Source: Glaucostegus cemiculus (Eukaryota). From it: a stretch of DNA of 64,000 nucleotides. The notes beneath the pieces were generated by a model. That model was given only the letters and a program-made list of their open reading frames with translations, ran no database searches and was not told the origin of the DNA. The stretch's first letter is position 1; the number at the start of each line of letters is the position of its first letter. Below, piece by piece: positions 1-64,000 of this stretch. A program made the position numbers and the translations under genes. The stretch lies in assembly GCA_976551045.1 (NCBI GenBank), contig CDPCPM010000164.1:6696001-6760000 (forward strand), given 5' to 3'.

Positions 1-482
1 GAAGCTGCAGTACATCTCGGGCAGATCCCTCCCCACCATCGGTAGTATCAACAGGAGGCACTGCCTCAAGAAGGCAACATTCATCATTAAAGATCCCCAC
101 CATCTGGGGCATGCCATCTTCTTGCAGCTACCATTAGTAAGGAGGTACAGGAGCCTGAAACCCAACCACCACGTTCAAGAATGGTAACTTCCCTTCAACC
201 ACTCAGTTCTTAAAACAACCAGCACAACCCTAATCATTAGCAACCCTAATTTAGCAACACTATGGCCACTTTGATCACTTTGCACTAAAATGGACGTTGC
301 TTCTTTTTGTGTTCTTTCTTGTAAAAATTGTGTATAATTTATATTTAATGTATGCATTTCTTGTGAATGCTACTTATATGATGCTCTGTGCCTGTGATGT
401 TGCTGCAAGTAAGTTTTTCATTGCACCTGTGCATGCATGTACTTGTGTATATGACAATAAACTCAACTTTAACTTTGACTTT
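1..482 (+). mobile_element. Rex1/Babar-type LINE 3' fragment (decayed)
   Basis: Encodes CLKKAxxIIKDPHH..RRYRSL-like C-terminus; 3'UTR ends gacaataaactcaactttaactttgactt. Confidence 0.75.
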
Positions 483-2004
483 AGGTACAGCGCAAATTTG
501 GGGAAAGAGAAGAAAGGCAGCAGCTGAATGAAAAGGCAATGGTTCGAGACAGGAAAAAGCTAAGTTAGAGTTATTCACCAGATCACTGAGCAAGTCATGT
601 TCCTCAGCACTGGGACCCTGGTGAAACAATCCAAGTTTGCAGTGTGGATAGGTACTTCAGACACCACAGAAATAAGGCCAGAACTGTCCATGTCAATCAC
701 TGGATTACAGCAGGAGATGTAGTACCAAAGATCCTGAAGTAATGTGTGATGATGAATTTATCCCTGATATCAACATAGAGCTATGTACTAATAAAGGGAG
801 ACAGTATAGCAGAAAGTGAAGCTGAAAGGTCGCAGGCTTTTGAGATCAAGGAACTAATGCAACATCACATTCAAGCACAGAGCTGAGAAAATCAAACCGA
901 CTAAAGAAGTCAGTCAACAGAATGAATCTGTAATGAATGTGTGCAAATGTTTCCAAAGAGGGAAAGCCATGTAGTGCATGTTTATATAATATATGAAGGT
1001 CATATGGTTCTAGAATATAATGACATGATTGTGCGTATATATGAAGTAAGCATCTTGTGTTGGCGTGCCTTGTTGTTCGACTAGAATAGAGTACATATCC
1101 CAAACCCTGAAAGCTACTTCAGGAGGTGTTAAAGGCAGAGATGTTTGACTTGAATTATTCAACACAGTCAAAGAAAATTAAAGTGGTGATAAACAAATAG
1201 TCAGCAATAGATTTTTTTAAAAGCTTCCAAAATGAACATTATTACATTTTACTTAACAAAAATAACCTCAGCAATTCTTAGTTCAATAAAATTACAAAAG
1301 CCTTTAAAAGGGAATCAGGCGCACCTGGTAATCAAAAGATGGACTTGAGAAATAACTATTCCTCAATTGCTGGGGAACAATGAAAATTATTTGCAAAGTT
1401 CCTCAGCGTATTTTAAACAATAAAAGCAAATTATTTCACATAGCAACAGAACCTGTGCTCAAACACAAACCATAGAATGTCAGGGTTTATGGATTTTATG
1501 TGCATTTGCAGTAGTCTCCATCATTTTTAAACAATCTGTGTCGATTCAGTCACAAGGTATTTGAGAGAACAGATAATTGTATTCATCACTGAATGCAGCT
1601 ATACTTATATAGACATATCCTAACAACTGGAATATAGTTTTGTTTCCTGTTATCTCTTGCTTTGTTCCAATAAATAGCAAGCCAGAATGTTTTTTGTGAG
1701 ATGTCTTATTTATTTCTTTTATCCATTTGGACATATTGAATGATTGTTCTGCATTGCAAGCTATTTGCCATTTGTTATTATACAATTGAAAGGGGGGCAT
1801 TATTAACTGGACTAACAACCAGAGTTCCAAACTATTGATTTAGAGTTTATTGAGTTCAAATGGCAGGCAAAGAGTGCGAATTCAGATAATAAAATAAATT
1901 TGGAATTTTAAAAAAACATCTTGATCTAATAATGGTAACCATGAAATGACCAGATTATTACAAAATACTTATGGTCCACTAAGGTCCTTCAGAGAAGGAA
2001 GTCA

Positions 2005-2513
2005 GGCATCAACATCGATTTCTCTATCCTCTAGTAACCCTTCCCTTCAGTTTTTCCCTTTCTTCTTCCCCCCCCTCCACTTCCTACCCCTCTTTGTTTT
2101 CTCTCATTCCTGTTACCCCCTCATCCTTTCTCTTTCCCCTATCCCACCCCTATGACCTGCCCATCACCTCCCTCTTATTCCCCACCTCCTTCCCTTTATT
2201 CCATGGCCTACTGTTCTCTTCTACCAGATTCCTTCTTCTTCAGCCCTTTGCCTCTTCCACCTATCACCTCAGCTTCTTACAACACTCCCTTTCATCCCCC
2301 CCTCCCACCCACCTACCTTCCCCCTCTCACCTGGACTCACCCATCACCTAACTGCATGTGCTGCTCCCCCTCCCCTTACCTTTCTATCCTGGCTTCTGCC
2401 CACTTCCTTTCTAGTCCTGATGAAGGGTCTCAACCCGAAACGTCGGCTGTTTATTTCCCTCCATAGATGCTGCCTGACCTGCTGAGATCCCCCAGCATTT
2501 TGCATGTGTTGCA
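2005..2513 (+). mobile_element. Penelope-like element 3' end/pseudo-LTR with hammerhead motif
   Basis: Starts at an endonuclease ORF-end remnant (GINIDFS), then a polypyrimidine tract, the HHR at 2413-2448 and the conserved gatgctgcctgacctgctgag segment. Confidence 0.8.
2413..2448 (+). ncRNA. Minimal type I hammerhead ribozyme motif (Penelope-type)
   Basis: AGTC-CTGATGA-A-GGG(tctcaa)CCC-GAAA-C-GTC-GGCT: complete core, stem II, stem I with one G-U pair. Confidence 0.8.
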
Positions 2514-2789
2514 ATCAGTTGTCCTTACCTGGTCTGACCTCAGACCCATTAATGTAGCTAGCCCTTAATTTCCTCTATTGATTCAGAGGCCTTTAAGGAT
2601 GGAGATTAAACGCTGCAGTTACTGCCAACATCCATATTGCATAAACATATATGTTTTTATAAACTATTATTCCAAACACGACCACCAAACTATCTTGGTT
2701 TATTTTCTTCCTTTACGATTTGATTCTCTAGAAGTATTTTTAGGTGACACAAAATTTGGCCAAAGGAAAAGAAAGCAAAGGAAAATAAC

Positions 2790-3505
2790 ACTCCCAAGTG
2801 CTTACAATCTTTTGGGGGAACTCAGCAGGTCTAGCAGCATCTATGGGAGGAAAGGAAATGTCGATATTTCGGGTCAAATGCTTGCATCAGGACCTCAATT
2901 CCTTTCATCCCACAGATGCTACTCATGATAGTGTGAACCATTAGGGGGGAGATGAATGGTAGATGGAACCAGATGGGGGAATGGAGGGGGCGCGAGGAGG
3001 TAGCCTGAGGGTGAACTGTGGGTTTAGTCAGTGGGTAGAACCAGGTGGAGGGGTGGGAGAATGCGGTTAAAATGGGTTATTGGGGTCTGAAGGGGGAAGA
3101 GGGACTGGCAGACTTTGTATTCCTGCTTATCACACTCCCAGCTGTCTCCACCTTCACCCTCCACTCCCCTCGCCTCACTCCATCTGCCCCCTTTTTGTTT
3201 CCTCTTGTCTGCCTCCATCTGTCATCTTGATCCCACTCCTCTCCCTCCCCTATCTGGCTCCATCTGCTCATCATCCTTCTCCCCCTCCTTGTTCCACCAA
3301 TCACTTCTAACTCCTGCCTCATCACTCCCCGTTCCCTCTTAATACACACCATCCCCCCTCTCCACTCTCAGTCCTGATGCAGGGTCTTGACCCAAAACAT
3401 TGGCAATTCCTTTCCCCCCACAGAAGTTGCTTAACCCGCTGAGTTCCTCCAGCAGATTGTTTGTTACCCCAGATTCCAGCACCTGCAGTCTTTTGTGCCT
3501 CCACC
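2790..3505. mobile_element. Penelope-like pLTR fragments in inverted arrangement
   Basis: Fold-back unit 2800-2925, G-rich inverted segment, pyrimidine tract and a degenerate HHR (cagtcctgatgcagggtcttgacccaaaac). Confidence 0.7.
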
Positions 3506-4369
3506 TTTTATGTGCCATTTGGGTCAGATCTCAGCACATGCACCCTAAGGAGAAATGGTTGACCTTAGAGGCAGTGTAGATAGACCACACTCCAAGATGA
3601 GAAGAGATTACATGAACAAGTTTTGTGTTCCCTGGATTAAGGTTCAAGAGGAATTCAATGAAACATTCTAAAATATGAAGGTGAATTCATATGGTGGACA
3701 TCGCCATTTCAATTTGCCTTCCAAAACAGTAAGACTGAATTTTTTATTAGTTTTGGAGACTGTAGGCTGGAGTGGCAGAGCCCAATGATTATTGCCATAA
3801 TCCTCAGGAGTGAAGTTAAAGAACACTTGTATATAGAGAGGATAATGGAGGATGGGACTCTCTTTCAAAACTTGAATTGATTTTCAGTCAGTTGTGAAGC
3901 TTGACGTTGATAGATCTTTGCTAACCAGGGGTGTTACAAGGATTTTGGGAAAAGGCAGGAATGTGTTATTAGGTTATTGATCGGGCAAGATCTTGTTGAA
4001 AGACAGAACAGACTCACGGGGTTGAAGTATCTACTCCTCTACCAATATTCCCATGGGCCTGTTTACAGCATGTATAAATAAATCAAAATCAAAAGTATCC
4101 TGTCCATTTTAATGGCAAGCTTGGCTTGTTGATAGCACCCTCAGCTCTGTGTTCATACAATCTCACTCTAGAGGCTTGACCACACACCCTGAGATATTGA
4201 TGCAGTACTGAAGAGACACCACATTGTGGCTGATGCCAACTTTTAACCCGAGACCTCCTTTGCCCTGTTGGGTGAATGTAAAGGATACCATGGCACTTTT
4301 CCAAAGGCAAGTAAGCTCAGGGCTTCACCAATCCCTCAGCTGACACCAGCAACACCAACCCAACAGCTA

Positions 4370-4650
4370 TCCCTTCAACCATTCCATTCTTGAACCAACC
4401 TGCACAACCCTGATCACTATCTCAGCATGGCAACACTATGACCACTTTGCTCTACAACAGATGTTTTTTGTTCTAATTGTGTTCTTTGTTGTATAATTTT
4501 GTATAATTTGTATATTTTATACTTCTCTCATGAACGTTGTCTCTCTAATGCTCTGTGCCTGTGATGCTGCTGCAAGTAAGTTTTTCATTGCACCTGTGTA
4601 TACATGTACATTATTTGTGCATCCAACAATAAACTCGATTATGACTTTGC
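4370..4650 (+). mobile_element. Rex1-type LINE 3'UTR fragment (same family as 1-482)
   Basis: Shares gctctgtgcctgtgatg..gctgcaagtaagtttttcattgcacctgtg with 380-470. Confidence 0.7.
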
Positions 4651-5094
4651 TTGTGGATCTTGCTCTGCACAAATTGCATTATTTGCTTACAACACTGATT
4701 TCACTTTAAAAATTATCCATTGGTCAGAAAGTGATGAGAAGATCCAGCAAAGTACTACAATCAGATTTCCTTAATTAACACAGAATACAAATAGCGCATA
4801 GTTTGTCCAGTGCGTTTCTGAGCTTGATTTGTTCATACTTGCTTTGAGCCATTGATAGCAGGAGATCAGAGAACCGGGGAGAGAAGTGGGTCCGTGGGAA
4901 TCAAGAGGGGGGTAGAAGAGGGAATGGCCAATCGGTAAGGAAGGGAGAAAGATCTGAGGGAGATGAGGTCAAGAAAGTGAGGAGACTGAGGGAGAAAGGG
5001 AAAGGGGTCAATGTCAAGAGGATGATGGGTGGAGGAGCAGAGTGTGTGCAAGGTGATGTGTTCGTGTTCATGAGAAGCGGGGCTCAGAGTACCT

Positions 5095-5225
5095 CGTTAT
5101 TCCTTCTTTTTGCACTATTCATTTATTTTTGTAATTTGTAGTAACTTTATGTTTCTGCACTGTACTGCTGCTGCAAAACAATGTTTCATGTCAGTTAAGT
5201 CAGTGATGATAAATCTGATTCTGGT
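5095..5225 (+). mobile_element. Rex1-type LINE 3'UTR fragment
   Basis: cctcgttattcc..ttgcactatt..gcactgtactgctgctgcaaaacaa..ataaatctgattctg; same family as 21730-22330. Confidence 0.7.
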
Positions 5226-5243
5226 TTGTTTGTACTTCGAGTT

Positions 5244-5314
5244 TATGTGCATGTGTGTGTGCATGCATGTGCATGTGTGTGTGCATGCATGTGCGCATGC
5301 ATGCATGTGCATGC
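5244..5314. repeat. Alternating purine-pyrimidine (TG/TGCA) microsatellite
   Basis: tatgtgcatgtgtgtgtgcatgcatgtgcatg..gcgcatgcatgcatgtgcatgc. Confidence 0.9.
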
Positions 5315-6743
5315 TAAGTATGTGCAATAGAACCATAAGTGTGTGCAATAGAATAAATAAGTACATGGGAATAATAGTAGATTATTTCAACCCCTCAAGT
5401 CTGCTCCTCTATTCAATGGCATCATCCATGACCTACCCACTTTTCTGCATTTACCCTGTATTCCTGAATACCTGAGGTGATCAAAAATCAATCATAGATT
5501 TAAAATTAACAACTATTTAAAACCAATTTTGCAGATAGATCTTTAAATATATGCACACATTCCCAAACTTTATTATGTTAAATGTAATTGCTAAGGTGCA
5601 TGAAATGTTGCCAAAGAAAACATTAGGTTACCTCTGAATTCTTGCAAACTACTGACTGCATCATTGACATTCAATCATTTTCAGTAACCCCACAGCAATC
5701 AATGGTTTGTATTCACTCTCCTTCAAACTTTGGTTTGTGTGGATGAATGACACTTCCTAAGAAGTATAAAAGGGTAGCTCTTTTAGAGCAGCAAGTCTTA
5801 TACATCTCCATGTCGATCTAACACATTACTGCACATCACACTACCATCTATTTTTTAGTGTTATTTTTGCAAATTTGGATGTTATTCCTGATTTTTAAGC
5901 ATGCAGGTGCTTGTGAATGTGTGTGGGGATGGGGGGGGGGCAGGAGAGTGAAGGTGGTAGCAGGTGCTGGAAAGGAATCCTGTGCATTTCATTCTGAGCA
6001 CATTCTTTTAAATGATAAAGGAATGAATTCTTACCTGAAATAACGGTGCGTAAACTGGATGTGAATGCTCCTCCCTTCCTGCATCACTTTCCTGATACAC
6101 AGATACTCAGTTTTTAAATTGCAACATAATTTTATCTGTGTGACTAATCTCAGTTACCTCATACTGAAGATCAATAACGTCATTACTAATTCTCATTCCA
6201 TTGTACAGATGTTTCTTTTTCCAGTAATGTTTAGGCACTCATCTTTGTCTTGGGAATGTCACGTTCCATGGGTGGAAAACTTCGCTGGCTCATGACTCAC
6301 CTGTGAATAAAAAGTCTACCATGACAGTGTGCTTCTGTTCAACAATTCCTTTCAGTTCCTTAGTCCTGCTCAATGTGATATCCTTTCTTCTTAATGTTGC
6401 CTGCTGTCAGCCAATAAAACATATGTGGAGAGGCTAGAGAAATAGAGGTTGTCCTCCTTAAAGCAGAAGCTAAAGGGGTGATTTGAAATGTTAAATTCAC
6501 ATAGGAGTTTGACAGAGAAAATAAGGGCCACAATGGCAGAAGGATTGGTAACTGGATTAAAGGTAAAGGTAACATGAGATGCAGGGTTCTACATAGTGAG
6601 TTATTATGATGTGAAGGTGATGGAGATAAGGATTTTGGAACCAAATTGAAGTGTCAGTTGAAAGTGAGGAAACTAAAGAGCTGTGCGGAGAGAGTCACGA
6701 GAAGGACTGACTGGATCACTTTCTCAAAGAACCACCATAAACT

Positions 6744-7056
6744 GGATAAGGTAAGGTAAGATAAGGTATCCTTACTAGTCACATGTACATCGAAACACAC
6801 AGTGAAATGCATCTTTTTGCATGGAGTGTTCTGGGGGCAACCCAGAAGTGTCGCCACACTTCCGGCACCAACATAGCACGCCCAAAACTTCCTAACCTGT
6901 ATGCCTTTGGAATGTGGGAGAAAACCAGAGCACCCGGAGCAAACCCACGCAGACACAGGAAGAATGTACAAACTCCTTACAGACAGTGGCCGGATGTGAA
7001 CCTGGGTCGTTGGCGCTGTGAAGCATTATGCTAGCCACTACACTACTGTGCCTGCC
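6744..7056 (-). mobile_element. tRNA-derived V-SINE
   Basis: tRNA-like head, V-domain (ggagtttgtacattct..tgcgtgggtttgctccgggtgctc), (CTTAT/CTTAC)n tail. Confidence 0.85.
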
Positions 7057-7057
7057 T

Positions 7058-7370
7058 ACATGGAGAGGATTAGCATCTGAGGGCACAGTCTCAGAATAAC
7101 GGGACATGCCTTTAGAACTGAGGTGAGGAGGAATTTCTTCAGCCAGAGGGCGGTGCATCTGTGGAATTCATTGCCACAGAGGGCTGTGGAGGCCAAGTCA
7201 CTGGGTGAATTTAACACAGAGATTGATAGGTTCTTGACTGGTAAGGGTTTAAGGGTTACGGGGAGAAGGTGGAAGAATGGGGCTGAAAAAAATCAGCCAT
7301 GATTGAATGGCGGAGCAGACACAAAGGGCCAAATGGCCTAATTCTGCTCCTATATCTTATGGTCTTATAA
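7058..7370 (+). mobile_element. CR1-type LINE 3' end
   Basis: RGHSLRI..FRTEVRRNFFSQRAVHLWNSLP C-terminus; 3'UTR ends ctcctatatcttatggtctta. Confidence 0.85.
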
Positions 7371-7710
7371 ACGAAGACACTAGGATGGCTGTCCTTCGGT
7401 GCTGTAAGACAAAATCTGTTTCTATTTATGTGGGAATGGCTGTGACTATTGTCCATCAGGGTATATGACAATATAAAAGGTCACGCGATGTAAAAAATCA
7501 ACAATGTACATCTTTTGTTTCATCACTACAAATCTTTCTGAACCTGTGAGATCATGTGTAATAAGATGAAAGTTATTATCGGCATTGTCTGCAACCTGAT
7601 AAAATTTCTCCATCTTCCTCAACATAGTTTTCACCTATTCTGGACCTTTCAGTACTTTGAAGGTAGCATATATCTGTCACGACCAATCCAGAGTTGTAGC
7701 TCAAATCAGA

Positions 7711-8915
7711 AGCAAGGCAAAGGGAATATATCTAATAGGGTAAGGACAAGACTGCTATGGGGATAAGTTGTAGTGGTTAACTGGGAAGTGGGTTGACAGG
7801 GCTCCTCTTCCCTCCTCTTCTTACTGCACTTTCCCATTCTCCCAAAGGAGATGCCGCACCTGACCTTTTACCTCTTTCCGACCCACCATACAGGGACCTA
7901 AGTGGCCCTTCCAAGTGAAGTGATTTGATTGCACTTCTCCCAGTCTAGCATATTGCTCTTGATGCAACAAATAATCTGCTGGAGGAACTCAATGGGTCAA
8001 GCAGAATCTGTGGGAGGAAAGGGATTGTCAATGTTTCGGGTTGAAACCCTGCATCATAATTCCTTTCCTCCCACAGATGCTGCTCGACCTATTGAGTTCC
8101 TCCAGGAGATTGCTTGCTGCTCCAGATTTCTGCAGTCTCATGTCTGCATTGCTTTTGATGTTCACAATGTGGTCTCCTCTTCATTGGAGAAACCAAACAC
8201 AGATTGGGTGACCACTATATGGAGCCTTATGTTCAGTCCACTGAGGTGATCCTGGGATTCGTGTTGCCTGCCAACATTAATTTTCCATCCCACTTCCACT
8301 CTGACCTATCTGCCTGTGGCCTCCTGCACTGTAATGGGGCCCAGCACAAACCTGAGGAACAACACATCATCTTCCACATGGGTATACTGCAGTTTTCTGA
8401 ATTCAGTATTGACTTCCACAAGTTCAGGTAACTCACTTTCTCTACCTGTATCAGAATGGTCATTTCTACTATAAGTTATCCATCTGTAATGTTGGGTCAG
8501 TTTTACTCTCTCCATCAAACAACCTGATCTGCTGGGCATGTCCAACAGTCCTGCATTTTGAAACATTTTTATTCTCACTCTCTAACTGCCCTCATCTCAT
8601 AGCTTGCATCCAGATTCTTTCTCTTTAACTGCCCCATTAACTCAGTTCCCAGTTAACCACTACAACTTATCCCCATAGCAGTCTTGTCCTCACCCTATTG
8701 GATATGTTCTCTTTGCCCTATCCATCCCTTCTCAGCTTTTCTGCAATTTAAAATGGACTTGTTTTCTCTCCTTCCCAGTTCCGACGTAGGGTCTTCAACT
8801 TGAAATGTTAACTCTGTTTCTCTTTCCACAGATGTTGCCTGACCTGATGAGTGTTTCCAGTATTTTCTGATTTTATTTCAGATACACAAATCTGCATTTT
8901 TTTGAGTTTCACTCT
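7711..8915 (+). mobile_element. Penelope-like element: decayed GIY-YIG endonuclease, pLTR, inverted 5' segment, nested fold-back unit at ~7960-8145
   Basis: CSQCGLLFIGETKHRLGDH..HSDLSACGLLHC..KPEEQHIIFHMG..FR*; degenerate HHR ~8778-8812; 7743-7787 is the reverse complement of 8646-8690. Confidence 0.8.
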
Positions 8916-10032
8916 CTCCCATCAGACTATTCAGTTGTAATAAACCATCATGGCTGAGGATTTCAACTCACGCCCACCTTTTCCTGTTCAATTACTGCAA
9001 TGGACTTTTGATGCACATTAAGTTAAATTTGGTGAAATGTTGGGAGACACCAGTGAGTGGGTGGGAGGGTTTGATTGAGAGGAGGGGTGTAGTGATGGAA
9101 ATTTATTTTTTTCCTGAACTATTAATAAACTCTGAAACAATATTTTACTATTTTCTCCAAGGTAGCACTATATCCCATTATACTCCATTATATAAGTGGG
9201 TTATAAGTCCACATATACTCGATTATACCATTATATAAGTAACACTATACTCCAAAGTAACACTATATATACCATTGTGTTTAAGACACACAAGGCCAGA
9301 ACAATATATGGCATGTTCACACACTTACACACTGATCTCACAATCTACTTTGCAGGAAAAGTCCCTTTTACACCTATTTTCATGACTGCATATAAGAGAT
9401 GATGCAAACCCTGTCAGTAATATTTTTGGAAGAAGAAAACTGATTTATTTAATAGAGCTTTTATTGACTTTATTTTAAGAAACTTAGGACAAAAGGAACA
9501 GAAGCCATGTCATTCACTAATATCATGACTGATCCTCCCACTCATACATTTCTTGGCCAAATGCCATGTTTCTGGATTCCACTAGTAATAAAAATCTATC
9601 AATCGGTGTTCAATATACTTTATTTATTGATTTTTGCTGCTCACTTTTCCCTTACAGTTGCTCAATAATTCACTTTACCATCAGTTGCATGGACCTAAGC
9701 CACTGTCAGCAGTGGGAGGGAGCTGCAGTTCATTGCTCCCTGATAAGAAGATTGGTCTAACGGTCAGGCACCACCTTGTGCTTAATGTTTTGCAAAGAGA
9801 TGTCATTAAAAGTGCAATAACTCCAACAAGAACACTTGAGCAAATGATGCATAGGAAGGTTTGCTTCTGAATAAATTGGCCTTGACAGAGACCATCCAAG
9901 GGATGCAGTTATCTAGAGCACATGAAAGCCAAGGAAATGCCATGTCTTTATCAAGGCAAACCTATGAATTTATTTCCATGCTCCTCTGTTCAACATCTGT
10001 CACTGTGTCAATGCACTAACCTTTAACCCTTG

Positions 10033-10353
10033 TACTCAATGGAGTTCAGAAGGATGAGGGGAGAATCTCATTAAAACCTACCAAATACTGAAAGGCCTGG
10101 ATAGAGTGGACGTGGAGAGGATGTTTCCATTATAGGAGAGTCCAGGATCCAAGGGCACAGCCTCAGAATAAAAAGAGATCACTTTAAAAGTGAGATGAGA
10201 AGGAATTTCTTCAGCCAGAGGCTGGTGAATCTGTGGAATTTATTGCACAGAGGGCAGTGGAGGATAAGTCATTGGGTGTACACAAGGCAGAGATTGATAG
10301 GTTCTCAATTGGTAAGGGGGTTAAGGGTTACGGGGAGAAGGCGGGAGAATGGG
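10033..10353 (+). mobile_element. CR1-type LINE fragment
   Basis: YSMEFRRMRG..KILKGLDRVDVERMFP..MRRNFFSQRLVNLWN. Confidence 0.85.
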
Positions 10354-10354
10354 G

Positions 10355-10522
10355 TCTCTGGTTTCGTCCCACATTCCAAAGACGTAAGGTCTAGGAAGCT
10401 GTGGGCATGCTATGTTGGCACCGGAAGTGTGGCAACACTTGTGGGCTTCCCTCAGAACTCTCTACACAAAAGGTGCATTTCACTGTATGTTTCAATGTAC
10501 ACGTGACTAATAAAGATATCTC
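10355..10522 (+). mobile_element. V-SINE 3' portion (5'-truncated)
   Basis: Matches the body and tail of 20304-20613. Confidence 0.8.
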
Positions 10523-10524
10523 TT

Positions 10525-11010
10525 TTGATTAAGCTAGAGAAGGTGCAGAAAGAATTCAAAAGGATGTTGCCGGGACTGGAAGGCTTGAGTTATAAGGAGA
10601 GGCTGGATAGGCTGGGACTGTTTCCCCGAGAGCAAAGAAGGCTGAGATGTGACCTTACAGAGATTTATAAAGTCATGAGTGGCAGAGCTAAAATGGATTG
10701 TCACTTCTACTTCCCAGCGTAGTTGAGTCTAAAACTAGAGGGCCTGGTTTTAAGGTGAGAGGGCAAAGATTTAAAGGGGATCTGTGAGGCAAGTTTTTCA
10801 CACAGACAGTGGTGGGTAAATGGAACAAGCTGCCAGAGAAAGTGATAGAGGTGGGTACAATCACAACGTTAAAGAGACATTTGGACAGGTACACGGAGAG
10901 GAAAAGAAGGATATGGCCAAGTGCCGGCAAATGGAACTAGTTCAGGAAGACAACTTGTTTGGCACTGGAAGGGTTGGGACAAGGGCCTGTTTCTGTGCTA
11001 TACAACTCTA
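10525..11010 (+). mobile_element. CR1-type LINE 3' end
   Basis: KLEKVQKEFKRMLPGLEGLSYKERLDRLGLF..RRLRCDLTEIYK; tail ctgtgctatacaactcta. Confidence 0.85.
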
Positions 11011-11642
11011 AACGTTAAAGCATCATCTTACCTCTCAGGCGGATGTAAAAGGCCCCAACATGTTATTTCAAAGACGGAAAGAGGTGGTATCCATGGTATC
11101 TTAATCAATATTTATCCATCAACACAAAGTATTGTGGGCTTTTTTGTGGTCTTACTGTGCATCAATTGGGTCTTATATTTCCAGCTTTATAGCAGCGACT
11201 ACATTTTCTGAAGTGCTTCAGTGGTTGTCCCTCAGTACCTGAAAGGTGTGATAACAAGAGGAAATCTCTCCTTTTAATGCATGCCTATTCTAGAGTGGGG
11301 GTGAGGGACAGCTCAACTAATCCTTTTCTTAGAGACAAGCAAAAAGGAGAACTCAATAGTTCAGCTACATGCCAAGGGTAGACAGCAGGAATGGATTTTC
11401 TGCTGCTCACTGAAATAAGCTCTGCAAGATTTACTGGCAAACTCTACCTGATATTACAACATCATTCACTTCTTTTTTTAATCTATTTTAAACACATGAA
11501 ATATGGCCAATTTTTCATTTTTTAATATTTTAATTTATTTGCTTGTTTAGAAAATGCTTAGCTCTCAAAACTTTATTAAAAAATGTTGATGAATGTCATT
11601 TTATTCTGTTCCTCAATTGTAGATTCTTAATATTTGTTTAGC

Positions 11643-12238
11643 ATTTCAGTAATAAATATAAAAAACAATCTTTGAGACTGAAGAATTTTATCTCAATGTT
11701 CCCTCACAGTTATGTAAAATGGACATTAAAGTTATTTTGAGGTAAATTGCTCATGAAATAAAGTAAATATCAATCTTTTGGTGGGCATTTTATTCACGCT
11801 GAACTATGTTTCTGTCCACCCACTGCCTTGGATATAAATAAAAAGAAAAATAAATCATTAACCAGATGATGCAGTACTGGAGTGGTGAAGTTACTGAACA
11901 AACAGCCAGGGTTCCAGCCTAGTGATCTGGATACATGGGTTTGAATACCACTCAATAACTGCTGGATGGTCGTAAAAACCTATTTGACTCACTTATATAC
12001 TTCAGAGGAGGAAATTTGCCCAATTCACATGGTCAGGTCTGTATATGACTCCAGATCCACCAATATATGGCTGACTTTTAACTGCCTCCCCAATTTAAGG
12101 CAGGTAGAGGTGGATAGTAAATGTTGCTGAATTGCCAGTTAACTCCGCATCCTGTGAACAAATCAATGAAAGTAGAAAAGGATGGAAATACACAGCTGGT
12201 CAGTCAGCATCCATGTATGTTGTTTATTAACCTGCTGG
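11643..12238 (+). repeat. Direct repeat copy 1 of a ~600-bp local duplication
   Basis: Collinear with 13179-13776 along its whole length. Confidence 0.9.
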
Positions 12239-12464
12239 GACACTTTGTTGTCCATGGGTGAGTGAGCATAAAAGATCCCACAGCATATTTCAAGGAAAGG
12301 GAGACAATGTTTCGGGTCAAAGACCTTTCATCAGTTCAGAAATATTGACCCTCTTCCTCTTTCCACACATGTTGCCTGACCTGCTGAGTGTTTCCAGATT
12401 CCCAATATCTACAGTTTTTTTTTTTAACTTTTCCTCCACAATAACATGCTCAGCAAGTAGCTGG

Positions 12465-12860
12465 TAATTGGTTTATTATTGTCACATGTATCGAGACAGA
12501 GTGGAAGAACTTTGTTTTGCATGCCATCCATACAGATCATTCCAAAACCTGAGCATATTGAGGTAGTACAAGGGAAAACAATAACAGAATGCAGAATAAA
12601 GTGTTACAGTTGCAGAGAAAGTGCAGTGCAGGCAGACAATAAGGTGCAAGGGCCATGACAAGGTAGAGTGTGAGGTCAAGAGTCCATCTTATCAAACTGG
12701 CAGACCATTCAATAGTCTTACAACAGCTGGATAGAAGCTGTGCCTGAGCCTGGTGGTATGTGTTTTCAAACCTTTGTATCTTCTGCCCGATGGAAGGGGG
12801 AGAAGGGCGAATGACCTGGGTGGGAGGGGTCTTTGATTATGGTGGCTGCTTTCCTGACAG
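12465..12860 (-). mobile_element. Rex1-type LINE 3' end (another family)
   Basis: KAATIIKDPSHPGHSPF; tail ..tctcgatacatgtgacaataataaaccaattacc. Confidence 0.75.
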
Positions 12861-13178
12861 ATTCAATAGAGAGAGTGCTGATGTTCATGATCATGCTTGT
12901 AATCATCGCTTGAAACAGCAGAGCAAAGAATTCCTCTATTGTTGACACACTTTCTCTAATCTACAGTATTTTTGGAAAGCAGAACGATATTGGAATCAGG
13001 CTTTATGTTTTGTGATATTCCTTCTTTCCTTCAGTGGTCAAACATGACATTGCCCAGATAATTGATCACAACCTATCCCTTGCTCCAGTATCTCATTTGG
13101 CATTCCATCCATTCTTGCAGCTCTTTGATGAAGTAGGCTTGTGACTGCCAATCTAAACTCATTAATAAATGGCTTAGA

Positions 13179-13776
13179 TTTCAGTAATAAACATAAAAAC
13201 AATCTTTGAGACTGATGGATTTTATCTCAATGTTCCCTCACAGTTACACAAAATAGACATTAAAGTTATTTTGAGGTAAGTTGCTCATTAAATAAAATAA
13301 ATATCATATTTTTGGTGGGCACTTTATTCACAGTGAACTATGTTTCTGTCTACACACTGCCTTGGATATAAATAAAATGAAAAATAAATCATTAACTATA
13401 TGATGCAGTACTGGAGTGGTGAAGTTATTGAACAAACAATCAGGGTTCCAGCCCATTGATCTGGATACATGGTTTGAATACCACTCAATAACTGCTGGAT
13501 GGATGTAAAAACCCATTGGATTCATTTATATCCTTCAGAGAAGGAAATCTGCCCACATCACCTGTTTGAGTCTATATGACTCCAGACCCACCGATATGTG
13601 GCTGACTTTTAACTGTCTCCCCAATTCAAGACAGGTTACAGATGGATAACAAATGTTGCTGAAATGCCAGTCAAGTCCTCATCCTGGGAATAAATAAATA
13701 AAAATGAAAATAGGGAAGGATGGAAGTTCACAGCTGGTCAGTCAGCATCCATGTATGTTGTTGATTAACCTGCTGG
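13179..13776 (+). repeat. Direct repeat copy 2 of a ~600-bp local duplication
   Basis: Collinear with 11643-12238. Confidence 0.9.
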
Positions 13777-14019
13777 AGTAGCTGCTTGATAGCCAAAAAC
13801 TGGAGAGGTGGCATTTAACCTTGCCACAGAAGCAGTAATTTTGTGTGAATGAAGTTCACAGTAGTATTCCAACCAACTGAATGCCTATTCTCTCCATCAC
13901 GGACAGTGCTTCCAATCTATTGTAATTCTGACAGAAGCATCTGAAGTTTTCTTTTTCTTATTCCGTTATACCTTTCAGACAAACAAAATAAAATTAACAC
14001 CAATTGAAAATCCAAAAAA

Positions 14020-14440
14020 AAACTTGGAAGATGCTGGAAATCTGAAATGAAAACAGAAGATGTAAGAAATACTCAGCAGGTCAGGCAGCATCTGTGGAAA
14101 GAGTAACAGAGTTGATGTCTCAGGTGGAAGATCCTTACTCAGTTTGAGTTGGGCTTTCTTACCCTGGGTATGGGTCTTTCTTACCTGATTACAAGTACAG
14201 GTCAGGAGCGTCTCTGAAAAGGGAAACAGAGTCACGGTCAAAGACCTTTTGTCATTTTAAATTCCCAGCATTTGCAGTTTTATAGTCTTCAGCCACATCA
14301 ACAGTACTTGTAATTATGTCAGAGTGACCGATACGTGCGTAAGAAAACACAGCAAAATCTTATGAAAGGTTAACTCCGTTTCTCTTTCCACAGATGCTGC
14401 TTGACCTGCTAAGTGCTTCCAGCGTTTTCTGATTTTATTT
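14020..14440. mobile_element. Penelope-like pLTR segments, inverted pair
   Basis: gatgctggaaatctgaaa..ctcagcaggtcaggcagcatctgtgg and the opposite-orientation ccacagatgctgcttgacctgctaag. Confidence 0.65.
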
Positions 14441-15871
14441 ATGAAAGGGAATTAATCCATTTTTTGACTGAATGGTGCAACTAGTTCTCCAAAGGAAATT
14501 AAAGCATTAGTTTTGCATTCTTGTTACATCAATGAACCAACGCTGCTCAGACTGTATTACCCTCACACATATGCACCTTGCCATTCTGGTTCAGCAGTGC
14601 CGAGAGAGGTGTCCGATTAATTCCATCCAACATTAATTAAGTCTGCATTCCAACAATTATCCAAAATTAAAACCACCTTGAGCTACAACTGGCTTCAACA
14701 GCAAACAAATCTCTGTAAAAGATGTAAAAAAAATCCATATCTCTACGTTTTAGGCACATTCAGGTAAACTTGTTGAGATGTTTGGATATCATTGGGAATA
14801 ATGGGCCAAGTGGTCTCCATCTGTGTTTTATCATTTAATGACCTGTGCCAACTGGATCTTTGAACTTGCTTTTTGTGATAACTTTTTTTTAAATAAGGTT
14901 ATTCTGAAATTCTAAGTTTAGATTGTTGGGTTTGCAATCCAGCTGACTAATCCTTCAAATTTTAAAATGCATTTTTGTTCTCTCTGACTTTTGAATAGAT
15001 ATTCTTCCACTGTGCTAAATTGTTTTCATTTTGTTCTTCCAAGCATCGATCATAATAAAACTTTCAATGCCACATATATAAAATACAGCAAGCATAAAGG
15101 CTTAAAACACCATTATCTTCTCCTTCAGCTATTCTGCTTGCAGGAAATATTAACTTTGCTAATTAGTTTAGCGTTATAATGATTAAAAGTACGTTCTGAG
15201 AAGTTAAATCACCTCTGCCCTGAGTCACATGCTGAGTGATAAATGCAGAGCTTTCTCTGACTGCAACGTGCAAGCTCAGTGCTGTGACCGTAACTTGATA
15301 AGTCAATCAACACTGCCAGCCCTTCAGTGCATAATTAACTTCGCCGATTGCTACTTCAGAGGAACATTTTGCAGCAATTTATTTGACTCAATAAGGGTAA
15401 AATAATAAAAGTTTCACTTCATGCAGCAGAGCAGAAAATCAGGTCACCTTTGTAGAATCATGCCAAGAACTGCAAAATGGGATGTGCGTTAATCATACAA
15501 GACGGTCTTCAGTACTCCTTAATACACAGGCTTTTTCAGGATTGTGGTAGGAGGAGGTAAAAGCACAGGCAAAGTTATCCTAGGTTAAGGACTGACGGAA
15601 GCCTGAAATGGGTAAAGGGGCAAGGGAATTTTGGAAGAGAGTTACAGAGGAAGACAAGATAATGTAAGGTTCATTAAACTCCCAGAAAGGATTGTGTACT
15701 CAACAAACAATAAATCCATCCATCCAAGGGAAAGTGCGAGGTAGGTTCTTTACAAATTTACCTCTATTTGTATAGCATGGTGATAGGCCCTTCTGGCCCA
15801 ATGAGTGATTACACCCAAGTTAACCTACTAACCTGTACATCTCCCTTATGTAGACACAATAGACAGCAGAT

Positions 15872-16113
15872 CAGAATCAGAATCAGTTTTTATTGTCACT
15901 ACTATATACACATTCAGTATGCATAGGAGCGAAATACCATACTCCACAGAACAAGGTTCTCGTCACATTAAAAAAGAAACAAACAATGAAAGACACAAGG
16001 ACAGAAAGACACTAAAAACATTGGAACCACAAAATTAAATAGCGATTCAAATAAACAATCTTAAAGTGAGCGTACTGAGGCAGCAGACAACGGACATTCA
16101 AAGTGCTGGTGCA
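15872..16113 (-). mobile_element. Rex1 3'UTR-only insertion with (CTGATT)n tail, inside a Penelope fold-back unit
   Basis: Related to the 3'UTR of 29341-31950; host continuity agacacaatagacagcagat|..|gatgctgtaatcc. Confidence 0.75.
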
Positions 16114-16292
16114 GATGCTGTAATCCGGAGCAAAAACAAGCTGCTGGAGGAACTCAGCAGGTCAGGCAGCATCTGTGGAAGGAGACAGATGGTTGACGTC
16201 TCGGGTTGAGACCCTGCGTCAGCATAGACCACACCTCTGCCTCCACAGATGCTGCCTGACCTGCTGAGTTCTTCCAGCAGTTTGGTTTCTTG
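16114..16292. mobile_element. Penelope-derived fold-back unit with central HHR remnant
   Basis: 39-bp inverted arms 16141-16179 and 16242-16280 with 1 mismatch. Confidence 0.8.
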
Positions 16293-16899
16293 GTTCTTCA
16301 TGTTGCTACTTACAAATAGAGTTAGAGTTATAAGCAAAACCTCCTGAACTGAAAACAGTAACTCTCAGCCAAACTGCAGTATCTGGGTATGAGAATGCAT
16401 TGAGTTTTTTAAGTGGTGTAAACCAGCTCTTAAAGGCATTCTACACATGTGATGTATAAACTACAGTAGAGTAGGGGAAGGTCATGACCTGGAGGATGAA
16501 AATCTTGTTGGTGATTTGTGAATCCAGTGGAATCACAAGTCACCACCAGTGGTTAGTAGAATAAAGGCAAAGGATTAACGAATCGAACTGAATGAAATGT
16601 GATAATTGAATTGTATTTTGCAGAAATGTATCAGTTGGATGGAATTAGCAAGCTCTTGGTAACGTGCAGCATTTTAAAGGGAAATTTATCAATGAAAAGT
16701 AGATGGGAGAAACGTTACAAGTCAGCATTGAAACTATTTATTGGGTCAACACACGGGAGTGGCTGGCTCTCACCTCCGGGGACCCAGGCTCAACACTAAC
16801 CTTGGGTGCTGTCTGTACCAGTTTGCAAGTCCAAAAACAGCTACCCAGCCCAACCCATCAGCCAGTACTTGGTCTGTAGCCCTGCCAACCCCAGCTGTC

Positions 16900-18330
16900 T
16901 GCACACCCAAGTGCTTTCTAAATATGTAGAGGGCTTCAGCATTTACTGTCCTTTCAGACAGCAAGTTCCAGACCCCTGTCACCTCCTGGGTGAAAGGATT
17001 TTGCCTCTTGTTCTTCTACCAATATTTTAAATCTATGCCCTTTGGTTTTGAGCACTTTGCTAAAGTAAACTTGTCCTTTTTATTTATCCCATCTTGGTAC
17101 TTTATAATGTTGTTACATTATATACACCTCAGTTGTCTCCCCTCAGCCCCTGTGTTCCAGAGTAAACAACCTCAAACTATCCAACCTTTTTTCCTACCTG
17201 AGGTTTAACAGACCTCACAACATCCTTGCAAATCTCCCCTGCAGCCTTTTCAATGCAATCACATTCTTCCTGTTATATGGTAACCACAACTGTATACAAT
17301 GCAGTGACCTAACCAGTACTGCATAAGCTCCAGCTTAACCTCCTTGCTTTTATATTCTGTATTGATTAATAGAGGAAAGCACCTTGTTTAACCACCTTGC
17401 TGATCTTGTGGATCTATGTAGGTACACTCCAAGTCCCTATGTTCCTCCACACTACTCAACTACTTTATAGAATACTCCCCTGCCTTATTGAACCTCCCTA
17501 ACTGTATTACCTCACAGCTTCCTGGATTAAGTTCCATTTGCTGATCAATTGACTGGACTGTTTCTATCTTCCTGCAGTCTAAAGCTTTCCCCTTCACTGT
17601 CGATCACGTGGCCACTTTTTGTACCATCTATGAACTTCTTTATCATCCCCCTTACCTTTGGGTCTAAATCATTGATAGAAACAGGAAGGAGGACTGAGCC
17701 CTTTGAAGCTCCATTGGTAACAATCCTCTGGTCACAAAAACAACTGTCAGCCACTGACTCTTGAACCAATTTTGGATCCAATTTACCACCTTCCTATGGA
17801 TCCCTTGGACTTTATTTTAACCAACCTGCCATATGGGGATCTCATCAATGGTGCTGGTCAAATCCATGCAAACAGGGCAGGCATGGTAGTGTAGTAGTTA
17901 GCGTAACGCTTTACAGCGCCAGTGACCCAGGTTCTATTCCGGCCACTGTCTGTAAGGAGTTTGTACGTTCTCCCTGTGTCTGCATGTGTTTCCTCCAGGT
18001 GCTCTGGTTTCCTCCCACATTCCAAAGACGTACAGATTATAAAGTTGTGGGCATGCTATGGTGGCTCTGGAGGTGTGGCGACACTTGCAGGCAGCCCCCA
18101 GAACACTCTACACAAAAGACGTATTTCACTGTGTGTTTCGATGCACACGTGACTAATAAAGAAATCTTATCTTAAAATGCACGGCCTTCATCAGCCTTCC
18201 TTATTACCTCTCAAAAAAATTCAATCATGTTTATCAGATGTGAAGTTCCCTTAAAAAATCTATGCTGACTGTCCATTTGCTTGATGCCTTTCTAAGTGAA
18301 CGTTTACATTGCCCCTTAGAATGGATTCCA
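16900..18330 (-). mobile_element. Old CR1-type LINE RT fragment interrupted by a V-SINE
   Basis: Minus-strand remnants GSVLLP..INDLD..IKKFIDGTK..RLQED; decayed. Confidence 0.65.
17875..18173 (+). mobile_element. tRNA-derived V-SINE, full length
   Basis: gggcaggcatggtagtgtagtagttag (A box), ggttctattcc (B box), V-domain, tcttatctt tail. Confidence 0.88.
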
Positions 18331-19712
18331 GTGCCTCACATCAAAGTTAAAATAACTAGTCTGCAATTAGTTCTTTATTCTCACCTCTCTTTTGTATGTC
18401 CCAATATTTGTTTGGCCCTTTGTAAGATTTAAAAATTGTGCCTTTTACTTCCTGTTTTACTGTCTGTAAGAATACTTCAAAGTGATTGGGTGCACACTCT
18501 GCCTGTTGGCATCACTGAGATCCTCTAGAACTTACAGCAAGCAATCTTCAAATAGTTTCCAATAGTAACAAGGCGGTCTTTTTTTTAAACAATTAAATGA
18601 GTTGAGGAGTCCAAATTTAGACCATACCATTGAATACTTCAGTTACAATGTCAATGAAAAAAATAAACAGATTGAAGGTCAAAGCTGCAACTGTACAGCT
18701 TATATACTGTAACTACTTTTATCCAGTAGATCAATTTCCTGGATATTATGTGCCAGCCACATGATTTTTTTCTATGATACCTTCATCTTTTTGTTTTTAA
18801 TTTTTCCCTTGTAAGCTTCCAAAATCGTACAGCTCCTGATACAGTCAATAACATGGAATTAAAGAACAGTGAAAATCTGCAGCATCTTTTATGTGGCTTG
18901 GATCAAAAAGACTGCAAGGAAAACACGTGATTCAATTTTAGAACAGCTTCCTTTACTAAAACAATTGCAGAACTTATCTTTAAAGAATAACTTCTGTGAA
19001 CTATCTTTGAGTAAGGCATCTGAGATTAAACATAAGATTAAAAAAACGAATTACAATGCAGGCAGATTCTTTACTGAAAGCAAACGTTTCAAAGGCGATG
19101 TGGAAACCTATATATCAAGGAGCAAATAAACAGGAATAAATGTCTCGACTGTGATTTATGGAATATTAGGGAATGAGCGGTGTGACAGGCAAACAGGTAC
19201 AGATCAGCTGTTGGCATTTTGGGATTGAATGAGCAATTCCCCTTCCTATATATTTACTAAAATACAATCCACTCTTGTACATGTAGCCTGCAGGAAAGTG
19301 TGCCCTGAGCTTTTGAGCAATGAAACTGCCTGAATCCTCCTCTGAAGCTCGGCCACCAGAGGCACCTTCAGATGTTCATTGGCACAAGCGACAAGAGGCA
19401 AAACATTCTGTTCAAGGTTTAGAAAGAAAATAAAGCAGTCAGTGAATACAGGAAAGTTTCAGCCACTAGGGAAAAGTTTCAGCCACTTTCCAATAATGAC
19501 ATGATCTCTTGAACTGGATCACTCAAATAGAGTAATACAACCTTCACCCACGCGTTTCTGTTTTGCACTTGAAGACAATTAAATCCTGTTCACTTGGGTG
19601 GCTGGGATGAGTTCTACGGTCCCGACTTTAGCTCTGGCTGTGAGTTACACAAGTGGGGCCCAGGGAGCCTGAAAACCACTCACCACATGAGGCTCAGGAG
19701 ATTCTAACAACT

Positions 19713-19996
19713 GCATCAGTCCCACTCTCTGAGGTGCTGGGGATAATTGCAAGTTAATCCAACAATGTGCTTTATTAATCAACAGGATTCATAGTTTTGT
19801 CAATAGCTCTTCTGACACCATGTATCAGTATCCCTCTCCAAGGTGCTGGAGGATGATACTAAATTAATTCCACAACATACTTTATTAAACAATATGATTT
19901 TATTAATCAGCACTTCTGAGACCACAAATCAGTATCACTCTCCAAGGTACTGAAGGATGGCCAATAAGTTTAATTAACAAGGTGCTTCATTAAACA
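19713..19996 (+). repeat. Three degenerate ~105-bp tandem units
   Basis: Recurring atcagt..ctctccaaggtgctgg.ggat..ttaat..caa..ctttattaa.caa. Confidence 0.75.
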
Positions 19997-20303
19997 AGTG
20001 CACGGATCCACACCTGCCCCAGCAAGAGGTAAGAATGGAGGAGATCTTTACAAGGACAGGAGGTACTGAGCACCCACTGGATGGAGCACTTCAAAGATCT
20101 CCCCAACCAAGACACTGCTTTGACATGAGTTTCCTTGACTCCATCGCGCTGCCAGCCATCCTCCACAATCTTGCCACTGCTCCATTTTGTCACAAGGTTG
20201 AAAAGGCCATCCAATAGGTTTGGCAGGAGTTCATCTGGGAAGAGCAGGTCAGGGACTCTGATGCCAGAATCAAGACCATCTCAATAAAAGTGAGAAGGCT
20301 GAC

Positions 20304-20613
20304 GGGCAGGTACAGTAGTGTAGCGGTTAGTGTAACGCTTTACAGCGCCAGTGACCCGGGTTCAATTCCAGCCACTGTCTGTAAGGAGTTTGTACGTTCT
20401 CCCCGTGACTGCGTGGGTTCCCTCCAGGTGCTCCGGTTTCCTCCCACATTCCAAAGACGTCCGGGTTAGGAAGTTGTGGGCATGCTATGTTGATGCTGGA
20501 AGCGTGGCAACACTTGCGGGGCTGCCCCCCAAGAACACTCTACGCAAAAGATGCATTTCACTGTGTTTCAATGTACATGTGACTAATAAAGATATCTTAT
20601 CTTATCTTATCTT
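20304..20613 (+). mobile_element. tRNA-derived V-SINE, full length
   Basis: A box tagtgtagcgg, B box ggttcaattcc, V-domain, (tctta)n tail. Confidence 0.9.
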
Positions 20614-21729
20614 AAATTTCAGAGGGGTCCTCTTGCTGTCTTTCACAGGGAAAGTGGTGTAAAGAATCCTCCTCACTCTCCACCCAGTGATGCAACCCAG
20701 ATTCTACCCAGCAAGAGCTACAATGGATATGATCTTCAGAAAAATATAGAGAGCATCACCTTTAACTGTGGTGGTCTTTCTGAATGTTGTCATGACTTTC
20801 GACTCCATCAACCAAGAGGGGAATTTGGTGACTACTTATGGTGATGGTTTATCTTCAGTAAATGTGGGCAAAATGGACAGTCAACCCCAAACACTATATG
20901 GTCCTGTGATGAATGATTGGGTTGCTGGCAGGCACACCCTTGAGACTGGGCACTGAGGTCCATTGTGGAGAGAGAAATAAGAGAGCCTGACTCTGTTTAG
21001 ACTCACTCTGAGCTTGTCCTGGGACTTTCAGGGTAGCATGAAAACAAGGCATTTTTTTTCCTTCTTTGATATCCTGGGATTGGAATAAACTTTTGAAATC
21101 TGAGGCACTACTTGGTCTTCACTTCAAGAACTGCTGAAATTATCCTTAATTGTGCAACTTAAAAGCCAGAAGTACAAAGGAAAATGATACCAAGAAATAG
21201 AAAAATGTAAGGAAAAGGCTCAAGCCCAAGGCTAGATTGGAGTTGCATATTAGATTACAGCCCATTCTGAATTTAATGTGACAGAAAACCCTGTAATATA
21301 CAGAGCTGCCAACAGTCGGATAGCAACATGACTTCACAGTGCAGGTTTAGTAATTCCCTTTAAAATCCTGCAAAAGTAACTGCCGTCATTTTCTTAAAGT
21401 AGAAAGAGCTTATGGTAGTTTGAACAGTGCTGTTGTAGTATGGTTTGGGTACAGAGTTTTCCACAAACTTATTGTCCAAGGAGTCTTAACTCCTCTTACA
21501 TAGCCCCGAGCAGTTGTGATTGAGTTTGCGTCTGTGTCAGCAATTTTGTTTGTTTCCAGGAGCTGAGCATTACGGGCGATACCAGCATTGATTACCCCTT
21601 CCCCACTTCCCTGAACTGTGTGTATAACAAAGCTGTCTGAGAGGACAGTCAAGAGTCAGCTCATAGAACAGTACAGCACAGGAACAGGCCACTTGGCCCA
21701 CAATGTCTGACTGAACACATTGTGAATGA

Positions 21730-22330
21730 AACCAGAATCAGAATTCTTATCACTGACATATGTCATGAAATTTGTTGCTTTGCAGCAGCAGTACAGTGCA
21801 AGACATAGAAATTACTGTAAGTTAACAAAATAAATAAATAGTGCAAAAGTAGAATAACGAGGATTCATGGACCGCTCAGAAATCTTATGGTAGAAGCTGT
21901 TCCTGAAACATTGAGTGTGGGTCTTCAGGCTCCTGTACCTCCTTCCCGATGGTAGTAACGTGAAAAGGGCATGTCCCAGATGGTGAGGGTCCATAATGAT
22001 AGAGGCCGCCTTCTTGAGGCACCGCCTCTTGAAGATGTCTTCGATGGCGGAGAGGGTTGTGCCTGTGATGGAGCTGACAGAGTCTCTGCAGCCTCTTTTG
22101 ATCCTGCGCATTGGAGCCTCCATACCAGGTGGCATGCAACCAGTCAGAGTGCTGTCCATTGTCCCTCTACAGAAATTTGTAAGTCTTTGGTGACACACTA
22201 AACCCCCTCAAACTCCTAATGAGGTAGAGTCGCTGGTGTGCCTTCTTCATGATTGCATCAATGTGTTGCGCCCAGGATAGATCATCTGAGACGTTGACAC
22301 CCAGGAGCTTGAAGCTGATCACTGCTGACC
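21730..22330 (-). mobile_element. Rex1-type LINE 3' fragment
   Basis: SITGTTL..IEDIFKRRCLKKAASII.DPHH.GHALFTLLPSGRRYRSLKTHTQ; ctgattctgg tail; sits inside a CR1 3' end (21660-22570). Confidence 0.85.
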
Positions 22331-23419
22331 CCTACTAAATCTCTTCTGCCTGGACATGATCCAAATCCCTCAACTCCCTGCATATTCATCTGTCTAACAG
22401 CCGCGTAAATGCCACTATCGTATCTGCTTCCAGCACGACCCATGGCAGCCTGTTCCAGGCACCTACCACAGTCTGTGTAAAAAAAAACCTTGCCCTACGC
22501 ATCTCCTTTAATATTTCCCCCTCTCACCTTAAATGCATGTGCTCTGGTACTTGATATTGCTACCCTGTGTTGCTGTGCATCTGAAGTGATTTTAAGTCTA
22601 GTCTGGTTAGAAAAGCAATTTCCTTAGTGGACATTAATGGACCCAAATGGTTTTTTAAGCTGCGGTAGGTTCATGTTCACCATTACTGACGCTTGCCTTA
22701 GCTGCATTCCGAAATCTCCCCCTCTATCTTTGCCTCTCTCTTTCTTCCTTTAAGACAGTCTTCGAAACTTATCTTTTCCATGGAACTGTTGGCCATTTGT
22801 CCTAATATCTCCTCATTGCTTTGTCATCTGTTGTTGCTTATAAACACACCAGTGAAAGATCTTGGGTCATGCTTCCTCCCTTAGATGTGCTGTGCATCAA
22901 AGAGTATATAAGAACATCAGAAATAGCGAGCAGGAGCAGGTTATTTGACTCCTTGAGCTTAGATGCCATTCAATAAAATCATGGCTGATCTTTTTCTTCA
23001 ACTTATGAACCATCCCCCTATCCCTTGACTCCCTGAGTGCTCAGTTTGGATTGCATACAATGAATAAACTTCCAGACCTCCCTCCCCCCGGGATCGAGAA
23101 TCCCAACAATTCACTGCCCTCTGCGTGCAGAAGGGCTCACACTTCCAGTGGATACCACACCCTGAACACTAGGTCTTAGACACACTGGTCCGTGCTGACA
23201 TGTGGGAGTTGCCAGGAGGTTTCACACCATGCCCGGAATCTGCCACAGTGGGATGGGAGGTGGGAGAGAAAGGTTCCATTAAAGGGCACCGTCACTCTGT
23301 GCCAGCCAAATCTGAACTGATGGAAAAGAAGTCCCACAGGCCAACTTCTGACTAGTTCTCTTCCTTTGGTATCTAATCAAAACTGATGTTATGATCTGAT
23401 TTTGATTATTTCAATACTT

Positions 23420-23777
23420 CAGCTCCATCACGGGCACAATCCTCCCCACCATCGAGGGCATCTTCAAGAGGCGGTGCCTCAAGAAGGTGGCATCCATCAC
23501 AAAGGACACTCACCACCCGGGACACGCCTTCTTCACGTTACTACCATCGGGGAGGAGGTACAGGAGCCTGAAGACCCACACTCAACGGCTCAGGAACAGC
23601 TTCTTCACCTTCGCCATCAGATTTCTAAACGGTCAGTGAACGCCACCTCATTGTTCCTTTTTTTTTGCACTAATTATTTATTTTTGTAATTTATAGATTT
23701 TTATGTCTTTGCACTGTACTGCTGCCACGGAACAACAAATTTCACACCATATGTCGGTGATAATAAACCTGATCCTG
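23420..23777 (+). mobile_element. Rex1-type LINE 3' fragment
   Basis: Same C-terminal motif (LLPSGRRYRSLKTHTQRLRNSFF) and 3'UTR as 21730-22330. Confidence 0.85.
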
Positions 23778-23959
23778 AGGTTCCTTGCACCAAGCTTAAA
23801 CACTGTTCTACTGCCCCCCTGTGCTCCTGTGTTGGAACTGCAGGCTCACCCTGCTGCTCTTGAGCTGGAGCTGCAAATGCTGAGCACTGCTACCTGGAGC
23901 CAGAGCAGGTACTGCAGACAGATCTTCATCGGAAAATAAACAGAACTTCACAGAGCCCT

Positions 23960-24860
23960 ATCTGGACCCATCTTGCTGTCACCCAGACTGACAAGAAATC
24001 AAAAAGGCCTTATGCCAACTAGAAACGACAAAGTCTTTGGAGCAGTTGGTATCTTTACTAAAACTTGCTAGAGAGGAACATCATTCACAAATTCACAACC
24101 TTACTTTCACATCTCTGAAGAGGACGACACACCTGGGGAGCTCAGAGATGTCGTATTCGTGACCATCTTCATGGAAGGAGACAAGTCTGGGCACTGGAGC
24201 TCGATGCTGCCAGTGCAAAGGCTTTGTGGGGAAGGACTGCAGTCTAGGGTCCTTCTGCCTCAAGACGGCTAGGGGTTAAGTCTGTGTAGATACCTCTCAC
24301 ACACTTGAAGTTTGTGTCACCCCAGGAGACCACAAGAATGGCAATGGTGTTATGTACACAAAATGTACAAAAACTACCAATGTATAGAACTGATAATTAG
24401 TGTGGATGTATAGACTGAACACTGCAGATGTAAACTGATGCAAACTTTGATTTTTGCAAAGTTATTTTATGAATAAAGTTTATCTTTTCAAATAAATAAG
24501 AATGATAGAGCCACAGGGAAAGTCACTGCCAGGGTCTCCCTCAACTTCTCCCAATGTCTAAACAGCAGCTCTCCAAATGACTGTGTAGATTCTGTCTCTC
24601 CAGGGGCATGTTCTTCATCTCCAAGGGAAATACAAGGATAGCATCAACCTCTATACATTGTCCTTTCAACCTCACAAAAGCCTTTGATCCTGTCAAAGGA
24701 GAGGCACAGTGGAGCATTCTTCTCAAATTTTCTGCACGTTATGATGTTTTCCCATCTTACGTTTGCTACTCAATGGCAGACAAGCCACAATCTCAACATA
24801 TGGATCTCCAATCTCAATGCAGTCTGGCATCAAGCAAGGCTCCCTCATTGCCAGCAGGTC
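23960..24860 (+). mobile_element. Decayed RTE-type LINE RT fragment with nested Tx1/L1-type 3' end (~24190-24500)
   Basis: PGELRDVVFVTIF..GDK and FNLTKAFDPV..GIKQG remnants; the nested part matches 50555-51117. Confidence 0.55.
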
Positions 24861-24999
24861 TGGGCTATAACAGTCCTGCAGGGCCAAGTGCATCTCAATG
24901 GGCAAGTCATTCAGGAATCTCATTTGAACAGATTGACCATGAACAGCTCGTTCAGGGTTAACAGATGGTCCAGACTCTCCCACCTGCTGTCATCAAAAA

Positions 25000-26225
25000 T
25001 CTCAGAATCAGAACCATTATCACTGACTTAGAGGAGGTGAAATTTGTTGTTCAGCAGCAACAGTACAGCGCAAAGACAGAGAATTATTATAAATTAGAAA
25101 ACAACTAAATAATGCAAAATAAAGGAATAACAGGTAGTGTTCCTGGGTTGCTGGACCATTCAGAAATCAGATGATGGAGAGGAGGAAGCTGTTCCTGAAT
25201 CGCTGAGTGTGGGTCTCCAGGCTCCTGTACCTCCTCCCCGATGGTAGTAACAAGAAGAGGGCATGTCCCAGATGGTGAGGGTCCTTAGTGATGGATGCCA
25301 CCTTCTTGAGGCAACACCTATTAAAGATGTCCTTGATGGTGGGGAGGGTTGTGCCTGTGATGGAGCTGGCTGAGTCTACAACCCTCTGCAGCCGCTTGCG
25401 ATCCCGTGCACTGGAGCCTCCATACCAGGCGGTGATGCAACCAGTCAGAATGCTCTCCATTGTTGCTCTATACCAAATCTCTTCAAACACCTAACGACGT
25501 AGAGCCACTGGTGTGCTTTCTTCATGAGAGCATCAATGTGTTGGGCCCAGGATAGATCCTCTGAGATGTTGACGCCCTGGAACTTGAAACCGCTCACCCT
25601 TTCCACCCCTGGTGTGTGTTCTCTTGACTTCCCCTTCCTGAAGTCCACTATCAGTTCCTTGATCCTGCTGACGTTAAGTGCGAGGTTGTTGTTGTGACAC
25701 CACTCAACCAGCTGATCTCACTCTCACACGCCTCCTCGGCGCCATCTGAGATTCTACCAACAACAGTGGTGTCAGTGGCGAATTTATAGATGGTGTTTGA
25801 GCTGTCCCCTGCCACACAGTCAATGAGTGTAGAAAGAACAGAGCGGTGGGCTAAGCACGCATCCACGAGGTGTGCCTGTGTTGATTGTCAGTGAGGAGGA
25901 GATGTTTCTACCGATCTGCACTGACTGTGGTCTCCCAATAAGGAAGTCAAGGATCCAGTTGCAGAAGCCCAGGTTTTAAAGCTTTATTGATTAGGACTGA
26001 GGGAATGATGGCGTTAAACAGCAGCCTGACTTATGTCTTGGGGTTGTCTAGGTATTCTAAGCAAAGTGAAGAGCCAGTGAGATTGTATCTGCTGTAGACC
26101 TGTTGCGTCGGTAGATGAATTGCAGGGGGTCCAGGTCTTTATTCAGGCGGGTGTTCATTCTAGCAGTAACCAACCTCTCAAAGCACTTCATTACGGTAGA
26201 TGAGTGTGCTACCGGGCGATAGTCA
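25000..26225 (-). mobile_element. Rex1-type LINE RT/3' fragment (frameshifted)
   Basis: NTIYKFATDTTVVGRIS, VERVSGFKFQGVNISEDLSW, ESILTGCITAWYG, LLPSGRRYRSL. Confidence 0.85.
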
Positions 26226-26769
26226 TATCTTCAAAGTAGAAGACAGAAGACTCAGGGAGGATGTGCTGTCTGTGACCTTTGGATCATATAACCCGACATA
26301 GAAAAAATTGCAGATCCTTAATATATCAGGCTGCAAGGACATTATTAAATCTATCCTCTTGCAGAAAGCTATGGATCACAGAGGGCTTAACACAACTTAT
26401 AATGCTCCTATAATTACAATAAACTACAGTGTTGTGGATGTCAACAGAAACAGAGACAGAGATACTGTAAAATGTGCAGAGTGTTCGCAGATGACAATTA
26501 ATTTATGTGCTAAAGAAATAATACTTCATTTTACTTGATCAGTGCTAATTAAATAGTTTTTAAACTACAGCTCATGTACAAAGAGGGTTTTAAATTGAGA
26601 CGTATGCAATGGCAGAAGGTCATTTGAGCTGGTGAGTTGTTTTTCATTTCACATAATTAGCACCACAATAGTTTCATTCCTAGTTCTCTAAGACTACAAA
26701 GGCAGATAAGAGGATGTAGTTTATTATTAACTACAGAAACCAGCTTGAAACAATAAGAGCCAGTTACAC

Positions 26770-27022
26770 AGAGCATTACAGCACAGTACAGGCCCTTTGG
26801 CCCACAATGTTGTGCTGACATTTATCCTGCTCTGAGATCTATCTAACTCTTCCCTCCCACATAGCCCTCCATTTCTCTATCATTCATGTGCCTACCTAAG
26901 AGTCTCTTAAATGTTCTCTAATGTACTTGCCTCCACAACCTCTGCACACACCCACTACGCTGTGTAAAAAACTGACCTCTGACATCTCCCTTATACCTTC
27001 CTCCAATCACCTTAAAATTATG
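26770..27022 (-). mobile_element. CR1-type LINE 3' end
   Basis: acagcacagtacaggccctttggcccacaatgttgtgc..cctttcctccaatcaccttaaa. Confidence 0.7.
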
Positions 27023-27609
27023 CCAGTTGTTAATGGAAACATTTCATGTATTTAAGCAACCTAGGTCTATTATTCACTCATGAATTAATGGGAGAGAAAA
27101 AGTAGCTGAGGCAATAATTTGTAATTCATGGGCACATGTACATGTGGTAGACTCAGAGCTGTAGAGAACCAATCCCCAAACTGTGAGCCAGTGCAACAGT
27201 GGAACAGACCCTGTAATTTGTATAAGAGTCTTACTCTGCAATGGGATAAACTGTTTTCTTTAAAAATGATAACACATTCTATTTTTACTTAAAGACAGAA
27301 CAAAAATGGGGAGGATAGTAAGTTCCTTGTTATATATCTGTGAAGATGACTGTGAATGTACAAGGTGATTTGCAGGCTGTGTTCTATAGCAGAGAGCAAA
27401 CAAAATGCATAAATCAAACTTGTGAGGATGCTAGCAAGATAAGGTTAAGGGCAAGAAGATTCATCGGTCAGACTCAGCAAAACTGCCCTGCTATCACCCA
27501 GTGTAGAGGGAAATATATCATCCTCCTTGTTAGTCTCTCCCCATGAAAACAACATCCAGAAAAATGATTACTGCTGGCCATATTTCACAAATAAACAAAC
27601 AAAATCTTC

Positions 27610-27836
27610 TGAGACACAAGAAATTCTGTAGATGCTGGAATTTGGAGCAATATACAAAAAGTGCAGGAGGAACTCAGCAGGTCAGGCAGCATCACGGAGG
27701 GAAATAAACAGTTCACGTTTTGGGCTGAGACCCTTCATCAGGAATGGAAAAGGGCGGAACGAAAAGCTGAAGAGCAGACAAGATCACAGAAGCCCTCTTC
27801 CTTTCCAGTCCTGATGAAGGGTCTCGACCCGAAACA
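27610..27836. mobile_element. Penelope-like pLTR with two inverted HHR motifs
   Basis: Minus HHR 27709-27745 and plus cagtcctgatgaagggtctcgacccgaaac 27806-27835 (truncated before the cleavage site). Confidence 0.75.
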
Positions 27837-28810
27837 AAGTCTTCTATTGTAGGGGGTGAACGCGTACATTGATCTATTGAAGCGTATATACCAATACTTG
27901 CTTCTAGATAGCTGACATTCAATACACGTTTAGTTACCTTGAAAGCAATAAAGGTGTCTACTGCTGCTAGCAAGAGAAGACTGAGGTCACATTTGATTTA
28001 CATGCCTTACAGCTTGTGTTACATAATTCACAATCCAGCAGTGTGAAAGACCAATAAGCTGGCACTCTGGGACCAGGAATTCAAGATACTGCTGGTTCCA
28101 AATCTTCCTGATTCACCTCACACTCTTTGAAAGAATTGCACCTGAGACATTGATAATTTCTTTCAAACATCACAAGGCTGACTGCTGACTAATTTTTAAT
28201 ATGATTCAACTCTGCCAACTGAGGGTTTATACTTAAAATTGTGGTTTTTTTCTGCAATACACTAGAAAACTTCATGCTCTTGGTGAGGGAAAGGGGCAAG
28301 GAAGGTATTCGGAAACATCGACTGTTTATTTCGCTCCATAGATGCTGTCTGACCGGCTGCGTTCCTCCAGCATTTACATTCCAGAATTACGGATTTTTAG
28401 GGAATGACAAAGTCAGCGTTTATTGCCTGATCCCAAATGCCCCTTGAGAAGGTGTTAATGAGTCATGTGTAACTGAGAGGCTTGTCATCTCAGAGGGTAG
28501 TTAAGATTCAACGACACAGAGCTAGACTGGAGTCACTTATAGGTCAGACCAGGTGAGAACAGCAAATTACCTCCCCTGAAAGACATTAGTGAACCAAATG
28601 GATTTTTATGATAATGTGAAAACTTTAGTGGCCATCATTACTAACACCAGCTGTTGTTCCAAGTTACTAACAAAACCTGGATTCCAAAGCTACCATTTGA
28701 TCTCAGACTTATTAGTCTAGGCCTCTGCAATACCAGTTCAGTAACCTAGTCACTGCACCACCGTCATACCCATGCATATAGGTGCTGGAGAAGGCTACAT
28801 GGCCCACCAT

Positions 28811-28930
28811 GGAGACACAAGAGATTCTGCAGATGCTGGAATCTGGGGCAACACACACAAAATGCTGGAGGAACTTGGTAGGTCAGGCAGCATCGACAGA
28901 AGGAAATAAACAGTCGATGTTTCGGGTCTA
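28811..28930 (-). mobile_element. Penelope-like pLTR end, truncated within the HHR
   Basis: ggagacacaagagattctgcagatgctggaatc..aaacagtcgatgtttcgggtc. Confidence 0.75.
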
Positions 28931-29602
28931 ACTCTACTAACTAATTCAACTAACTCTATAAGCCAGAGCCAGAATAACATTTAAAACAGTGTCTATATGT
29001 ATGCTATTGCCAATGAATGTTGGGGGATTTGTGTCGGGATAACGCAGAGGGTTATTGGAGGACTGGCATGGACTCAGTGGAAAAAAAGGCCCTGTTTCTG
29101 TGCTGTGCAACTCCATGACTTAACTGAAACAAATGTACAAGAACAGCAACAGGAATATACTTGTGAGGGGAATTTGCATGATACTTTATGTCTACAGCTG
29201 GAAACTTCACATTTCTGGCACCAGTATTACGTCGAACACAATGCCCAGACAGGAATCAATGGCTGTCAGCAGATTTCTTGGAACACCCTGCACTTCTAGG
29301 TTACCCTCCTGGTCACACACTACCCTGACTTCAAAATATACAGCAGGCTGTTGTCCCTAAGTGCCTAAAATCTGCCGCCATCATACCTGTTCCTAAGAAG
29401 TCTCCTCCAATGTGTCTGAATGACTACCGTCCCATAGCTCTAACACCGGTTGTCATGAAATGCTTTGAGAGGCTAGTTATGAAGCACATTAGAGCCATCC
29501 TCCCCCCATCCTTGGATCCTCATCAGTATGCTTATCAGGCAAACAGGTCCACCGATGATGCAGTCTCCTCTGCCATGCACTCTGCACTATATCACTTAGA
29601 GA

Positions 29603-30630
29603 AGAATCAGAATCAGAATCAGAATCAGAATCAGTTTTATTGTCACAACCACATACATACAAAGTATGCAGAGGAGCGAGATACCGTCCTCCTCAGGTGC
29701 TCGTCCCATACAAAAAAATGACATAACAACCAACAGAGACACATACACACTTGGCAGAATACATAGTATAGATCATTACACCTTAAAAGCTAAGGGGATT
29801 GAACTTAAATTCAGGATCGATTTATCGATTTTCACTTACACATATACATGTGCAAAAGACATCAAAGACAATAAAGGACACCTGGACAAAAACATCAAAA
29901 CATTAACAGCCCCCCTGCCTCACCCCGCACCGACGACCACTTCCAACCCCCACAGTCCTACAACCTCAGGGCCCACAGACCATCAACAACCTCCAGCCCA
30001 CAGTCCGACCACCTCCGGCCCCTTCGCCTCCGGCACCCCCTCCAGCCCACAGTCCGACCACCTCCGGCCCACAGTCCGACCACCTCCGGCACCTTCGCCT
30101 CCGACTCCGCAGTCCGACGACCTCCGGACCCGAACTCCAGCTCCGCAGTCCGACGACCTCCGACCTGAACTCCGGCCTCACATTCCGACGACCTCTGGCC
30201 CCGAACTACGGCCTCGCAGTCCGACGACCTCCGACCCGAATTCCGGCCTCACAGTCCGACGACCTCCGACCCGAATTCTGACTCCGCAGGCCGACCACCT
30301 CCGACCCGAATTCCGACTCCGCAGGCCGACCACCTCCGACCCGAATTCTGGCCTCGCAGGCCGACCACCTCCGGCCCGAGCAGCCCCCCCACCGCCCGCA
30401 TCCCGACGCCACCACGAGGCTCCCGGGCCTTCAAGACGCTGCCGCCTCCGACGAGCTCCGACGAGCCGTCGGAGCCGACAGTGCCGACAACGACTCCATA
30501 AAACGGCACACAAACAACAGAACAAAGAACACACAAGAAAAAAACTACAGAAAACACTAGAAGACTAACAAAAAAACACAAGGACTACAGACCTGGGAGA
30601 GGCCGCTGCAACCAGGTGCGCCGCCATGTT
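29603..30630 (-). mobile_element. Non-autonomous non-LTR element sharing the Rex1 3' tail, inserted antisense
   Basis: Five AGAATC repeats at 29603-29632, ~130-200 bp similar to the LINE 3' end, internal minisatellite, 5' end AACATGGCGGCGC; host RT resumes (HLE|KDSY). Confidence 0.85.
29925..30380. repeat. CpG-rich minisatellite (35-bp unit ccgacgacctccgacccgaattccggcctcgcagt; shorter ~22-bp units to the left)
   Basis: Repeats read directly, e.g. four successive 35-bp units at 30221-30360. Confidence 0.9.
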
Positions 30631-32159
30631 AAAAAAAAAGGATTCATACTGTTGACTGCTATTCATCGACTTCAGCTCCGCTTTCAATACCATCATCCCG
30701 CAACAGCTTATCAGGAAGTTGAGCGCTCTGGGCATTAACTCTCCTCTCTGCAACTGGATACTGGATTTTCTAACTTGCAGGCCGCAGTCAGTCAAAATTG
30801 GTGAAAACACCTCAAGCACCATCACACTGAGCACTGGCTCCCCACAGGGTTGTGTGCTCAGTCCGCTCCTGTTCACCTTGTTGACTCACGACTGTGAGGC
30901 CAGATCCAGCTCCAACCGCATTGTTAAATCTGCCGATGACACGACAGTGGTGGGTCTTGTCACGAATGACGATGAGTCGGACTACAGAGAGGAGGTGAAA
31001 CAACTAGCCGTGTGGTGTTATGACAACAACCTCTACTTGAATGTGGATAAAACCAAGGAGATGATAGTGGATTTTAGGAGGGGTCACTGTGTGCACACCC
31101 CGCTGACCATCAACGGGTCTGCTGTGGAACAAGTACGCAGCACCAAGTTCCTGGGGGTGCACATCACCAACAACCTGACCTGGTCCACTAACATTACAGC
31201 CCTCACGAAGAAAGCTCAGAAACGCCTCTACTTCCTGCGGAGACAGAGGAAAGCGTACCCCCATCCCTCCGTCATGAAAACCTTCTACAGGGGGACCATT
31301 GAGAGCATCCTACCTCAATGTATCACTGTTTGGTTTGGAAGCTGCTCAGCTGCTGGGTGGAAGTCCCTCCAGAAGATAGTTAGGGCTGCGGAGTGGATCA
31401 TAGGTGTCTCGTTTCCATCCCTCGCAGACATATACAAAGACCGTTGTGTGAGGAAGACCAAAAGCATAATGGCCGACCCTTCTCACCCCTCCCACCACCT
31501 CTTCACAATTTTGCCATCAGGGAGGAGGCTTAAATGTATCAGGGCAAGAACAACCAGGCTGAACAGTAGCTTCTTTCCGCAAGCCATCAGAACTGCAAAC
31601 TCTCTCATCCCTCCATCTTCCTTTGTTAACACTAAGAGATGCTAGGTGCACAGAAATGCACCAGCACTTTAAATGCCCGACACCAGCCCGTTCACTTTAA
31701 TAACTATTTATTTATTTACCGGCCATTTTTAATTTAATCTGCGTACTAATTTAATTTTAATTTCCGTAGCTTTTAATGTTTAATGTTTTTTAATGTTTAT
31801 TCTGTCAAGTGTGTATGTGTGTCTCTGTTGGTTGTTATGTTAATTTATGGGACGAGCACCTGAGGAGGACGGTATCTCGCTCCTATGCATACTATGTATG
31901 TATATGGTTGTGACAATAAAACTGATTCTGATTCTGATTCTGATTCTGATATATCATCGGTTCTTCATCATTGATTCGAAATCCTAGAACTCTCTAACCA
32001 GTAGCAGTGAGGCAGTAACTTCACCGCAAGGACTGCAGTGATGCAGGAGGCCAGTTCACCATCACCTTCTCCAGGCCGGTTAGGGATGGGCAATAACACT
32101 GGCCTTAATAACACCACCTACATCCCGTAAAAAAATGTAATATCTTTGAAGTAACATCA

Positions 32160-33230
32160 ACCATTCCTTTCCCTCCATAGATGCTGCTCAACCCACTGAG
32201 GTCCTCCTGTAGCTTATTTATTGCGTTCTCTCTTTCCCAGTTCTCCCAAAGGATCTTCAACTTGAAATGTTTCCTTCTGTACACCTGCTGCCTGACCTGC
32301 TGAGTATTTCCAACACTTTCAGTTTGGAAAGAGAAGCAGAGTTAAAATTTTGCCTCAAAATGTCAGAACCGGGCAAGAGAAAAAAAACCAAGTTAGCTTT
32401 AAGTTGCAGAAAGTGTGGGACAGGTAGGACAGTGGGTAAATCTCTGATAAGGTGAGGTTAGAGATGCCATGTGAATAAGTTGTAGCAGTTACCCAGTTAA
32501 TGGGGGCAATTAGAGGAATAAATAAAAGAACAAAATTAATGAGGATGGCAGGGAGTGAAAATACAAACAACGGAATAGGAAATAGGGCAAAATGCAGGGC
32601 TGTAGGATGTGCCCAGCAGATGTGCTAATGGAGAGGAAGACTGCACCAATGTCAAAGAAGGATGAGTTACAGCAAATGTGGCCAGTTCTGATACAGACAG
32701 AGAATGCGATTTACCTGAAGTTTTAGAACTTGTTATTTGGTCTAGAAGTCTAGAACATGCCCAGATGGAAGAGGAGATGCTGTTTCTCAACCTTACGTTG
32801 GGCCTCGCTATAGAAGGAAGCCACTGGGAGAGAGGTCAGAGTGGGAGTGGGATGAGAATTGAACCGACAGACAACAAGGGGCTCTGAGCTGCCCTTGTGG
32901 ACTGATTGCAGGTGCTCCACATGGTGGTCACCCAATCTGAGTTTGGTTTCTCCAGGGTAGAGGAGACCACATGTTGTGAACACCGAATGCACTATATTAG
33001 AGTGGAAGAAATGCAAGTGAATAGCTCTTCACTTGGAAGGTTTGCTTGGGTCCCTGGATGTTGGGAAGAGGTAGAAGGATGGATATTGCATGTCCTGTGG
33101 CTACATTAGCAATAACCATATGAAAGGGAGAGGCTGGTAGGTACGAGAAGGGTGGACAAGGGATCATAGTGGGAACATGCTGAAAGAGGAAGCAAAGGGA
33201 AGAGCTGTCTGTTGATGAATTGTTGAACTA
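32160..33230 (-). mobile_element. Penelope-like element: GIY-YIG endonuclease remnant plus pLTR pieces
   Basis: ORF 32750-33016: CGLLYPGETKLRLGDHHVEHLQSV..FNSH..EAQRKVEKQHLLFHLG. Confidence 0.8.
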
Positions 33231-35063
33231 GTGCATTTTTGTGCAAAGGTATAGCTGGAGTGCTGGTGGATAAGGAGTGTCAGTGCTTAAACCCAGTAAC
33301 AATGAAGGAATAACAATACTGGAAAACGTGAAGGACTAGTAATCTCCTATTCCCTCAAATTCAAACTACTCTCAAACTTAAATACAATGATCTGAAGTTC
33401 CTTTGAGAACAAAAGGACTACTGCAATTAATATGAGATGTACAAAAAATATTCACCTGTAAACTTATAAAGCAAATATCCTCAGGAAACTGAGTGAATTA
33501 GATGTATAGTTTCATTACATATTAGCTCTCAGTGCTGTCACAAAGTAGTTATAGTCATGCTGTCTGTTTCCTATAACAAACAACTTTTTCTGACCCTCAA
33601 CCTCTTATCACTGGAAGGACACTGTGTGCATTTAATTGACTAGTGACAAACCATTCTGACTTGGAAACATATTGTTATTCAGAAACATACTGTATTGTTT
33701 CATCATTCTTATCAGATATAAACATTGGCACTCACTGCCAAACAGTACTGTTGGATTACTGTCACCACACAAAATGCACAAGTTCAAGACAACTCATCTA
33801 CTTCTAAGGACAGTTAATGTTATTCAATGAATGTTGGCCTTGTCAGTAAAACCACAATTCAAATGATTTTTAAAAAATAACAATCGCTGACCCCAAAACA
33901 GTGTCTCAATATTGCTGGGTTCCATGGCTTTCATCAGGGTCATTTTGAAATTATACTCAGGAGATTATCTCAAAGTCATAAACTTTGAAATGTATGGCTT
34001 GATGGCCATTAACAGGGGTACTAGTAACAAACTGGAGTCCCCCCAGGACCTTATCAACTATTACATGTATTCTTAGTATCAGCAGCCTTGTGAAATGCAG
34101 CCAATCTTCTGTCATCTGTGAGCGTTTTTTGACGAGATCCCAATAATTGAATCATTTCATGTCTTGGCTGTTTATACAGCCCTTACCTATCTGCTAAAAT
34201 TGGGAATACAAGGTGTTCTCATTTTCCATTAGACAAACTTCCAAAGAGTTTGAAAGTTATCAGACTTACTTGAGCAGTTAATTGGGAAGAATTCCAGTTA
34301 ATTTTCTTTGGCTCAGTTCTCTATCGTTAAATAGTCCCATTATACAAAGATATGTTTGGTTTGTGCTTCTAATTGGCCACAGCATTTAAGTAAATTACTA
34401 ATTTGTGTTCCAATGGATCTTCTATTAAGCAAGTCTTAATTTCTCCTTCTGTGGATTGGTATCAAAGTATTTTTTTATATAATGCGTTAAGCTCCTGGGA
34501 CATTTCAGATGTTAGAGACATTGGATAATTGCAAGACTTTAATCATTTGTATATTTGGAGTCAGTTGCAAGATGATACCTCAACTGTGAAGCTAAAGAGT
34601 ATTGCAAAGTAGTTTTATCTTTGGTTTACATTTATGCACGATTAGCTCATTTCCTTGTGGGGTTGCATACAATTTTAACAGAAATGGGAGAAACAATGAG
34701 ATTTTGTTTTTGCATTATTACTATTATTTCCTTTCCCAACCAACTCCACCTCCAAACCTGCCCACCCCTGGTGTGTCACCTGTCAATCCCATGCACATAC
34801 TGCCTTTTACCTGTTATAAGCTGGAGAATGCCACCAATGCCATTTGACCACCAGACATAAAGACTCATCATACAAAACCCTCAACAAGTAGGCATGAACA
34901 GTGTCTTGGACTGCAGCACAGTACATTTCAAACATTCACATCCATGCATTTAAAGGCATCCCCATCAGAGGTCATTCAATGTGGAGGTTAAGAACAAGAA
35001 CTCTAGGTAGAATTCATCACACCATCAATAGTGTCCTGTCTGAAATTAGTTTTCTTCACAGAC

Positions 35064-35597
35064 CAGTGATTGAACGAGAGAGAGAGAGAGAGAATCACAA
35101 TTGTTGTGGTTGTTGTCATACAATGCTTGTATGGATTTTTGGAACAATAAGTGGAGTCCACTTTGTCATTAACCTGTACCAGGAATCAGGTATATCTGTG
35201 GACGGTCACATATCGATCGAAGTGGATAACTCTGACAAAAAGAAACAGTTCTTTGGCGATTGAGATGTCGCATTGTTCCATTGTGGAATTTGTGGATTTT
35301 GTAAACTCTTTCTCTCTATTTTCTCTACATTATAATGTGGTTTTCACAAGACTTTGCTCATCATTCTACTTCATGACTTGCTGAACTGAACTGGTTTGCC
35401 ATCATAAAACTTTGAGAACTGTTCCTAGACTTGGGGGTTTGGGAACTTGCCACACACACACTTCAGGTTTATTTTGGGGTCAGTGCCTGATATCTAATGT
35501 TTTTATTTCTCATAATATTACAAGTAGTTATTAATAAATAAATTCTAACATTTAAACATGATTCATTGTGTTTTTATTGTTGCTGGTACTTAACAAT
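35064..35597 (+). mobile_element. Possible LTR-like fragment
   Basis: (GA)n start, AATAAA near the end, terminates tgctggtacttaaca; no partner LTR or internal region seen. Confidence 0.3.
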
Positions 35598-36339
35598 ATA
35601 TAAAACCTCAACATACTGACTATAAAACTACTGATTGGGATACCTTTTAAATATTCACAGTGGAAACTCAGCTTCATTTCAATAATTGCATTATTGCACA
35701 TTTCTCAATGTTCCCCAAGTCCTAAGATTGATCTTCATCTCACATAGCTGCTTCCAATTGCTTCATAAAAAAATTTAGCATTTTTATCTCTACTACTCTA
35801 TCTGCACATCTCCATTGCAGGCACTGATCATTTTTTTTTTGCATGAAGAACTACCCAATTTTGTTATTTACATTTAAATTTTGCGTGGGTCATTCCCTGA
35901 AATGTCTTTGGCCAAAGTGCAGTGCAGTAAATTTAATTTTCTGCACTGAGTATTGTTTTTCTATTCAAAATGTTATGGGCAGCTTTAGCTCACTCTCAGT
36001 AGATAGTAGATCATGGAATCAAATAATTTTATTAAAATATCACAGAAGGATTGATACAAGTGAATTTCTCTCGTGAGCCTTTGATCAAGAAATGTCTAAT
36101 AGGTTTGACGTGCTCAAAATTTCCTCATAACACAATCCTTTTCTCTCAAGAGTCAACTAAATGCAACTTCCCTGATATAAGTATATCCAAGTGCTGGTAA
36201 GTTATTACAGATAGGTACTTGATGATCAGCATAGATATGATGGACCAAAGGGCCTGTTTCTGTGGTCTATCACTCAATGATTGTACCCTCTCCTTAAATA
36301 AGATCAAACTATAACATGTAGTCTCACCAATATCCTGTA

Positions 36340-36850
36340 CAGCTGCAGCAAAACTTTGCTACCATTACACTCCATCCACTTTGTGATGAAGACCAACATT
36401 CTACTTACCCTAATCACTCACTACACCTGCGTGCTGGCTTTGTTTCATGTACAAAGACATGCAGATCCCTGTACCATGTCATTCTGCAGACTAATCTACT
36501 TAAAGAAAATTCAGCTTTTCTATTCTTCCAACCAAAGTCACATTTCCCCCCATTATACCCCATCTGCCAAATTTCTGCTCATTCACTTAACTTATTTATA
36601 TCCCATTTTAGATTCTTTTCATCCTCCTCACAATTTGCTCTCCCACCTACCTTTGCACTGTCAGCAAATTTGACTGCAATGCAATCAATCCTTTAATCTA
36701 TGTCACTAATATAGCATGTAAGTAGTTAATGTCCCTGAGCTGATCCTGGGAGCCCAGTCTGCCAAAGTGAACATTTATCCCAACTTCACTTTCTGTTAAT
36801 TGGCCAGTCCTGAATCCATGCTAAGATATTACCCCCAATGCCCTAAGCTC
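36340..36850 (-). mobile_element. Old CR1-type LINE RT fragment
   Basis: tcagcaaattt (KFAD on minus) and typical CR1 RT downstream remnants. Confidence 0.55.
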
Positions 36851-39800
36851 CCCAGCAAGCTCAGTACCTCTGAATCTTCCTACAAAAGCAAACGTATATT
36901 CTACCTACATTGATTGATAACCAGCTTGGCATATTCTAGTCTGATACTTTGTCGTTTATGCTAAGGTTGACAGAAGTGGTGTCTTTGACACAGAAGAGTC
37001 TGGAGATTTTCTCCCTAGATTTCCGCAACTGAAGAACCTCTTAAAAGCATTTTAACTTTGCCTACAGGCATGCTCTTGATTCACTTAAGATGTGATCACC
37101 AGTAAATTTTCCTGCTATTCTACATGATCAAGAAGGGAAGCATTACTCCTGTGGGTGGATCTCTACTTGGTATTATCAAGGTGAAGCATCATTGGATGGT
37201 TAGGCAGCATTTACTACATGGGGCTGTGCTATAAGGTCTACATTTGATATAACAGGCCCCCCACCCCCTTCCTCTCACGTGAAACATTTCAGAACTCCAA
37301 CCTATAATCTAGAATGGTTAGCAGCCCTATTGCACCTGACGAGGCTGCTCATTGAAATCTGCCATTTAACAATAAAAATCAAGCATAAACCTGGCATAAA
37401 TGACCCAGAATATTTTGAATTTTCAAGTTGTACTTGCCCCTGATGTAAATGGTAATGAGCCAGCAAAACATCTGATGGAGCGCAACAAATAGCTTCATTT
37501 TGCAGAAGAGTAAAGGGTATTTCTCAGTTTTTCCTGAAGTACACTTAGACTAATAGTCCACAGTGCAAATGGCAGCCAAGTACCACGAGGAGCATCATCT
37601 ACAACCTGATTAGACCATTTATATTCCAGTGGATAGTTTGACTCATGTACTTGAAAATGTTTCTTCAATTGAAATGCTCACTTTGAATTCTAAGATCAGC
37701 TGATAATAGACGAAGCATATTATGGAATATAACAAGTTCAGTGAATTAGGTGACCATTTCTTCAGAAGGATCTTGAGGTCCACTTCAGTGGAAAGTCAAG
37801 AGGTTTTTGGCAGTGAAAGGAAGTGAGAGGTATGTGTATGTAACTCAAAATGAGATAGCTGATGTTGAAACAATCCATTGGCCTGACAAGCTGTCTCTGT
37901 TAACATCTTGCCAACAGCACGATGTGTGAACCCAGAATCACCCTCAGACTTGGTGCTGGATACGTAACCCTCCGTGCCAAAGTACAGCTGCCACTTCCTT
38001 TAACAGAGGGAATATGCACTTTCAAAAGGACAAAATGGTTCTGTCAGCTCATTAGAGAGAGGAACTTTATTACTGCAGGCACACCAGGATAAATGCAAAA
38101 GCAAAATCCGTGCCAATGGAAACAAAATGTCTCATTATTCAAGTATGACACTTTTTTGCAACGTGGCTGAGATGGCCTGAGTGAAAGTTTATACATCTTA
38201 AAGTGTTTAGATAAGTTTAGCAATCTACGTGGTTCATACATGAGTGTATTTCCAGGGTTAGTACACTGCATATTGTACTGCATTTTGGAATCTGGCAAGT
38301 AAATTCCATTGCCCAGCCCACTTAGTGATTTCAAATCAAGATCTAATGTGTTAATGCCGCAACTGTGATATTTGTTATCGCCATTGAATCCAGTTATGAA
38401 AGATCAAGGTCTAAACTGATGACAGGTGGGTAGTTTGTGAGATGGTCTGTGTCTTCTGTGCAAACTCAGGGACTCCATGTACTCCCAACACATGGCTTCA
38501 AGGTTCTCACAATCACCTCAAATGTTCCTTCTCCACTTTGAGTGGCCATGGGCTAGTGGGGATATTACATTTCCTCAAGGAGGCTGAGAAAGTTCTGAGA
38601 TTTCCTCTTTGCCCTGTAAACTCCTCCCATGAGAGAGCTCAGAATAGAGTATCTAGTTCAGGAGTCAGTGCGGTGCAGTGAATAACATGGCCTGCCCAAC
38701 ACTGTTCAACCAGTGCAACTAGGGGCTCAATTCCAGGGATTCAATTTCAGGGATTTTGGCCTGGGTTCACATGATCTTCCATTGAATTTGGAGGACTTTG
38801 CAAATGCAGTTACTAGTTATCAAGTATATTGAATTTTCATTTTTTTCATCTGTTCTTCACTGGAGAAGGCCAGGTTTTGCTGGCCCTTCAGAGGGTGGTG
38901 GCTTACAACTGAGTGATTTGCTGGGTCATACAAGACACTCAAGTGTCAATTATATGAGGTGGGTCCAGAGTCACATATAGAGCAAGCTAGGCAAAGCTGA
39001 CAGATTTCCTTCCATGAAGGGCATTCATGAACCAGCTGTATTTTAAATAACAAGCTGGTGGTTTTTGTGGTCATTGTTTCCCAAGCTGGTGGTTGTTGCA
39101 AATTCAAGAGTAATAACTAAATTTAAATTCCACAGCTGCATTGAGATTTCAATTCGGCGTCTGGATGACTTGTCAAGTAACTTAACTGCTGTGCCACTGC
39201 CATTCCAATCATTTTTAAATGGATAAGAAAAACACATGGCATTGGGAGGCCAATAATTAAGCTGCTTTAGCTCTTAGTGGATGAATATATAGAATAGGTA
39301 TGCTTGGTACACACTTCAATTAATGAAATTTGCCTTTGCATAATCAAGATTATTGAACAAGGCAGGCTTTTTTATTGCAGTCAAAGGGTTTTCTTGCTTG
39401 AGAAGCAAAATAAATAATGAACTTGCAAGCAAGCTGATATCCTGAGCCAAGAAAAGTCCTGGTGAAAAATCTTGAATGTAACCTTGGTTAATAGAGGAAT
39501 CACTGTAACTCAATCCAAATCAGTTGGTCAATATTTATGAAATCTACAACAGTGTCAGAAATGTTCGAAATAAGCAAACTTGGTCCATCTTACAAGTGTT
39601 ATTGCTCTTTGAATGAAACTATCCAATTCTCTGCATTACTTTGCATTGTTCCTTTTTAATTATTTATACAAGTTGTGATCTCTGCCTAATGATCCCATTT
39701 CTTTCATTCTTTGAGTAACAATCTTCCTCCATTATTACAGATTTGTCCACCAATGAAAAGAACCCTAAGTATAACCCAAATGTTAGCTAAAAGACAATTA

Positions 39801-40049
39801 CGTTGTTAGGTTATGGCTGAGAAACTTTCTTTTATGCTTTATTCCATTATGTGTGAAACTTTGCACTTACTTTTCCCATTTTATTTGAGCTCCAGTCTAG
39901 GGAGAAATGGAGCTGGATTCCATGGAGTAGACTTTCTCTCCTGTGTACATGTCCTGAAAAGCATAGTCCTGCACAGCAGACTGTTACTGAAAACCAGTAA
40001 TGCAGGGTGTATTCAGACATAAATCACCACTCAACCAAAACATTGAAAA

Positions 40050-43000
40050 CAATGTATCAATCTGTTTTATGTTTATTTTATAAAAGTGACAAAACAGTTC
40101 TCCTCAAACCAGATATAGGATCTTTGAGATCAGTCTCCTGCAATTTGCATTTCAAACACAATAGTCACAGAAAAAAAAGTTTGTGTTTTCACATTTACTC
40201 ATTCCCCTCTTCCCATTACCACGATAAACACTACATACGGATAGACAACAGCTCAGAACTGTACAGAGAAAAATTACAGTGCCCTCTCTGGCTCTGTGAT
40301 AATGGCTGTACCTTGAGCAGAACATGGTTTGGACCACATTTCCAACCATTCTCAAGACAACTATCAAGGACAAAAACAGCTTTTGCTTTGTACGTTTGGC
40401 TTTAGTGTTAATAATCTTCAAACTGCATCACATTAATAATTTAGATAAATATTTTAGCACAAAGAATTAACCAACTAAGCTTGTATAATGAATAATATAA
40501 TTAAAAGGTGTTGATCTGATAAACAATAGATATTTTAGTCCTAGCCTCAGATCTTCTGCAGACATCTGTGATAGGCAACTATTCTGACCAACACCGTTGA
40601 CTATTGCAGTTATCAGCATTGGCAGCAAAATAGGCCACCGATTCAAAGGTACTGAGATTACAGTCTTAATATCTGATCTTAATATTTCACTTTCTACTGC
40701 CAGTTTTTGCAGCGTTCCAGGACTGAACTAAATACCGTATTAGACATCACCAGTTTGCTTTAGAAAGGAAGCAGTACATTCCTCAATTAAACTTTTCTAT
40801 CGCCAAAACAGAAATTATTAAGCATTTCGCTAAAGCAGTATGTAGGAGATTGACCTGTTAAGGTAATATGCAAGAATGTTTTGCCCTTGAAATTCACAAC
40901 CATCCCAAAGTCATTCACCAGAATATGGACAAGACTGCTTATACATAATAACCCAAAGATTGATATACCTGCTATTCTTTACCTGTTTTGTACTTTTACC
41001 TACATTTCTGTTCTTCATATAAGTTGCAGTAATGAAGTTAGTATGCATCAGAAATTATAAAAACCCAAACAGTATATGACAACTCTGTCACGTTTTCAAA
41101 TAATTCCCCTGTAGCTCAGAAAGTACAGTGTACTATTGTGTCAAATGATCAAGGCTGCATAGGTCCCAGTTTTAAATTCCTGAAGGGTGCTACATTAGCT
41201 GAAAGCCTCAGCATCCCTGGATTTGGGTTGTGGCATTGGGATTTCTGCACCTGATGTCCACTACATTTTCTGGCTCTCACAGTGGAGCACGCTCACTGTG
41301 TGTCTGTGCGTGTATGTGCATGTGCTTGCAATTGCTATTATTCAGCAAAGCCGGGACTTTAGCTGGGACAGCCAGCATGGATGAAGCAGAGCTGGCCAAC
41401 ACTCATTAACCAGATATTCACTTTAGGAAAGTATTGGAAGGCTGATGGAATTGATGCTACTTGGATCCTGGCAAGTTAACCTTCAAGAGAGAAAGACAGG
41501 AAGTTGGTGGTAGGAAGGGGCGTGTTATTTCAGGATGTTTACTGGTATTACCACACAGTCAATCACCCCATAAGGCTCATTGATTGGTTGAAAGCAGATA
41601 CCAATTTAAAAAAAAGTGATGAGATCATTTCTAGGAGACCACTCATTGCCACAAAATGTAAAACATATTAAAATAGATTCAGATTTTACCAATGTTTCAA
41701 AGAAACAAAAATCACACTACATGGTTAAAAAGACAGTGAAATGTTAATATTTTATGTTTCATCCGTGAGATTTAGTCCCTGTATGGCTTTAATAATGATT
41801 TAAGCTCTCTCTTTCTCTTTTGGAAGCACCATATAATTAAGGCTTCTTGGAATCTAGGTTATTTCACAGTCCTGAGCTTAGCAGATCAGTGCAATTGTTG
41901 CCAGCTAATGCTTTTCAGCTCATTAAAACCCTCTGTATATTCATTTCTTTACATAAAATGTTTCGGTTTGTACCACAGTTTAGAGAATTTCACTACACAC
42001 AAACACAAGAAAAACATGTATAACCCAATAGTTCTAAGCTACCTGTACAATTAAAATTTCATACCCCTTGGAAAGAAAGCTTTCCCTTTTTTGAACCACA
42101 GTACTATAGGTCAAAAATAGAGTTTAAAATCCCGAAACAAGTCAAACGAAAACAAAAACTCATGGCATAAAACAATTTACATGGCTGATCAAAAGCAGTT
42201 TTCAAAAGAGAAAATACAAGATAAAGTTTCTGTTTTTATTCTGCAATATATGTTTTGTTTTTACTTCCAACTGTATTGCACACCTGAAATTTCTGATACG
42301 ATTACTCCCCACCGCCATCCCCTCTGGAGCTCCGCGACCCATGAGGCAGCTGAGTCATTTACAGGTTCAGCAGTCACAGAACCAAAATATCAAGTAATGC
42401 AGCATGTAGCATTGTCTTGTTACACACATTAAATAGTGTATATTAGAAAGGGAGACATTTAGTTTTAGAATAAAAGAACAAATACATGTTAAAATACAGT
42501 GCAACTAACATGGGAGGACTCTTTGGTGTAACACAAAGATGATGAGAGATTTGAGTAGCTGTTCAGGTATAATATGGAACATTGACAATATGACTCACAG
42601 TTTAATTTAGCTCAAGTTTGCTTTAACGCACTTAGGGGAGGGGCAGCAGCAGAAACCTTGAATAAATTATAATGAAACAAAGTATTAACTGTTAATGCCC
42701 CAGAGTATTTACAGATTTTACAGTAACATGGTGCTATCCTAATCTCAGCCTTAATAAATGATGCTGCATTTTATTTCTTTAGGTTTCTAAAGTATTAGGT
42801 GGCACATTACTGAGATTTATCATTCTTTTGCTACAAATATTCAGGGTGGAAATGCAGCTTATATAAATGATCTTCTCTTTCTGAAAGCTCTTGATACTCC
42901 TGGTGTAAAATTTATAAATTACCAAATCCCCCATTTTGGAGGAGAAAGATAAAATATTATTGTTATGAATTTTATATCCACAAAGAGGGAAACATTCTGA

Positions 43001-44624
43001 GGGATTAGTGTGTGAAGTCAGTGGCATGAAGAGCTGAGCCTTAGCTCATCCTTTCAATGGAAGAAAAGTCAAAAAATAGTTCCATTCTCTAGCACAAGTT
43101 TTTCCAGTATTTTGTAAACAGTGGTAATGCTACTGCACACTTCACAGGTACAGGGGTTATCAATGATCATCTGACAGCAGATGCCCATCCAAAAACCAGG
43201 GATGGTTTACACATTGTACATCTCCTCCTATACAGTGAAATTATTTTTATCAGTGGCTAATCTGAAAGCAGTGGGAGAAATGTCAGGTTAGCTTCAATGC
43301 CTATTAAGGCTGGATTTGAATTTACAATGTTTAGATTAGAAGTCATACATAACTGTTGTCACAGGACACCACTTGCCACAAAATGGATATAATTTTTTCA
43401 AAGGATTATCTTATTGCCAAGTTACAATCAATGCCTTCTTGAAATCATATGGCTTTTTTTTTGGTTGCTAAAGACATCTATTAAACTTCTTTTTCAGAAA
43501 ACCTAAGGCCATCTATCTGTATCTGGGTCTTAAATTATACAGATTGAATAACCATTGATGGAATTTTAGTCATCAATGCAAGACTGTGAGTGTGGATCAG
43601 CAATTTTGACTCACCAATCAGCTCAAGAGAGGAGGATTGAAAGAGAAAGCAAAAAGGAAAAACCCACAGGTTGAGGGGGTACAGAAGAGTCTGGATTACT
43701 TCTACATATCTCTTTGCAGCTGAGGCACATCAACTCACGGCTTCTGGGCATAGCTGCTTCATACGGTATTGGCCGACCAGATCACATGTTCTCCTACATT
43801 TGGGAATCATGCATGGAACTGGACGTCTACTAGATGGATGTAATAAAGCATCTTTATTAAGATTACCATTCTGCAGTTTGAGCAACTTTACCTAACTGGG
43901 GGAAAAAAAAAATCAGAGCCATGCTTGGTAACATCCCTTCTGAAAGTAGCAACAATCCTCCAGTCACAATCACTATCTCCTTCTATAGACTGGTGCTCTA
44001 CAGATGATTAAACTTTAGACTGTGCATGGTGTTAGATCTTACAAAGCTCATCGCCAAGCATCTGGATACCCTCCTGATTGAAAACAATCAATCCATTTTG
44101 AAGGCAATGAAATCAGGAGGATGGCACGTTACCAAAAGAATTTTGTGCAGTTAAAAATCCACATCTTAATGACACAGAACTCATGATGTCTGATCAGTCA
44201 AGTTCATGGCCAATGACCACAGCCTAACAGGAATAGAGGAGCTACTTCAAATTAAATGAGCATATATCACATAAGCAGTACAGGTGAGACAAACTTCTTT
44301 AGTTTCCACATCTATCATCAAATATCAGTGTCATCAACAAGCCAGCAGCAATGATGGCAATCACCTTTTTGTGGCTTACTCTTCCACATGCCTGCATCAA
44401 AAGACACAGAAGATGACACTAAACGGAATGGTACACCAGTTAAATTACTTTGGGGAAAGCAGCCAAACCAGTCAGCCATATATCTTTCACTAAAACAGTG
44501 AAATAAATCAAATTCGAGAATGCAGCAAGTAAAATATTCATTTCAGTTCTTAAATGTCAAATAATTGATTCAAATGGGTTAATTAGTCCATGTCAATAAA
44601 TTACCACACCCTGTCCGGCATTCT
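40050..44624 (-). other. GPAM: Putative long 3'UTR of GPAM
   Basis: TE-poor AT-rich tract after the stop, ending at an AATAAA with a GU-rich downstream element; end point inferred. Confidence 0.5.
40072..40077 (-). terminator. Candidate polyadenylation signal AATAAA
   Basis: tttatt on +; the minus strand continues ttgatacattgttttcaatgttttggttgagtggtg (U/GU-rich). Confidence 0.45.
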
Positions 44625-44738
44625 CTATAACACAGTAAAATTAAGAATGTACTCCAGCAACTTTTGTCGATTGATGAGAGGTAGAAAGGCGCTGCTCAGT
44701 TCTAAAGTTGTACTCCCACTCTTCTGTGCTTTAAAAAC
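44625..44738 (-). CDS. GPAM: GPAM last coding exon with TAG stop
   Basis: ctgcag|GTT..TTA TAG; VFKAQKSGSTTLELSSAFLPLINRQKLLEYILNFTVL*; matches the GPAT1 C-terminus. Confidence 0.96.
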   Translation of the reverse strand, partial: VFKAQKSGSTTLELSSAFLPLINRQKLLEYILNFTVL

Positions 44739-45323
44739 CTGCAGAAGTAGAATTGCTACAATTTAAAATAATCACTATTTTCATGCCAGCTTATAACTTG
44801 CAGTAGCCATGGTACTTCTTGAAATTACATCTTGACAAATATTTCAGAAAATAAAAAAAATGGAGCTCAGTAGGCCACAGTCTTTTGAGCCTGATCCATC
44901 ATTCAACAAGACCATCAATAAAGAATTACAAGTTCTGCAACTATTTTCAAGACTAATTTTTGTAGAACCACAATTTGACAAGGTAGCCATGAGGAGGTAC
45001 TGACAGTGGTGATAAAATTATTTTGCTAACCCATAATGAATGATTGTTAATGGTATGTCTGCAAGGCTACTGCCAAGAATTGCCTCTTTTGATGAGTATT
45101 TCTGTTGCTACCAGAACCCCTAGATTAACATACCTAACATCATCTTTTTGATGGACCACACTGTTTTTGAAAGTTTGTGGGTCATATCGCTATCTTAACA
45201 GCAAAGTATTCAGGTATAACTTTGCAGCTCTTGCCCACACTTCACACTCCAAGATGGCTGTTTTATAACTTAATAGCCCATGGTAGCTCAGAACTCAAAT
45301 GGAAGACAAAGAAAATATCTTAC

Positions 45324-45382
45324 CCCAAGATCCTTAAGAGTTTTCACTGCATTTTTTGCAAGACAGAAGGTCGCACTCTCCC
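45324..45382 (-). CDS. GPAM: GPAM penultimate coding exon
   Basis: ctttag|GG..GGG|gtaaga; 59 nt; ESATFCLAKNAVKTLKDLG. Confidence 0.94.
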
Positions 45383-46338
45383 CTAAAGAACAAAATAGAT
45401 TAAACAAGACCTGTTGTGGTATTGCAAATGATAAATTTGAAGATATATTAATTTATAATTACAAGAATGGGGCATCCCATGTTACTTTGCTGCTAAGGCT
45501 ACAAATCTAAATGCTACGAAAAAAAAGTCTAAAGTCAATCTGAAGTTAATTACTATGTGGCAAGTGAAGTTTGTAATGAGAATGTTCTTTTATAGTTCCA
45601 GCTTTAGATCAAACGAGGGGTGGAGTGGAGAAGGTATGAAATGGCCACATTTTGTTTAATACTTTTGACACTTCAAATATCTGAAGAGGGCCAAATGCTT
45701 TCAAACCTTTTAACATTTCCAAGTAGATCTCCCATGACATAGGCAGGCTGTACCATGGAATGCCAAATATGTTACTCCACTATCAAAGTAGATTTGTTGT
45801 GCTGGCATCCTTCAGTTAAAACACTAAAGTCTAATTGCTGCTCGAGGCTAACTAGCAATCAAATCACTGAGAATTTTGTGAAGTGGGAAAACTTTAAATT
45901 TGTTTGGTCTAGGGTTACATTTCCTTTTTCCGTACCCTTCCTTCATGGGGTAATCCTTTCAGTCACAGACCAGACAACATGAGTCAGAAAACTGGGTTCA
46001 AGACTTCAGTCCAACATAAGGCACAATATCTGTGTCCTTGTTTCACTGCAGCTCAGAGACTTCTATATTGCCAAAAGTGCTATCCTCCAAGCTAACATCC
46101 ACTCGACTAAACATCCACCCAAAAGGCCTGAAACATTATTACTGCATCCCTTTAAAAACTTTGGAAGGAGTTTTATTCTGACATGCAAACATAAATCATG
46201 GAAAGAAAGGGATCTGAAAGTTGGAGTTATGAATAATATTTGTTTACCTTGCAAATTCATAGATGAAGTTTATAAAGTTAGTGCAAAGGAAATTTGATTT
46301 CAAATGACCATATTATATATTATTTACTCATGACTCAC

Positions 46339-46407
46339 CAAATACTGCAATTTTCATTTCAGTTCGGGATAAAAGATACTTGTGAAACTTGCCGATGTAT
46401 TCACTTT
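46339..46407 (-). CDS. GPAM: GPAM exon
   Basis: tttcag|AA..TTT G|gtgagt; 69 nt; SEYIGKFHKYLLSRTEMKIAVF. Confidence 0.92.
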
Positions 46408-47058
46408 CTGAAAAATAACACATTTCTAAAAGTTGCTGACCAATAAAATACTTTTACTGAGTAGAATATTGAACAGTGATTTTTCTTTCTAGATTTTGAA
46501 CCAAGTTCAACCACTATAGCAACTTTAATTCAGCAACTGGTTTTATTGGTGCTGAAGATGCTTTAAATATAAAAGCAGCACAAATTCAGCAAACCTAGGA
46601 TTCAGCATGCACAGTTGTATTTGGATGTTATCTATTTTGGGTGATGTTTAAAAATGGCTTGCCACAAACCAGAATTTCAATTATTCAGATTAAATACACA
46701 GCAGGAGGTCTTGTTTCCGTTCATTAAGGCGATTCACTCATTTATTCACAAAGGCAATTACACAGTGAAATACAAGGATTACTTCTTTCACAAATAAAAT
46801 TGAGAATAGCCCCTTCAAGTCACGCACCATCCCATCTTGCCATTCCTTCATCGTCACTGTGTCAAAAGCCTGGATCTTCCAACCCAATAGCAGTAGCACC
46901 ATGGGACGGTCTTCAGAGCACGTCACAGCAGTTCAGAAGTGCAATTCATGATTACTTTCGCCAAGGCAATTATGATTGGACTATAAATATGACCCTCACC
47001 AGAGTAAATCTTAAAAGTCACAACTACAAAAGCACGTGCCTTCAACTTTTAAACCTAC

Positions 47059-47179
47059 CTTCAACTTTAACTCTGAAGCTCTGAATATAAACAGCAGCTG
47101 AAAAGTAAGCTTCCAATAAAGGACCCAACAGTCTCTGCAAGAAAGTGATGAACTCCTGGTGATTCTGAGACTGGCTCAC
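47059..47179 (-). CDS. GPAM: GPAM exon
   Basis: ttctag|GTG..GAA G|gtaggt; 121 nt; VSQSQNHQEFITFLQRLLGPLLEAYFSAAVYIQSFRVKVE. Confidence 0.94.
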
Positions 47180-47754
47180 CTAGAAAAGATACAATTTAAA
47201 ACAATTCACTATTTTATAAATAATATTTAACTACACAAGCTTTGTGCGGCATTGCATGCATGCAATTATTTGAACATTATAGAACATAGTTAGAACTACA
47301 GCTTGCAATCTTCTGCTTACAGACGGTGAAAGTCACATAATAGAAAACCCACTCAGTCTCATATCATTTCTCATGTCTATTTATGACACAAATGGTGTTC
47401 ATTCAGCCAGCTTAGTCCACGCCAGCTCTCAGGGCAATCCCAACAATCACACTCCCTCATTGATGTCCCTGTATTCTATTTTCTCTCACATGCCCATCAA
47501 CTTTGCCAGATTCCCAGACTATCTTCTACACAAGGAGTAATTTACAGGAACAATTAACCTCCTAACAATGGACAACTTAGATGGGAGATTTAATTCAATC
47601 TATTGCACTCACTTTGATCGAGAAAAGGTAAAGAAGCAACTTAGAATTTTCCACTGAATGGCACAGTATTATGAGCAAATAAACTGTTCTTGCCTTTGAG
47701 TACTTCTTTAAAATCTGGTAACTAAATCTGCCCTAAGCGTTTTGCTTTTTATAC

Positions 47755-47880
47755 CTTTAGGTAACGATCACGCTGCTCTTCCCCATAATCACTATCATCT
47801 TCTTCATCGCTTCTCCATGACAAGCCGTCCGGGTACTTATTCGCCCATGTCTCCTCTGTAGGACTGGGGCTGAGATCCTC
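47755..47880 (-). CDS. GPAM: GPAM exon (acidic SWRSDEEDDSD segment)
   Basis: ggacag|GAG..AAG|gtataa; 126 nt; EDLSPSPTEETWANKYPDGLSWRSDEEDDSDYGEEQRDRYLK; acceptor position less certain. Confidence 0.9.
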
Positions 47881-49322
47881 CTGTCCAATCAATGAACAAA
47901 GTTCTGGTATTAGTTGGGAGATACCTGTACTATTCGCTAGCTAAGGCTGTACTGCATTATAAATAAGGAAGATGACAGGATAGCAAGGGCACACTCATCA
48001 GTACATGTAGAGACCCTGCAACTATGTTCATTCCTTTTTGTTTTGGCTTGTTAAATCTCATGAACTGAGCTACCATTGAAAAAGAATTATGTGTCATAAT
48101 AGTAGTGAGCCCAACTTCTTGCCACTTTGCAGTCTGTTCAGTGAATGTATTCCTACAGTGCTGTTGCTTTGGTAGTTCCAAGATTTAAGTTTTTATTTAA
48201 TTTTTTTATTTACAGCGTAGTAACAGGCCCTTTCGGCCCAACGAGTCCGTGCCGCCCATTTTTAAACCCCCAAATTAACCTACCCGTACGTCTTTCAGAA
48301 TTTAGACATAGTAACATTGCAGAATTGTGATACATTCTCAAATGAATACAGTGTACAACTTAGAGAAGGTCAGATCCCTGCGCATGGCCTGATTCCACAC
48401 TACAAATACTGGAATAATCTTCATTTCAATGGAAATACTTTGGCCAAAAGTCATCAAGCTTCAGAAAGATATTTCAGGGATTTCTGAGCATTCATTTGGA
48501 AGGTGATAATTTTCTGCTTTCTGTGATAAAATCCAAGATTATATATTTGTCACAGCATTAGACATCATTGATTACATACGCATTATTTTAATGACAGAAT
48601 TTGACAACCATGTAAAAACAATGAACACGGAATGGTACTTTATTGAAAAGGGTAGTAAAATTAAATTTATAAAATACAGGAAAATATAAAATATCAAGAA
48701 AAGTTGACATTGCAGAACACTGGAACTAAAAGACCATGCATACAGCACTGGGAGCAGAAATACAGCAAAAAAAAATGCTTGAAATATTCCTCAGATCTGG
48801 AAGTATTTCCAGAAAGAAGAGTTAATTATTTGGGACAATAATCTTTCATGAGAACTGAGTATTTCCAGCATTTTCTCTTTTTATTTTAGCTTTACAGTAT
48901 TTGCACTATTTTGCTTTTATATTTTGAAAGCTGAGTTTTTTCTAAACAATTTGTTCTAGATATTGGGCTTGCTCACCAACTTTTTAAGGACATTACAACT
49001 CTCTTAATTGATTCTGGATAATAAAAAGGAATAACCTACGCATTCTATGTGAAAACCATAGCTGAGAGAGAAAGGAACTAAATTATAAACTTTACTGAGT
49101 AACAAAGAACACAGAACATGACGCTTGTATGTTTTTCTTTTGTGGTTCATTCAAGTTTCTTTTAAATGTAACCTCACTGGTTCCCAGTTAATTACTACAG
49201 GCTGAGAAAGCTCGACTTGTTTTGATGGGTTTAGCATTATGTAGTTATTATCTTACTTCACACCCTGATTGAACATGGTGCAGATTTTCAAGCGCTTAAA
49301 GTTCAATGAGTTGGTTTCTCAC

Positions 49323-49400
49323 CTCTGCCACCAACAGGATGCCGTATTGAATGAACTTTCCAACAGCATCATTGAAAACCTGGTATACTGCCTGACAAGG
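49323..49400 (-). CDS. GPAM: GPAM exon
   Basis: ttgtag|CCT..GAG|gtgaga; 78 nt; PCQAVYQVFNDAVGKFIQYGILLVAE. Confidence 0.96.
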
Positions 49401-49504
49401 CTACAAATGGAAATAGAGAGAATTAGATTAATTAGATCAATTAATGTGGGATTAACAATAATCTCATTGCTACAAAATCTACTAAATATAATGAAGATAT
49501 TGTA

Positions 49505-49877
49505 GAGCGACGCACAAAATGCTGGGGATCTCAGCGGGTCAAGCAGCATCTATGGAGGGAAATGGACGGTCAACATTTCAAGACTGGATAAAAAGGGGGG
49601 AGATAGCCAGTATAAAAGGGTGGGGTGAGGGGCTGGAGTGAGAGCTGGCAGGTGATAGGTAAATCAAGGTGAGAGGGGGAAGATTTCACCTGCCAGCTCT
49701 CACTCCCCCCCTTTTTTTTACTGCCTATCGCCCCTCCTTCTTTCCAGTCCTGAAGCAGGGTCTTGACCCGAAACGTCGACTATCCACTTCCCACCAAGGA
49801 TGAAGCCTGACCCGCTGAGATCCCCCAGCATTGTGTGTGTCACACGTTTCCAGCATCTGCAGTCTTTGAGTTTCCAT
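49505..49877. mobile_element. Penelope-derived fold-back unit in a GPAM intron
   Basis: Inverted arms tgctggggatctcagcgggtcaagc and gcctgacccgctgagatcccccagca; HHR-like motif at 49745-49781 on +. Confidence 0.8.
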
Positions 49878-49982
49878 GGAAATATCGTGGCTGTGTACCA
49901 CATTACATTCCATAAGAATTCTTCATTTACCAGTTAAATCAAGATTGTATAATGAAAGTTTGTGCACTCATTTTGCACTTAC

Positions 49983-50122
49983 CAATCCTACAATCACCTC
50001 ATTGGAAAGGAGATGACACAGATCAGCAGCTGTACGAATGAGCCTTTCCTGGCTGACTGCTGAATCCAGTTTGCCTGGTCCTGAAATCTTCTCCTCCTTT
50101 AGTATAGCATAGAGGGAGCAGG
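49983..50122 (-). CDS. GPAM: GPAM exon
   Basis: ttacag|CC..TTG|gtaagt; 140 nt; CSLYAILKEEKISGPGKLDSAVSQERLIRTAADLCHLLSNEVIVGL. Confidence 0.94.
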
Positions 50123-50554
50123 CTGTAATAGAGTGAAATAATGTACAGCTGAGAGGAAATAGTGAGATTATCGAGTTACATTGAAGGATAGTTAGGACTT
50201 TTTTTAAGAAAACATTCATGGTCACCTTTTAAATAGCATCAGTCCACCCTGTGATTACTATATTCCCAAAATACATTGCTTGTAATAAAAATTCTTTGTA
50301 CTTCATTTTGCATTATTTTACACCTAATAAACCAATAAAACAAAGACAAATTTGTAGTTTACCCATTAGATACTGTGTGCTGAAATGACTGATGCTTTGA
50401 CATCATGTTGCTTATAGATGATACAATTCCTAATAAACTTATTTTTAGACATTTGATATTTTTATTAACAACCAAATTCTAAGTGCAGTGGGAAAAACAA
50501 AACTTTTTCCATCTTTCCTTACTATGTACTTGTAAGGAACTCCTCTGGAACACT

Positions 50555-51117
50555 GCTCTTTTTTAAATTCCAAAATTAACTTTATTCATCATTAAAAAAA
50601 AGCAAACCATATACAACAATTAAACAGTGCAAACCTTTACATTCGTGTACGGATCAATCATTACAAAGTTACCTTTTTATAATAAAAAAAACACAGCACC
50701 TATGCCACTTGTGTGGCTCCCTGGGGTGCTATACCAATCCCATATTTATAATATTTAAGGGGCTTCCTCACCTGACCCTGCCCCTCCCTCTCCAGTGGCA
50801 GGAGAACTCTAGACTGTAGTCCTTCCCCACCAAGCCCTTGTGTTGGCTGCACCCAGCTTCAGTGTACAGTGCACTCAGCACATACTCCTGCAGCCTGGAA
50901 ATGTGCCAGTCAGCAGCATTCCCCTTCAGACATCAAGCAGTGCTGGGAGACCAACAAGTTTCGGACAGACCAAAGGGTGTCTTTCAATGAGCTGATGACC
51001 TTCCAGCAGCAGTTGATGTCTGTCTCCGTGTGTGTCCCCGGGAACAGCCCATAGAGCAGAGAATCCTCTGTTAAACAGCTGCTGGGAATGAAATGTGACA
51101 AGGAACCTTGCATCTTT
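50555..51117 (-). mobile_element. Tx1/L1-clade LINE 3' end in a GPAM intron
   Basis: SLLYGLFPGTHTETDINCCWKVISSLKDTLWSVRNLLV; AATAAA and A-rich tail. Confidence 0.7.
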
Positions 51118-51647
51118 CACCACACCTTCCTTGCAAATTAGTCTATGTACACTGGCATTGCAGCAACACTTCACGAGGATGGTTGGTGTGGAAAGGAACT
51201 GAGCAACAATGATATTCTTTAAATATATGGAGATCAGCCATAGAAGCTTACAAGGTGAGGAGACAGTTACTAAGGTGGGTGTTTGAAGGGGCCATCCAAT
51301 TATTTTCATTCCTTTGGTATTTTCACGCAGCTCTGCAACCCCCTCCTTTAGGAATGAATTAATTAGGGGTTCTAAAATAATGAACGAAATTGACAAGGTC
51401 ATTAGCTAAGTCTCAACTATTGAATATCAGTAGTTTAATCCTGTAGTTTTCAGATTGACATAATAATGCTCCACCTGCCTACTAATAGGACCCCCAGGTT
51501 CTCCTGTACAAAGCTTGTATATTCTGTTTAACCAAGTGGCTTAATTAGAAGTTACATTGAAATAATCAAGTGATAACTGAAATGCCAAAGGATATCTTAA
51601 TGATCATCCAAGCCCAAATGCAAACAAAGATACGCTAAAGCGCTTAC

Positions 51648-51912
51648 CAAGTATTGCTTCTGTGAGAAAAACCTGGAAAATGCCATTGCTGTAGAAATTC
51701 AGCTCAAACAGGGCTGGAATTGTTGTGTTTGGTGCAATAAAGAATTCACTATTTCGCCGGGAGCTTCTGACATTGACGCAATCACCCAGTAAATGTAGGG
51801 CATGCATTACAACATCTTCAGAATTTCCAGAAAACCCCAGATCAAAATCCCGAGCCAGCACTACCTCCTTCATACAGAAAAAATCTTCTACTAACTTTGA
51901 TAAGTGGACACC
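51648..51912 (-). CDS. GPAM: GPAM exon
   Basis: ttcag|GGT..CTT G|gtaagc; 265 nt; GVHLSKLVEDFFCMKEVVLARDFDLGFSGNSEDVVMHALHLLG..ELNFYSNGIFQVFLTEAIL. Confidence 0.97.
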
Positions 51913-52707
51913 CTGAATAAAAAAAAGTGAAAGTAATGTCATACACATTCACTTTATAATATTCACTTTATATCAAGCATAATCACATTCACTTTTTACA
52001 ACTGCAATTATTGAGAAATTTTTGAGAATTATTAAGGGACATCGCTTATACTATTGCATTATTCAAATAGAATGTTGATTGCAAATACAAAAATCTTGGT
52101 CACTGTCTACAGCTCATGCTTCTTCCAAGTCAAACCAGGACATACACACAATGTACCCTCAGGAAGGGCACAAAGCCATTTTATAAAGGGATGCATGACC
52201 CCTGATCTTGTTTATTTTTCATTTGTTGTACTGTGACAGGAAAGACAAACTACACAGCAAATATTCAATTACCACTCAGGGCTAAACCAAATCCAAGTAA
52301 CTTAATGTCATTGTCTTCTCAAAGAACCATCATTATAACTATCTTAAGAAAATACTATTGAAAGATTGTGTTAGAATGAATTTATGGAAAAAAAAATTTC
52401 ATACATGCATAAGCTTTTTTTGAGAAATGTTGGGATTTGTTTCATGTAGCTGTCGTAAAATGTATTGCTGACTCCTTGCAACAAGCAGCCAGTGTGATGC
52501 AGTAAACCATTTGTTGCAAATTACTGGCAGCTCCTCATTATATTTTCATATGTTAAACAACTTTAAATTGGTCACTCCCACAAGCTCAAAGTGCAACTTT
52601 CATCTCCTTAAGCGCTGCAAAGAAACAAACACGAAGTAAATAATGCCTCTTTCACCGTGTTGTTACGTGCCAGCTTTAAAGGCAGCTCACAAATTCAGAA
52701 CTCTCAC

Positions 52708-52778
52708 CTCTCTGTGCCGGTAAAGCAGCAAACATGCAACAATGTGAGTGGACATCACAGCAGAACATCTACTGGCAG
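52708..52778 (-). CDS. GPAM: GPAM exon
   Basis: ttccag|CT..GAG|gtgaga; 71 nt; ASRCSAVMSTHIVACLLLYRHRE. Confidence 0.96.
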
Positions 52779-53394
52779 CTGGAATATAAAAATTAAATGA
52801 CAATAAACAACAAGACAACTTGTAGAAGACTCTGACAATTGATCAATTATATTATAGTTTTCCATGTTTTGCTAAAGCTTCCGTTTTGAAATAAACCAGA
52901 ATTTTGTAACCAAATGAAAGATTTGCTGGAATGGTGAAATATTACGACTCAAGATGTTTGCAAGTTTGATTACATTTCTTTCCTTAAGTTATTCACTTTC
53001 CCTCATGAAGGCAGCGACTCATGCTAGAACAAAGCAGGAATTAGCAGCTCTCGGATACCTTGATCAAATCTCCATTCCCAGTCTGAATTGAGACTGTACA
53101 TCAGTAGGCATCTTAACTGTGAAACTGCTGGGGAGTCGGGGGAGAGGTTGCATGTAGACTGCATGTCAGGGGGTAGGGAAAGTGCATGACCAGCTGAGCC
53201 TAATTCTGTCCACACACTTTACAGTATGACACTAACCTACAACAGGAAAGAAACACCAGAATGATATTTTCCCCCACTCTCTTGTCCATGACACTCAAGT
53301 ATACAAAACTTGCTGCTACTTTAATACAAGTTTGGAGAATATACTGGGAGTTACATAGAATTTGCAATGCAGAAACAGCCAATTCAACCCAATT

Positions 53395-54288
53395 AGAATC
53401 AGAATCAGTTTTTATTGTCACAACCATATACATACATAGTATGCATAGGAGCGAGATACCGTCTTCCTCAGGTGCTCGTCCCATAAAATAACATAACAAC
53501 CAACAGAGACACACATACACACTTGACAGAATAAACATTTCAAAACATTAGACATTAAAAGCTACGGAAGTTAAAATTAAATTAGTACACAGATTAAATT
53601 AAAAATAGCCGGTAAATAAATAAATAGTTATTAAAAAGTGAACGGGCTGGTGTCGGGCATTTAAAGTGCTGGTGCATTTCTGTGCACCTAGCATCTCTTA
53701 GTGTTAACAAAGGAAGATGGAGGGATGAGAGAGTTTGCAGTTCTGATGGCTTGCAGAAAGAAGCTATTGTTCAGCCTGGTCGTTCTTGCCCTGATACATT
53801 TAAGCCTCCTCCCTGATGGCAAAATTGTGAAGAGGTGGTGGGAGGGGTGAGAAGGGTCGGCCATTATGCTTTTGGTCTTCCTCACACAACGGTCTTTGTA
53901 TATGTCTGTGAGGGATGGAAGCGAGACACCTATGATCCACTCCGCAGCCCTAACTATCTTCTGGAGGGACTTCCGCCCAGCAGCTGAGCAGCTTCCAAAC
54001 CAAACAGTGATACATTGAGTTAGGATGCTCTCAATGGTCCCCCTATAGAAGGTTTTCATGACGGAGGGATGGGGGTACGCTTTCCTCAGTCTCCGCAGGA
54101 AGTAGAGGCGTTTCTGAGCTTTCTTCGTGAGGGCCGTAATGTTAGTGGACCAGGTCAGGTCGTCGGTGATGTGCACCCCCAGGAACTTGGTGCTGCGTAC
54201 TTGTTCCACAACAGTCCCGTTGATGGTCAGCGGGGCGTGCACACAGTGACCCCTCCTAAAATCCACTATCATCTCCTTGGTTTTATCC
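53395..54288 (-). mobile_element. Young Rex1/Babar LINE 3' copy in a GPAM intron
   Basis: 194-aa ORF differs from 30719-31645 at 12 positions; same 3'UTR and (ctgatt)n tail; 5'-truncated. Confidence 0.93.
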
Positions 54289-54616
54289 TATGTCAATGAC
54301 TATGTTCCACATGAAACTTCTCCTGTCCATCATCTAAACCCTACCTACATATCCTTCTATCGCTATCTACGTCATGCACATGTAGCTTTCAGTTGAAATC
54401 ACCTGTGTTATTTGTTTGAATTACCTCAAGCTGCACATTCAAGTTGAATTTGAAACCACTAACTAAAAGTCGGTAACTTCAGCCATTGCCTTAATTAATT
54501 TTTAATTGTATTGTTGATTTATAAAAATAGCATTATTTGTTTCACATAAAAGTGAATGCTGAATTTGAAAACAACCAAGAAAATTCACAATTTAAAAGGA
54601 TTCCACCCATACTTAC

Positions 54617-54732
54617 TGTACAGTGCATGTCTGGCTACATTGGAGATCAGCTGCCGCCTGTATTGTTCATCTGAGAAATCTCTGGAGATTACAACTGGAG
54701 CAAGATCTTGCTCAACGTGGTTGAGATCGGGT
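54617..54732 (-). CDS. GPAM: GPAM exon
   Basis: atatag|A CCC..TAC A|gtaagt; 116 nt; PDLNHVEQDLAPVVISRDFSDEQYRRQLISNVARHALY; phases fit both neighbours. Confidence 0.9.
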
Positions 54733-55380
54733 CTATATGGATAAAAGCAGAGCCGAATGAAACATTATCAGATTTTTAAAATTATAAAAGCCATTCAGAT
54801 ATATTAAAAATTATGAAAATATTGAAGTGCATACAGTTAAATATGATAAAAGGGACTCTAAAATTTTGTTTTAATTTGGCATTAATCCTTTGAGGTTTCT
54901 TTTTATTGGTGAAAAATTTCTTCCAGAAATTCAAAGAAAATGCAATCATAACAGAAATAAAGAAATGCTTTTAAAAAATTTCTTCACAAATTATTAACCA
55001 ATGCATCACAAGGTGAGATGCTGTGTGATAAGATTTTCCGTCAAAAAGCTATTGTTTCATGCTGCTGGTGGTGTGGGTTGGAAACTCATGTGGTGTAAAA
55101 TACTTCCTACAGTTGTTCCATCTGCAACCAGAATCAGAGACATCATGTGAATCTTGTATGCAAATCACTTAGGAACACATTATAGCTATGCAAACTTGCA
55201 CATGTGCAGTTTTTTTTTAAATGTGTGGAAACCCACCAATTTCTCAGGTGTTCACTGTTATAAGTGAAAGTTCTTGTAGGCCACTGCAAGTAATGACGCT
55301 CAAGCAAACCTCAGCTATTTGTTGCATAATAATTGCAAGTGCACTATGTGCTTCCCTCCCTTCACAAACCCAGTGCTTAC

Positions 55381-55466
55381 CCTTCTGTGATAATAGTTGG
55401 AAGAAGAATTTCTTCCAAGGAAAAGGTTGCAGGCAATGGACGGTTCCTCTGAGCATCAATGTATTC
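55381..55466 (-). CDS. GPAM: GPAM exon
   Basis: ctatag|GAA..GG|gtaagc; 86 nt; EYIDAQRNRPLPATFSLEEILLPTIITE. Confidence 0.92.
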
Positions 55467-56058
55467 CTATAGAAACAAAGATTACACTTTTGCATTACCA
55501 TCTTCACCTATGTTCTAAATCACTTTTAAGTGGTGAGTATTTACAATGGAGAATTGAGACATGAGTTTTGAAAGTGCCAATCAACAAGATGTTAAATAAT
55601 TACAAAAATAAGCTACGTTTTGTTTGACTATGAAGACAAACAAGGATTGACTCCAAAACCAACATATCAAATCTCCTCAAAGGAAAAGAAAAACAAAACT
55701 GGCTGATGAAGACATGGGGAATAATATTTAGGTGGAAGAGAGACTGACACTCCCACTGGATATTCAGAGGGCTCACAAGATACAAAAAAATTATGGGAAA
55801 TCAATGATCCATTCCGTGAAAGTAAAACAGTGACTTCTTACTGTGAATTCCAACATTAATTATTTGTCTTTTACATCACAAGACCCACTTTTACAAATCA
55901 AACCATATATTTGAACTACACTATTAAAGTGAATCATAATATAAACATTCAGTTAACTGGAAAGCACAAATCAGTCAGTGAAATGATTAGTTTGATAGTA
56001 TTGAATAGGTTAAGGCTCTAAGTGCGAAAGTCAAGAGATTTTCAGTTTTGTCACTCAC

Positions 56059-56172
56059 CTTAACAGAAAACGGCTGCCCAAAGTCGACTCGGACGCAGCC
56101 AAAGTTCTTGCGAAGCATTCTGAAGACTCCTTGTGCAACACCCCAAAGGCTTTCTTTCTTCTTGGGCTTCCC
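56059..56172 (-). CDS. GPAM: GPAM exon
   Basis: ttctag|GGG..AAG|gtgagt; 114 nt; GKPKKKESLWGVAQGVFRMLRKNFGCVRVDFGQPFSVK. Confidence 0.96.
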
Positions 56173-56841
56173 CTAGAAAATAGCATCTTTCAGCATTACT
56201 TCATTAATTTTAGTACTGAACCAGTGACTGAACTTTTTAGGTTAAAGATCACTAAAGTCTGCTTGTCACAAAAATAAGGTGTTAGATATTGTTAAGTACT
56301 CCAAATAAAAGTCAATACAAAGAGAAGAAATTATGTTAAATTATTGCTGTGTATATTGCCCTCAATGGTTATTAAGATGAGGCAGTTCCAGGATCTTCCA
56401 TTCATTTAAACAAAACATAAAATGTCAAAAGCACTGAGCAGGTTAAGTAGCATCTATAGAGGGAATCAATATTTCCGGTCAATAAGCTTTCGACAGAACT
56501 GGAAAAATGAGAAGATGCACGTTTATAGTTGCAAAGAGGGGTAGGGATGGAGAAGATATATATGTGATAGGGCACAGACCAAGGATGTCCAGGTTACACA
56601 AACTTTAATGAGTCAAGAAAACAACTCATCACCACTTTTTCAGTGTTATGTGAGAGATCAGCAATTAAAGTTAATCTTGCCAGTGATCTACATATCCCAT
56701 GAATGAGTAAGAAGAAAACTAAATAAGCAGCACTCCTATTTCCAGACTTTCTACAGTATTGCAAAACAAACATAATTCAGAGAATGCAACAGGACATGTG
56801 CCTATCATTAAAAGAGAATTAATGTTAGAAATGTTACCCAC

Positions 56842-57054
56842 CAGCTGTTCACTGTTGTAATTGCCTTCAATGATCCGGTCATAGGAAATTCCCACTGGAA
56901 TAATCATGACATCAGTAACAATATTCTCATACAGGCTGTCAATCACAATAGAAAGAAGTCCTGTCATGGCCATATATGGTTTACCACTGCGAGACCGGGT
57001 GCCTTCCACGAATATTTCCATAAACTGCCGCTGACGCAGAAGTTCCTCAATGTA
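56842..57054 (-). CDS. GPAM: GPAM exon with motifs III (FVEGTRSR) and IV (IIPVGISY)
   Basis: tgacag|TAC..CTG|gtgggt; 213 nt; YIEELLRQRQFMEIFVEGTRSRSGKPYMAMTGLLSIVIDSLYENIVTDVMIIPVGISYDRIIEGNYNSEQL. Confidence 0.97.
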
Positions 57055-57633
57055 CTGTCAAATGGAATAGATATCACTCGTGTAAAAATTAAACAGTCAT
57101 GCCATTATTTACTGGTATCCTATTAACTGACTGTCCAACTAACTTCTTCCACCATCCAGTTTTGAACATCTAACTTGACCTAATCGATTTTAAAAAAGAA
57201 CTGTCACTATCAGCACTCGTCTACTAGTACATTTACATTGACCAGTGGAATGCAGTACAGACTCATGAAAACTCAGAGTTAGAAAGAAATAAGCAGCAAA
57301 TGTATACTGATAAATAAAATTAAAAAGTTATTGTGATCCAATGAATTGCCCAGCATCATCTTAAACACAGCTTCTCATTAGACTCATTCAATGAGACAGA
57401 ATATAAAGTAATGCCTCCAGAAGGCTATATAATGACACAGATGTAAAACTACTATGCAACATAAAGGAATGAGTACCATACAAGTGTAAAACTGTTTCAC
57501 CTGAGATTGAAACAAGTGAACCTGTGATACCTAAAACTAAAGACCAAGCAACTGTCTGCCTGCAAAAGGTGTGCACTGGCAATGTTTCCAAAAGTTTGCT
57601 TCCAGTCTCCCAACTCGTCCCACCACAACCTAC

Positions 57634-57733
57634 CACACGCAGGACAGATCTATACAGAATATCCTTCCTTCCATCTGCACCAGTATCCAATTTTCGACGA
57701 ATGAAGAAACCACCAAGTTTTCTTATGAGCGTG
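57634..57733 (-). CDS. GPAM: GPAM exon with motif II (GGFFIRR)
   Basis: tttacag|C..GTG|gtaggt; 100 nt; TLIRKLGGFFIRRKLDTGADGRKDILYRSVLRV. Confidence 0.97.
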
Positions 57734-57989
57734 CTGTAAAACCAACACATAACATGTTAAAATACCATGGCCATTATCTGTTCTATTGTACAAAGTCAGA
57801 GATCATTTTCATAACTGCCAGTGACAATTACAATAAAATGTAATCTGTCTGCAACTTCAATTTTTTTTAAGGTTTTGATCTTAAAACTGCTGAGCTGGCC
57901 CAAGCAGGGAGTAAATTCATAACTCAACTTCCTCCATTCAATCCAGAATCACGCAATAGATCTGTTATGTGATGTTTGGTGGCAAATGG

Positions 57990-58212
57990 AATTAAAACAG
58001 AAAATGCTGGAAACACTGAGAAGTCAGGCAGTGTTGTGGAAAGTGAAACAGAAGTAACTTTACAGGTCTGGGACACAGTGAACACTGATGTGTTTTCTCT
58101 TTTCCCAATTCTGACAAAAGATCTTGGACCTGAAACATTTCTCTTTCCACAGATGCTGCCTGACCTGCCGAGTATTTCCAGCATTTTGTCTTTGTTTCAG
58201 ATTTCCAGCATC
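57990..58212. mobile_element. Penelope-derived fold-back unit in a GPAM intron
   Basis: aaaatgctggaaacactgagaagtcaggcag and ctgcctgacctgccgagtatttccagcatttt inverted arms. Confidence 0.7.
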
Positions 58213-58584
58213 AAGTTTAGGTCACATCAATCAAAGGCTTATTAATTCCAATTTCATGTTCTTTTCTCACATTGTCTTACTGTCTTGTTTGCTAATTAAG
58301 TACTTATCTACATTTTAACTACCAATTGATTCTGCACCCATAGTTATCTAAGACAAGAGATTTCACAATCACACATGCATTTGATTGAATATTTGTTTTC
58401 TGTAGTAATCAAAAATAGTATAAAAATAGAAGTGAATCTTATAGTGAATAAAATAGAGTTTCACTGGGTTTGTGAAAGTATTGTTTAATTACAGAAAAGC
58501 ACAACCAAAAATACAGGAGCTGATACATTTGCATTTAGAAGGGACTTGGATAAAGAGAAACAGACTTTACTTCATTCCACTCAC

Positions 58585-58721
58585 CTGAAAATGGGGATAT
58601 TCAGATTATTTCCAGCAGCAATGTGGGGTGCTTTGATGTTATGACAGAAGAGAATGAATGTAAGCAGCAGGTAGTCAATGTGAGATTTGTGAACTGGTAG
58701 AAAGATCAGTGGTACATTCTG
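58585..58721 (-). CDS. GPAM: GPAM exon with catalytic HxxxxD motif I
   Basis: tacag|CAG..TTC AG|gtgagt; 137 nt; QNVPLIFLPVHKSHIDYLLLTFILFCHNIKAPHIAAGNNLNIPIF. Confidence 0.97.
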
Positions 58722-61611
58722 CTGTAGAGAAGGCAAAAAAGCAAAAGTTCAATGGAAACATAAACTATTGTTTGAGGAATGCACAAGTTCCTTCCAACAT
58801 CTGTCTGAAACTTTTCCAAATGAAGTGACAATCAAGTTGAAGAGAAGAACCCCTTTCATTTTGCTCCATATTTGCATTACGCATTCTAAACATTAATATA
58901 AAACAAGCATTGAAATCAGTATTGTATCCTACTTATTTTAACTATCTAATGCATAAGCTTTCAGTACCCCAATTGTTCAACAATAACATGTATGTCTATA
59001 ACATGTAGTCATAAATAGATAAATTGTATTGCAAAATATCTGAGATGATTTCATTTTATTATCTCAGCTTAGCATTCACATGAATAATACCATTTTCTGA
59101 ATTCCTTTCACTTGCTCAATATCAAATATTCACCATTTAACATTCTTTTTTAAACTTACAGTACAGTCATCGTATAGCATAACATAGCAATGATAAATCT
59201 CATTAATCAATATAAAATTGAAATTTAAGAGTCAGATCAACCACGTACAAACAATGGGTGTAAAGATCTCTGCTCAGCAGCAATGATGCTAATTTGAAGG
59301 AAGAAAAAGCAAATTAAATGAATGTGATTTTAATCAGAAACAGAGTCGAAAGATAATTTAATCTTATGAGTTCAGATGATTGCAACAAGACATTCAAACT
59401 CTTGTGCTCAATTTATTAAGGTTAGTTAAAAGCTGAATTAGATAGGAATGTTAAACAACTACCAGAATCCAATGTTCTAAATTTAACTCACACTAACAAA
59501 AAAAATTAACCATCTCTTATCTCCCTAATGACTGGAACAAAATTAATGCATAATTTAACAGGTGATCTAGGTACAGAAGGAAAAAAATCATCATTCTATG
59601 CCAGGAGCCCTAGGGACCAGCTGGTACACGATTTTGTCTGCTCAACTTTTGTGATGCCTTAACCAAACCTGTCATAAGTTAAAAATAAACAATTACATTT
59701 TTTATTTTGTAGCTTATTATAAGATAATTTATTTTACTTCAAAGCAATTCAGTGTACATGGTCCTGTTCCAAGGTACCACAAATGAAGACAATGCCACTA
59801 ATCTGCCAAGAATACAGTTTAGTCAGACAGCTACATAAATTTAAATTTCTCAGTCTAAGGGCAGTATGCTTGCTCTCCTCTTCCACCAGCCCTACAATTC
59901 TGCACCACCACCCACCCCAGATAAAAATGGGGATTAACTTCATTCAATTGACAGTATCCCCTGCCTCACTGCTTATTCTTGGTTGGCAATGATCTGTCCT
60001 TGGCAGCAATGAAACTGCATTCCACAGATAAACTTCCAAATAAAAAATGTCAATCTAATGAAACAAAATAAAAGATCTAATACAGGCAACCCCTACATTA
60101 CGGGAGGGGCTTGTGTTCTTAGAAAATTATCCATATAGCAATCTTCCGTAATACAAAGATGTGTCATTCGCACATGCATCTAGAAACGCGAGTTGAAGAA
60201 AAATAAATTTTGTGATTACTTATTTTCTTCAATTAAATTTCACAAGTGCATGTTTTATTCTGTATCCCAAATATTGGAGCAGTGATTTGTGAATTCCATA
60301 AGGATGAATATCCGTAACTCAAACAGTCGTAATGCAAGAGTCTCCTGTACTTTGATGATGTGCCCACTCAGACAATGGACTCTTATATTGAGAATGCAAT
60401 GAGATGTGGAAGGGGATTGGGTGGGGATGGTGGGCATGGCATTCAGTATCTTGTAAAACTTCAACAATCCAGCACCCTTGGATTTTGATGGTGACAGCAT
60501 ATTCTGGTCTAAAAAAATCAAATACATGTGGTGGAAATCAAAATAAAATAGAAAGTGGTGGAAACACCCAACAGGTCAGCCAGTATCTGTGGGAAAAGCA
60601 GTAGTAAAATTTCCGGGTCTGGAAGTCTTCATCAGTTCTAATGAGTGTGTTGATCTGCGGATAACAGGTCCATGAATAACATACAGAAAAATGAGCCAGA
60701 AAGCTGAACCATCAGGATTTCCAAATAAACAGAGACTATTATTAGAGTTTTAATGTACAGACTGATTTTGTAGTTCTTTTAATTCTCTGGGAAGCCTTTC
60801 TATTTTCAGTGAGACCAGTAAGTGGAAGTATTGCTCAATGAAGGCTGCAAAGAAACAAGACAGGGAGAGCAGTCTGGTTCAGTTCCATGCCGTACAAGCA
60901 TACCCCATGCCAACTGATAGCAAAATAACACCAGAGGCAGATAAGGAGACTTGGGCCTCCACTGTCATATCCTCCAGAACTACAATTGGTGCAATTTAAA
61001 AGGAAGCATTTAAATAAAGAGGCCATGCAAGAAACTGAGCAAGTTTCTCTCACCAAGAAAGCCTTTTATTTCTGCTACTTACTTAATTGTTGTTATTTCA
61101 TAACACTGGCTTCCATCCAGATTAGCACCAGATAAAAAGTATTTAGGTCATGTGCATGCCCTGTCAGCTCTATTCCACAGCTATAATTCTCTCCACTCTC
61201 AGCTATTAAAACAATATTTGTAAACTGTTTCCAATCATCACCAAGGTTAAGCAATCATTTGTGCAGCATTGTTAAACTTTATACTACTGAAAAGTGAACT
61301 TTGGCTGCTGGTTAAGTTATTTGGGAGTGATTTTATTTTGTTCACTCTCAGTGGTTGTCAAGTGTTATAGCACTGTCAGTGTAATCTGAACAATAGCATG
61401 CTAAAAGTTAATTCCCCATAGAGCAAGTGAGCAATAGCAAACAATTCATCAGGAGTCAGTCAGCAGGATCCAGGTGTTTCCCAACGAAACAAATTAGTCT
61501 AATCACAGTTGCTCTTCTCTTAGCAACTGACTCTAAAGCAAGGGAAGCAGATGTAATGGCCTATTCCAAGCATGTTGCACTTCATTAAGTTGCTTATTTT
61601 TAATTGCTTAC

Positions 61612-61711
61612 CTCTGCAGCAGCTTTCTTAACCATCTCAAGCTGCCCTTTGTGAATCTGTATGCTCCAAAAGAAGCCATTGAATAGCTTCAGTAGTACCC
61701 AACCTGTCAGT
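61612..61711 (-). CDS. GPAM: GPAM coding exon (first in window; 5' exons outside window)
   Basis: ttcttag|A CTG ACA GGT..GCA GAG|gtaag; 100 nt; LTGWVLLKLFNGFFWSIQIHKGQLEMVKKAAAE matches vertebrate GPAT1. Confidence 0.95.
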
Positions 61712-63149
61712 CTAAGAAAACAAGGTTGTGGATATTTAAACAAATGTTTAAGGTATATAGCTTAAACTTTGTATTTCTATTTCTTTACTGCACACAAACT
61801 GAAGCCAAATGTCTAGGGGTATGGCAATGACTTTGGTGATTGAGAGTCAATAAGATTTTTAAAAATGACATAAAGAACACTTTACACTGAAAAATGTAAC
61901 AAGAGCCAAAACAAAGAATGTCAACCCGCCAGCATTCCACATTTTATTTTTAATTCATTCTTTGCCAAATGCTTCACTAGCACAGTCAGCATTTATTACC
62001 TATACCTGACTGCCTTCGAGTTGATGGTGATCAGCCAGCTTCTTGAGCCTGTATTGGAGCAGCAGTTCAGGATTTTGAATTGTTAACAATTAATATTCAT
62101 TGTACTTTATCCATCCTATTTTCTTTTGCATATTACATACTGAATCATGCACCTGGAGATCGTGCTGTCTAATGTTGACAGTTCTATTTAGAACCACTGA
62201 CATTTAGTCATTTAACATGACAGTAGGTTCTTAACTTTATACATGTGGTGTCCCAGATTAAAAGACAAGAAGTACCTTCCTATAAAAGCATTATGATAAA
62301 CTGAAATAATTTAAGTACTTGTGTGCTTTTAAATAATATTTTATTTAAGAACGTAATTACTTTAATTTTAATAGCTTTCACATGTATCAAGATGTCAGAC
62401 TGTTTTAAAAACTTACATTATTCTCAGCTTTTACAGCTGGCAAAGTGGTGGCAAGGTTTCCTGGTTGTCAAAGGTTTCAGTGGCATTTTGGTTTTAATGT
62501 TTGTAATTATAAACAATTTTATGAATCTAAATGCCAATATATTGTCAATAAGAAATGAATTATGGATAACTGAATTCTTCTGTCTTCTAGCTAGTTGATG
62601 AGTGAGATTAAAAAGCCAGAAATGGGAATAAAATAAATGTGAACACCAGATATATTGCCACCTACCAAAACATAGCTAGGGTTTAGACTGTTAATGATGA
62701 CAGTTATTGTTAACATCATTTGATGTGTTGAGCATAAAATGCATATATTTGACATTTATTATTCCAATACAAGTTAAATCCACAAGTAAATAATAACAGC
62801 TAACAATATGCCTGATAAAAAAATGCCACCACACATTAAAACGCAGTCATAATAATATAAACCAACTAATGAAATAGTAAAATACTAAAATATTATCAAT
62901 AAGAGAAAGAAAATATTATTAATACCTAGAACTAGCAAATATGAATAGTACCTGAGACTTAGTTGTGTTATTTTGCTCTCTCAGGTAACTAATCAGAAGA
63001 GTGTATAACGTTGTGCAATTAGGATTATCTGTTCCATTCATCTTATTTTGCTAATATCGCAATTTTCTGCAAATTTTGTCAAAATAGCCTTCCACGTAGC
63101 AAGTGAGGAAGGGAAGATGTGGTGGGAGTGCTGGTGCTTAGAAAGAAGA

Positions 63150-63667
63150 AACTGATTGTGCACAGTTCTGGTTGCCACATTATAAGAAGGAAGTAGTTGC
63201 ACTGGAGAGAATGCAGAATAGATTAGTCAGGATGTTGACTGGATTCGAGGTCTTTAGTTATGGCAAGTGACTGGGTCGGCTGGAGTTCTTTTCCCATCAG
63301 TGAGAGAGGCTGAGGAGTGCCGTGACAGGTGAATAAAACTATAAGAGGCACAGATAGAGTAGATAATCAGAGTCCTTTTCCCAAGGTAGATGTATGGAAA
63401 ACAGAGGGCACCCATTTAAGGTGAGACAAAGCTGTTTTGAAGGGGATTTAAAGAGAAAGGTTTTTCTACACAAAGAGTGATTAATATCTGGAACTCGCTG
63501 CCAGAGGAGGTGATGGATTCAGATGCAATCACTATATTTCACAGTGACATTTAGACAGGTACTTAAATAGGCAAGGCACAGAAGGGTGCGGGCAAATGAA
63601 GTTAGTGCAGATGGGCAAAAAGATCGGCATGGATGTGTTTCTGTGCTTATAACTCTATGACTCCATA
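63150..63667 (+). mobile_element. CR1-type LINE 3' end in a GPAM intron
   Basis: ALERMQNRLVRML..TRGHPFKV..FFYTKRVINIWNSLPEEV remnants; tail aactctatgactccat. Confidence 0.8.
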
Positions 63668-64000
63668 TGGGGAGGAAACATCAAGTATAACACTGAAGAA
63701 CAAAATCAGAATTAACACTTAACTACACTGCTAATGTGCACTGTTATCTTCAGTTTAATAGTTGTCAAAATAGAGAGGTGAGAATCAATTCTATTCTTAT
63801 CCATGAATTCCTTCTCCCAAAATCTTCTCAAAAGAAGTTCCATCAACTCTATCTTCAAGTTCTGAAATTCAAAGCTTATGTGATAGCTTGACTTACTTGG
63901 TTGCACTCTTGCCTCTGAATCTAAAGTCGCTGTGATAAATTTTATTCCAGGACTTTGAAACAGGACACAGGCTAGCACTTCATTGAAGTGCTGAGAAAGT

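Follow-up and report, generated by a model that had tools for sequence, protein, structure and literature searches.

Within the window, the 64,000-nucleotide stretch of Glaucostegus cemiculus DNA analysed here, the reverse transcriptase (RT) frame of a LINE is interrupted by about 1 kb of antisense DNA whose 3' end resembles that of its host, which raises the question of what this insert is, where its two ends come from and which LINE moves it. The answer that we favour, with a probability of roughly 0.85, is that the insert is a full-length, young, ORF-less copy made of the 5' UTR and the 3' end of a Rex1-like LINE, likely transcribed by Pol II from a YY1-type head and likely mobilised in trans via its tail.

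The initial annotation had described an antisense insert at 29603-30630 that splits a Rex1 RT near HLE/KDSY. Such an insert is present in the host RT frame: the commonest form of the empty site in other LINE copies reads ...HLEK/KDSY..., which places the insert between the two Lys codons of HLEKKDSY, and all 37 empty-site matches, from other copies of the host LINE, run through the junction without an insert. Measured against the empty-site form, the net added DNA is 1,033 bp (29607-30639), with a duplication at the insertion site of 0-2 bp (TSD or microhomology). The insert itself was therefore correctly recognised, but its bounds omitted a leader of seven extra T and included 4 nt of tail microhomology. 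Its parts and those of the host LINE are the following.

29340..29606, + strand: host LINE before the insertion, 5'-truncated; starts near LINE nt 1960-1980
29603..29634, - strand: (CTGATT)5.3 terminal repeat, of which 29603-29606 are shared with the target as microhomology
29635..29810, - strand: newer 3' tail, acquired from the LINE family, with L172/L159-type copies as the nearest match
29636-29641, - strand: AATAAA of the newer tail, within 29635..29810
29643-29679, - strand: terminal hairpin in the newer tail, within 29635..29810
29811..29906, - strand: relict of the previous 3' tail, a T-rich block plus the decayed old terminus at 29811-29841
29915..30377, - strand: CpG-rich minisatellite with 22- and 35-bp periods, variable among copies
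30378..30630, - strand: head, homologous to the Rex1-like LINE 5' UTR by alignment to LINE copies with a shuffle control
30619..30630, - strand: YY1-type motif from the first base of the conserved head, AAC in the locus copy and AAG in the family; binding predicted
30631..30639, - strand: 5' T9 run, of which 7 T are the element leader and 2 T the target site, by empty-site comparison
30638..31950, + strand: host LINE after the insertion: rest of the RT, DUF1891 region, 3' UTR and (CTGATT)4.8

The likeness of the insert tail to the 3' end of the host LINE, noticed from the start, holds at 87.5% over 208 nt (insert nt 821-1026 against 31748-31950). Equally, the middle is the GC-rich minisatellite without RT that had been described, with a 22-bp array of 6.0 copies (29949-30090) and a 35-bp array of 7.7 copies (30108-30379), and its CpG o/e is 1.13 as compared with 0.27 for the window. 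Another short interspersed repeat, in several copies and both orientations, flanks the locus (27611-27835, 28312-28375, 28812-28926 and 32153-32326).

A one-off rearrangement would be single-copy, and this insert is not: exact genome matches number 917 for a 25-nt head word, 1,079 for a CpG-free head word and 2,206 for an element-specific tail word, while the reversed control of each gave 0. With the first 232 nt as query, 1,743 candidates were obtained, and the 40 that were scored are all 99-100% identical. An earlier tail word was rejected as a counter of elements, since it matched mostly LINE fragments and is present in 2/58 elements; its 30 loci all lie on one contig, duplicates included. 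In a sample of 90 copies, the first 90 of the 917 head-word loci in contig order, the tail was found within the fetched stretch in 86, at 676-1,295 nt, giving an element length of 0.7-1.3 kb, and no LINE-protein match (tblastn) lies inside the element in any of the 90. Divergence from the majority sequence, with the repeat excluded, has a median of 0.7-0.8% in 30 copies, and the median pairwise distance is 1.9%. The signs of TPRT-type retroposition are 5' truncation, a variable terminal repeat and short TSDs. Of 30 loci chosen by their tail, 17 are truncated at the 5' end and 13 extend into the first 12 nt, a proportion that agrees with the ratio of 49% between the word counts, and TSDs of at least 5 bp, short but above chance, occur in 17/58 copies against 7.6% of mismatched pairs. 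The insert at the locus is one of more than 2,000 young, ORF-less, dispersed copies, some of them 5'-truncated. At L066 and L073, a minisatellite at 2961-3311 is 67-70% like that of the element and probably belongs to an older relative.

A non-coding element of about 1 kb with a LINE-derived tail fits a SINE, a class in which tails are often replaced (PMC5786205). Seen from its 3' side, a Pol III SINE of the classical kind, with a borrowed tail of Rex1 origin and a small-RNA head that had escaped recognition, would look similar. The head leaves this the faintest of chances. It aligns from its own first base to the first base of the LINE, at 72-80% over 89-178 nt from LINE nt 1 in 20/20 full-length copies, with alignment scores of 97-114.5 against a shuffle maximum of 30-34.5 (nt 3-130, locus copy); the homology is strong over nt 1-130 and weak to about nt 250, and the main-frame ATG of the LINE is not kept. 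No tRNA was found in the insert, Rfam on the insert gave nothing near the gathering score (two weak snoRNA matches, E 3.4 and 4.7), and an A box and a B box are absent from the first 250 nt in 58/58 copies, in line with the earlier statement that no tRNA-like boxes are visible and with a head that is not of tRNA, 5S or 7SL type. T7 runs, which would stop Pol III transcription, stand at head nt 55 and 87, among nine T4+ runs in all. Because the head is homologous to the LINE, the Pol III SINE reading is largely refuted, and the initial view that this is not a classical SINE stands.

The 5' start had also been read as fitting the YY1 consensus. The motif is there, as CCGCCATGTT at 30621-30630 of the locus copy, but this AAC start is a rare variant and not the family form, 54/58 copies reading AAGATGGCGGCG. 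From the motif we infer that YY1 may bind the head and that Pol II may start there. In the first ~140 nt of the LINE copies L077, L088 and L085, an ATG inside the YY1-type motif opens, by eye, a short hydrophobic upstream frame.

Full-length copies of the partner LINE were reached by walking upstream from the host copy, and 20 were fetched whole. The LINE is 3.5 kb long, with a single APE-RT-DUF1891 frame of 1,037 codons from nt 136 and no ORF1; the domains identified in L061 are Exo_endo_phos (below the Pfam cutoff), RVT_1 and PF09004. Among the 120 matches listed, most are fish RVT_1+PF09004 proteins, the best with full coverage being ~72% identical, and none is a protein named Rex1. The (CTGATT)n end is found in 20/20 full-length copies, and 20/20 are 81-91% identical to the element tail. 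Rex1/Babar elements are described with a single frame holding an AP endonuclease and an RT, without ORF1 (PMC13343379, PMC6274825), and with a conserved 3' UTR followed by an oligonucleotide repeat of variable length (PMC6274825), and DUF1891 is listed among the domains of the LINEs studied in PMC7846101. Since the single frame without ORF1 and the repeat-ended 3' UTR fit Rex1, the partner would best be called Rex1-like, a label given by structure and not by an RT tree. With both ends matching 20/20 LINEs, no small-RNA head and a dispersed distribution, the bipartite reading of LINE 5' UTR head plus LINE 3' tail is upheld, and mobilisation in trans by the LINE protein is likely.

A LINE head word has 104 genome matches, and 27/30 sampled loci stay LINE through the 1.5 kb examined. 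The 1,037-codon frame is intact in 7/20 full-length copies (subfamily B), which differ by 0-1.9%, a distance like the median pairwise distance of the element (1.9%). These intact, near-identical copies (L157, L158, L161, L162, L167, L169 and L173) indicate recent or current activity. Three other loci depart from the full-length form: L116 combines 120 nt of LINE head with a tail signal at nt 280 and may be a short bipartite copy of independent origin; L166 is a LINE of 3.0 kb with an internal deletion; and in the LINE copy L078 the 3' end lies inverted within the 5' region.

The interrupted host copy is of another kind. It has a stop at 30653-30655, SADD replaces FADD, and it is 97% identical to the older subfamily A and 91% to the youngest, intact subfamily B. 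It is a dead member of an older subfamily, which would not itself be a likely driver, and the younger subfamily with intact frames appears the likelier driver of the element. The suggestion that the host LINE is the likely partner thus holds for the family, the same LINE family being found at both element ends, but not for this copy. A dead sub-lineage defined by a shared stop was considered and rejected: the stop occurs in 16/21 scored near-identical host relatives but in 2/14 of a set chosen elsewhere, and its frequency in the former reflects selection by the query at a CpG. Elsewhere in the window, there are one more copy from the host LINE family, also 5'-truncated and 97% identical (53391-54288, - strand), an older tail-only LINE fragment at 78% (15870-15997, - strand) and a distant RT fragment at 66% (25632-25965, - strand).

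The element has an older sister lineage as well. A variant head pattern yields 819 more loci; of 30 sampled, 29 are short elements that share head and repeat with the young family but mostly end in a different 3' sequence, and in none of the 30 does a LINE frame follow the variant head. The old-tail word has 1,030 genome matches, and among 30 of these loci none is a LINE carrying the old tail, which is why the original parent LINE is one that we infer. Two RT fragments of 42-44% upstream of old-tail loci were set aside as not contiguous with the element. In comparison with today's LINE, the head of the old lineage is 77-83% identical and its tail 73-84%, about equally far, as expected of one old internal deletion.

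The young family retains this older 3' end in decayed form, with its AATAAA broken, one degenerate repeat unit and the middle of the old tail deleted. The relict is present in 86/90 copies, and the 38-nt alignment at its junction scores 36, a value reached by 0/2000 shuffles. In L258 and L262 (2/30 of the variant-head sample), the old terminus is directly followed by the new tail, which in L262 is 96-98% identical to L159/L172-type LINEs; the element tail, for its part, is 87-89% identical to the intact subfamily B versus 91-95% to the older L159/L172 type. In a tree of 250-nt heads (8 young, 29 old and 4 LINE copies, others left out; midpoint root on the LINE branch), the young family and L258/L262 are nested inside old-tail lineages, with 100/99 for the enclosing clade and only 89/89 for the sister link. 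In old, new and LINE tails alike, AATAAA is preceded by a terminal hairpin, in which 96.4% of cells are paired, as high in 3/500 shuffles, the structure having been derived from the same sequences; one pair has a two-sided change, in 4/17 sequences, and the single-sequence fold z ranges from -3.1 to +0.6, positive in 3/25. Conservation of this hairpin has modest support.

These data bear on a simpler account, in which the element is an internal-deletion derivative of its own host LINE subfamily and is drawn to insert into its partner. Both element ends do match the host LINE family, and 2/86 other element copies have both flanks in this LINE family. The head, though, has diverged by ~20%, whereas L262 differs from the tail donor by 2-4%; the element contains a relict second tail; and the host LINE is 97% identical to the older subfamily A and has a stop. 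Under an assumed genomic share of 0.36-1%, the 2/86 nested copies have a P of 0.04-0.21, so the count does not support targeting of the partner LINE, and the nesting at this locus is probably chance, which suffices. Because the head and the older tail are ~77-84% identical to the LINE and the present tail was captured later, the host family did not give rise to the element by simple deletion, and we regard that account as highly improbable. Close associations of the two kinds of repeat were also seen at L002, an element head-to-head with a truncated LINE of the host family, at L225, with antisense LINE sequence at the element's 5' junction, and at L226, a truncated element copy within a LINE of the host family.

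In front of the head lies a homopolymer of variable length. The core GCCAT has a single match, at head nt 1, behind a T-leader that measures 0-64 T in 90 copies and is commonest, when not zero, at 7-10 (28/90); it is at least 4 T long in 51 copies, at least 13 in 18, below 4 in 39 and missing in 29. The LINE has at this position a leader of 3-59 A, with a median of 8 (three A being built into the search word) and at least 13 in 7/30. The old lineage starts with ATCC in 13/30 and with TTTT in 9/30. Leader length was probably set by slippage, either where transcription starts or as cDNA synthesis is completed.

The long T- and A-runs could instead be target-site runs or expansions that arose after insertion or in assembly, in a family otherwise real. 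Long-read assemblies misstate homopolymers, and L015-L017 (G000:C85), a tandem duplication with copies 4-8 kb apart and identical flanks, have leaders of T10, T10 and T13; since these duplicated copies differ and long homopolymers mutate faster than T7, part of the leader spread may have arisen in these ways. As an explanation of the leader as a whole, it is nevertheless unlikely. Where the TSD is clear (8/50 copies with a core of at least 4, against a null of 3.7%), the T run lies inside the TSD and no more than 3 T stand in the far flank; an internal T7 run is 7 in 72/75 scored copies, while the leader spans 0-64; the element gives T and the LINE gives A at the same position; and presence of the run follows sub-lineage, 14/16 copies of one variant class being without it. 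T microhomology at the 5' junction was seen in 5/8 copies against a null of 31%, a comparison of too few copies.

The minisatellite spans 212-648 nt, with 37 different lengths in 52 scored copies. As for a possible origin from the start of the LINE frame, nt 260-420 scores above the shuffle maximum in only 2/12 comparisons. Through it runs an antisense frame that, counted from an ATG, is 185-360 codons long in 54/58 copies and 321 codons long in the locus copy, and a translated frame of ~300 codons that aids mobility would make the element a coding passenger of the HAL1/HeT-A kind. For this there is a very slight chance. The span across the minisatellite is spread over 0, 1 and 2 mod 3 in 17, 16 and 24 of 57 copies, which means that the frame is not kept, the repeat consensus is without a stop triplet on the antisense-frame strand, and the frame has no Pfam match. 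It was rejected as coding and is regarded as a by-product of the stop-free repeat.

The history that we propose for the ORF-less element would begin with an old internal deletion in a relative of today's LINE, which left a head and a tail that are now ~77-84% identical to it. The minisatellite would then have grown in the gap between head and tail, and some sub-lineages would have gained the T-leader in place of the ATCC start. Later, a whole old-type element would have been fused to the 5' side of the final ~200 nt of an L159/L172-type LINE, either by a template switch in reverse transcription or by sense insertion into a LINE 3' UTR with read-through, after which its own AATAAA and the middle of its own tail would have been lost. 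This retailed form would have given the latest burst, with LINE subfamily B as its probable driver and the LINE protein reverse-transcribing the element in trans through the shared tail.

Primate SVA elements are non-coding, Pol II-type and LINE-mobilised, with a central GC/CpG-rich VNTR of variable length. The element resembles them in being non-coding, in its variable central GC/CpG-rich repeat and in its presumed Pol II-type transcription and mobilisation by a LINE, but it has no Alu-like or retroviral part, both of its ends come from the partner LINE and it ends in a microsatellite, not in poly(A). By its sequence organisation, it is a bipartite, ORF-less, non-autonomous LINE from a Rex1-like parent. 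RIME/Ingi, NARTc/L1Tc, Bov-A, RTESINE1/2 and the Vingi and R2 derivatives likewise consist only of LINE 5' and 3' parts, with no ORF and no small-RNA head, and for these, as for the element, Pol II transcription and trans-mobilisation are presumed (PMC5786205). According to that survey, only RTE, Ingi, Vingi and R2 had been reported to give such derivatives, and whether the restriction to four clades reflects sampling bias or the mode of 5'-end formation is left open (Kojima 2018, PMC5786205). The element differs from the bipartite LINEs described there in its Rex1-like parent, outside the four listed clades, in its 200-650-nt CpG minisatellite, two serial tails and 5' homopolymer leader, and in a YY1-type start where 5' ribozymes are discussed (PMC5786205). 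IdioSINE2 and ERE4B have, like the element, added a new LINE-derived tail while keeping an earlier LINE-derived fragment; in the element, by contrast, what has persisted is the old 3' terminus itself, the donor is of the same LINE lineage as the recipient, and the stages before, between and after are all present in one genome (PMC5786205).

At its 5' end, the element recalls mammalian L1, which begins G2-6...CAAGATGGCGGA (PMC5381506) and in human has a YY1 site at nt 9-20 that governs the start (PMC11602158): in both, the same motif stands only a few bases in from the 5' end, after a homopolymer that is short and variable (PMC5381506, PMC11602158), and the old element lineage reads CCAAGATGGCGGC, close to the mammalian L1 start (PMC5381506). 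In contrast to mammalian L1, the element belongs to another LINE clade, the leader consists of T in the element and of A in the LINE, with lengths of up to ~60 nt, and a role of YY1 is presumed by analogy. A search of the openly accessible literature, Repbase and Dfam aside, which may hold such a case, found no report of a Rex1-derived non-autonomous family or of a 5' homopolymer. It is possible, though we rate the whole combination below even odds, that Rex1 is a fifth clade with ORF-less bipartite passengers, one with an L1-like YY1 start, a leader that lengthens itself, made of T in the passengers but of A in their LINE, about ten times as many promoter-bearing copies as the LINE, and a way of keeping up with it through grafting of the current tail, every stage being preserved in one genome.

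A Rex1-type example that has a YY1-type start, and not a known ribozyme, is directly relevant to the question of why only four clades have been reported (Kojima 2018, PMC5786205). The dated series of tail renewal, with old, intermediate and new forms next to intact helper LINEs in the same genome, makes recognition by the LINE protein testable. Both regulatory variation and variation in length are likely to arise from the ~1,000 full-length CpG-island-like inserts, each of which contains a variable repeat.
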